Assembly (NCBI GenBank): GCA_964594835.1
Contig: CAZQNA010000002.1
Coordinates: forward strand, 177,800-241,799
DNA from: an uncultured Nitrososphaerota archaeon
Lineage (GTDB): Archaea; Korarchaeota; Korarchaeia; Korarchaeales; Korarchaeaceae
Length of the DNA stretch: 64,000 nt
Reading direction: 5' to 3'
Part shown: positions 1-64,000 of the stretch, piece after piece
Layout of the letters: the number at the start of each line of letters is the position of its first letter
Numbering within the stretch: the stretch's first letter is position 1
Notes under the pieces: model-generated
What the model was told of the DNA's origin: nothing
The model's database searches: none
What the model saw: the letters and a program-made list of their open reading frames with translations, nothing else
Program-made: the position numbers and the translations under genes

Positions 1-1
1 C

Positions 2-3000
2 CTGGTCTCCGCGGAGCCCCAGCCCAACTCCACGGCAGGCAGGGTGATCACCTGGGACCTCAGGGCCCAGAACATCACGATCAACCTCACGACCCGGAGG
101 TCCGACGGCGCGTCCTGCGGGGACTGGGGCGAGAACTCCGTGGACGCCGAGCTCAACTGCTGCGCCAGCTGCTCCCCCTCCTCCTCCGACTCCCACTCGA
201 TAAGGATCACCTGCTCCAATCAGACGGACTGCTTCATCGTGAGGAGCGAGGCCAACGCCTCCTCGGTCGAGGCGTGCTCCCCGCTCGAGTACACGACCAA
301 CGTGACGTTCAACGTGGACGGGATAAACTCCACGCTATCCAACATGACCTTCTCCCACTGCGCCGCGGAGACCGGCAACCTGGAGGAGACCTACCTTGGG
401 CCGACCACGGTGACGCTCCCGAACGGGACGCAGGTCACGCTGGATCCCTACCTCCACACGAGCACGTGCATCTACTGGAACCTGAGCGAGCTGAACTTCG
501 TAGTAAACTCGGGTGACGTGCTTGAGATATCCTACCCGATGAGGGTGAGGTGCTCGGCCGAGGGCTACATTCACGACAGGATGGGGCTGTCCCTCAACGC
601 CACGGCCTCTGACGGGACGAGCCTGGACTGCGAGGGGGAGGAGAGGTGGGCGGTATACGTCGAGGTCAGGAGGCCCCACCTGCAGATCTCGGAGTCTCAC
701 CCGCCCTACACCACCGTGTGCGAACGCGAGGAGAGGAGGGTCAGGGTCTCCGGGGCCACGGCATCCTCCCCCGGCTACAACCTCACCGTGACGAGCGAGG
801 TTCCATCGGGCCTCGAGTTCCTCGGCCCCTCCGTGGTCGAGTTCGACAACGGCACGGTCGTGACCAACGTGGACCCGATCGTCCAGGGGGACCTCCTCAT
901 CTGGAACTCAACCAACGTGCCCCAGCTCTCAAAGGTCGACACGGGGTTCACGATCTCCTACAACATGACCCCCTGCTGCTCCGTCAGGCCCGGCTACGTC
1001 TACAGGTCCACGCTCGACTACTCGGACAAGTGCGAGGCCCTTGGAATCTGCGAGCCCCAGTGCACGTGCGTATGGCACGAGACCTACACGAGCGGGGGTC
1101 AGCCCATACTCAGGGCGAACCTGGTGATCTACAAGACGCCCGAGAGGATATACGCCGAGTCCCAGATGGTCGAGTGGAGGATCTGGCTTTACAACTCGGG
1201 CAACGGGACGGCCAACAACGTCACGGTCGTCGACTCCCTCGGGGCCGGGCTGAGGTGCAACGCCAGCACGGCCCCCGCGGGCTGGTCCACCAGGGTCTCG
1301 GCGGACGGGAGGACCGTCACCTTCACGAACGGCACGTTAGGGCCCGGAGACAAGGTAAACTTCACGCTCCGCGCCAAGATGGTAGCCTGCTCTGGCCTGA
1401 CCGACCACGTGAACGCGTCCTGGGGCTGCTGCTCCGAGTCCTGTCAGGTCGTGGAGGACAGCTCCGACGTCGTCGTCCCCGACGGTGAGCTCTACATAAC
1501 GGACGACCTAGAGCCCAACCCCGTGAACCTCTGCGAGGGGGCAAACGTCACCGCCGTCGTGAAGAACGTGGGCGCCGTCGACGTCTACAACGTCACCGTG
1601 AACTACACCCTCCCGCCCTGCTTCTACTACAACTCCTCCGCCCTGGCGACCGCGTTCAACTCCACCTACTCGGCCCCCATCTCCCCGGCCCAGGTGGATC
1701 CAGAGCTGAGGTGGGTCGTCTGGGACCTCTCCGGCACCCCGTTCTCAACCCTGGACAGGGAGGAGACCGTCAACATCACGTTCGGGGCGGTGGCGAGCTG
1801 CCCCTGCGACGACGGGGGAGGGCACTCCACCATGAGGGTCACCTACGACAAGCCCTGCGCCGAGCAGGCCGCGGAGATAAGGACGTCCGGCTCCACGAAC
1901 TACGAGCTGAGGAAGCCGGACCTCCAGGTGGAGGCCGCCACCAGGGTCTGCGGGGAGAATGGCGATGAGATCGTGTGGGACGTGACCGTGGTCAACAGGG
2001 GAGATACGACCGCCAGAAACGTGGGAGTCACGATAGAGCTCCCCTCCGCCACGTCTTACGTTTCGGCGACCCCGACGCCGGATTCGGTCACCGGGAGGGT
2101 GTTGGAGTGGCGCCCGACCTCCGAGGGAGGCTCGCTCGACGACATACCCCCCAACGGGTCCCAGGCGTTCTCCATAACGGTCAGGGTGGTGGACTGCAAG
2201 AGTAGGGCCTACATCCACGTGAGGGTCAGGGACGGCTGCGAGGGGTGTGTGTACGAGGACGAGTGGTACAACAGCACCTCCTACCTCCACAGCACCCCGT
2301 ACCGCATCAGCGTCCAGATACGAGACGACACGGCGGAGGCGTGTGAGCAGGCCACCTGGAGGTTCAGGCTGAGGAACTCAGACCCGTGCCTGCCCCTCTA
2401 CGTCCCGAGCGGGCGGCTGATCGTCAACGACACCCTCGCCACGGGGGTGCAGGCCGTCACCCCCCTGGAGGACAACACTGTGGTCAGGTTCCACGACAGC
2501 TCGGAGGGCACGGACACCTACCTGCCGGTGTACCCGTACATGGTGGCCCCTCCGCCCGGCGTCACCATGTACGTGTGGGTGGAGGGGCTGCCAGGCGGTG
2601 GGATCCAGTGGTACATCATCAACGACACCTGGAGGCTCGACCCCCGGGACTACTTCGAGGTCAGGTACAACGTCACCTCCCCCGACTGCAGCCTCGTGAG
2701 GGCCGACCACACGATCCAGACCGACGGGGTCGAGGACTCCTGCGGAAAGGACAAGGACAGGACGAGGTCCAGGACGGACACGGTGCTCGTCCCGGTCCTC
2801 CAGGTGACCAAGGAGCCCAAGACCCAGTACGCCGACATCAACCAGACCGTGTCCTGGACGATCAGGGTGACCAACGTGGGGAACGCCACGGCCCCCAACG
2901 TGACCGTCGTGGACCGCCTGAACTCGAGGTTTGAGTACGTCGACGCCACCCCGCCGCCCGACAGGACGGAGGGGATAGCGGGGAGCTACACCGAGCTGAC

Positions 3001-6000
3001 GTGGACCAACATAACCCTCGGCCCGGGCGAGAACTTCACCTTCGACCTGAGGGCCAAGCTCGTCAAGTGTCCGCCCCCGAACGCCACGGACAACGTCACG
3101 GCCTACTGGGGGTGCGGGCCGGCCTGCTCGGACCCGGTCTCCGCCGAGGCGATCGTGCTGGCCTGCGGCCTCCCGTCTCCCATAGACAAGAACCCGAGGA
3201 GGTTCGAGGTCTGTGGAAACGAGACGATCACGATCACCGTGCACAACAGCGGTGCCACGATGTATGGAATATCCTTCAACGAGACGCTTCCGTTCGGCCT
3301 TGAGCCGATCGACATACTCCCGGATGGCAACGTCAGCGCCAACATCTCGGTGTCCGGGGGGCCCTCATACACCAACGTGCCCAGCAACTTCACCGAGGTG
3401 CAGGCAGGGTCGCACAGGACGATCATCTGGACCCTGGAGGACGTGACCGTCCCAATGGGGGCGGACGTCTACCTGAGGTTCAGGGTGCACGCCAACTGCA
3501 GCCTGACCTCCACGAGGGAGGTCGTGAACTTCACATACTGGGACGCTTGCAACCACAGCTACACGAACGTCACGGTGTTCTCCACGTCGGACCTCAGGCC
3601 CGACCTCTCGAACAGCGAGAAGGTGGTCGTGTCCCCCGCGGGGAGGGTGGACAGGTGGGAGGAGGTCGTTTGGGACCTGATAGTCAGGAACTCGGGGGAC
3701 GGGAGCGTCTACTTCCTGAACCTGACCGACTCGCTGGGCGAAGGCCTGGAGTTCCTCGGGGCGAACGTGACCCCCACCTCCGTCTCTGACGGGGTGATAA
3801 GGTGGAACCTCAGCCTCGTCCAGGACCCGCTCGAGCCGGGGGAGAGCATGGCCATTCGCGTGAGGGCCAACGCCACCGGCTGCCCGACCCGGTACACCGA
3901 CACCGCCTCGTTCAGGTGGAGCTGCGACGGGGTCATATGCGCCGGAAACGAGGTCCAGTCGGAGGTGAGCGTTGACAGGGCCAGGGCCGGGATAGACGTG
4001 AAGAACGGCTTCGACGGGGAGCTGGAGAGGTGCACGGACGAGAGGGTGAACTTCACCGCCAGGAACACCGGGGACGGGACGGCCTACGGGTTCAACTCCT
4101 CGATGCCGGTCAGGCTCACCTACAGGTTCCCGACGTCGGCCTGCGCCTCCTACGTGAGCGGCTCTGCCAACGTCACGCTCCCGAACGGGACCGTCCTCCA
4201 CATGGACCCCGGCGTCTCGGCCGTAGGCGGGACGGTCGAGCTGCTGTGGGAGCTGACCGGGGTGGAGGTGGAGCTAGGTGAGTCGATACGGGTCGAGTTC
4301 CTCCTTAGCGTCGGCTGCTGCTCCGTGCCCGGCGGCACCTTCGAGGCCAGTGGAAGCTGGTACGGCGCCTGCGGCGAGGTACTCACAGACTCGGACGACG
4401 TCGGTCCCCTGGAGGTCCTCATCCCGGACATAAGCGTCTCCAAGGAGCCGCCCCAGCAGAGGCAGGACTGGGGCGACCTCGCCGAGTGGACGATAGTCGT
4501 TTCGAACAACGGAAACGGGACGGCGAGGGACGTCAACGTCACAGACACCCTCTCTGACATGGAGTACGTCTACGACAACAGGTCCGACGTGAGGGTCAGC
4601 TCCTCCCCGAACCGGGTGGAGTGGAGGGTCCCGTCCCTCGGCCCGGGCGAGCGCTTCGTCGTCCTGCTCAGGGCCAACGTGACGGGCTGCTGGATCATGG
4701 AGGACAACGTCGAGGCCAGCTGGGGCTGCGGAGGATCCGACTGCGAGAGCGAGACCGACTCGGCCGAGGTGAGGCTCCTCTACCCGAACGTCTCAATATC
4801 GCTCATACCCTACACAGGCCACTGCCCGGTCTCCCCCGAGCCCGGAGACCTGGTGAACTACACCGTCAGGCTGGAGAGCCTGCCCGACACCGGCACCGCG
4901 TACAACCTGACGTACTGGGTGGACCTGCCCGAGTTCATGGACTACGTCTGGTCAGAGGGCGGGAGCTACGACCCCGTCCTGAACAGGATAACCTGGACGC
5001 TGGACTCCATGGGACCCGGGCAGACCGTGGACAGGAACTTCACCGCCACGGTCAGGGCCCTCACGCCGGACCGCACGAGGGCCGACGTGAACGCCACCCT
5101 CACGTATCACGACTCATGCGGCAGGACGGCCAACCCGGAGACCGGAGCGGAGTACTTCGACAACGACTCCTGCGGGGTCGTCGTGGTCAGGTCTCCCGTC
5201 CTCGACATCACGAAGGAGTTCATCCCCAACCAGACGACGGAGTGCTCGAAGGTCGTGGTCAACGTGACGTTCTGGAACAGGGGCCTCGGGCACATGTACA
5301 ACGTGTCGATAGTCGACGACCTGCCCGAGGGGCTGAGGTACGTCCCCAACACGACCATAGTGGTCAACGGGTCGACCGGCGAGATCATCTCCACGTCCGA
5401 CCCGACCATCTCTGGAAACAGGCTGACCTGGGACCTGGGTCTGACTCTGAATCCTGGCGAGGGCATCAGGATGAACTTCACAGTCAGGGCGGCCTGCGGG
5501 ACCGGAGGGTGCGTGAACTGGGTCACCGGCTACGGCGAGGATGGGGCAGGAGGCCGCAACTCGAGCACGGCCCACGCTAACCTATCCGTGTCATACGCGG
5601 TGCTCCGACTCAGCAAGAGCATAGGCGCCTCGGTGGTGCCCCAGGGCTCAACCGTCAAGGTGTACCTCATGACCACGAACCGCGGGAACACGACCGCCTG
5701 GAACCTTACCTTCAGGGACGTGCTGCCTGTAGGCATGAGCTACGTCTCCGGCTCCACCAGGATCGGGGGAGCCCCAGCCCCCGACCCGGTCAGGAGGGGG
5801 AGGGAGCTGATCTGGAGGACAACCCACTCGCTCGACCCCGGGGAGCGCCTGACCCTGGAGTTCGAGGCCGAGGTGACCGGCCTGGGGTACATGACGAACA
5901 GGGGTGAGGTGAACTGGACCTGCTCCTGCGGACCGGCCAGGGACTCCGACGTGATACTCGCCGTGCCGCCGCCATCTCCACCGCCGCCGACCCCGCCGCC

Positions 6001-7213
6001 ACCGTCCCCACCGCCGCCATCTCCACCGCCGCCATCTCCACCGCCGCCGACCCCGCCGGAGAACAGGACCCAGCCGAGGCCGGTGATCCACATAGAGAAG
6101 GTCGCTGATCCTGACGTGGCCAGGAGGGGCCAGGTGGTCCGCTTCCACATAACGGTCTGCAACCTCGGGAACGCGTCCACCGAGGTGATTCACGTCGTGG
6201 ACCTGCTGCCGGAGGGGCTGCAGCCGATGGGGCAGACTGACTGGACGGTTGGCCCCCTGGATCCGGGAGAGTGCGTCAACCTCACCCTGGACGCCAGAGT
6301 CACGGTGATCGAGGGCGACCTGATCAACGTCGCCAAGGCCGACGGGTCGAACACCACGACCGTGGTCTACGTCAGGCCCACCTACGTCCCGGCGATAGGG
6401 GTGACCAAGACCTGCCCCGACGAGGTGAGGAGCGGAGAGCAGGCCAGGATAGTCGTGACCGTGGTGAACAGGGGCAACGGAACCTTCACGGGAGAGCTGG
6501 TGGATCTCCTGCCCGAGGGGTGGGTCCTGAGTCCGGAGAGCGTCGAGGTCGAGGGCAGGGCCGAGGTGAGGGTGGAGGCGGGGAGGCTCGTCCTCAACCT
6601 GACCCTGGATCCCGGAGAGACCGTCAGGATAATCTACACGGTGACCGTGAACGATGAAGGCTGCAACAGGGTCACGGTGGCGGGAGAAGAGGTCGAGTGC
6701 TGCGTGTCGATCGTGCCCGCCACCCTGTCGACGATGCTGCTGATCTTGGCGTTCCTGCCCGTGAGGAGCAGGCCCGTGGTCGTGGACAGGGAGTCACTTA
6801 AGAGGCTGATCCTGTCACTCGGGGAGGAGAGGATCTCAAAGAGGTGGAAGATCCACATATCCAGGAGGACCGCGTCCGCCCTCCTGACGGATCCGGCCGT
6901 CGGGGGGAGCGTCGAGCGCCTGATCTCCACAGGCGTCCTGAAGGTGCAAGACATGACCTCTGAGGCTGAGATGGCGAGGCTCGTGAGGAGGCTGGCCAGG
7001 AGGCTGGGCGTCGACAGGGACGAGGCGGAGTCCCTCGCGCTGGCGATGGCCATGAACGCGAGGGCGCTGATATCCTCCAGCGCGATCCTGAGAGAGGCCG
7101 GCGCAGAGATCTCCCTTGACGTGAGGACTCCAAAGGAGTTCATCGAGGAGATGATCTCCACGGGGACCCTCACAGAGAGAGAGTGGATCCTGGCCCTCAG
7201 GAAGGCCGGGTGA
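2..7213 (+). CDS. Giant DUF11 (Ig-like) repeat cell-surface glycoprotein, 5'-truncated by the window; Pro-rich linker, membrane segment and C-terminal degenerate PIN-like domain
   Basis: Frame is open from base 2. Many K..(W/Y)TI.V.N.G...A.NV.V.D.LP.G repeats, dense N-x-S/T sequons and paired Cys. Hydrophobic IVPATLSTMLLILAFLP is followed by RPVVVD...DRDEAESLALA (PIN/DUF3368-like). Confidence 0.88.
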   Translation: MVSAEPQPNSTAGRVITWDLRAQNITINLTTRRSDGASCGDWGENSVDAELNCCASCSPSSSDSHSIRITCSNQTDCFIVRSEANASSVEACSPLEYTTNVTFNVDGINSTLSNMTFSHCAAETGNLEETYLGPTTVTLPNGTQVTLDPYLHTSTCIYWNLSELNFVVNSGDVLEISYPMRVRCSAEGYIHDRMGLSLNATASDGTSLDCEGEERWAVYVEVRRPHLQISESHPPYTTVCEREERRVRVSGATASSPGYNLTVTSEVPSGLEFLGPSVVEFDNGTVVTNVDPIVQGDLLIWNSTNVPQLSKVDTGFTISYNMTPCCSVRPGYVYRSTLDYSDKCEALGICEPQCTCVWHETYTSGGQPILRANLVIYKTPERIYAESQMVEWRIWLYNSGNGTANNVTVVDSLGAGLRCNASTAPAGWSTRVSADGRTVTFTNGTLGPGDKVNFTLRAKMVACSGLTDHVNASWGCCSESCQVVEDSSDVVVPDGELYITDDLEPNPVNLCEGANVTAVVKNVGAVDVYNVTVNYTLPPCFYYNSSALATAFNSTYSAPISPAQVDPELRWVVWDLSGTPFSTLDREETVNITFGAVASCPCDDGGGHSTMRVTYDKPCAEQAAEIRTSGSTNYELRKPDLQVEAATRVCGENGDEIVWDVTVVNRGDTTARNVGVTIELPSATSYVSATPTPDSVTGRVLEWRPTSEGGSLDDIPPNGSQAFSITVRVVDCKSRAYIHVRVRDGCEGCVYEDEWYNSTSYLHSTPYRISVQIRDDTAEACEQATWRFRLRNSDPCLPLYVPSGRLIVNDTLATGVQAVTPLEDNTVVRFHDSSEGTDTYLPVYPYMVAPPPGVTMYVWVEGLPGGGIQWYIINDTWRLDPRDYFEVRYNVTSPDCSLVRADHTIQTDGVEDSCGKDKDRTRSRTDTVLVPVLQVTKEPKTQYADINQTVSWTIRVTNVGNATAPNVTVVDRLNSRFEYVDATPPPDRTEGIAGSYTELTWTNITLGPGENFTFDLRAKLVKCPPPNATDNVTAYWGCGPACSDPVSAEAIVLACGLPSPIDKNPRRFEVCGNETITITVHNSGATMYGISFNETLPFGLEPIDILPDGNVSANISVSGGPSYTNVPSNFTEVQAGSHRTIIWTLEDVTVPMGADVYLRFRVHANCSLTSTREVVNFTYWDACNHSYTNVTVFSTSDLRPDLSNSEKVVVSPAGRVDRWEEVVWDLIVRNSGDGSVYFLNLTDSLGEGLEFLGANVTPTSVSDGVIRWNLSLVQDPLEPGESMAIRVRANATGCPTRYTDTASFRWSCDGVICAGNEVQSEVSVDRARAGIDVKNGFDGELERCTDERVNFTARNTGDGTAYGFNSSMPVRLTYRFPTSACASYVSGSANVTLPNGTVLHMDPGVSAVGGTVELLWELTGVEVELGESIRVEFLLSVGCCSVPGGTFEASGSWYGACGEVLTDSDDVGPLEVLIPDISVSKEPPQQRQDWGDLAEWTIVVSNNGNGTARDVNVTDTLSDMEYVYDNRSDVRVSSSPNRVEWRVPSLGPGERFVVLLRANVTGCWIMEDNVEASWGCGGSDCESETDSAEVRLLYPNVSISLIPYTGHCPVSPEPGDLVNYTVRLESLPDTGTAYNLTYWVDLPEFMDYVWSEGGSYDPVLNRITWTLDSMGPGQTVDRNFTATVRALTPDRTRADVNATLTYHDSCGRTANPETGAEYFDNDSCGVVVVRSPVLDITKEFIPNQTTECSKVVVNVTFWNRGLGHMYNVSIVDDLPEGLRYVPNTTIVVNGSTGEIISTSDPTISGNRLTWDLGLTLNPGEGIRMNFTVRAACGTGGCVNWVTGYGEDGAGGRNSSTAHANLSVSYAVLRLSKSIGASVVPQGSTVKVYLMTTNRGNTTAWNLTFRDVLPVGMSYVSGSTRIGGAPAPDPVRRGRELIWRTTHSLDPGERLTLEFEAEVTGLGYMTNRGEVNWTCSCGPARDSDVILAVPPPSPPPPTPPPPSPPPPSPPPPSPPPPTPPENRTQPRPVIHIEKVADPDVARRGQVVRFHITVCNLGNASTEVIHVVDLLPEGLQPMGQTDWTVGPLDPGECVNLTLDARVTVIEGDLINVAKADGSNTTTVVYVRPTYVPAIGVTKTCPDEVRSGEQARIVVTVVNRGNGTFTGELVDLLPEGWVLSPESVEVEGRAEVRVEAGRLVLNLTLDPGETVRIIYTVTVNDEGCNRVTVAGEEVECCVSIVPATLSTMLLILAFLPVRSRPVVVDRESLKRLILSLGEERISKRWKIHISRRTASALLTDPAVGGSVERLISTGVLKVQDMTSEAEMARLVRRLARRLGVDRDEAESLALAMAMNARALISSSAILREAGAEISLDVRTPKEFIEEMISTGTLTEREWILALRKAG
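5966..6055 (+). repeat. Six tandem 15-bp units encoding PPP(S/T)P, an extensin-like Pro-rich linker
   Basis: Variants of ccgccgccatctcca / ccgccgccgaccccg occur in exact 15-bp register. Confidence 0.95.
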
Positions 7214-7232
7214 GGGGATCCTCCCCCTTCCC

Positions 7233-7442
7233 CTATTTTTTCCCCCTCAGGACCTCTACGATTATGACCGCCAGGAACGCGAGCGCCGCCCACCTCAGGT
7301 TCCCGGTCAGCCAGTAGACGGCCACGCCGACGGCCCCGGGGATGAGGAGCATCAGCACGGCCTTGAGGATCAGGATAACTATCACGAGCCCGAGCACGAC
7401 TATCAGCATGGACAGCACGTCGTGGAGGATCGACGGGTCCAC
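7233..7442 (-). CDS. Small (~69 aa) integral membrane protein
   Basis: Strongly hydrophobic ORF with a basic tail (RGKK). GTG start lies ~25 bp downstream of a TTTAATTT box. Confidence 0.7.
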   Translation of the reverse strand: MDPSILHDVLSMLIVVLGLVIVILILKAVLMLLIPGAVGVAVYWLTGNLRWAALAFLAVIIVEVLRGKK

Positions 7443-7465
7443 GTGGTCCCATGTGGTCCGACTCC

Positions 7466-7474
7466 AAATTAAAG
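7466..7474 (-). promoter_or_regulatory. Putative archaeal TATA box for the small membrane protein gene
   Basis: CTTTAATTT on the minus strand in a GC-rich context, ~25 bp upstream of the GTG at 7442. Confidence 0.45.
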
Positions 7475-7625
7475 AACCGCGTCTCGACCCGGCCGCCACG
7501 CGGGCGACGGGGGGGTGGTTTTTATGGACCCAGGTCAACTCCCCCCAGCTGGGCGGGCCCTTCTGGAAGCGCGCCTGAGGTGGAGGATCTGCGTTGCCCG
7601 AAGATGGAGAAGTCAAGATGACCGC

Positions 7626-8321
7626 GTGGAGGAGGAGCGCGTCGATAGGAAGAGGAGGTCCCTGCTCAAGGCTGGGATCGGGCTGGGGGTGACTATGCTC
7701 CTGGCCTATCTCCTCTGGCCCGATTTGGAGAAGCTCATGGGGAGGAGGGGGCGGAGAACCAGCCCGCCTGGGACGGGCGTCCCGGGCCTCACAAGCTCCC
7801 CGCCTCCCACGACCGCAACCCCTCACGAGACTCCGGCGCCCACGACGGGGCCGACGACCGGGCCTCCTGCCACCATCTCCCCCGGAGATCTGGGCGCGGA
7901 GCTCCCGGGCCTGCCGGGAGGGTCGCCGCTGGGGTCCCTGAGGCCCTACCTCACCCTCGAGCCCCTCGCGGCTATGTCCAGCACGGCGACCGACTGGGAC
8001 AAGGTCCACCTGTCGGTCCAGCTGAAGTCGTCTAACTTGGGCGGCGCCCCGTCCTCGGCCCTGCTAGAGGTTCTGCTCCTAGAGGACAGCCTGACCCTAC
8101 CCCTCAACCTCTCCTCGCTCCCCAGGATCGGTTTCGACGCGGTCTACCTGCCGCCCGGGAGCGGAGTCGTCCAGTGGTACTTTGCAGACATCCCCGCCGA
8201 CGCCACTGGCGTTTTCTTCGCTATAACTGACCCCCTTCTCGACCCGTGCCCGAGGTCCCTCTCCAGCCAGCCGGAGATCCAGGCAGAGATCGGGAGGCAC
8301 CTGGTCTACTACGGGAAGTGA
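7626..8321 (+). CDS. Twin-arginine (Tat) signal/anchor protein with Pro/Thr linker and a small beta-rich domain
   Basis: KRRSLLKAGIGLGVTMLL fits the RRxFLK-type motif plus h-region. P/T-rich linker follows. Start at GTG 7626 is inferred. Confidence 0.7.
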   Translation: MEEERVDRKRRSLLKAGIGLGVTMLLAYLLWPDLEKLMGRRGRRTSPPGTGVPGLTSSPPPTTATPHETPAPTTGPTTGPPATISPGDLGAELPGLPGGSPLGSLRPYLTLEPLAAMSSTATDWDKVHLSVQLKSSNLGGAPSSALLEVLLLEDSLTLPLNLSSLPRIGFDAVYLPPGSGVVQWYFADIPADATGVFFAITDPLLDPCPRSLSSQPEIQAEIGRHLVYYGK

Positions 8322-8328
8322 GAGGAGG

Positions 8329-10182
8329 ATGCCGAAGTACGCGGTTCACACCCTGGTGGCCCTGAAGGTGGCCGAGGCCCTCCAGAGGGATGGGCGGGAG
8401 GAGGGCGGCGTGATGCTGGAGCACAGGGGCCTCACGGTGGTCGGCGCCATAGGCCCGGACCTCTTCTTCTGGGCCCCGGACTACGAGGTCTGTCAGGTGA
8501 TGTTGGCCATACTGGAGGCCTGGGACGAGGTCAAGGGGCTGTACGACGCCACGATCGGGAAGGTGGAGGAGGCCCTCGAGGCCATCGAGGAGCAGGTCGA
8601 GGACCTCGCCAGGCCGCTTGCGCCGGGTCTAGCGGCCCTGATCGAGCAGATCCTCGAAGAGGCCGAGGAGACCTCGAACCTCTTCGAGCAGACCTTGAGG
8701 AGGGGAGCCCTGGCCCTCGCGCTCGGCGTGGACGACTTGTTGGCCGACCTGGGGGACATGCCCACGGTCACGGCCCGCATCTTCGACGCGTTCAGGCCCC
8801 CGCTGCAGGACGGCAAGGGCGAGGAGGAGTGGTACTGGTTCGACATGCTCCACTACAGATACACGGGCGACTTCGCCAGGGCCCTGCTGGAGAACGCCGA
8901 GACCCCCGCGGAGAGGGCCTACGCCCTGGGTTACCTCACCCACGTGGCGACCGATGTGGTGGGGCACGGGTACGTCAATCAGATCGTCGGCGGGCCGTAC
9001 AGGACGCACGTCCAGAGGCACGTGGTCGTGGAGAACTTCATGGACGCCTGGGCCTTCAGAGAGTACGTCGGCGGAGACATAGCCACAGACCTGGTGGGGT
9101 GGCTGGGCCTGCCGGACCGGCTCCCGGACGACGTGGTGGGCCTCATCTACAAGGCGTTCAAGGATGCCTATGACGGGCGCCCGCACCCGACGCTGATCAA
9201 CAAGAGCCAGGGGGGCTACCTCACCAAGGAAGACATCAGGATCACCTACGAGCTGTTCAAGAGGGTGACCGAGTACCTGGAGGACAGGATCAGGCCCCCC
9301 AAGGAGCCCTTCTCCGCCGTCTTTGACGTGCTGGAGGAGGCGCTCGAGGACTGGATCGACTCCCTGGAGCCTCCCTCTCCGCCGGACACCGGCGGCGGAG
9401 GAACCTGCTCAGTCCTGGACTACCTGTCCTTCGGCCTCACGGAGAAGTCCCGGGAGTGCTACGAGGACCTAGCCGAGAGCATCGGCGACTGGCTCGAGTG
9501 GATGGGGGAGATGGTGGCCTGGTCCTTCGAGACCATCCACAAGCTGGTAAACCTGCTGACGACGGCCCTGGCATCCCTGCCAGCCATGGCCATCCTCAGC
9601 ATCCTGTACCTGATTCAACTCACCCTCTACAGGCTGCTGATGATGATCAGGGAGGCGCTGGCGCTCCACGGCCTCACGTACCCTCCCAACTCGCTCTTGG
9701 ACACGGCCCACGGCAGGAACCTCGTCACCCCCTACCAGTGCCAGTTCTCGGACGGCCCCTACCCCGCCGTCGAGGGAGACGAGAACTGCCTCCAGTGCCC
9801 CAGGACTGCCTACGAGAATCCCAAGACCCTCCCGTCCTCCTACCCAGAGGACGCGACACCGAAGACCTTCATGGAGGAACTCCCCCTGAACATAGAGGCC
9901 CTGATCTCGTACGCCGTCGCGCAGAGCCCGGAGGACACCAGGAGGCTGTACCTCCCCCCGCCCCCCCTTGCGGCCGCCCCCGGGCAGGCCAAGCCTCACG
10001 TCAGGCCCATGGGAAGCGCCGTCGAGGTGGCTAAGTGGATGATCCAGTCCTGGCGGGAGAGCCCGTACGCCACGGTCAACTGGAACCTGGACTCGGACAG
10101 GGGCTTCGGGTACAAGCAGTGGACGGGCAGCCTCCCGACGAGTCCCCCCGATCACACGGTCGGGGATGAGGCCTATATCTGA
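8329..10182 (+). CDS. Zinc-dependent phospholipase C / S1-P1 / Het-C superfamily protein
   Basis: MPKYAVH N-terminus, GAIGPDLFF, DMLHY, ALGYLTHVATDVVGHGYVN and RHVVVENFMD provide Zn ligands. RBS GAGGAGG precedes the ATG. Confidence 0.85.
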   Translation: MPKYAVHTLVALKVAEALQRDGREEGGVMLEHRGLTVVGAIGPDLFFWAPDYEVCQVMLAILEAWDEVKGLYDATIGKVEEALEAIEEQVEDLARPLAPGLAALIEQILEEAEETSNLFEQTLRRGALALALGVDDLLADLGDMPTVTARIFDAFRPPLQDGKGEEEWYWFDMLHYRYTGDFARALLENAETPAERAYALGYLTHVATDVVGHGYVNQIVGGPYRTHVQRHVVVENFMDAWAFREYVGGDIATDLVGWLGLPDRLPDDVVGLIYKAFKDAYDGRPHPTLINKSQGGYLTKEDIRITYELFKRVTEYLEDRIRPPKEPFSAVFDVLEEALEDWIDSLEPPSPPDTGGGGTCSVLDYLSFGLTEKSRECYEDLAESIGDWLEWMGEMVAWSFETIHKLVNLLTTALASLPAMAILSILYLIQLTLYRLLMMIREALALHGLTYPPNSLLDTAHGRNLVTPYQCQFSDGPYPAVEGDENCLQCPRTAYENPKTLPSSYPEDATPKTFMEELPLNIEALISYAVAQSPEDTRRLYLPPPPLAAAPGQAKPHVRPMGSAVEVAKWMIQSWRESPYATVNWNLDSDRGFGYKQWTGSLPTSPPDHTVGDEAYI

Positions 10183-10251
10183 GCCCCTACCTTGATTTGA
10201 GCCGACGCGCTGACTCGGGGGACCGCCGACGGCGGTGCGGGCGCCCCCTCT

Positions 10252-11235
10252 ATGGCGCGCAGGCGCGGGGGGTCTCCCTTGAGGGTAGAGGTTAAGGTAG
10301 ACCCACGGGAGTGGTGGTCGCTCTACGCCCAGAGGGGCCGCGGCCTCGGCTGGACCTCTTGGGGAGAGTACGCGCGCTGGAGGGAGGGGATGGCCACCCT
10401 CCAGATATTCTGGGCAGAGGAAGAGCGGCGGGTCCTCTTGCTTGGAGTCAGGGACGGGAGGAGGCTGGTAGGGGTTGCCAGGCTGGCGGAGGTTCCGGTC
10501 AGGTTTCGCCAGAGGTCGACGTGGCGTGGGGTCGCGGAGAGGCTGGAGCTGCAGGACCTGGCCGCGGAAGACCCCGAGGTCCTCCGGGAGACCCTGCGCT
10601 GGGCCGAGCGGCGGGCCTCCAACGCAGGCCTCCCGCTCGGCGTGTCCTCCTGGGATCCCGTCCAGTGGGAGGTCCTCGAGTCCGAGGGGCTGTCCCCCTA
10701 CGCCCGCTCGGTCCTCCTGGGGTGGGACCCTAGGAGGCCGATCCCGCTCGAGCCCAACCCCAGGGTCGAGGTGAGGCTGGGCAACCGGAGGGACAGGCCG
10801 GCGCTCAGGAAGATCCAGCTCGAGAGCTGGGGATTCTTCATCCCGCCCAGCTTCGACCGGCAGGACGTGCTCGTGGCCGCTCTGGACGGCGAGCCGGTGG
10901 GCAGCGCGTACCTCAACAGGGCGTCGGGGAACGTAGACTTCGGCGTCCACGTCAGGAGGGGCTGGTGGCGGAGGAGGATAGGCACAGCTCTGCTTGAGGC
11001 ATGCAGGCGAAGGTGCCTAGAGCTCGGGCTCCCCAGGATGACCGTGGTCAGAGTGATTCCGCTCACGAAGGTCAGGGAGTCTGACGCTAGGGCGCTCGGG
11101 TTCTACTTGGCCTGCGGCGCGGTCCCACTGAGGGAGGTGAGGGGGTTCAGGAGGAAGGCGAGGAGGCGGGCCCTGAGGGTGGTGAGCCTGAGTGAGGCAA
11201 TCCCCCAGCTCTACCCTGAGTTGGCTGTGATTTGA
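10252..11235 (+). CDS. GNAT family N-acetyltransferase (two-lobed)
   Basis: GVHVRRGWWRRRIGTALL acetyl-CoA binding motif A; ALGFYLACG motif B. Confidence 0.8.
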   Translation: MARRRGGSPLRVEVKVDPREWWSLYAQRGRGLGWTSWGEYARWREGMATLQIFWAEEERRVLLLGVRDGRRLVGVARLAEVPVRFRQRSTWRGVAERLELQDLAAEDPEVLRETLRWAERRASNAGLPLGVSSWDPVQWEVLESEGLSPYARSVLLGWDPRRPIPLEPNPRVEVRLGNRRDRPALRKIQLESWGFFIPPSFDRQDVLVAALDGEPVGSAYLNRASGNVDFGVHVRRGWWRRRIGTALLEACRRRCLELGLPRMTVVRVIPLTKVRESDARALGFYLACGAVPLREVRGFRRKARRRALRVVSLSEAIPQLYPELAVI

Positions 11236-11480
11236 GCCGCCCGAGATCGACCTGAGACGGCTGCTCAGGAGGTCCCGACCCCGGCCCCCTTTGGGCGCTG
11301 CGCAGACCTCGCCCACGCCGGCTCGCTCAACCTTTTTTGGGGGTCGACCGCAGGCGCCCGGCCGCACCGCGTGCCGCGCTTAGTCATGAGACCTCTTTCT
11401 CAGGGGGATTCCATGGATCAAGTGTTTGGATCGCGATCGCGGGACCGCCGGGAGTAAAACTCATTTACAGAGAATCCCAG

Positions 11481-11630
11481 ATGGCCGAGCGCTGTCGAAT
11501 GGGTAGGGCCGCGTTCCTCGGAGCCGCGCTGATAGCTCTGCTATCCTTTGCCTCTCAGCCCTAGGCCAAGGTGATCTGGGAGATGCCCGAGGGGTCCGTG
11601 GGGAATACGATCAACGTTTTAACGTCCTGA
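11481..11630 (+). pseudogene. Truncated remnant of a secreted protein gene
   Basis: Signal-peptide-like MGRAAFLGAALIALLSFASQP, in-frame TAG at 11562-11564, then AKVIWEMPEG; ends at the TA cluster. Confidence 0.35.
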
Positions 11631-11662
11631 GTGGAATGGTATGACAGCGACTCCCGGAGGAA

Positions 11663-12061
11663 TTGAGCCGAATGAACAGGAGAGACCTCATGCGAGTTAA
11701 GGAGGCATTGATTCGGAGGGAGGAAGTTCTATTTGCCTACCTATTTGGCTCTGCAGCGGAGCGTAGGGACTCGGGGCTTAGCGATGTGGACATTGCCGTC
11801 TACTTAAACCCCTCTCTGCCACGCGCCAGGATGCTGGAGATACTGGCAGAGATCGCGAGCGAGCTTGAGCCTGGGCTCAAGGTGGATCTCGTTCTCCTCA
11901 ACACGGCGTCTCCGAGCCTCTCCTTTGAGGCGATAAGGGGGGAGCCAATCGTCGTTAGAGATAAGGGCGCGATGAAGGAGTTCGTCTACAGGACCCTCAA
12001 GGTGTATCACGACAGGAGGTACTACGACCTGAGGTGGGCGAGGACTGTGCTAGCGAGGTGA
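11663..12061 (+). CDS. mntA: Minimal nucleotidyltransferase antitoxin (type VII TA)
   Basis: FAYLFGS...SDVDIAV and KVDLVLLN Pol-beta motifs; stop overlaps the HEPN start (GTGA). Confidence 0.92.
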   Translation: MSRMNRRDLMRVKEALIRREEVLFAYLFGSAAERRDSGLSDVDIAVYLNPSLPRARMLEILAEIASELEPGLKVDLVLLNTASPSLSFEAIRGEPIVVRDKGAMKEFVYRTLKVYHDRRYYDLRWARTVLAR

Positions 12062-12507
12062 GAGGGGGAGTGTACTTCGCCGAGAAGGTGTCCAGAAAGA
12101 TGGCCACCCTCGAGAGGGCATTGAATTACCTCAGGTCTAGGGCTGACATGACCCCCGAGCAGATCGAGGAGAATTACGAACTGAGGAGCGCACTGGAGAG
12201 GAACTTCCAGATCGCGATAGAGGCGGCTCTGGATATAGGAGAGATGATAATCGCCGAGGAGGGGCTGCCCAGGCCGGAGGAATACAGGGGGGTCTTCCTG
12301 GAACTCGGGAGGGCGGGCATCCTACCGAGGGAGTTCGCAGAGAGGATAGCGCCCATGGCTGGCTTCAGAAACTTGCTGGTGCACCAGTACGACGTGGTAG
12401 ACCCAGAGAGGCTGTGCGAGTTCCTGAGAGACAGGCTTCCAGACTTGGAGGACTTCATTAAGTACGTGAGGGCCTACATGAGGAGGAAGGGCGTCACTCC
12501 ATCTTGA
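12058..12507 (+). CDS. hepT: HEPN (DUF86) RNase toxin
   Basis: ERNFQIAIEAALDI and GFRNLLVHQY (Rx4HxY). Confidence 0.92.
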   Translation: MRGGVYFAEKVSRKMATLERALNYLRSRADMTPEQIEENYELRSALERNFQIAIEAALDIGEMIIAEEGLPRPEEYRGVFLELGRAGILPREFAERIAPMAGFRNLLVHQYDVVDPERLCEFLRDRLPDLEDFIKYVRAYMRRKGVTPS

Positions 12508-12695
12508 GCGCTTGAGGTCACGTTGCCGACGCTGGATACCTGCGGTGATCCGGGCGCAGAGGAGCCGCGTCCTCTGGCCACCGACTCTAGACGGGGGAGG
12601 CCTCAGGATCGCTAGGATCAACAAGCCTAGGAGCGTGGCGGACATCGAGGAGGGTGTGCTCGCGCTCGATCGGGCCGGACTCTGCAGCAGCTCGT

Positions 12696-13118
12696 CTAGG
12701 CGCCCAGCTCCTCAAGCTGCCTAGCCAGAGTCGAAGCCAGCTCACGTAGAACCCTCACCTTCTCCCGCGCCATTGCGTGCACCCTGGTGGGGTCGACCGT
12801 GGCGTATGCGTGTACTAGGAGATTTCGGAATTTGGCCATGCCTATTCCCTCCTCGACTAACCTGGGGCTGAGCCTGCCTGCCTCGCCCAAAACCCTGAAG
12901 ACGTCTGCATAAGTTTCGGGCGACCTCCTCCCGACCTTAGAGGCGAGCATGTTGGCCAGGTCTATCACAACCTCAATGGCCACCTGGAAGCTCCTCTCAG
13001 CCGCGGCTGGCGCGAATCTATCTTTCAAGAAGTCCTCCAAGCTCATAGCCGATATCTCATCAAGCCTCCTGAGCGCGGACTCCAGCACCCGGATGCGCGC
13101 ATTCACCCTTTCTCCCAC
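12696..13118 (-). CDS. hepT: HEPN (DUF86) RNase toxin, second copy
   Basis: ERSFQVAIEVVIDL and KFRNLLVHAY. Confidence 0.92.
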   Translation of the reverse strand: MGERVNARIRVLESALRRLDEISAMSLEDFLKDRFAPAAAERSFQVAIEVVIDLANMLASKVGRRSPETYADVFRVLGEAGRLSPRLVEEGIGMAKFRNLLVHAYATVDPTRVHAMAREKVRVLRELASTLARQLEELGA

Positions 13119-13119
13119 T

Positions 13120-13503
13120 TCAGACCCCCACGTAGGACCTGGCCCTTGCGGTGTGAGGCTCTAGGATTCTCTTGAAGTCAAAGTACTCCCTCAAGGCTCT
13201 CGATCTAAACTCGTGAAAGTCCCACTCGTCTCCGTAGACTAGCACCCCGTCAACGGCTATGAGGCAGGCAAGCACGGGAGGCACCTCTCGCAGGTCCACT
13301 ACGTCGGCGCTTATCCCCCTCCTCTCCAACTCCTCGGCCAGCTCCGACACGTCGCAGTCGCACAGGACGGCCACATCCACGTCGCTCAATTTGGTAGCTT
13401 CTCTCCTGGCCCTAGACCCAAACAGCACGGCCAGCCTGATTCCGTAGCGAGCGGCCAGCTCTTTGATCGCTGCTTTCAAGGCCGCTACCTGAGGGTCGGT
13501 CAT
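13120..13503 (-). CDS. mntA: Minimal nucleotidyltransferase antitoxin, second copy
   Basis: LAVLFGSRAR...SDVDVAV and ADVVDL; lies directly upstream of the HEPN gene. Confidence 0.92.
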   Translation of the reverse strand: MTDPQVAALKAAIKELAARYGIRLAVLFGSRARREATKLSDVDVAVLCDCDVSELAEELERRGISADVVDLREVPPVLACLIAVDGVLVYGDEWDFHEFRSRALREYFDFKRILEPHTARARSYVGV

Positions 13504-13782
13504 GTTCCCTTCCAACCACCGGGAGGTGGCCCTCAGGGATAATTTAGGATTGTCAGACGGGGCACCTTTAGGACGGTGGCCGCGACGAACACGTCGGCGA
13601 ACCGGAGCCCATCAGCCATCAGGCCTCCCTCCCCGATTGTGTGAAAGAGGCTCTCAGACCTTCTTCAAATCGGGAAGGCAGGGATCGGCTCTGAGGCGGC
13701 GCGCAAGGGCCCCCCCATCTGACTCGCGAGTTCTCTAAGGGCGCTCACTCTTATCTAGGGAGAGCCTCAAAGTCCAACTCAA

Positions 13783-14620
13783 ATGAGATCGGGGATAGAA
13801 GGGGTCAGGAGGTTCTACGATCTGACGGCAGAGAAGGAGGACGCCAGGCTCTTCAGGGACAGGTATCACCGGCTGGAGTTCATCGTCACGATGCGCTACC
13901 TCAAGAAGCACCTCCCGGGCCCAGGAAGGGTCCTCGACTGCGGGTCTGGCTCGGGTCACTACGCGGTTGAGCTGGCGAAGATGGGCTATGAGGTCGTGCT
14001 CTTCGACCTCAGCAGGGAACTCCTCAAGCTGGCGAGGGGCAAGTTCGAGAGGGGGGCTCGTCGACCGCCTCCTCGCGGTAGTTCAGGGATCCTCGACGAA
14101 CCTGGGATGCTTTGAAGACTCTTACTTCGACGCGGCGCTCTGCTTTGGCCCCCTCTACCATCTGATAGAGGAGGGCGATCGAGACAGGACGGTTAGGGAG
14201 CTCTGGCGCGTCTTGAGACCGGGAGGCGTGCTCTTCGTCTCCGCCATCAGCCTTTTCGGCCTATACGGGACGATCGTGGCGGAGTTTCCCTGGGAGCTGA
14301 CCGACGAGAGGCACCAGGAGATGCTGACCCGGGGAATCCACAGGGGAGAGTGGCATGAAGACCCCAAGGTGTTTCCAGACGCCTACTTCTGGAAGCCCCT
14401 CAACCTGAAGGCGTTCATGGAGGAAAGGGGATTCGAGACCATCGAGATGGCCGCCTGCGAGGGAGTGGTCACTCACCTGAGGGAAAGCGTCAACTCGCTG
14501 AGCGAGGAGCAGTGGGAGAGGCTCAAGCAGATAGTCGTCGAGACATCCAACGAGCCCACGATAATAGGCCAAAGCGAGCACTTCCTCTGGATCGGCAGGA
14601 AGCGCCCCATCGAGTCCTGA
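13783..14620 (+). CDS. Class I SAM-dependent methyltransferase, frameshifted at the G6 run 14051-14056 (probable sequencing error)
   Basis: VLDCGSGSG motif I lies in ORF 13783..14115; FDAALCFGPLYHL and VLRPGG lie in the overlapping ORF ending at 14620. Confidence 0.85.
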
Positions 14621-14675
14621 GGGCGGGCATTCCGGCCCAAGAGCCAATGCCGAGATGGCCAGCGGATCCGTCAGA

Positions 14676-15962
14676 TTAGCTACCCTCCAGGAACCTCCGC
14701 GCGAACTCTGCGTACACGGCTGCGGACTTCACCAGGTCCTCAACCTCGACGTACTCGTCGGGAGCGTGTGCCGCCTCTGCCAGGCCTGGGCCAAACTGCG
14801 CCGCTGGGATCTCGAGCCAGTTCCTGAGGAACCTGGCGTCGGACGCTCCCGGCATCACGATCCTGATGGGCCGCTCCCCGTAGACCTCCCCGACGACTGC
14901 CTCCAAGAGCCCCAGCTTACCCTCGGCCCCCCTCAGTACGCTCGGCTCGACGAAGAGCTTGACTCCGACCTCGACGGGGCCGACGTTGAGGCTCGATGCC
15001 AGCTCCTCAACGGCCTCGATCACTTCCTCCGGCGTCTGGCCGGGGAGTATCCTGAAGTCCACAGTGGCCTCGCATAGGTCGGGGACGACGTTCTCCTTCT
15101 CTCCTCCCCGGACTATGCTGGGGCAGACGGTGACGCCCGTCATCGCCCTCAGGGCTGCGGACTCCCTTCCCCCGCCTCCGGAGATCGCGGCCCTCAGGAT
15201 CCTCCCCCACCCGAGCCTCCGGGCCAGCTGCCTGACGAGCTCCCACCTCGTTATGGGGGGCCTGACGGGCCTCACACTGACCCTGTGAATGTTGGAGAGG
15301 AGCCTGGACATCTTCACGACCGCGTTGTCCCCCATCTCCGGGACGGAGGAGTGGGCGCTCCTCCCCCTCACCCTGACCGACACTACGACGGACCCCTTCT
15401 CCCCCACCACGACGAACTTCCCGAGGGAGCTGGAGCCTGAGGGCTCGCAGACCAGGGCGAAGTCCGCCCTCAGAAGCTCAGGCCTCTCCCTCGCGAGCCA
15501 GGCCATCCCGTACTCGCTGCCCATCTCCTCGTCGGCCGTCGCCGCCAGGACCACCCTCCCCCCGATCCCCGCGTCCGCCAGGGCGGCCATGGCCACGGCC
15601 GAGGCGACCACTCCGCCCTTCATGTCGGTCGCCCCCCGCCCGTAGATCCTGCCGTCCACCAGGTCCCCGCCGAGGGGATCCACGGTCCACCCGCCGCCCG
15701 GAGGCACCGTGTCGAGATGACCGGCCAGCAGGAGGGTCTTCCCGCCGCCCTCGCCCACGCTGGCGATCACGTTGGCCCGCCCCTCCCCCCGAGAGAGGAC
15801 CTGGTAGTCGATCCCCACCCGGTCCAGGTACTCGCAGAGGACCTCCGCCGCCCTGACCTCCTCCCCGGGCGGGTTGTAGGTCCTCGCCCTGATCAGCCTG
15901 CGCGTGAGATCAATCAGCTCCCCACGACGCGTCTCGATCAACGACTGAACGTCCACAGCCAA
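14676..15962 (-). CDS. M20 family metallopeptidase/deacylase (ArgE/DapE-like)
   Basis: GHLDTVP, GRGATDMKGG, DEEMGS, GASDARF and AHAPDEYV motifs. Confidence 0.92.
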   Translation of the reverse strand: MAVDVQSLIETRRGELIDLTRRLIRARTYNPPGEEVRAAEVLCEYLDRVGIDYQVLSRGEGRANVIASVGEGGGKTLLLAGHLDTVPPGGGWTVDPLGGDLVDGRIYGRGATDMKGGVVASAVAMAALADAGIGGRVVLAATADEEMGSEYGMAWLARERPELLRADFALVCEPSGSSSLGKFVVVGEKGSVVVSVRVRGRSAHSSVPEMGDNAVVKMSRLLSNIHRVSVRPVRPPITRWELVRQLARRLGWGRILRAAISGGGGRESAALRAMTGVTVCPSIVRGGEKENVVPDLCEATVDFRILPGQTPEEVIEAVEELASSLNVGPVEVGVKLFVEPSVLRGAEGKLGLLEAVVGEVYGERPIRIVMPGASDARFLRNWLEIPAAQFGPGLAEAAHAPDEYVEVEDLVKSAAVYAEFARRFLEGS

Positions 15963-15968
15963 CGCGGA

Positions 15969-16709
15969 TTACCCCCTCAGGATCTCGTCGAGGGCGGCGA
16001 GGGCTTCGCTGGCCCCCATCCTCAGCGGCACGTCCACGCGCCTCGACAGGACCGTCTCCTCGGGGTTAACCTCAATAAGCTTGGCTCCGGCGGCCTTGGC
16101 GATCAGCGGGAGCTGGGCAGCGGGGTGGACGACCGCGCTGGTCCCTATCACGAGCATGGCATCGCACGAGTTCGACAGTTCCACAGCCTCTCTCCAGGCA
16201 TCCTTCGGCAGGGGCTCACCGAACCACACCACGTCCGGCCGGAGCAGCGACCCGCACTCTCTGCACCTAGGCGGGACCTCCTCAGGAGGGGCCTCGAGTT
16301 CCAGCGCCTTGCCGCACCCCGTGCACCTTGCTCGGGTTATCCTCCCGTGGAGTTCCACGACCCTCCTGCTCCCAGCCCTCTGGTGGAGCCCGTCCACGTT
16401 CTGAGTCACGACCCCCGCCAGCCTTCCCTCGGCCTCCCACCTGGCGAGCACCTTGTGGGCTGGCGTGGGCTCCGCGCGGAGCACTAGGTCGATCCTCCAG
16501 GCGTACCACTCCCACACCCTCCTCGGGTCCCTCTTGAATGCCTCGGGGGTGGCGAGCTCCTCCGGCCTGAACCTCTCCCAGAGACCTCCCCTCCCCCTGA
16601 ACGTCGGGACTCCGGCCTCGGCCGATATTCCCGCTCCGGTGAAGGCCACCGCGTTGGATGCCGAGGAGAGCATGTCGGCGGCCCTGCGAAGGTACGGCTC
16701 CGCGGACAC
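15969..16709 (-). CDS. cobB: NAD-dependent protein deacylase (sirtuin)
   Basis: [27 protein letters not shown], two Cxx[10 protein letters not shown] and [10 protein letters not shown]. Confidence 0.95.
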
Positions 16710-16757
16710 CGGGCATACCCTGGGTCGTCAGTTATTAGAAATGGGTGCCCGGGGGGG

Positions 16758-17630
16758 TTGGGTGGGCCCTTGATAAGGGTCTGCGTCATAGACGCCTTCA
16801 CCCGGGAGCCCTTCGGGGGAAACAGGGCTGGCGTCGTCTACTGGGCCGACTCCCTCGCCGACGCCATCGTCAGGAGACTTCCCTCCGAGATAGCCAGCTC
16901 TGAGACCGTGTTCGTGTACAGGCCTGTGGGGGGCTCTCCGAGGTTCAGGTTCCTCACCCCGACGGGGGTCGAGGTCGACGCCTGCGGGCACGGCACCGTC
17001 GCGGCGCTCCACGCCCTGCACGAGGTCGGACTGGTTAGGGAGGGCCTGCTGAGGATATCCACCAATGCGGGAGAGCTCGTGGCGAGCGTGGGCGGGGATC
17101 CCACCTACGCCATAAGGATGGCTGAGACGGGGGTCAGGCCCCTGGAGGTGGAGAGGGTCCGTGTGGCCAGGGCCCTCGGCGTCGACCCCTCCGAGGTGGA
17201 GCACTCCCTCCCGATCGCCAGGGTGTCGGTCGGGATACCCTGGCTCATGGTCCCCCTGAGGTCCGTCGAGGCCGTCCTCTCCGCAAGGCCTAAAATGGAG
17301 GATGTGAGGGCCCTCAGCGTGGACCTGGGATCCGTCGGGATCTACGCCTTCTCCGGCTCTGGAGAGTTCGTCTCCAGGGCCTTCGCTCCGGCCATAGGCG
17401 TGGACGAGGACCCGGTCACGGGCACGGGCGCCGCCTGCCTGGCCGCCTACGCGAACTCCTACATGAGGCTCGAGGCCGTCGAGGTCAGGCAGGGACACGC
17501 GTTCGGCAGGGTGGGGGTCGTAAGGGCCTGGATCGACGAGGGGGGGAGGGCCTGGATAGGGGGAGAGGCTGTGACTGTCGTCAGGGGGGAGCTCGCGGCG
17601 GAGCCCTCGGGCGCAAGGAGGGTGGCCTAG
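16758..17630 (+). CDS. PhzF family isomerase/epimerase
   Basis: DAFTREPFGGNRAGV, SETVF, EVDACGHGT and EDPVTG motifs. Confidence 0.92.
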   Translation: MGGPLIRVCVIDAFTREPFGGNRAGVVYWADSLADAIVRRLPSEIASSETVFVYRPVGGSPRFRFLTPTGVEVDACGHGTVAALHALHEVGLVREGLLRISTNAGELVASVGGDPTYAIRMAETGVRPLEVERVRVARALGVDPSEVEHSLPIARVSVGIPWLMVPLRSVEAVLSARPKMEDVRALSVDLGSVGIYAFSGSGEFVSRAFAPAIGVDEDPVTGTGAACLAAYANSYMRLEAVEVRQGHAFGRVGVVRAWIDEGGRAWIGGEAVTVVRGELAAEPSGARRVA

Positions 17631-17715
17631 GCGCGCCGGACCCAAGCCGCCCCGGCGGCCCCAAAAGGCTTAATCAGGGGGACCCGTCGGCGACGGGAAC
17701 TGCGAGGGGAAGATC

Positions 17716-18591
17716 ATGGACAGGAGGAGGGCTGCGGGAGGGGTCGCGGGGATCCTCGGGGTGGCGGCCCTCTGGGGCGGGTCCTTCCCGGCCATGAAGC
17801 ACGCCTTCACGACCTCCGATCCGATGCCGTTCCTGGCCGCCAGGTTCGCCCTGGCCTCTCTCGCGCTCTACGTCGGGCTCAGGCTCTCCGGGAGGAGGCC
17901 CGTGGTGACGGGGTGGACCGTGGCGACTGGCGCCCTGGTCTTCCTCGGCTTCGCCCTCCAGCTGGAGGGCCTCACGGGAACCTCGGCGACGAAGTCGGCG
18001 TTCATAACCGGCCTCAACGCCCCGATGGTTCCACTACTGGAGTTGGCCATCTTTCGGAGGAGGCCGAGCCGGAGGTCGGTCCTGGCGATGCTCATCGGGG
18101 TGCTGGGCCTGTCCCTTCTCACCGGGGCCATCAGGGGGATCCCGCTCTCCAGGGGAGACCTGCTGACCGTCCTCTGCGCCTTCGCCTGGGCGGCCCAGGT
18201 GGTTGCCGTGGATCGCCTGTCTGGCTCGGTGGATCCCGCCAGCCTGGCCCTCGGCCAGGCGCTGCCGACCCTCGGGCTCTCCCTGCTCATGACCCCCCTG
18301 CTCGGGGAGACCTCTCCCCCGACCTCCCCGGCGGCCCTGGCCTCCGCCGCCTACACTGGCCTCTTCTCCACGGCTCTGGCCTTCTCACTCCAGGCCTGGG
18401 CTCAGGCCAGGATACCCCCGGAGGCCGCGGCCCTCGGGCTCCTCGCCGAGCCGGTCTTCGCCTCCGTTTTCTCCTGGGCCCTCCTGGGGGAGTCCCTGAC
18501 CCTCGAGCAGTCCCTGGGGGCAGCCCTTATACTGACCTCCATCCCACTCTCCGCCGAACCCGCGGGGCTCGAGGCCGAGTCGCGGGAGTAG
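17716..18591 (+). CDS. DMT/EamA family transporter
   Basis: About 10 TM segments, LWGGSF start, GDLLTVLCA and EPVFA motifs. Confidence 0.9.
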   Translation: MDRRRAAGGVAGILGVAALWGGSFPAMKHAFTTSDPMPFLAARFALASLALYVGLRLSGRRPVVTGWTVATGALVFLGFALQLEGLTGTSATKSAFITGLNAPMVPLLELAIFRRRPSRRSVLAMLIGVLGLSLLTGAIRGIPLSRGDLLTVLCAFAWAAQVVAVDRLSGSVDPASLALGQALPTLGLSLLMTPLLGETSPPTSPAALASAAYTGLFSTALAFSLQAWAQARIPPEAAALGLLAEPVFASVFSWALLGESLTLEQSLGAALILTSIPLSAEPAGLEAESRE

Positions 18592-18620
18592 GGCGCCGGA
18601 CGGAGAGGGTGGTGGGATCG

Positions 18621-20330
18621 ATGATACCGCTGCGCTCGCTTCCGGGAGGGCCCAGGATACTCGGGGCCAACTTGGTGAAGTGGTTCATAACGGCCGCCCT
18701 GATCGGGGTCGTGACGGGCGTCGCGGTGGCCAGCCTGGACTTCGCCGTCGCCAGGCCGTGGGAGGCGCTCAGGCGCCTCATGGCAGAGTACCCCCTCCTC
18801 GCCCTCCTGGGCCCGTCCGCGGGCCTGACCCTCACCGGCCTGATAAGGGACAGGCTCACGCGTGAGCCCGAGATCCACGGCACCGAGGAGGTACTCGTGG
18901 CCTACCACGAGAGGAACGGGCGGCTCGAGGTTGGGGACCTGCCGCCCAAGTTCGTCGCGTCCGCGGCCACCATAGGCCTGGGAGGGAGCGCCGGGCTGGA
19001 GGGACCCAGCATCCACATCGGGGGCGGCGTTGGGGTCGCCCTGGACCGCCTCCTGAGGAGGCTGGGCGTCCGGGCCGACAGGAGGATCCTCCTGATGACA
19101 GGGGCGGCCGCCGGCATAGGGGCCGTGTTCAAGGCCCCCCTCACGGGTCTCATATTCGCCCTGGAGGTCCCGTACAAGGAGGGCCTCGAGCACAGGGCGG
19201 TCGTTCCGGCTCTGGTGGCCTCGGTGGCCTCCTACCTCACCCTGGGCTCGATACTCGGCACGGAGCCGATATTCAGGTACCCCTCGGTGTACGCGTCCGT
19301 GGACATCTTCATAGTGCTGTTCGCCATAGCGGAGGGGCTGTTCGCCGGAGTCGCCGCGGTGGGCTTCGTCAGGCTGATCGGCGCCGTCGAGTCGGCCTGG
19401 GGGGAGGACGCCCCCTACGCCCTCAGGGGCCTGGTGAGCGGGGTCGGCGTCGGCCTGATAGGCCTCGTCAGCGTGATGTTCTTCGGGGGACCCCACCCGC
19501 TCGGGATGAGCTACGACCTGGTCAGGGGCGCCCTCTCCTCCAGGTGGGACGCCGAGTTCTTCGCGGCCATGCTCCTCCTGAAGGCGGTCGCCACCGCCCT
19601 CACCCTCGGCGGATCGGGCGTCGGGGGGGTCTTCATACCCACCATAGTGATGGGCTCCTCCATCGGCGCCATCTGGGGCCAGACGCTGGGGAGGAACGAG
19701 GACCTCTTCGTGGCCCTGGGCATGTCGGCGATGCTCTCGGCCAGCTTCAAGACCCCGCTGACCTCCGTCGCCTTCGTCGCCGAGACCACGGGGTCGGAGT
19801 TCTACCTGATCCCGAGCATCGTGGCGTCGGCCGCCGCCTATCTGATCTCCGGCCCCACCTCCCTGCCCAAGAACCAGAGGCTGATGGAGAGGATCGGCCT
19901 GCAGGACATCGGGGACATCCCCGTGAGGGAGGTCATGGGACCTGCGCCGCCCACCGTGGACGCGGGCGCGACCCTCAGGGAGTTCGTGGAGGAGGTGCTG
20001 GTCAGGAGCCCTGAGTTCCTCACCTATCCGGTGGTGGAGGGCGGCAGGGTGATCGGAGTCCTCGAGGTCGAGGACGTCGAGAGGCTCGCGCCCGAGCTGT
20101 GGGACAAGGTCAGGGTGGGGGACGTGGCCAGGCTGGGGTACCCCTTCGTGGAGCCGGAGGAGACCGTCGAGGCCGCCGTCCACAAGATGTACGAGTACGG
20201 CGTGGCCTGCCTGCCGGTCGTCGAGGACGGCTCGAGGGTCGTCGGCTCCATCTCGGCCGTCAACGTTGTGGCGCTCATGGAGCTCAGGGCCAGGCTGAGG
20301 AAGTTCTCCATATTCGCCCCACCGTCCTGA
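18621..20330 (+). CDS. CLC family chloride channel/antiporter with C-terminal CBS pair
   Basis: GGSAGLEGPSIHIG, FKAPLTG...LE, GGVFIP and two CBS repeats. Start at ATG 18621 is inferred. Confidence 0.92.
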   Translation: MIPLRSLPGGPRILGANLVKWFITAALIGVVTGVAVASLDFAVARPWEALRRLMAEYPLLALLGPSAGLTLTGLIRDRLTREPEIHGTEEVLVAYHERNGRLEVGDLPPKFVASAATIGLGGSAGLEGPSIHIGGGVGVALDRLLRRLGVRADRRILLMTGAAAGIGAVFKAPLTGLIFALEVPYKEGLEHRAVVPALVASVASYLTLGSILGTEPIFRYPSVYASVDIFIVLFAIAEGLFAGVAAVGFVRLIGAVESAWGEDAPYALRGLVSGVGVGLIGLVSVMFFGGPHPLGMSYDLVRGALSSRWDAEFFAAMLLLKAVATALTLGGSGVGGVFIPTIVMGSSIGAIWGQTLGRNEDLFVALGMSAMLSASFKTPLTSVAFVAETTGSEFYLIPSIVASAAAYLISGPTSLPKNQRLMERIGLQDIGDIPVREVMGPAPPTVDAGATLREFVEEVLVRSPEFLTYPVVEGGRVIGVLEVEDVERLAPELWDKVRVGDVARLGYPFVEPEETVEAAVHKMYEYGVACLPVVEDGSRVVGSISAVNVVALMELRARLRKFSIFAPPS

Positions 20331-20360
20331 TCCCCCCTAGGTACTCCGTGGCCCCTCTGC

Positions 20361-23300
20361 TCACCTCCCCAGCCTGAACCGCTTGGCGACCGCTTGCCGA
20401 TACAAGTTGAGGCCCCTGGCCGTCCGTCGGAGGGAGGCCGCCCTCGACCTGACCCTCCCCACTAGAGTACTGGCCTCTTGGGCTGCCTCCCTGGCCTCCC
20501 TTAGGGCCGCCTCGCACTCCTTGATCCTATCCCCTACGCCTTTGAGCCTGCTCAGCTCCCCTCGGGCTGCAGCCAGGGCAGACTCACAGTCATCCGGCAG
20601 GTCGACAGGCGGTGGCACGGCGAGGCCGCCCAGGCAGGACTCCACGCCGTCCAGGCAGGACCTGGCTGACTCGATGCCCTCTCTGGCCGACCTCACCTTG
20701 GATGGATCCTCTCCCGCCTGCTTCAGCTCACTCCTGAACCCCCTGAACGCCCTCTGGATCTCGGCCCACTGCTCGGGCCCGCCGGCCGCCAGCAGCAGTC
20801 CGCTGCCGCCTGCGGTGAGGGGATTCAGGAGGGAACTCATGATGGAGTACATGCCCCCGACGGCCTTCACGAGGTCGGTCGGGAGTGGGGTCGAGGCCAG
20901 GTCCTCAATCGCGTAGCCTGCAGCCGATCCGAGGGCTCCTAGAAGGCCATTCCCCCAGTCCCATAGCCCGCTGAACCTCGAGGGATCAATGTCGGCCCCG
21001 GCCAGCTTCAGGACGTCGGACACCTCTCTCAGGGCGTCGAGTAAGGAGGAGAAGGAGTCTCTCCACTCCTCCACTCCGTCGCGGAGGTCTCCATCGGCGG
21101 AGTCTACTCCCGAGCGGACCTCTGACACCCCCCTCTCAATGGCCAGCAGTCGTCCCTCGAGGTCCGACCTCGAGGCCTGGACCTCTCCCACCAACTTCTG
21201 GAGCTCGGCCTCGCACTCCCTCCTCCTCTCGGCCTCCTCGGCCCGCGCCCTCTGGACGCGCTTGACGCAGTCGTCCAGCCTCCCCTGAACTTCCTCCCTC
21301 TCCCTCCGCAGGCGCTCCAGCGCGGAGCGGGCCTCCTCTATCCCCTCGAGTTCCGCCTCCCTCTCGTCCAGCTCCCTCAGGCGCCGCTCCAGATCGGCCA
21401 GCTTAGACTCTCCCTCCCCGATCTCCCGCTCGACCTCGGCCAGCCTCGACCTGATGCCCTCCAGCTCCCCCTCCAGCCTCGCCCTCTCCTCGAGTTCGCC
21501 TGAGTGCCGCCTCCTGTAGGCAGAAACCCTCTCCTCGGCCCGCCGTAGGCGTTCCTCCATCCTCTCGACCTCCCTCCGACGGCTCCTGATGGTGGAACTG
21601 TTCAAGAGACGCCTCTCCATCTCCCTGACCTTCTCCTCGATGCTCTGCTCGTAGGCCCTCAGCCTCTCCCTGGCCTGGGCCAGCCTGGCCTCGGCCCGCT
21701 TCACCGCCCTCCTGCGGGACCTGCTCTCCGGCCTCTCCCCCAGCCTCTCCGCGGCCCTCCTGAGCCGCTCCTCCTCCGCCCTCACCCTCCTGCTGAGGCC
21801 CCTGTACCTGAAGCCCCGCCTCAGCCCCTCTGACTTTCCCTCGACGCGCTTCCTCACGTTCTCGATGGACTCTCTCAGCCTCTCCTTGGCCCTCTCCAGC
21901 CCCTGAGCCGACCTGTCCCTTCTACCCTGGAGGATGTCCATCTCGCGGAGCCTCCTGTTCAGCGCCCCGAGCCTCTCCCGAGCCTCACTTGCCTCCCTCC
22001 TCAAGGACTCCCTCTCATTCTTCAGCTCCTCCGTGGAGTTCCTAAGCCGCTGGATCTCCCCCTCAAGTTCCTCCCTCTCCGCCCGGAGCCGCTCCCTCTC
22101 ATCATAAACGCCGTCCTCCGCCCAGGGCGGGACCCTCGGGGCGGCGTTCCTGATCCTCTGATCCAGACCCCTGAGCTCCACTCGGAGTTCCTCACAGGGA
22201 TCAATCCCTGCGGCCGGGGCCCTGGATCGCCGCCTCGCCGCCAGCGCGGCCCCTCCGACCGCCAGACCGGCGGCCGCGAGGATGGCCGGGACGAGAACCC
22301 CTCTCTCGCCTCCCGGACCGGCGGGCGGGGCGGCCGTCTGGCCAGTCGGCCCGGGCTGGCTCGGGACCGGGACGTCTACCTGCAGCCGGGCCTCGTTGTT
22401 TTCCTCGTCGGACTCCGAAATGTCGTTGCCCGGATCGACAATCGCGGATATGACGTGGGTTCCAGGCTCGGCTGGCTCGTACTCGATGAACATTCTCTCT
22501 GAAGACCCGTTCTCGACGGAGAGCGAGCCCGAAAAGACCAGGACCCGGGCCGTCTCGTCGTAGACGCTTACCCGGACGGGGGAGGAGAGCCGGCCCGTCG
22601 ACTCGAGCACCGCCAGGGAGATGTTGAGCGCCCCCGGCCTCGACGAGGCCTCAGATCCCACGACGACCGTGAGGTCTGGGGAGAGGGGGGTCACGAAGAT
22701 CTCCAAGGTCCCCAGATGCACCCTCTCACCGGTCTCCGGGGATATCAGGGAGATCGAGACCCTCCACTCGCCCGGGACATCGAGGTCCTCGCTGAACTCG
22801 AACCTCCCCTCCGGGTCCACCGATCCCCCGTGGAGGGACGTCCTCTCCATGCCGCCCGGGCCCCTGAGGGTGACCTCGATATCGGCAGACCGTCCAGGCG
22901 GGGGAGAGACCACGCCCCTGATGATCAGGCCCTCCCCCAGCCTCAGCGAAGGAGGGGCGCTCACGGCGGCGAGCTCGTACCTGGCTGCGGGGACGAAGCC
23001 GACCACCACGGTGGTGGACCACGAGACTCCGCCAGCAGTCGCGGTGGCCTCGATGGCGCACTCTCCCGCCCTATCGGCCTCGGCGGACACGTTCACCCTC
23101 AGGGGTAGGGGACCTACGGCCGAGTCTGGGGTGAGGTCGGCGCAGTCGGAGCTCACTCGAAGGCTGGCGAACTCGGGAGGCGGCCCCACGGGACTCACGA
23201 CGATCTCCAGCGAAGTCGGCTCGCCGACCCTCGGGTGGGGGCTCTCCACGGTAGCCGAGACGTTGAGCTCCCCTATGGCCACCGGGACGACCGTCTGAGA

Positions 23301-23645
23301 GCAGACCTCTCCGGAGCGGGCCAGGACGAGGACCTCGTACTCCCCGACAGGCCCCCAGCCTGCCGAAGAGAGGGTGAGGTTCGCCTCGGCGCTGGACCCG
23401 GGGGCCAGCTCCACCGTCCGGGGGGAGAACCGCCAGGAGATGAAGTCCGGGGCCTCGGCCGTGAGTGCCACCTCTCCGGACAGGTCCTCCGTCCCCCTCA
23501 CCACTATCCTCACGGTCCCCTCCCCCCCGGGCGGGAGCCAGAGGTAGCGCCCCTCACCCGAGCCGGGTCGGGCAGGAAGGTAGGTCAGGGAGGCCAGGGA
23601 GACCAGAAGGTACAGGAGAAGGATTGCTCGAGTGCGCGAGATCAA
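20361..23645 (-). CDS. Single-pass membrane protein: extracellular Ig-like/CARDB domains plus a long coiled-coil C-terminal region
   Basis: Signal peptide; VDPGNDISESDEENN (CARDB); TM VLVPAILAAAGLAVGGAALAA-RRR; ~600 aa E/R-rich heptad region. Confidence 0.8.
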   Translation of the reverse strand: MISRTRAILLLYLLVSLASLTYLPARPGSGEGRYLWLPPGGEGTVRIVVRGTEDLSGEVALTAEAPDFISWRFSPRTVELAPGSSAEANLTLSSAGWGPVGEYEVLVLARSGEVCSQTVVPVAIGELNVSATVESPHPRVGEPTSLEIVVSPVGPPPEFASLRVSSDCADLTPDSAVGPLPLRVNVSAEADRAGECAIEATATAGGVSWSTTVVVGFVPAARYELAAVSAPPSLRLGEGLIIRGVVSPPPGRSADIEVTLRGPGGMERTSLHGGSVDPEGRFEFSEDLDVPGEWRVSISLISPETGERVHLGTLEIFVTPLSPDLTVVVGSEASSRPGALNISLAVLESTGRLSSPVRVSVYDETARVLVFSGSLSVENGSSERMFIEYEPAEPGTHVISAIVDPGNDISESDEENNEARLQVDVPVPSQPGPTGQTAAPPAGPGGERGVLVPAILAAAGLAVGGAALAARRRSRAPAAGIDPCEELRVELRGLDQRIRNAAPRVPPWAEDGVYDERERLRAEREELEGEIQRLRNSTEELKNERESLRREASEARERLGALNRRLREMDILQGRRDRSAQGLERAKERLRESIENVRKRVEGKSEGLRRGFRYRGLSRRVRAEEERLRRAAERLGERPESRSRRRAVKRAEARLAQARERLRAYEQSIEEKVREMERRLLNSSTIRSRRREVERMEERLRRAEERVSAYRRRHSGELEERARLEGELEGIRSRLAEVEREIGEGESKLADLERRLRELDEREAELEGIEEARSALERLRREREEVQGRLDDCVKRVQRARAEEAERRRECEAELQKLVGEVQASRSDLEGRLLAIERGVSEVRSGVDSADGDLRDGVEEWRDSFSSLLDALREVSDVLKLAGADIDPSRFSGLWDWGNGLLGALGSAAGYAIEDLASTPLPTDLVKAVGGMYSIMSSLLNPLTAGGSGLLLAAGGPEQWAEIQRAFRGFRSELKQAGEDPSKVRSAREGIESARSCLDGVESCLGGLAVPPPVDLPDDCESALAAARGELSRLKGVGDRIKECEAALREAREAAQEASTLVGRVRSRAASLRRTARGLNLYRQAVAKRFRLGR

Positions 23646-23806
23646 GACGAGAACCTCTTTTCGGGTCGCGCCCCCCTGGAGAGAATATAAGCGGCGGCGG
23701 TCCCGTCCTCCCCCGCCTGCGCGCCCTCCAGGGCCCGAGGAGTTATTTTATGACTGTAAATTGATAGCGGGCAAAGAGTTTAAGGCGGGGAGATCCGGGC
23801 GGCCCT

Positions 23807-25771
23807 GTGAGGCGCCCCCCAGCCCTGATTCTGGCGGCCGGAAGGGCAACGCGTATGCAACCCTACTCCAGGGAGATGCCCAAGTCGCTCTTCGAGCTGG
23901 CGCCCGGCCTCGCGATAATGGACCTGACCATCAGGTGGCTCAGGGAGGAGGGCGTACAGAGGGTTGTGATAGTCACCAGGCCGAGCCTGGTCCCGGCTCT
24001 CCGGGAGAGGTACGACGACTCGGTGGAGATAGTTGCCACGGACGTCGAGGAGGGGTTCGGAAACCTCTACTCCCTGAGGGCGGGAATGAGGGCCCTGGAC
24101 TCTGAGGAGTTCCTGCTCCTCATGTCCGACCACATCTTCGAGCCCGACATCCTCAGGAGGCTCTTGAGGAGGGGAGGGGGCGCCGCGTTCACCCTCTGCC
24201 TCGACAGGAACCCGCCCTGGGACAAGATAGAGGAGGGCCTCAAGGTCGTCGTCCGCGACGGGAGGGTGGAGCAGGTCGGGAAGAGGGCCCCTCCCTACTA
24301 CGGGGTGGACACGGGCCTCTTCTACTGCTCCAGGGGGGCCAGGAGGATAGTGGAGGAGACCATAGCGGAGGTGGGGCCGAGGGCGACGGTGGCCGACGCG
24401 CTGAGGGCGGCCATCGCCAGGGGCGAGGTCGACTACGTAGACGTCACGGGCCTACTCTGGATGGATGTGGACACGCCCGAGGAGCTCGAGGAGGCCCGGA
24501 GGCTCCTGCCCAGCCTGCTAAGGAGGAGCCTCCTGAAGCCCGGCGACGGGCCGGTCTCGAGGTACATGAACAGGCCCATCTCCACGAGGATCTCCGTTTG
24601 GCTCTTCCTGCGGGGGATCTCGATCAGCCCCAACCTGATCTCCGCGGTCTCGTTCCTGACCTGCGTGGGGGGCGCGGCCCTGGTGGCTCTTGGGAGGGCC
24701 TTGATCGGCGGGGCGCTCATCCAGCTCTCCTCGATACTCGACGGAGTTGACGGGGAGGTGGCGAGGCTCTTCCAGAGGGCCAGCAGGTTCGGTAAGGTGT
24801 TCGACGCCCTCCTCGACAGGTACGCCGACCTTGCGGTGGTGGCCGCCTTCGGCCTCGCGATGTGGCCCCTCGACAGGCTGGGATTCCTCTCGGTGGCCGC
24901 AGCCGCCGGGAACGTGTTCATCGTGAGCTACGTCTCGCACCTGGCGGGCTGGGGGGATGACCCGAGGGTCGCGGAGATGCGGGCGTGGAGCCCGGCGGGG
25001 AGGGACGTGAGGCTCCTGGTGGCCGCCCTGGCGGCGATGGCCGGGAGGCCGGACCTCTTCCTGATTTACATGGCGACGATCCCACTGGCCTTCTCTGCGG
25101 CCCTGTTCTGGGCCGTCCTCGTGGGGCCGAGGCCAGCCGGGAGGCCGGCCCTCCAGAGGCCCGAGAGGAGGGAGCCAATCCCCAGGGTCGAGGCCAGGCC
25201 GGTGAGCAGGAGGCGAAGGCTGCGGAGGGCGGAGAGAGCCCTGGGAACGCTCCTGTCCAGCTCCATAAAGCTCGCCCTCGCCCTCTTCATAATTAGGGTC
25301 GTCGAGAGATTGATGTCGGGATTCAGCCCGATCCCGATGGGCCCGTTCCAGCTGGTGCCGGCCGACCTGCTCTCTTTCGTCGAGCTCGTGGCGGTCGTTT
25401 ACTTCGGCTACAGGATCCTGATGGCCCTGAAGTATCTCGTGGACCTGACCTCGGGGTGGCTGGTGAGGAAGCTGGGGGCCGTCACGGAGGCCGCGGTCAA
25501 CAGGGCGCTCGTGGACCTCCTCTACCTGAGCTTCCTCGCGGTGCTGATGTGGATAGCGCCCTCCAGGGTCTCTAGCCTGCCGGGCCTCGGCGAGGTGGCG
25601 GAGAGGGTCGTGCTGCTGGTCCTCCTGGTGTTCTTCGTTCTGATAGTCTACGACCTCATGAAGCTCTTCTACAGGAGCTTCCGCGGGGCCTACGAGCGGA
25701 TGGTGGCCAGGCTGGCCGAGAGACTGAGGGCGGTGGAGGAGTCGAGGTCCAGGCCCGAGGCCGCCCAGTGA
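23807..25771 (+). CDS. Bifunctional IPCT/DIPPS-like enzyme (di-myo-inositol-phosphate synthesis) with an extra C-terminal membrane domain
   Basis: ILAAGRATRM...PK nucleotidyltransferase; DGPVSRYMNRPIS and DGVDGEVAR...G..FD..LDRYAD CDP-alcohol phosphotransferase motif; ~180 aa extra multi-TM tail. Confidence 0.85.
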   Translation: MRRPPALILAAGRATRMQPYSREMPKSLFELAPGLAIMDLTIRWLREEGVQRVVIVTRPSLVPALRERYDDSVEIVATDVEEGFGNLYSLRAGMRALDSEEFLLLMSDHIFEPDILRRLLRRGGGAAFTLCLDRNPPWDKIEEGLKVVVRDGRVEQVGKRAPPYYGVDTGLFYCSRGARRIVEETIAEVGPRATVADALRAAIARGEVDYVDVTGLLWMDVDTPEELEEARRLLPSLLRRSLLKPGDGPVSRYMNRPISTRISVWLFLRGISISPNLISAVSFLTCVGGAALVALGRALIGGALIQLSSILDGVDGEVARLFQRASRFGKVFDALLDRYADLAVVAAFGLAMWPLDRLGFLSVAAAAGNVFIVSYVSHLAGWGDDPRVAEMRAWSPAGRDVRLLVAALAAMAGRPDLFLIYMATIPLAFSAALFWAVLVGPRPAGRPALQRPERREPIPRVEARPVSRRRRLRRAERALGTLLSSSIKLALALFIIRVVERLMSGFSPIPMGPFQLVPADLLSFVELVAVVYFGYRILMALKYLVDLTSGWLVRKLGAVTEAAVNRALVDLLYLSFLAVLMWIAPSRVSSLPGLGEVAERVVLLVLLVFFVLIVYDLMKLFYRSFRGAYERMVARLAERLRAVEESRSRPEAAQ

Positions 25772-25906
25772 GGGTCCCGCGTCTTGAAACGCCGACTCGG
25801 GCGGCTTCTCCGTCCGACATCGGGCCCCCGTAGACCCTGGCTTCGGGGATTGGATCGACCCGGCCCGACGCCGCCGTTTATTTGTCTCCCGCCGCGCTGG
25901 GACGCG

Positions 25907-26590
25907 ATGATCCTCCCCGACATCATCGTGAACCTGAAGCTCTACAGGGAGTCGGTCGGGAAGAGGGCCGTACAGATCGCGAGGCTAGCCGAGGAGGTGG
26001 GAAGGGAGACTGGCGTGGCCTTCGGGATCGCCCCCTCCCTCATGGATGCCTGGGCTGTGGCCAGCGAGGTGGACATACCGGTGTTCGCCCAGCACGTGGA
26101 TCCCGTGGAGCCGGGGGCCAGGACCGGCCACGTCAGCCCGAGGCTTCTCAGGGAGTACGGGCTCAGGGGCTCTCTCATCAACCACAGCGAGAGGAGGATG
26201 AGGCTGGCCGACGTCCGCGTGGCCGTGCAGATGCTCAGGGATGAGGGCCTCGCCTCCATAGTCTGCGCCGGAGATCCGGCCGAGTCTCTGGCCGCAGCCG
26301 CCCTCAAGCCCACGGCCGTGGCGTTTGAGCCCCCTGAACTCATTGGGACGGGGGTATCCGTGTCGAAGGCCAGGCCGGAGGCGGTCACGAGGGCGGTGAA
26401 CGCCATCCGCTCCAAGTTCGAGGAGGTCGCGGTGGTCTGCGGGGCCGGGGTCTCGACGGGAGAGGACGTGAGGAGGGCCTTCGAGCTGGGTGTTGACTCC
26501 GTTCTCCTCGCTTCAGCCGTGGCCAAGGCTCCGAGACCGAGGGAAAAGCTTCTGGAGCTCGCGAGGGGAGCCCTTGTGCCCGAGTATTGA
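25907..26590 (+). CDS. tpiA: Triosephosphate isomerase, archaeal type
   Basis: IIVNLKLY, AQHVD, LINHSERR, FEPPELIGTG, CGAGV and LLAS motifs. Confidence 0.96.
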   Translation: MILPDIIVNLKLYRESVGKRAVQIARLAEEVGRETGVAFGIAPSLMDAWAVASEVDIPVFAQHVDPVEPGARTGHVSPRLLREYGLRGSLINHSERRMRLADVRVAVQMLRDEGLASIVCAGDPAESLAAAALKPTAVAFEPPELIGTGVSVSKARPEAVTRAVNAIRSKFEEVAVVCGAGVSTGEDVRRAFELGVDSVLLASAVAKAPRPREKLLELARGALVPEY

Positions 26591-26634
26591 CCCGACCCCG
26601 GCTAGGGGGGCGAGTCGCGGGGGCGCCGGGGGGG

Positions 26635-27396
26635 CTAGGGGACCCCTACCGCCCGGCTCAGGATCGGCCGGTAGACCGCATTTGCAACGGTCGCCTTGAG
26701 CGCGAAGTCCAGGGCTATGCACACCAGCGCCAGGGCGAGCTGACCCCTCGCGTCCCTCAGGCTCAGGTCTGTCTGCCTGAGGAGTCTGAGGAGGGGTATG
26801 GAGAGCACCACCCCGAGGTTGACGTACCCCACCACCCTGATAATGGCGTAGACCGGCCATCCGAAGATCAGGGGGACCCAGATCATGCCCGGCCGGGCGC
26901 TCATCACGAGGCACCCCACGTAGTAGTTCATGTAGTTCAGCAGGAACGACCCCAGGAAGAGCCCAAGCAGACCGGCGCTGGCCAGAGAGAGCGCGGAGAA
27001 GACGAAGATCTCTCTGATCTTGGGGACGAGGAAGAGCCTGGGATCTCCCTCCGGACCCGCCCCCGTCCTTATCCACTCGAACATCTCCCTCCTGTAGGAC
27101 TCCCCGTGGAGCACCAGGGGACCTATCCGCTCACCAAGAAGCGCCGTGAGCCCTATCATGGTGGCCGTGGAGGAGAGCGCCCAGAGCAGGACGTGCCCGG
27201 CGGCGCGCCAGTTCCTGCCAGCCCTGAGGTCGGCCAGGTAGAGGGGGTAGATGGCTGCCGTCGTCGCTGCCGGGAGGAGTACGGGGTGCAGCTTGGCGAG
27301 GGCGAGCCCGAGCGCGGTAGATCCCAGCCCGAGCGTCAGGGCTAGCAGGTCTCCCTTCCGCCCCGAACTCAGCTCCTCAACCCTGGATAGGGGCAC
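26635..27396 (-). CDS. Multi-pass membrane protein (possibly SpoIIM-like)
   Basis: Six to seven hydrophobic helices; LNYMNYYVG segment; host-like codon usage. Confidence 0.65.
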   Translation of the reverse strand: MPLSRVEELSSGRKGDLLALTLGLGSTALGLALAKLHPVLLPAATTAAIYPLYLADLRAGRNWRAAGHVLLWALSSTATMIGLTALLGERIGPLVLHGESYRREMFEWIRTGAGPEGDPRLFLVPKIREIFVFSALSLASAGLLGLFLGSFLLNYMNYYVGCLVMSARPGMIWVPLIFGWPVYAIIRVVGYVNLGVVLSIPLLRLLRQTDLSLRDARGQLALALVCIALDFALKATVANAVYRPILSRAVGVP

Positions 27397-27509
27397 GGGC
27401 CCAGCTGCCCTCGCTCCTAAAATAATTCACCCCCCGCGGCCAGACCCCAGGACCAAGGGGTGTGGGGACTCCCACGACGACCCATTCGCGCGGCCCTCGC
27501 TGGCTCAGC

Positions 27510-27944
27510 CTAGATCCCGCGCAGGTCCACCGCCCTCACTCCCAGCCTGTCCGCGTTCTTCAGGATGTACCTGTCACTGGTCAGGAGGGGCAGGCCCTGT
27601 CGCTTGGCCAGGGCCACGTGGAAGGAGTCAAAGTAGTGGAGCCTCCTGGGCCCCCCGTGCTCTCTGTACATTCTGAGCGCCTCTGCAGCGATCTCGGCGG
27701 TTACCGGGATCGTCCTGTGTGGGATGGCGGCCACGTCCCTCAGGAACGACTCGACCTCCTCCAGGGTGCTCCCCTGGCTCCTGAGCGCCGAGGCTATGTC
27801 GTCGTAGACCTCGCTCGACGCGCGGGGCTTGACGGTCCCGCTGAGGATCAGCCTCATGACCCGCCTGCTGTGCTCGAACAGGAGGTCCCCCGTGAGGTAA
27901 GAGATGAAGAAGTCGGCGTCCAGCAGGACGGGCCCCCGAATCAT
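27510..27944 (-). CDS. vapC: VapC PIN-domain toxin
   Basis: VLLDADFFI, LHYFDSFHVALA and LLTSD PIN motifs. Confidence 0.92.
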   Translation of the reverse strand: MIRGPVLLDADFFISYLTGDLLFEHSRRVMRLILSGTVKPRASSEVYDDIASALRSQGSTLEEVESFLRDVAAIPHRTIPVTAEIAAEALRMYREHGGPRRLHYFDSFHVALAKRQGLPLLTSDRYILKNADRLGVRAVDLRGI

Positions 27945-28204
27945 CAGACCCTGCCCTCCCTCCTGAGGAACTCCTCCTGGGCCTCCTCAAGCTCCTCAAA
28001 GCTTTCGACCCTGATGACCCCCCTGTACTTCCCCCCCAGCCCGTCTACCTCCTCACCGATCGGCCTGAGCAGGAGGGCGCCCCCGCTTAGGAGCCGTATG
28101 GTGAACAGCCTTGACTTGAGCCTCCTCCTGATGTGGCTGGGTATGAGGACCCTCCCCCTGTCGTCCATCTCCACGGTCTCCTCTGTGGACAACACATCAC
28201 CCAC
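27944..28204 (-). CDS. vapB: AbrB/MazE-type VapB antitoxin
   Basis: MDDRGRVLIPSHIRRRL swapped-hairpin motif; stop overlaps the vapC start (TGATG). Confidence 0.88.
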   Translation of the reverse strand: MGDVLSTEETVEMDDRGRVLIPSHIRRRLKSRLFTIRLLSGGALLLRPIGEEVDGLGGKYRGVIRVESFEELEEAQEEFLRREGRV

Positions 28205-28218
28205 GTGGGATATCCCAC
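28205..28218. promoter_or_regulatory. Perfect 14-bp palindrome GTGGGATATCCCAC; likely vapBC autoregulatory operator
   Basis: Lies between a TTATTA box (~28225-28230, minus strand) and the vapB start; extra GTGGG half-sites flank it. Confidence 0.65.
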
Positions 28219-28291
28219 TCCCACATAATAAGCTCGATCCCTCTAGCAGCCGACTTGGGCCGCCTCAGCCGACTACGGGCTTGACCCAGGC

Positions 28292-29695
28292 TCAGAGGTC
28301 GAAGTTCCCGGGGTTCATGATGTTGTTTGGGTCGAGTATCCTCTTGATCTCCCTCAGCAGGTCCAGGTAGTGCTCCGCCCCCCTGGCCCTCAGCTCCCTC
28401 CTCAGGGCCTCGGTCTTCTGGATCCCTATCCCGTGCTCTCCGCTCACGGCACCCCCGAGCTCTATGGCCACGTCGCATATCTCCTCCGCCAGCCGCCTGG
28501 CCCTCCGGACCTGGTCCTCGTCGTCCGGGTCGTAGCAGATGGTTGGGTGCACGTTCCCGTCCCCCGCGTGGCCGAACGTGGGCAGCGGGAGGCCGTACCT
28601 CCTCGCGAGCTCGTCGATCCTCCTGAGGGCCTCTGGGAACCTCGACAGCGGGACCGTGATGTCCTCAATCTCGACGGCCTTGTACAGCCTCGTCAACGAG
28701 GCGTAGGCCATCTTCCTGGCCAGGTAGAGGCGCTCCATCTCCTCCGGGTCGTCGCTCAGCGTGACCTCCCCTCCAGCGCGCCTCATGCACTCGGCCACGG
28801 CCTCGGCCAGCCTGGAGATGGCCTCCCCGGGCCCGTCCACGTCCGCAATGAGCATGGCCCCCTCCTGCGGGAGGTCGATCCCGGTGGCCCTGGAGACGGC
28901 CCTGAGCGTCTCCGCGTTCATGATCTCCAGGCCCAGCGGGAGGATCCCGCTCGCCCTGATGTCAGCCGCCGCCTTGCCTGCCGACTCCATGTCCGGAAAG
29001 ACTCCGACGACCCTGACGACCCTCTCGGGGGCCGGGATGACCTTGAACCAGGCCCTCGTTATCACCCCCAGCCAGCCCTCCGACCCCACGAAGAGGCCGG
29101 TCAGGTCGGGGCCCCACCTCCACTTCAGGGTGGGCTCACCGACCCTGAGCACCCTGCCGCCCGGCAGGACGACCTCCAGGGCCAGGAGCCAGTTCTTCAT
29201 CACGCCGTACTTCGCCCCCCTTATCCCCCCGGCGTTCTCAGCGAGCGCACCGCCGACCGTGGCCACCTTGGAGCTTGCCGGGTCCGGGGGGAACATCAGG
29301 CCGTGCCTCCTGCACTCCTCGTCGACCTTCTGCACCGTGGCCCCCGCCTCGGCCATCACCACCATGTCCTCCGGGTAGACCTCCACCCGGCTCATGGGGA
29401 GGAGGTCTATCATGATCCCTCCCCTCTTGGCGACCACGGCCCCCGTGAGGCAGCTGGCGGAGCCCCTGGGCACGACCGGCACCGCGTACCTGTCGGCCAC
29501 CTCGAGCACGGCCGCCACGTCCTCGGTGGAGCTCACCCTGACGACGGCCCACGGAACCCCCTCGAACCTCTTGCTGGCGTCTATGGAGTAGGGGATCAGG
29601 TCCTCGGGGTCGGTGAGGACCTTCTCCCTCCCCACCCTCCGGGAAATCTCTTCCAGCGCCGCCCGGAAGGACTCGCCCCCCTGCTCTACCGACAT
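28292..29695 (-). CDS. FAD-linked 2-hydroxyacid oxidoreductase (GlcD / D-lactate dehydrogenase family)
   Basis: FPPDPAS, ENAGG...KYG, GSEGWLG, FGHAGDGNVH, SGEHGIG and DPNNIMNPG motifs. Confidence 0.93.
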   Translation of the reverse strand: MSVEQGGESFRAALEEISRRVGREKVLTDPEDLIPYSIDASKRFEGVPWAVVRVSSTEDVAAVLEVADRYAVPVVPRGSASCLTGAVVAKRGGIMIDLLPMSRVEVYPEDMVVMAEAGATVQKVDEECRRHGLMFPPDPASSKVATVGGALAENAGGIRGAKYGVMKNWLLALEVVLPGGRVLRVGEPTLKWRWGPDLTGLFVGSEGWLGVITRAWFKVIPAPERVVRVVGVFPDMESAGKAAADIRASGILPLGLEIMNAETLRAVSRATGIDLPQEGAMLIADVDGPGEAISRLAEAVAECMRRAGGEVTLSDDPEEMERLYLARKMAYASLTRLYKAVEIEDITVPLSRFPEALRRIDELARRYGLPLPTFGHAGDGNVHPTICYDPDDEDQVRRARRLAEEICDVAIELGGAVSGEHGIGIQKTEALRRELRARGAEHYLDLLREIKRILDPNNIMNPGNFDL

Positions 29696-29702
29696 TCCAG
29701 TC

Positions 29703-31097
29703 TCACCTCCCGCCCGAGTTCCCCGACGGGACCGATATCCGATCCCGGCTCACGAGGCCCATCTTGATGGCCAGGGCCCTACCGTAGATTATCATGTCGG
29801 GGACGGGCAGGCCAGCCGGGCAGGCCAGCTCGCAGGCCCCGCACAGGACGCACGTGTAGAGCCTGTCGAGGACCTCTCCGGGTCTCAGGTCGCGCCCCTC
29901 GACCATCGCCCGGATCAGCGTAACCCTCCCCCTGGCGCTCCTGCTCTCCAGGCCGTCCAGCACCTGGGCAGTGGAGCAGGTCGGGTTGCAGAACCCGCAC
30001 CTCACGCACCTGCTCGCCAGCTCCGCCAGCGTCTGGGTCAGGCCCTCCACGGAGAGCCCCTTGGGCCTGGTCAGCCTCAGGGGTTTCCTCGCCCCCCTCC
30101 AGGTCACCTCCCTGGGCTCCCCCGCTCTCGCGGACCTGAGGGCGTCGTGGACGAGGTCCACCAGGTCCCCGAAGAGCATGTTCACGCCCGCGGAGCGGAG
30201 GGTCAGGAGGCACGCGGGGCAGGAGGTCAGGGCCAGCTCCGCCCCCGTGTCCCGCAGCTCCTCCCCCCTGGCCCGGGCCAGCCTCCTGGCGATCTCCGGC
30301 TGGACCAGCTCGAGCCCCCCGTCCCCCGAGCACCCCGTGTTGACGCCCCGCCTCCTGGGCTCCACCAGCTCCAGGCCGGGGATCTCTGTCAGGAGGAATC
30401 TCGGCTGGTCGACTATCCCCATGATCCTGCTCTGAACGCACGGGTCGTGGTACGTGACCTGCATGACCCACCTGGAGACCGGGCCCAGGCGGATCCCCTC
30501 GGAGGCGACCCTGTCGGCCACGGCCTCGACCCAGGTGAGGGCCTCCACGTCCCACCCGTCCACGAACTCGGGGTAGTGCTTGCGGAAGAAGAGGGCGGCC
30601 ACCGGGTCCGGGGTCACGACCGTCCTCACCCCGGCCTCCCGGAACCTCCTCCAGACCTCCCTGGCGTGCTCCGCAAACTCGTCCAGCAGGCCGTAGGTGT
30701 GCAGGACGGCTCCGAAAGACGGCTCCCGCTCCCTCATCAGGGCCGGCCTGATCCCCAGCCTGGTGAGGGACTCGACCGCCCTCCTGAGGGTCCCCTGGTA
30801 CCTGGAGTTCGCCCGCCTCCCCAGTAGCCTGAGCGCGACCGGGAGGACGCCGAGCCTCATCAGCGCCCCCCCGAGGGAGGCCAGCCTCCTGGTGCTCAGG
30901 GGGGACCTCGTGAGCCTGAGCAGTATCTCGGCGTACCCCATGATCGGGTAGAAGTCGCCGGCGTAGAACAGGAGGTCCCCCCTGGAGGGGAGGTCCAGCC
31001 CCCTGGTCCATGCCGAGCGGGTCCCGGGGCCCAGGCCGAGCGGGTCCCCGCCCCTGGCGAGGCCCCCCCTCGTGAGTTCCACCTCGGGAGGTATCAT
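29703..31097 (-). CDS. Fe-S oxidoreductase subunit (GlcF/HdrD-like): CCG domains with a C-terminal 2x[4Fe-4S] domain
   Basis: YHDPC, GCSGDGG and TSCPAC; C-terminal CVRCGFCNPTC and CVLCGACELACP; co-oriented with the glcD-like gene. Confidence 0.88.
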   Translation of the reverse strand: MIPPEVELTRGGLARGGDPLGLGPGTRSAWTRGLDLPSRGDLLFYAGDFYPIMGYAEILLRLTRSPLSTRRLASLGGALMRLGVLPVALRLLGRRANSRYQGTLRRAVESLTRLGIRPALMREREPSFGAVLHTYGLLDEFAEHAREVWRRFREAGVRTVVTPDPVAALFFRKHYPEFVDGWDVEALTWVEAVADRVASEGIRLGPVSRWVMQVTYHDPCVQSRIMGIVDQPRFLLTEIPGLELVEPRRRGVNTGCSGDGGLELVQPEIARRLARARGEELRDTGAELALTSCPACLLTLRSAGVNMLFGDLVDLVHDALRSARAGEPREVTWRGARKPLRLTRPKGLSVEGLTQTLAELASRCVRCGFCNPTCSTAQVLDGLESRSARGRVTLIRAMVEGRDLRPGEVLDRLYTCVLCGACELACPAGLPVPDMIIYGRALAIKMGLVSRDRISVPSGNSGGR

Positions 31098-31160
31098 CGC
31101 GGCCGGCGGCCTGATGAAGGCTAAAAACCCACCGAGGGGTCCACTCGGCGGAGGGATCCC

Positions 31161-33002
31161 TCAGACGGCCCACGCGCTGTGCTTGAACACTATCACCCTC
31201 AGCACGTCGGCCGCGTCCTCGGCCACGTCGGCCGCGTACTCGAGGAACTGAACTAGCTCCCTCAGGTTCAGGAGGGTGAGGACGTCGACCCGCCCGGCCG
31301 CCTCCTCCAGCTCGTGGAGGGCCCTCTGGTGGAGGGAGTCCAGCTCGCTCTCCACGTCCCCCACCTCGTCTATGAGGGGCAGCGCCCCCTCTATCTCCAC
31401 CCCCAGCAGCTCCAGGGCCCTCGCCAGGACCTCGACCTCCCTCTCAAGCCCGGCGGCGAACTGGAGCAGAGTCGCGCGAAGCTCATCCGGCACCTCGCCC
31501 GGCTCGACCAGGAGGAGCCTCCTGGAGGACCCCAGCGCGTAGGCCGCCACCTTCTCCATCCTGTTGGTGAGCCTGGCGAAGTCCGCCTTGTCCTGGCCGC
31601 TCAGGGCGCTCAGCCAGAGGGTCCTGTCAATGGCCACCCGGAGCGCGTCCGCCTCGTCCTCCAGCCCCTTGATCTCCGAGGCCAGCCTCCTGACGCCGTC
31701 GACGTCACCCCTGGCGTGGGCCTCAAGGGACTCCCTGAGCAGCCGGACCATCTCCAGGACCTTCCTGGAGTGCCTCACGGTCTCCGGATAGGCGGGCCAG
31801 AACGGCCGGGTCTCCTTGATCCCCACGGCGAACGCGAGGATCCCCACGCCCAGGAGGGCAGCCGTGAGCGCGAACGCGTATTCGAGCCCCAGGGAGCTCA
31901 CGAGCCCCAGGGCCAGGGCCCCGGTGAGGTATCCGTAGTCCCTGATCGCCCTGTAGAGCCCGAGCGCCCTCCCCCTCACCGCCGAGGGCACCACGTCCGT
32001 GGATATCGCGGGCATTATGGGGTAGTAGAGCCCCACCCCAAGGCCTATCACGGCGGCCGAGGCCACGGACTCCGCGGGTCCCCCTCCGAGGTAGACCCCT
32101 ACGATCCCCAGGGCCTTTAGGGCCAGGCCAACCGCCGACGGGAGCCTCCTGCCCAGCCTGTCGGAGATCCTCCCGGTGAGCGGCATGGAGGCCGCCCATG
32201 CCAGGGTCGCGGCCCCCTGGACCCAGCCCACCTCGTGCTCGGGGAATCCCCTGCCGACGAGGTACAGGGGGAAGGCCCCCCAGATCAGGGTGTCCGAGAA
32301 GTTTGCCAGGTGGCCGAGGAAGTAGACCACCCTGAGCGTCCAGCTCCTCAGGCACCTCCTGTACACCTCCCTCGAGGGCATGTCCCTCCCCATCACCCTC
32401 CGGGGGACCTCCCTCGCCAGGCCCCTGGTCTCCCTGGCCGCAGCTGCGGCGACCGAGAAGGCCAGGGCCGCAGAGGCCACCGAGACGACGAAAGCCTCCC
32501 TGTATCCCCTCATCCCGGCGACGTATCCCGCCAGCACCGACCCGACCCCGTACCCCCCGTAGACGGCGGACTCCATCAGCCCGAATCCGAACGCCTGCCT
32601 CGTCCCGCCCACGTCGGAGAGGGCTATCATGGCGGCCGAGAGGGTGAGCCCCTCCCCGGCCCCCACCAGCAGGTTGCCGGCCACGAGGGCCTCCAGGGTC
32701 CCGCCGAAGTAGATGGCGGAGGCGCCGGCGAGGTATATCGCGGAGCCCACGACGAGGCCGAGCCTCCTCCCGAACCTGTCGGAGAACCAGCCGCCGACCA
32801 GGTCGACGGTCCCCTTCAGGAGGCCGAAGCTCAGGATCGGCATGTAGGCCAGGAGGTAGGAGGCGGCCCCGGTCAGACTGGCTGTGTAGAGGGAGAGGAC
32901 CGATCTCTGCACGCCTGTGGCCGCGCCTATCGGCATGGCGGTCAGCAGGATTGCGGCTACGAGCCTCCTTCGCCCCAGTTCCGCCCCCACCGCCGATCCC
33001 AC
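31161..33002 (-). CDS. MFS transporter fused to a C-terminal DUF47 (PhoU-like) domain
   Basis: GWFSDRFGRR and GRISDRLGRR motif A, ~12 TM segments; tail contains IKGLEDEADALR, VESELDSL and LEYAADVAEDAAD. Start is approximate. Confidence 0.85.
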   Translation of the reverse strand: MGSAVGAELGRRRLVAAILLTAMPIGAATGVQRSVLSLYTASLTGAASYLLAYMPILSFGLLKGTVDLVGGWFSDRFGRRLGLVVGSAIYLAGASAIYFGGTLEALVAGNLLVGAGEGLTLSAAMIALSDVGGTRQAFGFGLMESAVYGGYGVGSVLAGYVAGMRGYREAFVVSVASAALAFSVAAAAARETRGLAREVPRRVMGRDMPSREVYRRCLRSWTLRVVYFLGHLANFSDTLIWGAFPLYLVGRGFPEHEVGWVQGAATLAWAASMPLTGRISDRLGRRLPSAVGLALKALGIVGVYLGGGPAESVASAAVIGLGVGLYYPIMPAISTDVVPSAVRGRALGLYRAIRDYGYLTGALALGLVSSLGLEYAFALTAALLGVGILAFAVGIKETRPFWPAYPETVRHSRKVLEMVRLLRESLEAHARGDVDGVRRLASEIKGLEDEADALRVAIDRTLWLSALSGQDKADFARLTNRMEKVAAYALGSSRRLLLVEPGEVPDELRATLLQFAAGLEREVEVLARALELLGVEIEGALPLIDEVGDVESELDSLHQRALHELEEAAGRVDVLTLLNLRELVQFLEYAADVAEDAADVLRVIVFKHSAWAV

Positions 33003-33048
33003 TCGCCGCCGGCCCGCGCCGTTATAATCATAACTTTCCATACTTTAC

Positions 33049-33834
33049 TTACTCGCCCGGCGAGCGGAGGGCCGAGAGGATGGCCTCGGAGGCGGCCTCC
33101 GAGGAGGAGAGGATCCTGTTGAGTCCCTCGTCGGGGCGCGCGCCCCTCCTCCCGCTGGACTCGACCACGACCGGCGGCAGGCCGGTCGGGACGACGACCC
33201 ACACCCTCTGGAAGATCGGCTCGACGGCCTCCAGCTCAAGGCTGCGGGCCTCCTCGCCCCAGGAGAGTCCAAAGAGGAGGTTGAAGGCCTCCCTCCTTCC
33301 CTTGAGCCCGGCCAGGTACCCCTTGAGCTCCCTGTCGGCCCTCGCCAGGGAAGGCGACCCGGGGAGGATGAGGCTCCTCTTCGCCTCCCTGCTGGCAGCC
33401 CTCAGCTTATCGGAGAGGTCGCCTATCTCGTCGTTCAGTTCCGAGACCCACCAGGAGATCTTCTCGCCGAGCCTCCTCAGGTCGCCACCGGAGGGCCGGA
33501 CGACTGGGGCCTCCCGCACCTCTGCGGGGGTTCGCCTCATCCCGAGGAGTCTCGGCTTGAACAGGGAGAGGGCCTGTCCCAGGTCATCCGGGTATGGGTG
33601 GAGCGCGGCGTTTACGGCCGTCAGGCCCGACCTCTCCGCGCCTCCCCTCGAGGCCACCCTGTACCGGGCCACGAGGTAGGGCATCAGGACCCTGCGCGCG
33701 GAGAGGACGCGCCCCCTCGGCACTCCCGCCGCCCGGAGCGCGGCGCGCTCGTCTGCCCACCTGTCCACGGCCTCTCTGGACCAGTCACCGGCGCCCGACT
33801 CACCTGCCTCCCGCGCCGGCACGGGTTCCCCCAC
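33049..33834 (-). CDS. Hypothetical protein
   Basis: 261-aa ORF packed between co-oriented genes; no recognised motif. Confidence 0.55.
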   Translation of the reverse strand: MGEPVPAREAGESGAGDWSREAVDRWADERAALRAAGVPRGRVLSARRVLMPYLVARYRVASRGGAERSGLTAVNAALHPYPDDLGQALSLFKPRLLGMRRTPAEVREAPVVRPSGGDLRRLGEKISWWVSELNDEIGDLSDKLRAASREAKRSLILPGSPSLARADRELKGYLAGLKGRREAFNLLFGLSWGEEARSLELEAVEPIFQRVWVVVPTGLPPVVVESSGRRGARPDEGLNRILSSSEAASEAILSALRSPGE

Positions 33835-34729
33835 CTCCGACCCTTTCCCTTCTCCCGGAGGATCTCCTCCTCAGCTCGTCCGCGGCGAGGGCGGCGCCGA
33901 CGACGGCCGCCACGGCTGTGGCCGCTGTGGGAACAGAGTCGAGAGACGGTCCCTCAGAGCCCGAAGCGGGCAGGAGATCCGAGAGTAGGACGACCCTGTA
34001 GCCCCCCTCCCGGAGCAGACGCATGTGGGCCCTGAACTCCCGCGCGCCCGTTGTGGCCTCGCCGCGCGGGTCCTCCCTGACGTGGTGATAGACGAGCACC
34101 ACAAGCTGGTCTGGGCCGGCCGAGTCCAGTATGTACCTGACGTCCTCGGCGCTCTCGTTCGTGATGGACCACCCGCATATCCGGAACCTGCCCTCCCCCT
34201 CCAGATCGCTGACGTTCGTGTAGACGGGGTCGAGTGTCCTCGCACCGCGGTACCCCGCCTCCTCGACGTACTCCGCCACCGTGTCGTTCCACTCACCGTA
34301 GGGGTAGACGAAGATCACGGGGGGAAGGCCCATCGTCCTGAGCCTCGCCATGGAGTCCTCCAGCTCCCTTCGGAGCGAGCGGGGACTCGCCTCCGTGAGG
34401 TTGGGGTGGGTGATAGAGTGGGAGGCGATCTCCATCCCCAGCCCCTCCAACTCCCTGAGCTCCGAGAGGCTCATCCTGGCCGCGGGGGTTCCCCTGTCCC
34501 AGCCTATCGTCTCCACCTGTATCGCGAACGTGGCGGGGATTCCGTACTCCACCAGGACGGGGAGGGCGTTCCGATACTGGTCGAGCCACCCGTCGTCGAA
34601 CATCACGGCCACCAGGGGCCCGCTGGACGCCCCGCCAGGCGATCCCACCTCCGCCACCGCCGTCGCCGGAGCCAGGATGACAGCGGCCCCGAGCCACGCC
34701 ATGACGACGGCCTTTCCTAATCCGAGCAC
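33800..34729 (-). CDS. Exported polysaccharide deacetylase (CE4/NodB) with a C-terminal hydrophobic segment
   Basis: Signal peptide; VMFDDGW, EIASHSITHPNL, FVYPYG and VLVYH motifs. Confidence 0.9.
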   Translation of the reverse strand: MLGLGKAVVMAWLGAAVILAPATAVAEVGSPGGASSGPLVAVMFDDGWLDQYRNALPVLVEYGIPATFAIQVETIGWDRGTPAARMSLSELRELEGLGMEIASHSITHPNLTEASPRSLRRELEDSMARLRTMGLPPVIFVYPYGEWNDTVAEYVEEAGYRGARTLDPVYTNVSDLEGEGRFRICGWSITNESAEDVRYILDSAGPDQLVVLVYHHVREDPRGEATTGAREFRAHMRLLREGGYRVVLLSDLLPASGSEGPSLDSVPTAATAVAAVVGAALAADELRRRSSGRRERVGGGGTRAGAGGR

Positions 34730-34824
34730 CTCTAGTCACCTGTCGCCCTCGGGTTAATAAAGCGCCGGTCAGCCGGCGCTCAAGGTTTTCTGTCGGACGC
34801 CCCCATGGGTCAAGCGATGCCCCG

Positions 34825-35325
34825 ATGGAGGACACGATGCGTATTGGGCGCGCCGCGTTGGCGGCCCTGGCCCTCGCGACGCTGGCGGCGACCTCTCACG
34901 CCCTCGCCTCGGCGGAGCCCGTGGCGTCCTGCGGCGGTGTGGTGATCGAGCTCTCCTCCCTCCAGCTCGTGAGGCCGGGAGACGAGGCGCTGGTCGTGCT
35001 CACGAACTACGGTTCGGAGGTCGTGAACGTCTCCGTGACAGTGTCCGGGGACCTTCAGCCCACGAGCTTCGAGGCGACCCTGATACCAGGTCAGCAGGTT
35101 GCCCGGGGCGTCCCCATAGAGCCCACCAAGGAGGCCGGGACGATCGAGATAGTCGCCACCCTCGTCACCCCGGACGGTGAGTGCGGCGTCAACCTCTCCG
35201 TTAAGGTGGCGAGGGGGATGTCCCTGATCAGGGCCGCGGCCTACGCGGCCGCCGTCCTGATACTCGCCCTGGCGGCCTACCTGGCGCTCTTCGCCCACAG
35301 GGGGCCAGTTCCCGGGGAGCCGTGA
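34825..35325 (+). CDS. Small exported protein with one Ig-like domain and a C-terminal TM anchor
   Basis: Signal peptide, beta-rich core, hydrophobic C-terminus. Confidence 0.7.
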   Translation: MEDTMRIGRAALAALALATLAATSHALASAEPVASCGGVVIELSSLQLVRPGDEALVVLTNYGSEVVNVSVTVSGDLQPTSFEATLIPGQQVARGVPIEPTKEAGTIEIVATLVTPDGECGVNLSVKVARGMSLIRAAAYAAAVLILALAAYLALFAHRGPVPGEP

Positions 35326-35364
35326 GGCAGGGACGATTCTGAGAGTCCGGCCGATCTGGCTCCG

Positions 35365-36612
35365 CTAGACTCCCCCGGCTGCCGAGACCAGGGCGGCCCA
35401 CGCCGCCCCCTCGTCCCCCGTCTTCAGGGCCCGTGTGGCCAGGTTCACGAGCCTGGCCACCTCCCACGCCTCGATCGCCGGTTTTAGGTCCTCCCAGGAA
35501 TCGACCCTCCAGGGAGCCGGCGCCTCTGGCCTGCCCTCCAGGTACCCGCGGGCCATCTCGGCCACGGCGGAGTCCACGGCCTCCCCCAGCTCGCGGAGCC
35601 CTCCCCTGAGGGCGGCCCTGGCGGCCTCAACCAAACCCCCGAGCTCGCGAGACGCCTCCAAGAACGCGGCGACCCTCAGGTCGGCCGAGGCTGCGCCAAG
35701 GTCGCTCAGGGGATGGCCGTCTGGCCCGCACGGGGAGGAGGGCCACTCTCCGCCCTGGAGGCTCATCGGAGAGGGCCCGTCCAAGGTCTGAGCCGTCAGG
35801 GTGGGGATGAATGACCCCACCGCCCCGCCGGGGGAGCCAGCCATGGTCACGACTACCCTGGCGGCGTTCTTCACGTGGCCCGCCGCGAGCCCGGCTAGCC
35901 TCCCCAGCAGGGGTTCCCGGGCCCCCGCGGCCAGGGCGGCCAGCTCTCCGTACCCCCTCATGATGGATTGGGCCAGCTCGGTGGCCCCCCTTTCCCCGAT
36001 GATCCCGCCCCCCGCCTCGGGTCCGTAGGCGGCAGTCTGCAGCTCCGCAAGCCTCCTGCCGATGCCCAGCGCCAGCCCGGCCGGCCTGCCCGAGTGGAGG
36101 GGCGAGATCCCGGCGAGGGCCAGCGCCAGCTCCCGGCCAAGGTACTCCACCCTCGAGAGCGCGTAGACGGCGAAGGCCGGCGCCGACCCTCTCCAGGCCA
36201 GCGAGACTGGCTTGGGAAGCCAGTCCAGCCGATCCGCCTCGCGAACGAGCTTGAGTTCCCTCATCGCCCAGTCGACTCGGCGGAAGCCTCTGATGACCAC
36301 CGAGCCGGCCGGGTGAGCGAGCAGGTGGACGGGCCCAAAGGGATCCACTAGCTTCTCCTCGAAGAACAGGTGCGTGGGGGGCTCACTCAGGGCCTCAAAC
36401 CTGTATCCCCGGAGAGATCCCTCTATTATCCCAGAAGCGAAGCTGGCCGCGAGCTCGGCCTCCTCCCCCTGACACGAGAGGGCCAAGTGGTAAACCTTCC
36501 CCTCCAGCCCGACAAGGACCCCCACGAACCCGTCGGCCGGGACCCACGAGTCCAGCGTTCGAGCGGAGGCCAGCTCTTCAGGCGGCGGGGACCAGGGTCT
36601 GCCCGCCATCAT
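35365..36612 (-). CDS. Degenerate maltokinase (Mak/Pep2)-like phosphotransferase-fold protein
   Basis: IGRRLAELQTA and HPLSDLGAASADLRVAA resemble Mak motifs LGxxxAxLH and SPLRDVAGMLRS; catalytic HGD/DFE motifs are not visible. Confidence 0.5.
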   Translation of the reverse strand: MMAGRPWSPPPEELASARTLDSWVPADGFVGVLVGLEGKVYHLALSCQGEEAELAASFASGIIEGSLRGYRFEALSEPPTHLFFEEKLVDPFGPVHLLAHPAGSVVIRGFRRVDWAMRELKLVREADRLDWLPKPVSLAWRGSAPAFAVYALSRVEYLGRELALALAGISPLHSGRPAGLALGIGRRLAELQTAAYGPEAGGGIIGERGATELAQSIMRGYGELAALAAGAREPLLGRLAGLAAGHVKNAARVVVTMAGSPGGAVGSFIPTLTAQTLDGPSPMSLQGGEWPSSPCGPDGHPLSDLGAASADLRVAAFLEASRELGGLVEAARAALRGGLRELGEAVDSAVAEMARGYLEGRPEAPAPWRVDSWEDLKPAIEAWEVARLVNLATRALKTGDEGAAWAALVSAAGGV

Positions 36613-37057
36613 GGCTATCGGTTCGCAGCTCACCCGCGACCCCCTCCGAGGGGGCTCATAACGTTGTCCCCGCCGACCCTCTCCCGAGACGCTCCAAACG
36701 TTTATGCCCTTCTGGGGAGAGGCTCGCTGGTCTCCCACGCTACGATGCTCGCGACCAACGCCCTCCTGGGGCAGGAGGGGCTGGAACTCCCCCTGGTGGC
36801 TCTATTTACCACTGGCTACATTCTAAGAAGCAGGAAGAGTAAGGCTGAACGTAACGCTCATAGAAAAATGGGGAGGCACTCTACCAAGTTGAAACCACAG
36901 TTAGGTTGGTCGCTGGGACTCCCATAAATAGCTGCGGTTCTCTATAGGGGCTGAGGGGCTGCTACCCTGTTTAGTGATCTGCTGTGTGTATATCCTAATG
37001 TTAAAGAGAGGTTGGAGAACCTTGCGACGAACTCCAAGAGTCTAAAAGTGATTGTTA

Positions 37058-37882
37058 TTAGTACGCGCGATTGAATGTCGGCTGGCCGAGCTTCGCCATT
37101 AGCTTAGCCTCGCTGCTGGCTTCCACAAAATTCTCAATCAGCTTGTCAAACTCTTTGGAGAGAACTTCATGCGTAGGACCTTGCTTTACGAGCCTTCCGG
37201 CGAGAAGCAGAGCGGCGTAGTCAGCCACCCTCCGCGCCTGTGACTGATCGTGTGTAACTATCACTACGGTCATGCCACGCTTGAGTTCTACTATGAGATC
37301 CTCGATCTTCTTGGCGCTGACGGGATCCAAGTTGGAGGTCGGCTCGTCCATGAGGAGAATCTTGGGCCTCATAGCCAAGGCCCTAGCTATGCAGAGCCTC
37401 TGCTGCTGTCCCCCGCTAAGGCTGGGGGCCGGGGCCTTTAGTCTGTCTCTGACCTCGTTCCACAGTGCGGCCTTCCTCAGGGCCCACTCTACGAGTTCAT
37501 CTAACTCTCGCCTTGATTTAACTAGCCCGTTGAGCCTAGGACCGATGGCTACGTTGTCATAGATTGAGAGGTGAGGGAAGGGGTTTGGTACCTGAAACAC
37601 CATGCCGATCATTCGGCTAATTGGGGACATGCTGACGTTTGGAGCATAGATGTTCCTTCCGAAGAGCTTGACAGTGCCCTTTACTCTGGCCTCCGGGTTC
37701 AACGTTATCAACTTGTTGAACGTGCGGAGTAGCGTGGATTTACCGCTGCCAGAGGGGCCCATAATGGCGAAGACTGCATTATGAGGTATGCGCAGATCCA
37801 CATTATCTATGGCTTTCAGGGAGCCGTAAAACACCGTTAGACCGTTCGTCTCGATCGAATATCTTGTTTCGGTCACCTTCAT
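37058..37882 (-). CDS. pstB: Phosphate ABC transporter ATPase
   Basis: GPSGSGKST, GMVFQVPNPFP, LSGGQQQRLCIARALA and LLMDEPTS. Confidence 0.95.
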   Translation of the reverse strand: MKVTETRYSIETNGLTVFYGSLKAIDNVDLRIPHNAVFAIMGPSGSGKSTLLRTFNKLITLNPEARVKGTVKLFGRNIYAPNVSMSPISRMIGMVFQVPNPFPHLSIYDNVAIGPRLNGLVKSRRELDELVEWALRKAALWNEVRDRLKAPAPSLSGGQQQRLCIARALAMRPKILLMDEPTSNLDPVSAKKIEDLIVELKRGMTVVIVTHDQSQARRVADYAALLLAGRLVKQGPTHEVLSKEFDKLIENFVEASSEAKLMAKLGQPTFNRAY

Positions 37883-38730
37883 AACTTCACCTCCCTAACC
37901 AAGCTCTTTAACGCGAGAATTGCAGTAACAACAGCCACAATAAGGATGAGAGTCGCTGCCCAAGCGATCTGCTGCCAGTTCTCATAGCTCGTTTGAGAGA
38001 ACTTGTATATTAGGAGTGGTATCGCTCCAGAAGGGCCGAAAAAACCGTAGAAGCCGTGAAATGCCGAGCCTGCTGTGAACAGGATAGGCGCGGTCTCACC
38101 AATGGCCTTGGCCAGTCCAAGGAGAGCGCCTGTGAAAATTCCTCTTCTGGCTATCCCGAAAAACACGTAGAATACAGCTTTCGGTCTTGGTAGGCCTAAC
38201 GCGAAGGCTGCCTCCCTATACGTGTGCGGAATGCTCCGAAGAGCCTCACACACTTGGATGGTCACGTAGGGCAGCATCATTATTGCCAAGCTAACTGAGC
38301 CAGCTAACGTCGACGGCGTGCCCATCGGGACTACCAATACTACATACACAAACAGGCTCACGACTATGGATGGGAACTCGATTAGTAGATGTGAAATCGT
38401 CTCACTGAGTCTAGAAAGGATTGACTTTGGATACTCGGCCATGAATGTCCCGGCCAAGATACTTACGGGCAGGCTAATCAGGGAGGCGATAGTTACCATT
38501 GCTGCAGATCCTTTGATAACTGGTCCTATTCCACCAAGCTCGGAGCTCCCTGGGGCTGGGGGAGAGTCTATGAAGAACCTGGGGCCAGCCGAGATTATCA
38601 CGGGGAGACCTCTTGAGAACGCCTCAAAGACTATGTGGAGCATTGGCGCCACGGACGCGGCCGTTAGCACGAAAATAGCCAGCATCAGAACTCTATCCTT
38701 AATTATCCTGAGCTTAGAAACGGATTCCAT
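37879..38730 (-). CDS. pstA: Phosphate ABC transporter permease
   Basis: PSIVV, YREAAFALG and GETAPILFT; position in the operon. Confidence 0.93.
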   Translation of the reverse strand: MESVSKLRIIKDRVLMLAIFVLTAASVAPMLHIVFEAFSRGLPVIISAGPRFFIDSPPAPGSSELGGIGPVIKGSAAMVTIASLISLPVSILAGTFMAEYPKSILSRLSETISHLLIEFPSIVVSLFVYVVLVVPMGTPSTLAGSVSLAIMMLPYVTIQVCEALRSIPHTYREAAFALGLPRPKAVFYVFFGIARRGIFTGALLGLAKAIGETAPILFTAGSAFHGFYGFFGPSGAIPLLIYKFSQTSYENWQQIAWAATLILIVAVVTAILALKSLVREVKL

Positions 38731-39637
38731 ACTTTTTCACCCATCTAGATGCTATGTAGACCCCCAGAGTAGTGCTACCCATGCCTATCGCGAGCATGAC
38801 CAGAGTGGCTCCGTACAAGGCCGACGACATGTACCCGTACGTGAAGGCGTTACCGAACTGGCTGGCCAATAAGCTGGAGACTGTGTAGCCCGGGGCGAAG
38901 GGTGAGAGACTCATGTTGAATGCGTTACCAACAGTCATAGACACGGCGATGGTCTCACCAATGGCCCTGCCGAAGCCCAGCGCCGTTGCAGACACAATAG
39001 CCGGCTTTACCATTCCTATGAGCAGGCGTATAGCCTCCGTTCGAGTAGCCCCCAGACTCCAGATGGCCTCTCGGTATGTAAAGGGCACCATCGCGTAGCT
39101 CTCTCTAATGATCGCGGTGGTGTAAGGTGTAATCATAGCGGCCAGAACGACGGCAGCCGTGAAGATGCACTGCCCAGACGGCGAGTATGTTGCGAGATAT
39201 GGGATCCAACCAAAGATTCTGCTTATCGGGAAGGCTACGTGATCTCTAATGAAGGGAGCCAGGACCTTCATTCCCCATAAGCCATAGACCACCGTCGGTA
39301 GGCAAGCCATGACGTCCAAGACTGTCGAGAGCATCTCTCTCATCTTTTCTGGTGCGAATTCGTTGACAAATATAGCAGTAGATGTAGATAATGGTAATGA
39401 AAAGATTATCGCTAGCGATGAAGTGTAGAAGGTACCCCACAAAGCAGCGGCAATGCCGTACTTCTCCGCCTCTGGGTTCCCTTCTGGGGCCCTCCAGACA
39501 TTGGTCAAGACAAAGCTAACCCCCTCCCTGCTGAGAATTGGTATTGACTTATACGTAATGACTGCAAGCATCGCAACAAGCAAGAGGAAGAGGGTTATTG
39601 AGAAAACAGAAGTGAACAGCTTGAACCTATCGTGCAT
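38714..39637 (-). CDS. pstC: Phosphate ABC transporter permease
   Basis: LPTVVYGLWG, LGATRTE and GRAIGETIAV. Confidence 0.93.
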   Translation of the reverse strand: MHDRFKLFTSVFSITLFLLLVAMLAVITYKSIPILSREGVSFVLTNVWRAPEGNPEAEKYGIAAALWGTFYTSSLAIIFSLPLSTSTAIFVNEFAPEKMREMLSTVLDVMACLPTVVYGLWGMKVLAPFIRDHVAFPISRIFGWIPYLATYSPSGQCIFTAAVVLAAMITPYTTAIIRESYAMVPFTYREAIWSLGATRTEAIRLLIGMVKPAIVSATALGFGRAIGETIAVSMTVGNAFNMSLSPFAPGYTVSSLLASQFGNAFTYGYMSSALYGATLVMLAIGMGSTTLGVYIASRWVKKYGIRF

Positions 39638-39694
39638 TCCTACTTATCACCTCCTCGGGCGAGAGCGTCGCGGTAGTAGTCGCTCGCTGCCATC

Positions 39695-40831
39695 TCAGCC
39701 CCTCAGCTCTTGAGCGACCTTCAACCCTATACTGGCGGCCTCCGGGGGTAGAGGAACGTAGCCCTCGACGATGCGCTCAGGTTTCTGTCCCTCAGTCACT
39801 ATCCACTCGATGAAGTCGGCCAGAGTTCTGGCTTTGAATGCGTCATAGCTGTCCTTCCCCTTGACGATGAAGTGACTGAAGGCTATTATGGGGTAGGACT
39901 CATCTCCAGGGGGATTGAGTACGATTTCAAGCTCTCCCTCCCAATTTGCGTCTGGCTCGGGGAGTCTCAGAGTAACATTGGCTACGCCCTTCGCTATGCT
40001 ATCTGTGGTGGGGAGGACGAACTTTCCGTTCCTATTCTGAAGAGCGGCCACACCCAGGCCACCAGTGTAGGCGAGTTCGACGTAACCAATCGAATACGGC
40101 GTGTTCTTCACCGTCTCTGCGACTCCTTGGTTACCTGGGGCCCCTACCCCGCGACCCAGGGCATCTAAGGGCCACTCAACCAACTTACCAGCCCCCACTC
40201 TCTCCTTCCACTCGTCCGACACGAGGCTGAGGTAGGTGGTGAATACGCAGGTAGTTCCACTGGAGTCGCTCCTGTGGACTAGAACTATCTGTTTGTGGGG
40301 CAGGCGGCCAGCCACTTCTGGATTGAGTTCCCTTACCACGCTGTCGTCCCAGTACTCCACCTCGCCCAGCAGGATCTTCACTAGCACTTCCGGAGTTAGC
40401 TTCAAGTGGTAATCAGGCGGAATCTCGGGGAGATTGTATACAACCGCTACTCCGCCGACTATTATGGGGAACTGATAGATCTTGCCGTACTTCTGAGCGG
40501 CGGTTCTCCAAGTCTCCGTGGTCAAGGGTGGATCGCTTGCGGCAAAATCAACAACGCCGTTAATTATGTCGTTCTGACCCTTCCCGCTGCCACCACCAAC
40601 GTACTCGACGTAGACGTTGGAGTTCTTTGAGGTATACTCTTTAATCCACGCCTGGATTTGCGCCTCCGGAAATGTGGCGCCACTCCCCTTCAACAAGATT
40701 GGTTGGTGGCTCTCGGGAGCCCCCCTGCCTTCTGAACTTTTGGGAATTCTAGAGGGGCCTCCTAGATACAAGATCCCGAGCATCACCAACCCTAGGACAA
40801 CACACACGGCCGCTGCCTTCTTCCCTCCCAT
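39695..40831 (-). CDS. pstS: Phosphate ABC transporter substrate-binding protein
   Basis: GSGATFP, GGGSGKG, DFAASD, HRSDSSGTT and SIGYVE; N-terminal membrane anchor. Confidence 0.95.
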   Translation of the reverse strand: MGGKKAAAVCVVLGLVMLGILYLGGPSRIPKSSEGRGAPESHQPILLKGSGATFPEAQIQAWIKEYTSKNSNVYVEYVGGGSGKGQNDIINGVVDFAASDPPLTTETWRTAAQKYGKIYQFPIIVGGVAVVYNLPEIPPDYHLKLTPEVLVKILLGEVEYWDDSVVRELNPEVAGRLPHKQIVLVHRSDSSGTTCVFTTYLSLVSDEWKERVGAGKLVEWPLDALGRGVGAPGNQGVAETVKNTPYSIGYVELAYTGGLGVAALQNRNGKFVLPTTDSIAKGVANVTLRLPEPDANWEGELEIVLNPPGDESYPIIAFSHFIVKGKDSYDAFKARTLADFIEWIVTEGQKPERIVEGYVPLPPEAASIGLKVAQELRG

Positions 40832-41006
40832 GATTCTCACTACTGCTCAAAAAGAGTGAATTAGAAAAAAAGATTTCCCAAAAGGGTCCACATGGTATAT
40901 TACACGTCCAGCTTTGAGTGGAGAGTCGTGTGGGCTCCCTGGCGTTCAATCCATATGGTTATCCTAATATCTTAGTCAGCGGCTCGCAGAGTTCCATAGG
41001 ATACAT

Positions 41007-41975
41007 ATGCCAAGATACGGGGACATACGAAAAGTGCAGTCCATCAAGGACTCCTACCTAGTGTACCTCCCCAAGGAGTGGTGCAAGAGAAATGAGGTCG
41101 ACAGGGGGAGTGAGGTATCCATACTTGATCTCGGAGATATCCTACTCATCGTTCCTAGAAGAAATCAGCAAAGTGTGGCTAAGATCTCCTTAGATGGGTT
41201 GTCCCCAGAAGAGATAGAGGTCTACATATACGCATTCTACGTAGCTGGGTTCGACCGGATCGAACTGGTTAAGGAGGCCTCTATTAGCCTCGATGAGAGG
41301 TACTTCACAAGATCCTTGATTAAGAGGCTCCTTGGCATGGAGATAGTCCACGAAGAAGCAAATAAGTTGATTTTGGGGGAGGTGATGTCTCCCGGGGATA
41401 TCTCGTCATTAATTCTGAGGAGCTTCCAGCTGGTAGGCCTGGCAATGAACTATCTCCTCTCTTTGCTAGACGGAACTGGTAGGCCAGAGATTATAGGAGA
41501 GGCCGAGGAAGAGGTAGATAGATTCTTTTTCGCCGTCCAGAGGAGGGCCCATCGGCTGACCACATCTCCATCAGACGCCGCGGTCTTTGGCCTGCTGGAT
41601 CGAATGAACTACGTTCAAATAATGAAGTACTTAGAGCGAGTATCGGATCACATAAAGGAACTGGCTTTTGAGATTGCGGCTGACGGCACGACTCTCCCAA
41701 AGGGGTTTGTTGAGGATGTGATAGATCTCTATAACAGATGCTTGCAGGCGTTTACAGAGAAGAGCGCCGAAAAGGCGTTCAATGTAATCAGGAGAAGACA
41801 GACCCTCCGTGAGAGACTGTTTAGAGAGGTGAGTAACAAGACCGTCCTGATGCATCTAATGAGGATTGTTGACTACGTGTCCGACATATCCGAAGTTGTG
41901 CTGGACATGGCGCTGAGATCCAGGGGGAAGGTCGGCATAGAGTTCGCTGAGAAACGTAGCGAAGACGAGATCTAA
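41007..41975 (+). CDS. phoU: Archaeal phosphate uptake regulator (AbrB domain plus PhoU repeats)
   Basis: RKVQ...SYLVYLPKEW AbrB N-terminus; EEEVDRFFF and LERVSDH; divergent from pstS. Confidence 0.9.
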   Translation: MPRYGDIRKVQSIKDSYLVYLPKEWCKRNEVDRGSEVSILDLGDILLIVPRRNQQSVAKISLDGLSPEEIEVYIYAFYVAGFDRIELVKEASISLDERYFTRSLIKRLLGMEIVHEEANKLILGEVMSPGDISSLILRSFQLVGLAMNYLLSLLDGTGRPEIIGEAEEEVDRFFFAVQRRAHRLTTSPSDAAVFGLLDRMNYVQIMKYLERVSDHIKELAFEIAADGTTLPKGFVEDVIDLYNRCLQAFTEKSAEKAFNVIRRRQTLRERLFREVSNKTVLMHLMRIVDYVSDISEVVLDMALRSRGKVGIEFAEKRSEDEI

Positions 41976-42399
41976 AAGAAGCTATTTAGCCAATAACTCC
42001 GCTTAAAGAGAAAGAGTAGGGTTCTATGGTCCTGTCTTCTGTTAGAGGGTTTTACGGGGGGCCTCCGGCTCTTGCTTCGGCGAGATACTCCCTCTGAGGC
42101 GCCACTGGCTGGTGACTAATGATTCCCTAACCTGCTGGTTCTCGCAAGACAAACACTTGGTTCAATTGCCTCCCGGATCAAGTGGCGATGTGTCATGGCG
42201 AGGGCTACATTATCGACAATTAAAGTTGCGCCGGAAGCCCGGCACAGCTACAGGTTGTCTTCCTTCTGCCTAGAACTCTCCTCTCGGATCAAATTCGATT
42301 GGGGCTTGGGCTCTTTAGAGCTACCGCGGCCTCTTGAGCCTGGGCGATTTATACACACCTCTTCAGAACCAGCTACTCGATACGAGATCCATGTCGTGG

Positions 42400-42576
42400 C
42401 CAGGGCGCCCGGCGGATGAGTTACAGGAGCTCGACGGAGAGATCCAGGGGCCTTCCCGAGATGTGGCGGACGGTCTGATATCCCCGAAGGCCGCCGCGGA
42501 GTACTACGGAGTCGCGGTCGCCGCGGACGGGAGGATAAATTGGAGACGGACTTCAGAGCTCAGGGCCGAGCGCTGA
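42400..42576 (+). pseudogene. C-terminal remnant of a hydantoinase B/oxoprolinase family gene
   Basis: RDVADGLISPKAAAEYYGVAV...INWRRTSELR matches the family C-terminus; the upstream part is missing. Confidence 0.6.
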
Positions 42577-42710
42577 GAGTCGTGCGTCCCCGGCCCCAGC
42601 CAGTCTCCTTGGCAGGATCCCCGAGAAAATGGCGCCTCCTGTCCGCCAGCGGCCGCGCTGAGTGCGAAGGGAGTGAACCTCCAAAAAGGGAGGCGGAGGA
42701 GGTAGGGGCC

Positions 42711-44051
42711 TCAGATCGGCTTGACGAACCCCCACTTCTCCAGGGCCCTTTTGAGCTCCCTGTGGGTCTCCGCGTACTCGTCCAGCGGGACCCCCTCGGC
42801 TATCGCTTCGAGAGCCTGCCTCACGGCTATCGCCCCGGCCCTGGGGCCGTCGGGGTGTCCGATCACCCCGCCCCCGACCTGTATGACGAGGTCCCTCCCC
42901 AGGGCCCTGACCACGTCCGGCAGGGTGCCGGGATGCAGGCCCCCGGACGAGACGGGGAAGGCGGGCCTTATGTGGTACATCCTCTGCTCCAGGTGGAAGT
43001 CGTCGTCCGGGTCCGGCCTGAAGTGCTCCTCCCTGAGTATGGCGGCGTACCTGATCACCTCCTTGGCCTTGGCCTCCAGCTTGCCGACGCCCGGGGTGCC
43101 GATGTGGATCTGGTCGACGCCTACTATCCTGCAGAGCTTTGCCAGGACGTACATGGAGATGCCGTGGCGGGGGTTCCTCGTGAAGGCAGAGTGCATCGCC
43201 CTGTGGGCGTGTATCGCGACCCCGTGCTCCTCGGCCAGGTCCCTCACGTAGGTTAGGGAGGACCAGCCAGCCACCACCACGTCCACCATGACGAATGGGT
43301 TCCCGAGGTCCGCCACGAGCTTGAGCCTCTTCTCCATCTCCCTGACGTCCGACGTTATGTTGGCGAACCAAACCTTCTTCTCGCCGGTCTCGCTCTCCAC
43401 CCTCTCTATTACCTTCATTATCGCCTCCGCCCTCTCCTCGAACCTGCAGTAGCTGGGATCGGTCAGGTTCTCGTCGTCCTTGATGTAGTCCATCCCGCCG
43501 CTGAGGATCTCGTAGGCGAGCCTCTCCACCTCGTCCGGGGTGTAGCCGACCTTGGGCTTCGGCACCGTCCCGACGATCGGCCTGTCGCGGACCCCGAATA
43601 TCTCCCGGACCCCGCTGATCCCCCTGCTGGGTCCCCTGAAGTCCCTGAGGAACGCCTCCGGGAGGTAGATGTCCTCCACTCTCAGTCCGTCGATCCTCTT
43701 CATGCCGAACACGTTGCCCGCGACCGACGCGAGCAGGCCTGGCATGTTCCCCCTCTCGAAGAGCTCCACGGGGTACGCCACCCTGACGAGGTAGGACCCG
43801 TCCCCGAGGTCCTTGAAGAAGTAGGCCTTTCCCATGAGCCTGTCGATCCTGCCCTGGTCGTACCAGTTGTAGAGCGTCGTCCAGGTTCCGACGCTGCTCT
43901 CCGCCGCCACGGCGCCGGCCGCGTCCTCCACCGTGAACCCAGGGGCCGGCTTCACCCTGAAGGTCACGATCACGTCGGCCTCGGGATCGGGCGAGTAGTC
44001 CCTCCTGACGAAGCGGGAGTATGGCTCGAACTCCTCGGGCAAGTCTCGCAC
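42711..44051 (-). CDS. rbcL: Form III ribulose-1,5-bisphosphate carboxylase large subunit
   Basis: AAESSVGTWT, GTVPKPKVG, DYIKDDENL, HAHRAMH, GKLE, SSGGLHPG and QVGGGVIGHP; catalytic set appears intact. Confidence 0.97.
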   Translation of the reverse strand: MRDLPEEFEPYSRFVRRDYSPDPEADVIVTFRVKPAPGFTVEDAAGAVAAESSVGTWTTLYNWYDQGRIDRLMGKAYFFKDLGDGSYLVRVAYPVELFERGNMPGLLASVAGNVFGMKRIDGLRVEDIYLPEAFLRDFRGPSRGISGVREIFGVRDRPIVGTVPKPKVGYTPDEVERLAYEILSGGMDYIKDDENLTDPSYCRFEERAEAIMKVIERVESETGEKKVWFANITSDVREMEKRLKLVADLGNPFVMVDVVVAGWSSLTYVRDLAEEHGVAIHAHRAMHSAFTRNPRHGISMYVLAKLCRIVGVDQIHIGTPGVGKLEAKAKEVIRYAAILREEHFRPDPDDDFHLEQRMYHIRPAFPVSSGGLHPGTLPDVVRALGRDLVIQVGGGVIGHPDGPRAGAIAVRQALEAIAEGVPLDEYAETHRELKRALEKWGFVKPI

Positions 44052-44273
44052 CTCCCGCCTCCACCGGACGTCCCCTCTATAAGTCTTCCAGAGCCCCCGG
44101 ATCCCCCAAAAGGAGTCTCCCGGCGACTTAGAGGCTGAGGCTTCCCGTCCGGGTGGGAAGAACTCGCTCGGGACCCCCTCAGACGGTGAGGAGGCTCCGC
44201 CGGCCTGCCGCCGGCATCTCGCCGGGGGTCAAAACATTTAGCCCGTTTCGCGGGGTCACCCCGGGTGACGTCG

Positions 44274-45374
44274 ATGGTCAGGACCACACTCTCCGTCATC
44301 AAGGCCGACGTCGGGAGCCTCGCCGGTCACCACGTGGCCCCGCCTCAGCTGCTGGAGGTGGCGAGGCAGGAGCTGGCGAAGGCCAAGAAGGAGGGCCTGA
44401 TAGAGGACTTCTACGTAACGAGGGTCGGGGACGACCTGGAGCTCATAATGACCCATCGGAAGGGCGAGGAGAGCGAGGAGATACACACCCTGGCCTGGGA
44501 GACCTTCAAGAAGGCGGCAGACGCCGCAAGGGAGCTGGGCCTCTACGGCGCCGGACAGGACCTGCTGAGCGACGCCTTCTCCGGGAACCTCAGGGGGATG
44601 GGCCCGGGCTACGCCGAGGTGGAGTTCGAGGAGAGGCCGGCAGAGCCCGTGGTCGTGTTCATGGCCGACAAGACCGAGCCGGGGGCCTTCAACCTCCCGG
44701 TGTTCAGGATGTTCGCAGACCCCTTCAACACCGCCGGCCTCGTGATAGCCCCCAGGCTCCACAGGGGATTCACCTTCGAGGTGATGGACGTTCACGAGGG
44801 CAAGATCGTCGAGCTGAACGCGCCTGAGGAGACGTACGACCTCCTCGCCCTCATCGGCGCGCCGGAGAGGTATGTGATCAGGCGGGTCTACACGAGGGAG
44901 GAGCCGAGGGACGTCGCTGCCGCGGTGAGCACAACCAGGCTCAACCTGATAGCTGGCAAGTACGTTGGCAAGGATGACCCCGTGGCCATAGTCAGGGCCC
45001 AGAGCAAGTTTCCCGCCCTGGGAGAGGTCCTCGAACCCTTCGCGTTCCCGCACCTGGTCGCGGGGTGGATGAGGGGATCCCACAACGGCCCCCTCATGCC
45101 GGTGAGCGAGGCCGACGCCAGGCCCAGCAGGTTCGACGGCCCCCCGAGGGTGGTGGCGCTGGGCTTCAACGTGAAGGACTCCAAGCTCATCGGCCCCAGC
45201 GACCTCTTCTCGGACGTGGCCTTTGACAGGGCGAGGAGGCTCGCAAACGAGATAGCAGACTACCTCAGGAGGCACGGCCCCTTCATGCCCCACAGGCTCG
45301 GCTCGGAGGAGATGGAGTACACCACCCTGCCCCAGGTCTTGGAGAAGCTGAGGGACAGGTTCAGGGAGGCCTGA
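44274..45374 (+). CDS. fbp: Fructose-1,6-bisphosphate aldolase/phosphatase
   Basis: SVIKADVGS, LYGAGQDLL, ADKTEPGAFN, YVGKDDP, GWMRGSH and MEYTTLP. Confidence 0.97.
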   Translation: MVRTTLSVIKADVGSLAGHHVAPPQLLEVARQELAKAKKEGLIEDFYVTRVGDDLELIMTHRKGEESEEIHTLAWETFKKAADAARELGLYGAGQDLLSDAFSGNLRGMGPGYAEVEFEERPAEPVVVFMADKTEPGAFNLPVFRMFADPFNTAGLVIAPRLHRGFTFEVMDVHEGKIVELNAPEETYDLLALIGAPERYVIRRVYTREEPRDVAAAVSTTRLNLIAGKYVGKDDPVAIVRAQSKFPALGEVLEPFAFPHLVAGWMRGSHNGPLMPVSEADARPSRFDGPPRVVALGFNVKDSKLIGPSDLFSDVAFDRARRLANEIADYLRRHGPFMPHRLGSEEMEYTTLPQVLEKLRDRFREA

Positions 45375-45469
45375 GTTTCACCCACCCGTCCCCCTCGGCG
45401 CCTGCGGGGATATTCGTCGGCGGATCTCCCCGCCGACAACAGCTTCTTTTTCTCCACCCCCTGAGGCCC

Positions 45470-46192
45470 GTGTACCCACCACCGAGGCTGTCGGCCACCC
45501 TGGTAGGGGTCATCCTGGCGATCTCTGCTGGGACCCTGTTCCTCTCCGGGGCGGTGAGGGTCGAGAGGGTTCCCCCGCCCGCCGCCCGAGTCGAGGGCCT
45601 CATCCGCCTCCCCCAGCCGGAGCTGACGGGCGAGGTGAGCGTGGAGGAGGCCATCGCCCGGAGGAGGTCGATCAGGTCCTACTCCGACTCCCCCCTGAGG
45701 CTTGAGGAGATCTCCCAGCTCCTCTGGGCCGCTCAGGGGATTACGGATCCGGTCAGGGGGTTCAGGTCGGCTCCCAGCGCCGGGGCGACCTATCCCCTGG
45801 CCGTGTTCCTCGTCGTCAGGGAGGGAGGGGTCCCTGGGCTCGGGGCGGGCGTCTACGAGTACCTCCCGGCCGAGCACTCCCTCAGGCCAGTTAGGTCGGG
45901 GGACCTCTCGCGTGAGCTGGCCGAGGCGGCCCTGGGACAGCCCTGGGTCAGAGACGCCCCCGCCTGCCTCGTGATCGCGGCCGACTACTCGAGGACCACG
46001 TCGGTCTACGGGGAGAGGGGGGTGAGGTACGTCCACATGGAGGCGGGCCACGTCGGGGAGAACGTCTACCTTCAGGCCACCGCCATGGGGCTGGGGACTG
46101 TGGCCGTTGGCGCGTTCCACGACTCGGAGGTGGCGGAGATACTCCAGACGGACCTCGCCCCCCTCTACATCTTCCCGGTCGGGAGGGTCTAG
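45470..46192 (+). CDS. SagB/ThcOx family nitroreductase-like FMN protein with an N-terminal membrane anchor
   Basis: RRRSIRSY, SQLLWAAQG, RSAPSAGATYP and EAGHVGENVYLQA. Confidence 0.92.
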   Translation: MYPPPRLSATLVGVILAISAGTLFLSGAVRVERVPPPAARVEGLIRLPQPELTGEVSVEEAIARRRSIRSYSDSPLRLEEISQLLWAAQGITDPVRGFRSAPSAGATYPLAVFLVVREGGVPGLGAGVYEYLPAEHSLRPVRSGDLSRELAEAALGQPWVRDAPACLVIAADYSRTTSVYGERGVRYVHMEAGHVGENVYLQATAMGLGTVAVGAFHDSEVAEILQTDLAPLYIFPVGRV

Positions 46193-46193
46193 C

Positions 46194-46403
46194 GTGGGAT
46201 GGGAGCTCGTGCTTGACCACTGCGCGGCGGGGCGGCTGGCCGTGTACTACGGGGCGGCGACCGTCCTCACCGGGGCGGCCCTGGCCCTCGCCCAGCGGTC
46301 GAGGGACCCCAGGCTCCTAAGGGTAGCTCCCTACCTCAGGCTGGCACACGTCACGCTGGGGGCCGTCTCGGCCCTCCTCGGGCTGCTGACGTACCTGGCC
46401 TGA
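46194..46403 (+). CDS. Small two-TM membrane protein
   Basis: Hydrophobic 69-aa ORF starting 1 bp after the upstream stop. Confidence 0.55.
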   Translation: MGWELVLDHCAAGRLAVYYGAATVLTGAALALAQRSRDPRLLRVAPYLRLAHVTLGAVSALLGLLTYLA

Positions 46404-46546
46404 CGCCCTCAGCTGAGAGGCCGCTTGTGACTGGGGCCTTCGGCTACGAGACGTCGATTATTCCATCTGGCGCCAACACACCAGCCAGCGGGGCGAACCA
46501 CCTCTATGTCATCGCAGACTCCCCCGGGAGATTCTCAAGGACCCGG

Positions 46547-48334
46547 TCAGAAGTCCATGGCCTCGTAGATCTCCCTTGGGAGTCCGGGGCAGTTCCTGTC
46601 GAGGTAGTACTTGCTGACCTCGATCTGAGCCCTCAGCAGCCTCTCGAACTCCCCCCTGTCCAGATAGGTGGTCGGATCAAGCTGCCTCAGCCTCTCCCTG
46701 CTTATCCCAGGGACCTCATCCGGGACGAGGACCCTCTCGCCCCAGACCGGATGGGGCCTGTACCTGACGGCCCCCCTGGCCGCCTGCAGGATGAAGAGCT
46801 CCGTCTCCTCGATGGTGGGCCTCTCCCCACCGACGGCCTTGGGGATGCCGTTCTTCTCTACGAGGACGGGCTCCGGCGCCTCGATGACCCTGTCCCCCAG
46901 CTTCACCTCGGTCCACCTGTACTCGGCGATTATCCTGCCGGTGTTGTTGAACAGGTAGACCTCTATCGGGTCGCCGCTCTCGATCCTCTTCTTCAGGAAC
47001 TCGTAGAACCTGACGACGTGGGCCGTGTTCGGGACGCCCATGGTGAAGGGCTGGGCGAACCTCGCCACGTACCTGACCCTCCCCACGACCTCCCTGGCCT
47101 GGGCCGGGTGGCCTATGGTCCTGCCGTCGGCCAGCACCTTCGCGGCCAGGGCCGGGTCCTCTATCTTCACCCAAGCCCAGTCGGTGAAGTAGCCGGGGCT
47201 CAGGAAGATGGCGAAGTTGAGGGGCCCCGACGACTCCACGTCCCCGTCGAAGTAGCCGGTGTCCTCGAGCCTGAGCACGGACCTGGAGTTCCTGTTTGGG
47301 ACCCCGAAGTACTGGAAGAGCTTCCCCTCGAAGCAGGGGTTGCCGCTCTCGTCGAACTCCGTGTTCTCGTGCAGGGCGTGCGGACTAGTGGCGGCCCGCC
47401 ACATGGCCTCCTGCTCAGGCGCGAGGTCCTCTGTCTTGGTCCAGGAGCCCCTCTCGGAGCCGATGACCGTGTCCTCGAATATGGCGATTATGTCGTCGTT
47501 CTTGATCACCTGATCCCTGACGTAGTCCAGCGGGTTGATCCCGAACTCCCTCTCGTAGATCAGGGCGTTGTTTGGGGTCCAGACGTAGAGCCCGTGCGTC
47601 GACTTGCCCGTCCCGGTGAGGCCCCAGACGGCCATCACCACGCGCCTCCACTCGCCCCCCGCGGTCCTGACGGTGAACTCCCTCAGCGAGGCGTGCTCGC
47701 CCGTCCCGCCGCGCTTGTACACGTGGTAGATCCAGTGGGTGAGCACCGCCTTCTTCAGCTCTCCCTGGTAGGAGGACACCGTTATGATGGTGAAGTTGTG
47801 GTGCGGGAACCTCATCACCATGAGCATCCTGTCCGTCCCGGGGACGCTTGGGTTCCCCAGGTAGTGCGGGATGTGGAAGATCTCGACGTCGGGCTCCTCG
47901 TCCGGCGGGGCGTCGAAGACCAGCTGCTTCCACCTGTACGCCAGGTCGGGAAACTGCGGGTCGACGTAGGCCCGGGCGTGCATCTGAGCCCTGGTCCCGG
48001 GCTTGCCCACGTAGCCGTCGACCTTGATCAGGGGCCCCTGGGCGAGGATGTGCTCAAGGACCCTCAGCAGGAGGAGCCTGTGCTCGGTCTTCAGCTCGTC
48101 GTCGCTCTCTATGACGACGGTGTTCTTGGCGGACCTGCTCCAGATGTTAGACGCCCAGTTCCAGGACCCGTTCCTGAACCTCGTCCCGTAGAGCTGGGCC
48201 CTCTGTAGGAGATCCGGGGGATTGTCAAGTATCGGGGTGATTCCGGCCCTCTTTTTGACCTTAAGAATTCTCTGGAACGACTCCTTAAAACTCTTAGGGG
48301 TTATCTCTTCTAATGGGGGAATAATACTCTCCAT
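46547..48334 (-). CDS. pckA: Phosphoenolpyruvate carboxykinase (ATP-type)
   Basis: SYQGELKK, GEHA, GLTGTGKSTH P-loop, KNDD, ENT and NRNSR. Confidence 0.88.
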   Translation of the reverse strand: MESIIPPLEEITPKSFKESFQRILKVKKRAGITPILDNPPDLLQRAQLYGTRFRNGSWNWASNIWSRSAKNTVVIESDDELKTEHRLLLLRVLEHILAQGPLIKVDGYVGKPGTRAQMHARAYVDPQFPDLAYRWKQLVFDAPPDEEPDVEIFHIPHYLGNPSVPGTDRMLMVMRFPHHNFTIITVSSYQGELKKAVLTHWIYHVYKRGGTGEHASLREFTVRTAGGEWRRVVMAVWGLTGTGKSTHGLYVWTPNNALIYEREFGINPLDYVRDQVIKNDDIIAIFEDTVIGSERGSWTKTEDLAPEQEAMWRAATSPHALHENTEFDESGNPCFEGKLFQYFGVPNRNSRSVLRLEDTGYFDGDVESSGPLNFAIFLSPGYFTDWAWVKIEDPALAAKVLADGRTIGHPAQAREVVGRVRYVARFAQPFTMGVPNTAHVVRFYEFLKKRIESGDPIEVYLFNNTGRIIAEYRWTEVKLGDRVIEAPEPVLVEKNGIPKAVGGERPTIEETELFILQAARGAVRYRPHPVWGERVLVPDEVPGISRERLRQLDPTTYLDRGEFERLLRAQIEVSKYYLDRNCPGLPREIYEAMDF

Positions 48335-48556
48335 AAGCCTTACCTCCCGCTCACCGGAAGCGGTCGTTTAAAACGAACATGCTCAGGCCCGGGTAAGTTC
48401 CCCGGGTAGTATGAATGGCTTTAGCATAAATTGAGGAAACCATATATCTATCTAAGCCTCATTTTGCTAAATTTTTTGGGGCATTGTCCTATCTCCCCAG
48501 ATTTTTGTTGAATTACTTCGGAATTTGATGGACTATAGGCCGTTTGCCGAGATTAG

Positions 48557-49111
48557 CTAGTTATAGTATAGAGAGAGAGCGGCGACTTTCAGATAGTAAA
48601 GTCGTGTTCTTAATAGATTTACGATGATTCCACAAAATAGTTCTCTGATTTTGGGGATAAGGTCAAAAGCGGCGAACACACTTGGAAAGAATGTGAATAA
48701 GGCCGAAATAAGAAGCAGTCGTTTATCTGCTACTCCCAGATTGTATAAAGTTATGCTAATATTATTTACAAAATACGAATATAAGATTACAATAAATCCG
48801 ATAATGGTGTTTAAATAGAATCTGAACCATTCTCCAAAGACTCTGTAGATATCGGGCTCACTTATCTCCAGACTTACCTTCTTCATCAATCTGTAGGATT
48901 TAATAATTATGTAAACCATCATCGGTATGAATATCTGGAGTCTGAACATCTCAGCTATCCCGTTAGTTGTTGCATTGGATGGCTTTTCAAATATATGCTT
49001 TAAGGTAACAAGTAATATTGAAAGGGTAGAGCCAGTAATTAATCTTAAGGAATTTCTCTCATATCTCGCAATAAACCCACGAGCTTCCTCCTGTGTTAGC
49101 CAAAGTGTCAT
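48557..49111 (-). CDS. Hypothetical four-TM membrane protein (AT-rich island)
   Basis: Four hydrophobic segments; start directly abuts the upstream stop codon. Confidence 0.7.
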   Translation of the reverse strand: MTLWLTQEEARGFIARYERNSLRLITGSTLSILLVTLKHIFEKPSNATTNGIAEMFRLQIFIPMMVYIIIKSYRLMKKVSLEISEPDIYRVFGEWFRFYLNTIIGFIVILYSYFVNNISITLYNLGVADKRLLLISALFTFFPSVFAAFDLIPKIRELFCGIIVNLLRTRLYYLKVAALSLYYN

Positions 49112-50458
49112 TTATCCTCCCCGTGCCCTACTAACTAGAGCTTCCCTGAACGCATCCTCTTGCTTGAAGGTCTTAACTAAAATCTTTCGTCCCCATCTTG
49201 TTCTGATTAATATAGTCGGATCATCAATGACGCACTCCCCCACTCTTTTAGCTACCTCGATGCAAATTCTCTTAGTAAATTCCTCCTTAAACTCCAGTAA
49301 ATACATAGAATTTCTCTCGAAAAGTGGATTCATGGTGACTAAATATCCTAAGGCAAGCTTCGTGGCCAAAGCTGATTTTCCACCAATTCCACTTACCGCG
49401 AGCACAGGAATATTCTTCTTTCTACGGGTACTTACTCCAAGCAAATCACCTGGAACATCAAAGTTAAGGACTAGAGCTGCAGTAGGTTCGACTCCTCTTC
49501 TGAACAATTTTGTACCTTCGCTGGTCCAAACTGCTGTTGATACTAGGGAAGAGCTATCAAATGCCGCAAAGGGATATCCCTTTTCTTCGCACTCTTCAAT
49601 AAGCCTTTCGTCCCAGGCATTAGCTAAGTCATACAAGATCCTTGATCTTACATCAAGCTTTCTACTCAAAGACACCAAGTATTGAAGAAAGTTATTGCAC
49701 TCTAAGCTACCTAATGTCAAGATAAGGATATCATCGATAATGTCCCCTCCGTTTATTAGCCTTAAGATGCTTGGGAATTTACTGAAATCCGAAATAATTC
49801 TGTACATTATCTCTCTGAATACTAGCCATCCGTCCCTAGTTTCAAAGACAGGCGCCCGACTTGAACCTTCTAATATACTTTTTTGATTATATACATTTAT
49901 TTTTATTAGAGCCTCCTCACCTTCCTGAGCAACTCTGAAGGTTCTGGCATTGGATATAGTATAGAGAAGAAACTCATCCAGCCCCTGGTGTTTCCTTGGG
50001 GTGCCCTCTATTCCCGACACTTCGGCTACAACTTCGTTTCGCATACCTACATCCTCGGATAAAAATCTTTCATAATTATACAGAACTTTGCTTATTAATT
50101 TAAATCCTCGAGCGCTTGATCTTAGTAGGCTTGCCATTTTATCGGTTCGAGAGAATCTTTTATTGCCTGCGAACTCGTCTCTAACAGATATCTCTAGACC
50201 AATTACGCATAAATTTCTCGCAAAAGGCGAGTCACAGTAAATCGGATAGATTTCATAAGGCACGCGGCGGAAGAATAACATGGATACTGCTTGGGTATCT
50301 GATGGGTGAGCCGGAAGCACCTCTACGCTCGTATTGAAACTAAAGTGATTCCTGCCCTTTATAATCTCAATGAGGGTCTTTTTGTCGATTGCTGTACCGA
50401 CGACTACTACAATCCTTTTACTATCATACAGTGGATAGAATAATGACATAGTTATCAC
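49112..50458 (-). CDS. Hypothetical soluble alpha/beta protein (AT-rich island)
   Basis: 448-aa ORF in AT-rich DNA; IVVVVG..HPSD..NLCVIG and ILTLGSLECN..VLAVSG segments; no signal peptide. Confidence 0.75.
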   Translation of the reverse strand: MITMSLFYPLYDSKRIVVVVGTAIDKKTLIEIIKGRNHFSFNTSVEVLPAHPSDTQAVSMLFFRRVPYEIYPIYCDSPFARNLCVIGLEISVRDEFAGNKRFSRTDKMASLLRSSARGFKLISKVLYNYERFLSEDVGMRNEVVAEVSGIEGTPRKHQGLDEFLLYTISNARTFRVAQEGEEALIKINVYNQKSILEGSSRAPVFETRDGWLVFREIMYRIISDFSKFPSILRLINGGDIIDDILILTLGSLECNNFLQYLVSLSRKLDVRSRILYDLANAWDERLIEECEEKGYPFAAFDSSSLVSTAVWTSEGTKLFRRGVEPTAALVLNFDVPGDLLGVSTRRKKNIPVLAVSGIGGKSALATKLALGYLVTMNPLFERNSMYLLEFKEEFTKRICIEVAKRVGECVIDDPTILIRTRWGRKILVKTFKQEDAFREALVSRARGG

Positions 50459-51251
50459 CCAGTGTTAGAAAGCAATTTATATCCTTCAATCCTGAGTTTT
50501 CTTATCGTTTTTCTCGATCCAATATCCACCCAGCTCTTCAGTCTGCTATAGATGCTCATCCTCGGCTTTATTATATTGAAGGATTTTTGAAGGAAATCTC
50601 TACCAATATCCCCACCGTTGAAGAAAAATTTTGCCAAAATTCTTTCGTCTATAATCATTACCCCACCCCACACAAACCTGTCCCGACGAATATATTCGAG
50701 TGCATTAAGGTTTGGTTTCTCGATAAAGATAGCGTCCCTTAAGTCATAGGGATCTTTCGTGAACATTACCCCAAATCTGGAGAGGGATTCCTCGATAAGG
50801 AACTTTCCGGGGTCAACACCCAATATTGTAACACTTATTTCCGAATTTAGGGAACTCTGTATCAATCCCTCCAAATCAACTCCGATAATGATTATGTCGC
50901 CATACATGATTAGTATCTTCCTGCTGTCAGCTGGAGAGGATTTTCTTACGTACTCGTATGTCTTTAGTACTGCCCCCATAGTTCCTAACCTTTCCGATGG
51001 ATGGGCCCACACTGGAACGTAGTGTTCATAGGCATAAAAGCCAGCTCGTTTTAGAGTTTTTACTACGTCTTTCCACCTATATCCAAGTATAACGATTTTT
51101 TTTTAGCATGAATTTCATTTAACTTTCTCATGGCCCTAACCACAGGGGGGCCTCCATCGATAGGAAGAGCACATTTTTGGGCACTATTCGTTAAAGGCTT
51201 TAGCCTTTTACCGTATCCTCCAGCTAGAACTAAGCCAACTACCTCCGTCAT
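50455..51251 (-). CDS. Sugar-phosphate nucleotidyltransferase, frameshifted at an A9 tract (51096-51104)
   Basis: VLAGGYGKRLKPLT...K in the 5' ORF; after the frame change KIVILGY, LGTMGAV, MYGD, FIEKP, DIGRD and WVDIGS. Confidence 0.85.
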
Positions 51252-51375
51252 AAGCGCTCGAAAGGTGGATGAGGGGGTGAAACGGATAAGCTTTCTCGAG
51301 CATGTAGATATCCATTGACTCTGTTTTAATAGCAGAATTACGAGGAGATATTCAGGCTTTTCGCTATCTTGTTTA

Positions 51376-52368
51376 CTAACTACTCAATAACGGAAAGAAC
51401 CAATCTTCTTTAAAAACTATGTCTGCATAGTTCTGAGGACTGGCAAATATATTTAAATCAGAGGGCTCTAATTTTGCTTTCCAAACTGGAACGTCCCAGG
51501 GAGTAATTCCATTAAATAGAAAAAGATTTTTCCCAAAAACGTGGTAAAAAGCAGGTAAAGCAGAGACATCATAAATTTTAAGGGTAGCCCCTTTACCTTC
51601 GCCAAACCTAACTAGGGACGCCCTAAAGTCTAGGTACGCGTTCTGCTTGGCCAGAGAATCGATAAGTGCTAATGAAGTCGGCGCGATTGACTCGATCGAG
51701 ATTCCGAGTCCAGCCAATGTTAATTTATTGATTATTTTACGTGCTGTTTTTGATAAATACCAACACGGAAACCCTTGGAATCCTAAAACTATAGCGGACG
51801 GGCTATTTCTGTTTGATTGGGAAAAGCCCACCTTTGAAATTTTTCGCGCAGATCTTAGCGGTACTAGATGATCTTTAGAGACGCGGATGATGAGGTAATC
51901 TTCTTTCGTTCTGTGATCGAAAATGCCATAAAGTTTGAAGTCATTCAGTTTAACTGATAGAGCTTTTTGCTGGGGAACTATTCCCAGAGATACTACTGTC
52001 GCAGACTGTGGTCCCCTTCCAACGAGTGTTTTATATGCTGGCCAAGTTAGGGAGGCAGAGGCTAATTCGCGGGACCCGTCAATCGGATCAATTAGGCCTA
52101 CTACGACGGGGTCCCCTGAAATAATTAAGCGAGTAGACTCTATAACTGCATAAGCACCAAGGTTATGTCTCCTTGAAAAAGAAGAAATGAGCCTTCTGAT
52201 CTCTTTTTCTAACTTTCTATCAAACCCATATTCGACGTGACCACCTGCTTTGGACAAAATCTTTTTGTGAGAACCATAATTAAGGACTTCGCTGACGACT
52301 CTACGACACAAAAGTGTAATTTTATCATATAACGTTATGAGTAACTCAGCTTTATCCATTCCACCCAA
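51376..52368 (-). CDS. Divergent inositol monophosphatase/FBPase (FIG) superfamily phosphatase
   Basis: FDRKLE, VIES, LIDPIDGSRE, AYLDFR and KIYDVSA. Confidence 0.75.
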   Translation of the reverse strand: MGGMDKAELLITLYDKITLLCRRVVSEVLNYGSHKKILSKAGGHVEYGFDRKLEKEIRRLISSFSRRHNLGAYAVIESTRLIISGDPVVVGLIDPIDGSRELASASLTWPAYKTLVGRGPQSATVVSLGIVPQQKALSVKLNDFKLYGIFDHRTKEDYLIIRVSKDHLVPLRSARKISKVGFSQSNRNSPSAIVLGFQGFPCWYLSKTARKIINKLTLAGLGISIESIAPTSLALIDSLAKQNAYLDFRASLVRFGEGKGATLKIYDVSALPAFYHVFGKNLFLFNGITPWDVPVWKAKLEPSDLNIFASPQNYADIVFKEDWFFPLLSS

Positions 52369-52443
52369 TGATTGTGTGGACCCATATAATCGTAAGCGTT
52401 ACTAAACTGGTCTTCACAGAAGAGTTAGAGGGAGATCGAATGG

Positions 52444-52797
52444 TTACGTCGCTTTCTCCACTTTGGCCCTCCAGTAGGGGTCAGATATCCTCACAGTGTC
52501 GTCCTTCGGCTGCGTCGAGACCTCCAGCACCTCGCTGTCCTCCAGGGGCACGAGCCTGTGCTCGACCCCCGGCTCGATGGTTATGCCCTCGCCCGGCGAG
52601 AGCTCGTACTCCCCCTCCGACGTCTCGACCCTGAGACGGCCCGAGACCACGTAGAGGGACTCCTTCTTCATTGGATGGACGTGGAGGCTCGTCGGCCTGC
52701 CTTCCCTCATCTCCAGGATCTTGGCGGCGTACTCCGGCTCGTCGGCGACCAGCACCTCTCTGCCCCAGGGCTTCCTGACGGACCTCCCCCTCATCAA
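52444..52797 (-). CDS. Cupin (mannose-6-phosphate isomerase type II-like)
   Basis: RKPWGRE, SLHVHPMKKES and IEPGVEHR. Confidence 0.88.
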   Translation of the reverse strand: MMRGRSVRKPWGREVLVADEPEYAAKILEMREGRPTSLHVHPMKKESLYVVSGRLRVETSEGEYELSPGEGITIEPGVEHRLVPLEDSEVLEVSTQPKDDTVRISDPYWRAKVEKAT

Positions 52798-52900
52798 CTC
52801 ACACCGGGGCCTCCCAACCTCCCCGCGGGGAGCTAAAAAGCCCGCACTACTTTCACGCCTGGAAAATATGCGGAGTTCGAACCACTCGAGTGGAGCCGGC

Positions 52901-53319
52901 TCACCAGGCCGAGCAGGACCCCCTGAACGGGCAGGACGAGCAGACGCTCAGGTCGGCCAGGAACTCGTTTGGGAGATCCTCCTCCGCCTCGAGGCTCACT
53001 CGGGGAACGAGGCGCTTTAGACCCACCGCCAGGAACCTCTCCTCCATTGGGTCCCCTCCCTCGGGGATGTGACCTGGATCCAAGAGGATCCTGCCCCCCA
53101 GGGACCTTATCGCCTCCCGAGTCGGAGACGCTCGACCCAGGCGACCTCCCCCTCCGCGATCGGCCCGGCCTCCGACTCGAGGATCACCCTCTCCCCAACC
53201 GACGGAGCGGTGGGGCCGACTGGAACCAGGACGACGTCTCTGACTCCCCGGGAGACCTCCTCCTCGGACCCTCTCGGGACCCTCAGTACCCTGCGACCGC
53301 CCTCACGCATTGCCCTCAC
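52901..53319 (-). CDS. Hypothetical (possibly ASCH/PUA-like) protein with a C-terminal CxxCx5C motif; frameshifted near 53117
   Basis: Adding one G joins ORFs 53107..53319 and 52901..53083 (…RLGEAIRSLGGRILLDPG…CSSCPFRGSC). Confidence 0.55.
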
Positions 53320-53416
53320 CCAGAAATAACTGACGTTATATTAAAGGCCCCCACCCCGGGACGGCCGGGCCGCCTGAGGTGTCCCGGTGCCCTACCGGCG
53401 ACCGGCCGACCCCCGG

Positions 53417-54265
53417 TCAGCCAGTGACCACCAGGGGCACCCTGACCTCGGGCCCCCCCTCCAGGCCCGCGAGTGAGGCCCTGATCCACACGATCCTGCC
53501 CGAGGGACCGGTCACCTTCAAGACCGCCGAGTTGACGACAGTTCCCCCCGGCGGGACCTCCCTCCTGGCGACGACCTGCGCGCATGGGGCTGCCGGGTCG
53601 TAGGAGGGGTGGGTGTAGATCACCTGCGCCCCTCCCCCCTCGGGCTCCAGGGCCACGTCGGGGTGGCAGGGCGTCTGGACCTCGTAGCTCACGGCCTCGG
53701 GTCCCCCGTTGGAGAACTCGGCCTGAATAGAGACCTCATCTCCGGGGGAGGCCCAGGGCCTCTCGATCCACACCTCCAGCGTCATGCCCCCAGAGGAGGA
53801 CGCATCGGAGAGCCCGGCCTCCCATCCGAGGAGGTAGGCCCTGGCGTAGGAGATCAGGTGGTCAAGGGCGATGATCTCGTCGGGTAGACGGCCGCCGGAC
53901 GCCCACGGGTCGACCCACCTCACGGAGACGCCGAGGTCCGGGGAGTCCAGCTCGTGAGTGAAGAAGTCGGCGGCACCCTCGGCGGGCGGGGGCCCGACCA
54001 CCCCACCCCCTCCGATCCCCCGTATGACGATCCTGAGGGCCGAGACGAGCCCCTCCGGGAGATCTCCACCCGATGACATCCCACCACTGGTGAGGACAGC
54101 CCTCCCGTCCTCGTAGACGATCATCTCCTCCCTGACGCCGGCCACCCCTCCGGACCTCGTGTACCTGAGCAGGACCCGGGGCCGCGTCCTCTCGTGGGCC
54201 CACGCAAGCGACGTCAGGAGGGCCGCCGCGACGACCGCGGCCGCGGCGAGGCGGGCGCGCCTCAT
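53417..54265 (-). CDS. Exported protein with emfourin-like and BsuPI/Ig-like domains
   Basis: Signal peptide; LRYTRSGGVAG...ADFFTHEL; second domain FSNGGPEAVSY...CAQVV. Confidence 0.55.
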   Translation of the reverse strand: MRRARLAAAAVVAAALLTSLAWAHERTRPRVLLRYTRSGGVAGVREEMIVYEDGRAVLTSGGMSSGGDLPEGLVSALRIVIRGIGGGGVVGPPPAEGAADFFTHELDSPDLGVSVRWVDPWASGGRLPDEIIALDHLISYARAYLLGWEAGLSDASSSGGMTLEVWIERPWASPGDEVSIQAEFSNGGPEAVSYEVQTPCHPDVALEPEGGGAQVIYTHPSYDPAAPCAQVVARREVPPGGTVVNSAVLKVTGPSGRIVWIRASLAGLEGGPEVRVPLVVTG

Positions 54266-54349
54266 CGACTCAACCCCGCCGCGGCAGGCGAAAAAGGTGA
54301 TCGGCGCTCGGGGGATCAACCTCATATTTTCTCAGGAGATGGTGAGAGG

Positions 54350-55333
54350 ATGCGTGGCGAGGCGGGCGCGATCCTCCTGCTTGTCCTCCTCTCGCCGTCG
54401 GTCTGGGCTACGGCGGCGCTCCCCCCACCAGGCCAGGAGGCCCCGAAATTCGAACTGTCCGCGTCGGACGACCGATCGATCGGGCCCAGCTCACTCAGGG
54501 GGAGGTACGTCCTCCTCGTGTTCTTCGCGGCCTACTGCTCCGAGTGCCGGGACAGGATCTCCGCTCTGGCGGAGTCTTGGGGTGAGTGCGAGAACTCGGA
54601 GTCCATCTCCGTCGTCCTGGTCGGGGTTGGCGGGTCTCCGGACGCTAACCTGGAGTTCGTCCGGGAGCTGGGGGTGCCGGGCTGGACCTTCGCCCAGGAC
54701 GACAGGGAGGTCTGGAAGGATTTCGGGGTCAGGGTGCTGGGCAGCTGGGTCTTCCTGGGGCCCGACTGGACCGTTCTCGCCTCAGGGGAGGGCGACGTCG
54801 ATCTGGACCTGATCTGCAGGCTGGCGTCCCCGCCGCCCCCCGCGGCGGCCTCGGGGTACTCCGTGTACAAGGGGTGGGTCGACAGGGAGGCCGCAGAGCT
54901 CGTGGCGTCCGCCCTAGGGCTCCAGACCTCGACAGTCCCCCCGGCGAGGGCCGACGTCGTGCTGGTGATCGGCGGGCCCCTGGCGAACCCCTCGGCCGCC
55001 CCCCTGCTGGAGGCGGTGAGCATGTCATTCGCCAGGACTGCCGGCGGAGTCGAGCTCAGGCTGCCCAACGGTACGGTCCTATCCGTTGGCGGCGAGGACT
55101 GGGCCAGGCACGACTTCGCCGTGGTCTTCGCCCTGGACGTGGACGGGTCGCTCTGGGTCGGGTCCATGGGGTGCACGAGGTACGGAACCAGGGCGGCAGC
55201 CCTCTGGAGCGCGGATCACCGATCGATGCTCAAGCCGGGGGTGGCCTACCTTGTGGAGTGGTCCGACCTGAACGGGGACGGAGAGGTCCAGGCCGAGGAG
55301 ATTCAGGTATCCAGCGCCTTCAACGTCTCCTGA
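54350..55333 (+). CDS. Exported TlpA/redoxin (CxxC) fused to an S-layer-C-like domain
   Basis: GQEAPKFEL, LRGRYVLLVFFAAYCSEC; tail VIGGPLANP...GCTRYGTRAAA. Confidence 0.8.
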   Translation: MRGEAGAILLLVLLSPSVWATAALPPPGQEAPKFELSASDDRSIGPSSLRGRYVLLVFFAAYCSECRDRISALAESWGECENSESISVVLVGVGGSPDANLEFVRELGVPGWTFAQDDREVWKDFGVRVLGSWVFLGPDWTVLASGEGDVDLDLICRLASPPPPAAASGYSVYKGWVDREAAELVASALGLQTSTVPPARADVVLVIGGPLANPSAAPLLEAVSMSFARTAGGVELRLPNGTVLSVGGEDWARHDFAVVFALDVDGSLWVGSMGCTRYGTRAAALWSADHRSMLKPGVAYLVEWSDLNGDGEVQAEEIQVSSAFNVS

Positions 55334-55345
55334 GACCCCCGGGGG

Positions 55346-56140
55346 TCAGTCCTCGCTCGCCAGCCAGGCCGCGGCCGCCGGCAGGGCAAGGGCGGTCCTG
55401 TCCCCGGCCTCGGCCACCTCTCCCAGGACGTAGAGCAGGACGGGGCCGCCGACCTCGAGCCCCCTGAGGAGCCTGGACGCCTCCTCCCCCACCCTGGTCT
55501 CCCTCAGCCTCTCAAGCGCCTCGCTCAGCCCTATCACGCCCCCGAACGATATCACCTCCAGGGCCAGGAACCTCCCCGTGACGGCTCCCGCGCCGACGGC
55601 CCTCCCAAGCCAGTAGACCGGGGCCGGGACCAGCTGCCTGACCTGAGGGCCTAGCCCGGCCTCCTCGAGCCCCTCGTCGATCCGCTTGTAGTACCTGAAC
55701 TCGGGCAGCTCCCTGACGACCTCCACGGCCGTGGCGGAGAGGTACTCAACGGCCTCCTCCACGCTCACCCCGTCCTTCAGCGTCCTTATCGAGTCCAGGA
55801 GCCTCCTGAAGGCCTGAGGCTTCCCCTCGATCCCCGCCTTCCCGACGAGGAGCGAGACGGCCGCGGCCCCCAGGGCGCCGGTGGGGGTGGTGAGGTCCTC
55901 TATGGCCCTCCTGATTGCCCCGAGCCCGCTCTCCACCACCTCCTCGGGGAGGGTCTCCAGCTCCTGCCTGAGCTCGGAGGCGCTGCCCTGCCCCAGGATT
56001 ACGGCGGCCTCCTCCGCGGACTCCCCCAGGAGCTGGTCGGCCGAGGGGGTCTCCCCGCTGAGCAGGATGTGGAACCCCCTCTCGAGGTTCCTCCAGTAGG
56101 CGGCCGCACCACCCAAGATCCGCTCGAAGGATTCGCTCAA
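55346..56140 (-). CDS. Hypothetical helical protein
   Basis: 264-aa ORF with host codon usage and an upstream TTATATA-like box; no motif recognised. Confidence 0.65.
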   Translation of the reverse strand: MSESFERILGGAAAYWRNLERGFHILLSGETPSADQLLGESAEEAAVILGQGSASELRQELETLPEEVVESGLGAIRRAIEDLTTPTGALGAAAVSLLVGKAGIEGKPQAFRRLLDSIRTLKDGVSVEEAVEYLSATAVEVVRELPEFRYYKRIDEGLEEAGLGPQVRQLVPAPVYWLGRAVGAGAVTGRFLALEVISFGGVIGLSEALERLRETRVGEEASRLLRGLEVGGPVLLYVLGEVAEAGDRTALALPAAAAWLASED

Positions 56141-56265
56141 CTCGCGCGAGTCCCCGGGCCGTGGATATAACGGTTGGCGCCCACCCGTGAGCGGCAGGGA
56201 TATAGCCGAGTCCCCCGGCTGCCGCCGCGCCCCGCCGACGTCAGGCGGGTCGGAGGCTGCGCGCC

Positions 56266-57887
56266 ATGTCTGACGAGAGGTTCGACGCCCTCGTGAGGGA
56301 GTTCTTCTACAGGTTCCTCGAGCTCGAGCCGGTCATGGCCACCTTCCTGGGCGTCCACGAGCACGACGGGCGGCTGCCCGAGGGGACGCTGAGGCAGATC
56401 CGGGAGGAGGCCAGGCTCGTCAGGGAGTTCCGCGACGAGGTTGAGTCCATTCCCCCGGAGTCCCTCTCAAGGGACAGGAGGATCGACAGGGAGCTAGCGA
56501 TCCAGTCAGCCGATCTGGCGACCTTCCAGCTCGAGGAGCTGAGGAGCTGGGAGAGGTCCGACGGCGTCCCCGACACGGTGGGGGAGGGGGTGTTCCTCCT
56601 CCTCGCCAGGGACTTCGCCCCCCTTGAGAGGAGGCTTGAGAGCGTCGCCTCCAGGCTCGAGGAGGTCCCGGCCTACGAGTCCCGGTCAAGGGAGCTCCTG
56701 AGGGACCCGATCAGGATCTGGGTAGAGATCGCCCTGGAGACGACGAGGTACGCCCCGGCCCTCTTCGGCGCCGCGGCCCAGTCGGCGTCGTCCGAGGGGG
56801 TCCCCGCGGACCTGAGGAGGAGGGTCCAGGAGGCCGCCCAGGCTGCGGCGGAGGCCATGGAGAGGCACGCGAGGTGGCTGGGGGAGGAGGTGATCCCCAG
56901 GGCCAGGGAGGATTTCGCCATAGGCCGGATATGTTCGACAGGCTCCTGGAGCTGAGGGGCATAGAGATGAGCTCCGACGAGATACTCCGGCTGGGCTGGG
57001 ACTACCTGGAGAGGATTAAGGGGGAGAGGGCCGAGATCGCCCGCGCGATAGATCCAGAGGCCTCTCCGGAGGAGGTGCTGGGGAGGATCAAGTCGAGGCA
57101 CCCCGAGACCTTCGAGGAGCTGATAGGGGCCTACAGAACGGCCATCGAGGAGGCCAGGAGGTTCGTGATCGAGAGGGGTATCGCGACGGTCCCGGAGAAC
57201 GAGAGGCTCGACGTGGCGGAGACCCCTGAGTTCCTCAGGCACCTGATACCCATAGCGGCCTACATGCCCCCGGCGAAGTTCGACCCGGTGAGGCAGGGCA
57301 TATACCTCGTGACCCCGCCAGCCACGCCCGAGATGCTCGCGGAGCACAGCTACGCCAGCATCGAGAACACCTCCGTGCACGAGGCGTACCCGGGGCACCA
57401 CCTCCAGTTCTCCTGCGCCCTCGAGAACCCCTCACTCGTGAGGCTCATGTCCCAGCCCATCGAGTTCCAGGAGGGCTGGGCCTTCTACTGCGAGGAGATG
57501 ATGAAGGAGCAGGGCTTCCACGACGACCCGGAGCACAGGCTGATAATGGTCAACGACCTGCTCTGGAGGGCGGCGAGGATCATACTGGACGTCAAGCTCC
57601 ACAGGGGAGAGATGAGCGTTGAGGAGGCCGTGGACTTCCTCGTGGAGCACGTGGGGATGGACAGGAGCGCGGCGACCGCCGAGGTGAGAAGGTACACCAT
57701 GACCCCCACCTACCCGCTCTCGTACCTGCTGGGCAAGCACCTGATCGTCCAGCTCAGGAGGGACCTCGAGAGGAGGCTCGGGGATCGCTTCGACCTGAGG
57801 AGGTTCCACGACACCATGCTCTACGCCGGGAACCTGCCCTGGAGGCTCATGAGGCGCGTCGTGATGGAGGAGTTCGGCCTGGCCTGA
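56266..57887 (+). CDS. DUF885 family protein (putative metallopeptidase fold), frameshifted near 56925
   Basis: PVMATFLGVHEHD N-terminus; HEAYPGHHLQ, EGWAFYCE, WRAARIILDVKLH, EVRRY, SYLLG and FHD. Confidence 0.9.
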
Positions 57888-57895
57888 GCCATCAC

Positions 57896-58990
57896 CTAGA
57901 GCCAGGCCTCCAGGGCCCCTCCCTCGACGCTCACCTCGCCCGGCTCGAACTCGTAAATGTGGGGGCGCAGCCGGGGGTGTCCCCTGTATATCCCGGCCTT
58001 CGTGAAGACGTCGGGCTTGTAGATCATCCTCCCGGATATCCCCAGGCCAGCCAGCCACCTGGCCACCTCCGCCACGCTCCTGGGCTCCAGGAAGTTCGGG
58101 GTGTACACCATGAGGGCCTTCGAGTCCTCCCTCCTCCAGCTCAGCTTGGCCCTGAGCGCCGGTACCGAGCCGGAGGCTATCGCCGTCGCGACCTCTCGGA
58201 ACAGGCGCACGGCCTCCCTCGTGGACAGGAAGGCTATCCACTTCCCCACGACCGTGGGGCTCCCCTCGAGCCTCGAGGGCCTCCTCAGGAGGGAGATCGC
58301 GTGGCTCAGCTCCTGTCTGAGGACCCTGAGGCCCGTCTCCCTGGCGGCCTCGAGGACCGAGACCGTCCCGGCAAACCCGCCGAGGGCGCTCGCCACGTTG
58401 GGGGCCGACACCCTCGGGTTCTCCGGCGACCACACCCATCCCCTGGCCGGCCTGAACGTCTCAGACCTGACCATGGCCGTCATGAGCCTCTCGAGCCTCG
58501 GCCTGGCCTCGATCTCCCCGAGGGCGGGGAGCTCCAGGGACCACCTTGAGGGTGGGATCGAGCTCAGGCACTTCCACACCTCAACGGCCAGGTCGACCAG
58601 CCTGGCCGCCTCCGTGCGGGAGAGCCCGTTCACGGCCTGAACCCAGTAGAAGGCCTCGCCGAACCTCCGCCTGAGCTGGGCCAGCCCCAGGTGGGTGGCC
58701 AGGTGGCACTTCGCGCACAGGCTCCTGAACCCCACCAGCCTCGCCACGGCCGAGCCGTCGGACTCCTCGTACTCCCAGACCTCGTCCAGCTCCTCGGCCC
58801 TCGAGCCGCAGATCTCGCACTCCCTGGACCTCCTGACGGTCCTGAGCACCGCCCGAGGGTCCGGGGCGTCCTCGCCCTCCTCCAGCCAGAGCTCGAGCAC
58901 CCTGGGGTCCATCTCGGCGAGGCTCGAGAGGGAGACCCAGAATAGGGGCTCTGGGACGAGCTTGGGCCTGAGCCTCAGCCCCCCTGCCAT
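57896..58990 (-). CDS. HNH-like Zn-binding nuclease domain fused to a DUF1917 (Bles03/C11orf68-like) domain
   Basis: LVPEPLF, CEICG, LDEVWEY and LCAKCHLATH; C-terminal GKWIAF, AKLS, VYTPNF and YKPDVFTKAGIY. Confidence 0.75.
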   Translation of the reverse strand: MAGGLRLRPKLVPEPLFWVSLSSLAEMDPRVLELWLEEGEDAPDPRAVLRTVRRSRECEICGSRAEELDEVWEYEESDGSAVARLVGFRSLCAKCHLATHLGLAQLRRRFGEAFYWVQAVNGLSRTEAARLVDLAVEVWKCLSSIPPSRWSLELPALGEIEARPRLERLMTAMVRSETFRPARGWVWSPENPRVSAPNVASALGGFAGTVSVLEAARETGLRVLRQELSHAISLLRRPSRLEGSPTVVGKWIAFLSTREAVRLFREVATAIASGSVPALRAKLSWRREDSKALMVYTPNFLEPRSVAEVARWLAGLGISGRMIYKPDVFTKAGIYRGHPRLRPHIYEFEPGEVSVEGGALEAWL

Positions 58991-59125
58991 AGCCCTGTAA
59001 GCCTTGACCTGCCGGTCGCAGCGGCCCAAGCTCCCCCTCGCGGGGTGGAGCCGGTAGCCAAAAATGGTTTCCAACCCGGACCCGCGCCCGTCGACCCTTA
59101 AAAGCCGGGGCCGAGACTACGGACG

Positions 59126-59398
59126 ATGCGCGCCAGAGAGCTGATCGGCAAGGGAGTCGTGACCACCGACGGGTTCCTCCTGGGGAAGGTCTCCGACCTC
59201 ATAATCGACCTGGGCGAGTGGAGGGTGGTGGAGCTGGTGGTCTCCCTGAGCGGGCAGGCCGCCCGGCAGCTGAGCCTCAAGAAGTTCATAGGGAGCCCAA
59301 AGGTCGCCCTCCCCGTGGGGCACGTCTCTGGGATCAGGGACGTCATATCCCTGTCGGCGGACACGGCGTCCCTCAAGTCGGCCCTGAGGGAGGTCTAG
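59126..59398 (+). CDS. PRC-barrel domain protein
   Basis: ARELIGKGVVTTDGFLLGKVSDLIID. Confidence 0.9.
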   Translation: MRARELIGKGVVTTDGFLLGKVSDLIIDLGEWRVVELVVSLSGQAARQLSLKKFIGSPKVALPVGHVSGIRDVISLSADTASLKSALREV

Positions 59399-61709
59399 CC
59401 CCAGGCCGGAGGCGACTTAGGGCCAGCGCCGACGCTGCCGCTGCCGACAGCGCGAGGGAGAGGATCAGGGACCAGGGGCCCAGGAAGATTGTGGTCCCGT
59501 CGACGGAGGCCGCCGGCCGGCTGGAGCCCTCCATGACCACGTAGACCTCGACTCTGAGCCTGCCGACGTCACCGAATCCTGCGTCCACAGGCCTCTCGAC
59601 CCTCAGGCCTCCCTCACCTACGGACACCGGAAACCACGACTCGAAGCGGCCGTTGACCCTCACCACGGCGGTCCCGTTCCACCTCCCCTCGACCTCGCCC
59701 GTGGGGGCCAGGGTGAGGCGAAGGTTGACCCTCCCGAGGGATACCTCGGGGAGATCCAGCTCCGCCGTCAACCCAGACACGCTCACCTCCTCCGTCCCGA
59801 TCCAGCGTCCCAGCCGAGACTCCACATCGACCCCGACCCTCTGGGGGCCTGCCCCCTGGGTCCAAACGGTCAGGGACCCGCCCAGGTGGCCGTTGTGTAG
59901 ATAGGCCTGCCTCGGCCCCCTCCACCTGCTCCCCCCGACGGGCGAGAGGTTCAGCTCCAGGAAGGCCGCCTCGGGGGCCTCCGGGTGCTCCGCCTCTGGA
60001 GGGGCGGGCAGGGGGTTGGGGCTGAAGGGGAGGGGCCTCAGGTCGAGGGAGAAGTTAACGAGGGCGCCGAGCACCCCTGGAGACGCCCGAATACTCAGTT
60101 CGGCATCGCCCACCGCGGCGTAGACCGTCTCCCGATGCAGGACATCCCCGGCCCGGTCGAGCACCACCAGGAGTAGCCTGTGGACCCCGACGGGCAGCTC
60201 CAGATCGGCAGAGACCCCATCAGGGCCCCCCGACACCTCGGAGATCGGCCGGGCATCACCGCTCCCCTCCTCCCACACGAGCAGCCTGAGGGGTCCGTCG
60301 GCCTGGCGCGCGGGGCGGACCTCGATCGAGAGTCGCCCGACCCCATCGCCGGCCACCACGTAGTCCGAGGGGAGGAGCCTGACCTCCCACTCTCCCCGCG
60401 GGGCTGGCCTGGTCTCCACGCAGGCTATGCCCTCGACCAGCGACCTCCCGGCCAGGGAGGTCGAGCCCACCAGGAGCTCGTACCTCCCGTCTCCGTCGAC
60501 GTCTGCCGGCACGGCAAAGCCGAGGGTCCCCCCGAACCACAGCGTTCGCTCCTCTTCTCCGGTCAGAGCGTCCAGCACCTGGAGGACGCCCCCCTCCAGG
60601 TAGGACGAGTGGAACAGCAGCTCGAGGTCTCCGTCCGAGTCAGCTTCCGCCAGGAGAGCCCCCCAGTAGGAGCAGCCGGTCCGCCTCCTCCACTCAACCT
60701 CGCCCGTGGAACCGTCTATGGAGACCAGCTCCCCGATGCACCCTCCCCAGGCTCCTATCTCCGTCTGGACGAACACCTCCGCGGACCCGTCACCGTCCAC
60801 GTCGCCGGCCGACACGTGGGGGAGGACCTGACCCCACGTCTCAACGGTCCACCTGATCCCGGAGGGGACGTCTACGCCCGAGACCGCGCCTCCCACGGCG
60901 GCCACGATCTCCAGATCTCCGTCTCCGTCCAGGTCAACGAGTAGGGGGCGGGGAGGGAGACCGCGCGGTGTCCCCCCGGAAGGCACCCTTAGGCGAAGCT
61001 CCTCCGACGTGGACTCGCCGTACACTATGACCAGGCTCCCGCCGGGGGAGAGGACGACCACCTCCGAGGCACCGTCTCCATCCACGTCGCCCGACGAGAG
61101 GGCCACGCTCGAGCCGAGGGCGGTCGACCTCAACAGGCCCAGCCGCGCCCCAGTCGACCCCTCCAGAAGGAGCAATCCCTCCGCGGTCGCGGCGGCGACC
61201 TCGGGCCGCCCGTCCCCATTCATGTCCCCGACCGCCAGGTCAAGAGAGGTCGGGCGGATTCCCTCGACCTTCCAGAGGACCGATCCGCTCCCGTTCACCG
61301 CGAGGATGCAGCCATAGCAGGCCAGGGCGATGTCCTGGATGCCGTCGCCGTCCAGGTCATGGAGGGAGGGCGGGCTCGGGGGAAGGATGCCGACGGTCAG
61401 CTGGATCCGCCACTCCTCGGCGCCGCTTCCGGCGTCCAGGCAGAAGAGGACCCCGTCGGAGGTGACGAACACGACCTCCAGATCCCCGTCTCCGTTAACG
61501 TCTCCGACCGCCGGATCTCCCCACGGCACGGCGTAGGCCCGCCAGAGTATCCACGGCTCCCCCGGGCCGAGATCGACCTCCACGGGAGGCGAGGGGCCCG
61601 CTTGAGCTGCGGCGCCAGTCTCCGGCTGACAGGCCCCGGGGAGGGAGGTCGGTGGCGACTGCGACAGGATCAGCGCCGCCAGGAGGAGACCGGGCAGGGG
61701 GAAGGGCAC
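59373..61709 (-). CDS. FG-GAP/PQQ-like beta-propeller surface protein with a C-terminal TM anchor
   Basis: Seven to eight D(V/L)DGDG..E repeats with W-containing blades; signal peptide; hydrophobic C-terminus. Confidence 0.85.
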   Translation of the reverse strand: MPFPLPGLLLAALILSQSPPTSLPGACQPETGAAAQAGPSPPVEVDLGPGEPWILWRAYAVPWGDPAVGDVNGDGDLEVVFVTSDGVLFCLDAGSGAEEWRIQLTVGILPPSPPSLHDLDGDGIQDIALACYGCILAVNGSGSVLWKVEGIRPTSLDLAVGDMNGDGRPEVAAATAEGLLLLEGSTGARLGLLRSTALGSSVALSSGDVDGDGASEVVVLSPGGSLVIVYGESTSEELRLRVPSGGTPRGLPPRPLLVDLDGDGDLEIVAAVGGAVSGVDVPSGIRWTVETWGQVLPHVSAGDVDGDGSAEVFVQTEIGAWGGCIGELVSIDGSTGEVEWRRRTGCSYWGALLAEADSDGDLELLFHSSYLEGGVLQVLDALTGEEERTLWFGGTLGFAVPADVDGDGRYELLVGSTSLAGRSLVEGIACVETRPAPRGEWEVRLLPSDYVVAGDGVGRLSIEVRPARQADGPLRLLVWEEGSGDARPISEVSGGPDGVSADLELPVGVHRLLLVVLDRAGDVLHRETVYAAVGDAELSIRASPGVLGALVNFSLDLRPLPFSPNPLPAPPEAEHPEAPEAAFLELNLSPVGGSRWRGPRQAYLHNGHLGGSLTVWTQGAGPQRVGVDVESRLGRWIGTEEVSVSGLTAELDLPEVSLGRVNLRLTLAPTGEVEGRWNGTAVVRVNGRFESWFPVSVGEGGLRVERPVDAGFGDVGRLRVEVYVVMEGSSRPAASVDGTTIFLGPWSLILSLALSAAAASALALSRLRPGARPPSGPT

Positions 61710-61752
61710 CGACCCACCGGCAGGGAGGTGAGGTCGGTCGATAAAAACCGGG

Positions 61753-62337
61753 CTAAGGCGCCCGCTGGCCGGATCCTTCACGCCCGCCGAGAGATACGAG
61801 CCGCACCATGTCGGCGTACCAGGCCAGCCAGGCCGCGACGGCGATGAGCTCTGGGACGGCGAGGCCCCACCGCACGTCGAGCCGCGAGTACGCGATCCAC
61901 CCGGCCAGCGACACCGGGATGGCGGTCGCCGGCAGGGGCGATCTCCTCTCCCATGAGTAGACCCCGGCCGCCCCCATCAGGACGAGGAAGAAGACCACGG
62001 CCGAGAGGTTGTGCGGGGCCCCGTAGCTCTCGTCGAACACCGCCACGAGGATCAGCAGGTAGGAGGCCGCGCCGAGGGTAGCCGAGGTGATGGGAAACCT
62101 CCTGCGACCGTAGGCCGCCGAGAACGCCAGGAGGATGGATCCTCCCGTGGCCAGGCCGAGGTTGAAGGTCACGGCCGATGGGCTGAGCAGGGCGTGACCC
62201 AGATCGCTCAGGGCGTTGCTTCTCCAGCTGAACTCTGGACAGGAGGCGATCGAGGCCGCCACGCCGCCGAGAGCTGCCGTCGGGCCGAGCACCCCCAGGA
62301 GTAGAGCGGCCCACCTCACCCTTGGTCCCAGGCTCAT
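61753..62337 (-). CDS. DUF998 family membrane protein
   Basis: FSWRSNALSDLG, FNLGL, HNLSAVVFF and AVPE. Confidence 0.85.
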   Translation of the reverse strand: MSLGPRVRWAALLLGVLGPTAALGGVAASIASCPEFSWRSNALSDLGHALLSPSAVTFNLGLATGGSILLAFSAAYGRRRFPITSATLGAASYLLILVAVFDESYGAPHNLSAVVFFLVLMGAAGVYSWERRSPLPATAIPVSLAGWIAYSRLDVRWGLAVPELIAVAAWLAWYADMVRLVSLGGREGSGQRAP

Positions 62338-62530
62338 CGAGTTTCAGGGAACAGCGTCCTAGATAATCCCGTCCCGCGCAGCGCCGGCCGGGCCCCCGCG
62401 AGTAGACCGCCTGGCGCCCGCCAGCCATCAAAGAGAGACCAGGCAACCAATCCGCAGGTCGAGGCCGGAGCAGCCGCTCAGTTGATCGCGCCGGCGCGGG
62501 AGGATCGTCGTCGGCGTGCAGCCGACGCTA

Positions 62531-62546
62531 GGCAAAATATTTTGCC
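62531..62546. promoter_or_regulatory. Perfect 16-bp palindrome GGCAAAATATTTTGCC; candidate operator
   Basis: Lies in a divergent intergenic region ~20 bp upstream of a CTTAAAT TATA-like box. Confidence 0.5.
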
Positions 62547-62673
62547 GAATTCGGCCGGGCGCAGCCTTAAATCTGTGAGGAGTTCACTTGTTAAGTTCGC
62601 ATCCTCTGAAGCTGGCTTCATGCCCGAAGGCGTGACTCCTTCTTCACGAGGCTTGCGGGCCGATCAGCGGGAG

Positions 62674-63990
62674 ATGAAGTCCCTCATGAGGTCTCACCTC
62701 TCGGCGATCGCTCTGGCCTACTCGCTGCCCCTCATCCTCGTCCTTGCCCTCTTCACGCCCTGCGCACCGACTGGGGCCTCCGACACGCCTCCGGAGGCTG
62801 TCCCGCCCGCGCTCAACTTCGGAACCGTCTACGTTGGGTCCGTGGTGGAGGGAGGGTTCGGGATAGACGGCACCAACCTGGTCGAGGTAAAGTCCGCCCC
62901 CGCCTGGATTACCGTCTTGGAGGTCGATCCCGAGGCGGTTAACCCTGCGGGGAGGGGGAGCGTGGAGCTCAGGGTAGACACGTCCTCCCCCGGAGTCTTC
63001 AGCGGGGCCGTGGTGGTTGAGACAGAGGCCGGGGGACATCTCGGTGCCGGCGTCCGTGGAGGTGAGGGACTCCCCTCCCACCAGGCTGAGCGTCCTCGTA
63101 TACGAGTCACCGTTCCATCCGATGGCGACGCCCGATCCCTCCCACTACGATCACCTCAGAGAGCTGATGGAGTCGGCCATGGTCAACGTCAGCTACGTTG
63201 AGCTGGTGGGCTGGCCTCAGATCTCGGATTCCCTCGACCAGTTCGACGTCGTGATCCTGGGGGCAGGGGCGCGTGGTGCCCGGATCCGGACAAGCTCAAG
63301 GACTACGTCAGGTCCGGCGGGTACCTCGTGGTCTTCGCCAGCAGGTCCTGGGGCGGCGGCCAGATGGACCGGGCGAACGGGGTGATCGAGGACCTCGGGC
63401 TGAGGTTCAGATACGAGGAGATAGGCTACAACGTCGAGGCCCACGAGATAGCCGACCACTGGCTCACTGAGGGGGTGTCAAGGATCAAACAGTTCCGCCC
63501 AGCTCCCGTGGAGACCATCTCGGCCGAGGCCACGGTGATCGCCAGCTACGCTGGATCCCCTCCGGGAGAGGGGATGATGGCCTTCTCCCGGGTCGGGGAC
63601 AGTGGGGTCCTGGCGATCGGGTCGTCGCCCACCTGGTGGTACTTCTTCCTAGGGAGGGCCGACAACGACAGAGTTCTTCTGAACCTCTTCGATCAAGCGG
63701 CTGCCGGATCCGGAGGCGGAGGCGGGACCCCGACGACCACCCCTGCCCCGACCACCACACAGCCGCCCACCCAGACTCAGCCCCCCACGAGGCCTCCAAA
63801 GTCCCCCGCAGCGACGACCCCGGCCGGATTCAGAGGAGGCGGCTGGCTCTCCACCACCGTGGCCGCGGCCATCGGCGCGGTGGCGGGGGCGGTCGTGGTC
63901 GCCATGGCGGTGTGGGCAGCTTCGAGGAGCAGGCCCAGGGCTAGGAGAACCACTTCCCCTCAGGGGGACGAGAAGGCAATCACTTACTGA
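62674..63990 (+). CDS. Membrane-anchored surface protein (Ig/BACON-like plus DUF4350/GATase-like domain, P/T linker); two compensating frameshifts
   Basis: Signal peptide; LNFGTV..APAWITV; FDVVIL...LKDYVRSGGYLVV; TM plus basic tail. Frame changes at G runs ~63031 and ~63260. Confidence 0.75.
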
Positions 63991-64000
63991 GGGGGGCGCC

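Follow-up and report, generated by a model that had tools for sequence, protein, structure and literature searches.

A low-GC, strain-variable island in a hydrothermal-vent archaeon and its possible role in making a nucleotide-activated sugar or polyol product

The window (the 64,000-nucleotide stretch of contig CAZQNA010000002.1 analysed here) contains an inserted island of foreign DNA between two host genes. We tentatively read it as a module that was acquired, varies between strains, makes a nucleotide-activated sugar- or polyol-phosphate product and includes a step of dephosphorylation. The features are listed below.

46547..48334, minus strand: host PEPCK gene, the flank directly downstream (PEPCK_ATP, E 8.9e-18)
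48356..52453: low-GC inserted island of ~4.1 kb, boundaries within ~50 bp
48557..49111, minus strand: multi-TM protein of 184 residues with three hydrophobic segments
49112..50458, minus strand: soluble protein of 448 residues, unnamed family, ORF with a GTG start at 50458
50455..51102, minus strand: C-terminal portion of the nucleotidyltransferase, -1 frame (215 residues open; the listed ORF, 50455-51012, has 185 residues)
51096..51104, minus strand: A9 run with the heptamer A-AAA-AAA, where the frame shifts by -1, as read from the sequence
51063..51251, minus strand: N-terminal piece of the sugar-1-phosphate nucleotidyltransferase (PF00483), 62 residues, zero frame
51376..52368, minus strand: divergent IMPase/FBPase-superfamily phosphatase, 330 residues, assigned by its fold and metal-site residues
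52444..52797, minus strand: PMI-like cupin at host GC, directly upstream and outside the island (Cupin_2, E 1.8e-11; MannoseP_isomer, E 5.7e-08)

Composition and strain variation of the island

The GC content of the 500-base windows at 48500-52499 is 0.36-0.44, versus 0.62-0.71 on either side, and the GC of the whole block 48356-52453 is 0.41. The GC-normalised tetranucleotide usage of this block correlates with that of host DNA at r = 0.33, versus 0.93 between host and host. DNA similarity to the congeners G001 and G004 stops at 48346/48355 and restarts at 52454/52455. In both congeners the flanking genes are present (protein identities of 75-78% for the cupin and 93-94% for PEPCK), and the spacing from cupin to PEPCK is ~750 bp without the island. 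The contrast in GC and tetranucleotide usage and the absence from G001 and G004 confirm the AT-rich foreign block proposed in the preliminary description. All island genes are located on the minus strand, in agreement with the co-oriented unit described there, and the signs of translational coupling described there are both present. The TGA stop of the nucleotidyltransferase at 50455-50457 shares bases with the GTG start at 50458 (GTGA), and the TAA stop of the 448-residue gene at 49112-49114 abuts the ATG of the 184-residue gene at 49111 (TAAATG).

Both junctions are spanned by contigs from two studies. The left junction is bridged by X1 record 6, X3 record 18 and X4 record 26, and the right junction by X1 record 7, X2 record 16, X3 record 23 and X4 record 32. 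The word depth in X1 is ~7.2 for the island contigs versus ~19 for the flanks, and GC-rich loose ends are located at 48346 (X4) and 52467 (X3). The depth drop and the loose ends suggest that variants without the island co-exist in the population. The loose-end sequences at the junctions showed no match to G001 or G004. The island is foreign, horizontally acquired and strain-variable DNA of an uncultured hydrothermal-vent archaeon.

An integrative mobile element was considered and rejected. No integrase-like family was detected among the island ORFs (Pfam, PHROGs), no flanking direct repeats were found at the boundaries, and the window has no tRNA gene as a target. The Rfam search of 48000-53000 gave no match at E<=1.

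The phosphatase and the split nucleotidyltransferase

The 330-residue protein had been described as an IMPase-like phosphatase, and this holds at the level of the fold. The model shows the two-domain alpha/beta sandwich of the IMPase/FBPase superfamily, with an unreliable C-terminal half, and the fold matches include FBPase and SBPase. The true start of the gene is likely the ATG at 52359, giving 327 residues. In all four aligned family members, E77, D94, P95, D97, G98, S99 and D267 are invariant. We take the Glu, the DPxDG[ST] motif and the C-terminal Asp to be the metal-binding residues of the superfamily. The protein gave no match to Pfam PF00459 (Inositol_P), even at E 0.1, which suggests a divergent superfamily branch outside this curated family. 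At E<=0.1, no Pfam family was found for the window protein or for P0003 and P0004, and a profile search of PDB sequences with the family found no IMPase. The window protein is also longer than IMPase, FBPase and SuhB of PF00459 (330 versus ~250-270 residues), and no segment exceeded the threshold in the hydropathy scan. Both enzymes of the island, this phosphatase and the nucleotidyltransferase, are divergent, as had been stated.

Three relatives of the 330-residue protein are known. Among genome contigs, the family was confirmed in a G003 contig only (1 of 94 pattern matches), and among viral contigs in none of 35. The G003 homologue has native GC and stands alone between the DUF116 and nitroreductase genes; G002 also has a native-GC homologue. 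The window's genome, G000, has no native copy, FBPase and nitroreductase being adjacent there, and the family occurs as a single copy in the genome.

These observations would fit a xenologous replacement, in which the IMPase-fold phosphatase serves the host's inositol/di-myo-inositol-phosphate metabolism and the other genes hitchhiked. The solitary native-GC homologues and the single copy in G000 favour this explanation. Canonical IMPase (PF00459) is present in none of the five genomes of the genus versus all 14 control genomes, MIPS is present in all five, and a gene fusing NTP_transferase with CDP-alcohol phosphatidyltransferase is located at window positions 23807-25771. The best NCBIfam match of the fused gene is the bifunctional IPCT/DIPP synthase, with 236.8 bits, below the cut-off of 580. 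The 330-residue family may fill the IMPase gap of this genus, in which MIPS and an IPCT/DIPPS-like gene occur without canonical IMPase. However, MIPS and the fused gene are also found in G001 and G004, where the 330-residue family and PF00459 are both absent, so that either the family is dispensable or another phosphatase serves. The substrate of the 330-residue protein is moreover putative, and the C-terminal half of its model is unreliable. We consider the replacement unlikely.

For the nucleotidyltransferase, PF00483 (NTP_transferase) matched the 62-residue piece at profile positions 2-35 with 28.2 bits, and the C-terminal piece (P0009) at positions 48-235 or 80-235 with 33.5-33.6 bits. Both scores are above the cut-off of 21.2 bits. 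The N-terminal GxGxR loop is present in the 62-residue piece (LAGGYGKRLKPLT). The motifs GGxGxRLxPLT, LGT.GA, YGD, EKP and D.G, presumably the family motifs of sugar nucleotidyltransferases, are readable across the two pieces. By these matches the enzyme is assigned to the sugar-1-phosphate family PF00483. In PHROGs, the 62-residue piece weakly matched one family of unknown function (E 0.0067). The nucleotidyltransferase showed no match to PDB sequences at E<=1 and no pattern match in viral contigs.

The enzyme has no single uninterrupted frame: reading through it takes a -1 shift at 51096-51104, the sole A9 run in the window. The run is covered identically and free of indels by X1 record 7 and X2 record 15, from two studies. 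The four-gene count given earlier is therefore only partly correct: three ORFs are intact, whereas the nucleotidyltransferase consists of two ORFs, and a count of four requires a bypass of the shift. The full enzyme could be produced only by -1 slippage at A9; otherwise the module would lack its activation step. In Sulfolobus solfataricus, fucA1 is expressed through programmed -1 frameshifting at the heptamer A-AAA-AAT (PMC1616953), and here likewise the zero-frame and -1-frame ORFs overlap at an A-rich slippery heptamer. Unlike fucA1, the A9 run has no predicted flanking structure (no stable RNA structure 3' of the run, z = -0.81), and the split is known from the sequence alone. Few cases of archaeal recoding are known, and the split nucleotidyltransferase is a candidate case.

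The frameshift could also mean that the island is a recently gained fragment, present in only some members of the population, with a broken pathway and no function as a unit. The identical frameshift in two studies is consistent with this, as are the low island depth in X1 (7.2 versus 19 for the flanks) with the island-less loose ends, the absence from G001 and G004, and the failure to find the four-gene set elsewhere in the genome, viral and metagenome contigs searched. On the other hand, the other three ORFs are intact, and the single lesion in the nucleotidyltransferase lies exactly at the slippery A-AAA-AAA, with the family motifs kept. In addition, the similarly split archaeal gene fucA1 is expressed by -1 frameshifting (PMC1616953), and the island showed no differences in any of the X2 contigs aligned to it. 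An inactive island seems somewhat unlikely; it would be an ordinary case of strain-level gene flux.

The 448-residue protein and its membrane partner

The 448-residue ORF starts at GTG; an alternative ATG is located at 50449, and the database gene call (445 residues) uses this ATG. No segment above threshold was found in the hydropathy scan. The protein showed no match in Pfam, NCBIfam, PADLOC or PHROGs. Among 1.84 billion representatives, five proteins including itself were found at E<=0.001, i.e. four distant relatives, and homologues are present in 14 metagenome loci. The 15-sequence alignment has 16 invariant columns, and none of the 15 members matched Pfam or NCBIfam. The AF2 model, calculated from a five-sequence alignment, has a pLDDT of 32.6; the Foldseek search that had been proposed was performed with this low-confidence model and gave nothing at E<=0.001. 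The profile of the 15-row alignment (A3) gave one chance-level row against PDB sequences (E 0.46). The word-index homologue search with A3, which covered up to 8000 candidates, recovered nothing beyond P0008 and the window protein itself. The family's pattern had 10 hits among genome contigs and 88 among viral contigs, none of which was confirmed. As the query for confirmation was the window protein, which is more divergent than any other member, true relatives may be missed. A limited literature search found no paper addressing the family.

Atlas feature scores of 0.85-0.87 were obtained between the 448-residue protein and LIC12162, CGA-synthase, GT28 and TagF-like clusters. At these scores, the GT-B-type matches are weak leads only, and two of them were followed further. 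TIGR04331 (LIC12162) had no match to G000, and the 15 members share no NCBIfam family. The hhalign comparison with 21 GT28_C-type proteins gave a probability of 3.8%; the 18 aligned columns lie at the TLGGPEHN motif.

The 184-residue protein has three segments above threshold in the hydropathy scan and matches no Pfam family at E<=0.1, including CDP-OH_P_transf (PF01066). A CDP-alcohol phosphatidyltransferase of the DIPPS/AIPS type was thus rejected; the PF01066 genes of the host are located elsewhere in the genome.

The four genes were not found together elsewhere, but the arrangement of the 448-residue protein with a membrane protein recurs. In 10 of the 14 loci, a multi-TM ORF of 131-192 residues directly follows the 448-residue homologue, either overlapping it by 4 nt or after a gap of ~10 nt. 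In three more loci such an ORF lies within ~120 nt or overlaps, and it is absent in L023. The arrangement is conserved across loci. Homology of the window TM protein to the other partners was not detected, the HMM scores being -1.5 and -3.9 where shuffled sequences reach 6.5.

A HAD-IIB sugar-phosphatase is operonic with the pair in L012, L013 and L015 (4-nt overlaps or a 12-nt gap). This link represents one lineage, in which the 448-residue homologues are 78-91% identical. In L011, and in this locus only, ManC (TIGR01479, 458 bits versus a cut-off of 373) lies beside the pair, convergent and ~620 bp away. Elsewhere, the pair is neighboured by sugar-phosphate enzymes, glycosyltransferases and housekeeping genes. 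Neither the 330-residue protein nor the window nucleotidyltransferase has a relative in any of the 14 loci. In the window island, the IMPase-fold phosphatase may fill the role of the HAD-IIB phosphatase, and PF00483 together with the PMI-like cupin may be the equivalent of the L011 ManC. Two conserved neighbours (convergent, 301-335 residues; divergent, 177 residues) matched no family in Pfam or NCBIfam and nothing interpretable in PHROGs, and the 301-residue convergent protein had no match in PDB sequences. An upstream partial ORF in the metagenome loci was considered as the tail of an SDR epimerase and rejected, as no support was found.

These neighbourhoods bear on the antiviral reading of the preliminary description, in which the island would be a nucleotide second-messenger system of synthase, eraser, sensor and membrane effector. 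The layout, a compact, strain-variable foreign operon whose last gene encodes a small TM protein, resembles such a system. However, none of the five island proteins matched PADLOC at E<=1, and no PHROGs family of known function was matched. The supposed synthase belongs by its matches to a sugar-1-phosphate nucleotidyltransferase family and is frameshifted, and the IMPase-like gene is solitary in congeners. The neighbours of the pair elsewhere, listed above, also argue against defence, and relatives were found in none of the three viral-contig scans. The antiviral reading is not sustained, and we regard it as extremely improbable. A CBASS/Pycsar/Thoeris-like system in particular was rejected, as PADLOC gave no recognisable cyclase/synthase or effector family for the five island proteins.

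Proposed pathway and comparison with known systems

In the acquired biosynthetic module that we favour, the nucleotidyltransferase would convert a sugar- or polyol-1-phosphate to an NDP or CDP donor. The 448-residue protein, held at or working with the membrane through the TM protein, might use this donor or a related phosphorylated intermediate, and the IMPase-fold phosphatase would strip a phosphate from a precursor or product. The scheme would follow the logic by which solutes and headgroups are made in two steps, by a synthase and a phosphatase. We infer the chemistry, the sequence of steps and any complex of the 448-residue and TM proteins. No glycosyltransferase, epimerase or flippase family was detected inside the island (Pfam, NCBIfam), as had been noted. 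The compatible-solute or headgroup alternative raised earlier fits the recurring HAD sugar-phosphatase and ManC better than defence does, and it stands as a conjecture.

A different order of steps may be considered, in which the 448-residue protein is kinase- or mutase-like and the phosphatase trims a bisphosphate to the 1-phosphate for the nucleotidyltransferase, following GDP-heptose logic. A phosphatase, a nucleotidyltransferase and one unknown enzyme fit this order, the 330-residue protein has fold matches to FBPase and SBPase, and the C-terminal piece of the nucleotidyltransferase weakly matches HddC (E 0.04). However, the HddC match is far below significance, the 448-residue protein showed neither a kinase family nor a P-loop, and such a pathway would not need a conserved TM partner. 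This precursor supply is very unlikely.

More speculatively, and with doubt, the 448-residue and TM proteins could be an undescribed membrane-associated enzyme system of thermophilic archaea for a phospho- or glyco-conjugate, which recruits non-homologous phosphatases and whose donor is gated by A9 slippage. Candidates for the conjugate are a solute, a lipid headgroup or a surface glycan unit; the phosphatases recruited for the last step would be HAD (in one lineage) and IMPase-fold (in the window). If the favoured module reading holds, the pair is an unannotated enzyme family in a recognisable metabolic context and could lead to an archaeal solute or envelope component that is new.

Like the di-myo-inositol-phosphate pathway, which comprises IPCT, the DIPPS membrane domain and an IMPase-type phosphatase, the island combines a nucleotidyltransferase and an IMPase-fold phosphatase with a small membrane protein. 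It differs in that the 184-residue protein lacks a CDP-OH_P_transf match and shows no DG..AR, which we assume to be the motif expected of CDP-alcohol phosphatidyltransferases such as DIPPS, and the 448-residue protein has no counterpart in that pathway. The host has an IPCT/DIPPS-like fusion and MIPS of its own.

Mannosylglycerate is synthesized by MPGS, the HAD-IIB phosphatase MPGP and ManC, in a two-step route fed by an NDP-sugar. As in this route, the genes for sugar activation and for a sugar-phosphate phosphatase lie clustered with that for a central enzyme, and the HAD-IIB phosphatase and ManC near the pair elsewhere belong to the same broad families as MPGP and ManC. The 448-residue protein, however, resembles neither MPGS nor any Pfam family; it is accompanied by a conserved membrane partner, and the phosphatase in the window has the IMPase fold, not that of HAD.

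Insertion of the low-GC island

The low-GC island between the PEPCK and cupin genes contains the following features.

51376-52368, minus strand, ORF of the 330-aa phosphatase-like protein
51063-51251, minus strand, N-terminal nucleotidyltransferase piece (62 aa), with a GGYGKRLKPLT loop and Pfam NTP_transferase positions 2-35
51102 to 50455 (open), minus strand, C-terminal nucleotidyltransferase frame, Pfam NTP_transferase positions 48-235
51096-51104, minus strand, A9 run where both frames meet, the sole A9 run in the window
49112-50458, minus strand, ORF of the 448-aa protein
48557-49111, minus strand, ORF of the 184-aa protein

The preliminary description of an AT-rich block is largely confirmed. 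The GC content falls to 0.36-0.44 between about 48.4 and 52.45 kb, within host DNA of 64-71% GC, and the GC-normalised tetranucleotide usage of the island correlates with that of the host at r = 0.33, against 0.93 between host stretches. The 330-, 448- and 184-aa ORFs are indeed all on the minus strand, and the coupling proposed for the genes is readable at the GTGA overlap (50455-50458) and the TAAATG junction (49109-49114).

The host genome assembly (1.82 Mb, 24 contigs) is 97% complete. Contigs from four sequencing runs of two studies were aligned to 47800-53000; X1 may be the source sample, and X2-X4 belong to the other study. The runs containing the stretch are labelled as hydrothermal vent metagenome. 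The left junction is spanned by X1 record 6, X3 record 18 and X4 record 26, and the right junction by X1 record 7, X2 record 16, X3 record 23 and X4 record 32. No indels are listed in any of the contigs over this region. The island does not appear to be an assembly artefact. The word depth in X1 is about 7.2 for the island contigs and about 19 for the flanks (contig depth being a poor measure), and GC-rich loose ends begin at 48346 (X4) and 52467 (X3). We read these two features as island-less variants within the same samples.

In the congeners G001 and G004, PEPCK is 93-94% identical, and about 750 bp separate it from the cupin gene. The DNA similarity between the window and these genomes stops at 48346/48355 and restarts at 52454/52455. 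Thus, the island is an insertion specific to the lineage of the window. The segment 52899-53191 is located between PEPCK and cupin in G001 and G004 (regions L027 and L028) and beyond cupin in the host, in the same orientation; therefore, a local rearrangement accompanied the insertion. Neither a boundary repeat nor an integrase or phage family was found at the island, and the window has no tRNA gene. The island is real, foreign and strain-variable.

Several features of the flanking genes were also observed. The cupin gene is more diverged than PEPCK (79% versus 88-90% nucleotide identity, window against L027/L028). The region 48356-48400, just 5' of the PEPCK start, lies at or past the end of congener similarity, and a TTTTAAA box is present in it about 35-41 nt before the PEPCK ATG; transcription of PEPCK may therefore now start in boundary or island sequence. 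Both congener assemblies break within PEPCK (G001:C16/C12 and G004:C14/C5, L027-L030), around residues 460-528 of 595, and an X1 variant contig has 13 differences at 47998-48161, which suggests strain variation in PEPCK.

A second low-GC block (37000-42000, GC 0.49-0.54 versus about 0.67) carries a phosphate-uptake operon.

37058-37882, minus strand, ABC ATPase
37879-38730, minus strand, permease
38714-39637, minus strand, 307-aa ORF with no family assigned
39695-40840, minus strand, PBP_like_2 binding protein
41007-41975, plus strand, PhoU/MazE-domain gene beside the operon

In tetranucleotide usage this block correlates with the host at r = 0.57, an intermediate value, and it may likewise have been acquired.

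The 448-aa protein and its membrane partner

The 448-aa protein has no match in Pfam, NCBIfam, PADLOC or PHROGs. An alternative ATG nine bases further on is used by the database gene call (445 aa). When 1.84 billion representatives were searched exhaustively with HMMER, five proteins, the query itself among them, reached E<=0.001, and the best foreign one had 3.4e-10. In metagenomes, 14 of 78 pattern matches were confirmed as loci of the family. Identity between the window protein and each of the other members is 20-24%. In the alignment of 15 sequences, 16 columns are invariant, including the motifs SD.QAA, TLGG.EHN.F and FD.AN.WD; judged from this conservation, the family looks like an enzyme. 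Eleven of the 14 loci have an island-like GC of 37-42%, and their tetranucleotide usage correlates with that of the island at 0.40-0.55. Chromosomal genes (EPSP synthase, an FrhB-like protein, PaREP1) are present on the contigs, and the family was found in no viral contig, so the carriers are cellular.

The 448-aa homologue is followed on the same strand, in 10 of the 14 loci, by a gene for a protein of 131-192 aa that has several hydrophobic stretches and, at its N-terminus, a charged helix. The start of this gene lies 4 nt ahead of the stop of the homologue or about 10 nt past it. Three more loci have a TM-type ORF nearby, and L023 has none. The 184-aa protein of the window resembles these partners in position and build. 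Against it, HMMs built from the two types of partner scored -1.5 and -3.9, whereas shuffled sequences reached 6.5; what is conserved is therefore the arrangement, not demonstrated homology.

A HAD-IIB phosphatase matching Hydrolase_3 comes next in the same operon in L012, L013 and L015; its best NCBIfam models are of the archaeal phosphoglycolate-phosphatase type, below cut-offs. As these loci are one lineage (78-91% identical), the link counts as roughly one observation. A bona fide ManC gene is convergent about 620 bp from the pair in L011, and GT2 genes lie a few kb off in L016, L017 and L022. Neither the 330-aa protein nor the window nucleotidyltransferase has a relative in any of the 14 loci. 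A conserved 301-335-aa gene without a family match is convergent directly after the partner in all six type-B loci (L010, L016-L020; for example L017:2392-3297, minus strand), and a conserved 177-aa gene is divergent upstream in four type-A loci.

The phosphatase and the split nucleotidyltransferase

The 330-aa protein has no Pfam or NCBIfam match, and its profile found no phosphatase among PDB sequences. In the AF2 model, built from four sequences (mean pLDDT 47.9), confidence is limited to about residues 1-170. E77, DPIDGS (94-99) and D267, the presumed metal ligands, do not vary among the four known members. The family is very small: three relatives by word-indexed search, 3 of only 43 species genomes of the phylum in the collection, and one contig among GTDB species genomes. 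The G003 homologue has native GC (0.60) and is a solitary opposite-strand gene between DUF116 and nitroreductase, adjoining an FBP aldolase/phosphatase gene. Its neighbourhood is syntenic with 44-57 kb of the window, where FBPase adjoins nitroreductase and the native copy is gone.

The family could be the IMPase-type phosphatase of the genus, with the island copy as a xenologous replacement. MIPS is present in all five genomes of the genus, and canonical IMPase (PF00459) in none, whereas all 14 control genomes were positive. The window also encodes a 654-aa IPCT/DIPPS-like protein (23807-25771, plus strand) in which NTP_transferase is fused to CDP-alcohol phosphatidyltransferase. It best matches the NCBIfam bifunctional inositol-1-phosphate cytidylyltransferase/DIPP synthase, at 236.8 bits, which falls short of the cut-off (580); its C-terminal about 240 residues have no family assigned. 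However, G001 and G004 have no member of the 330-aa family, which weakens this reading.

The nucleotidyltransferase, described before as a single gene, is instead two frames that a -1 shift at the A9 run would join. X1 record 7 and X2 record 15 cover the run with zero differing letters and zero gaps, and the frameshift does not appear to be an error. In the zero frame the sequence reads GCT AAA AAA AAA TCG and so contains the slippery heptamer A-AAA-AAA, past which the -1 frame still matches the family. An archaeal precedent is fucA1, in which frameshifting takes place at A-AAA-AAT (PMC1616953). No stimulatory RNA structure was predicted 3' of the run (z = -0.81). Recoding or transcriptional slippage may occur, and a mutation that recently inactivated the gene would fit equally well. 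One step of the module is broken or recoded. All NCBIfam matches of the nucleotidyltransferase are far below cut-offs, and no PDB sequence matched.

Function of the island

The recurring theme is a central enzyme candidate of the 448-aa type and its membrane partner, with genes for sugar activation and a sugar-phosphate phosphatase in the flanks; the phosphatase has either of two unrelated folds. As a tentative proposal, a donor would be activated, transfer would follow, and dephosphorylation would come last; this is the function we consider most likely, at somewhat less than even probability. The antiviral second-messenger system proposed earlier finds no support: PADLOC is blank, the nucleotidyltransferase belongs to the wrong family, and the neighbours elsewhere are metabolic. 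The content of the island is a new combination centred on a conserved pair of undescribed genes, and is probably biosynthetic.
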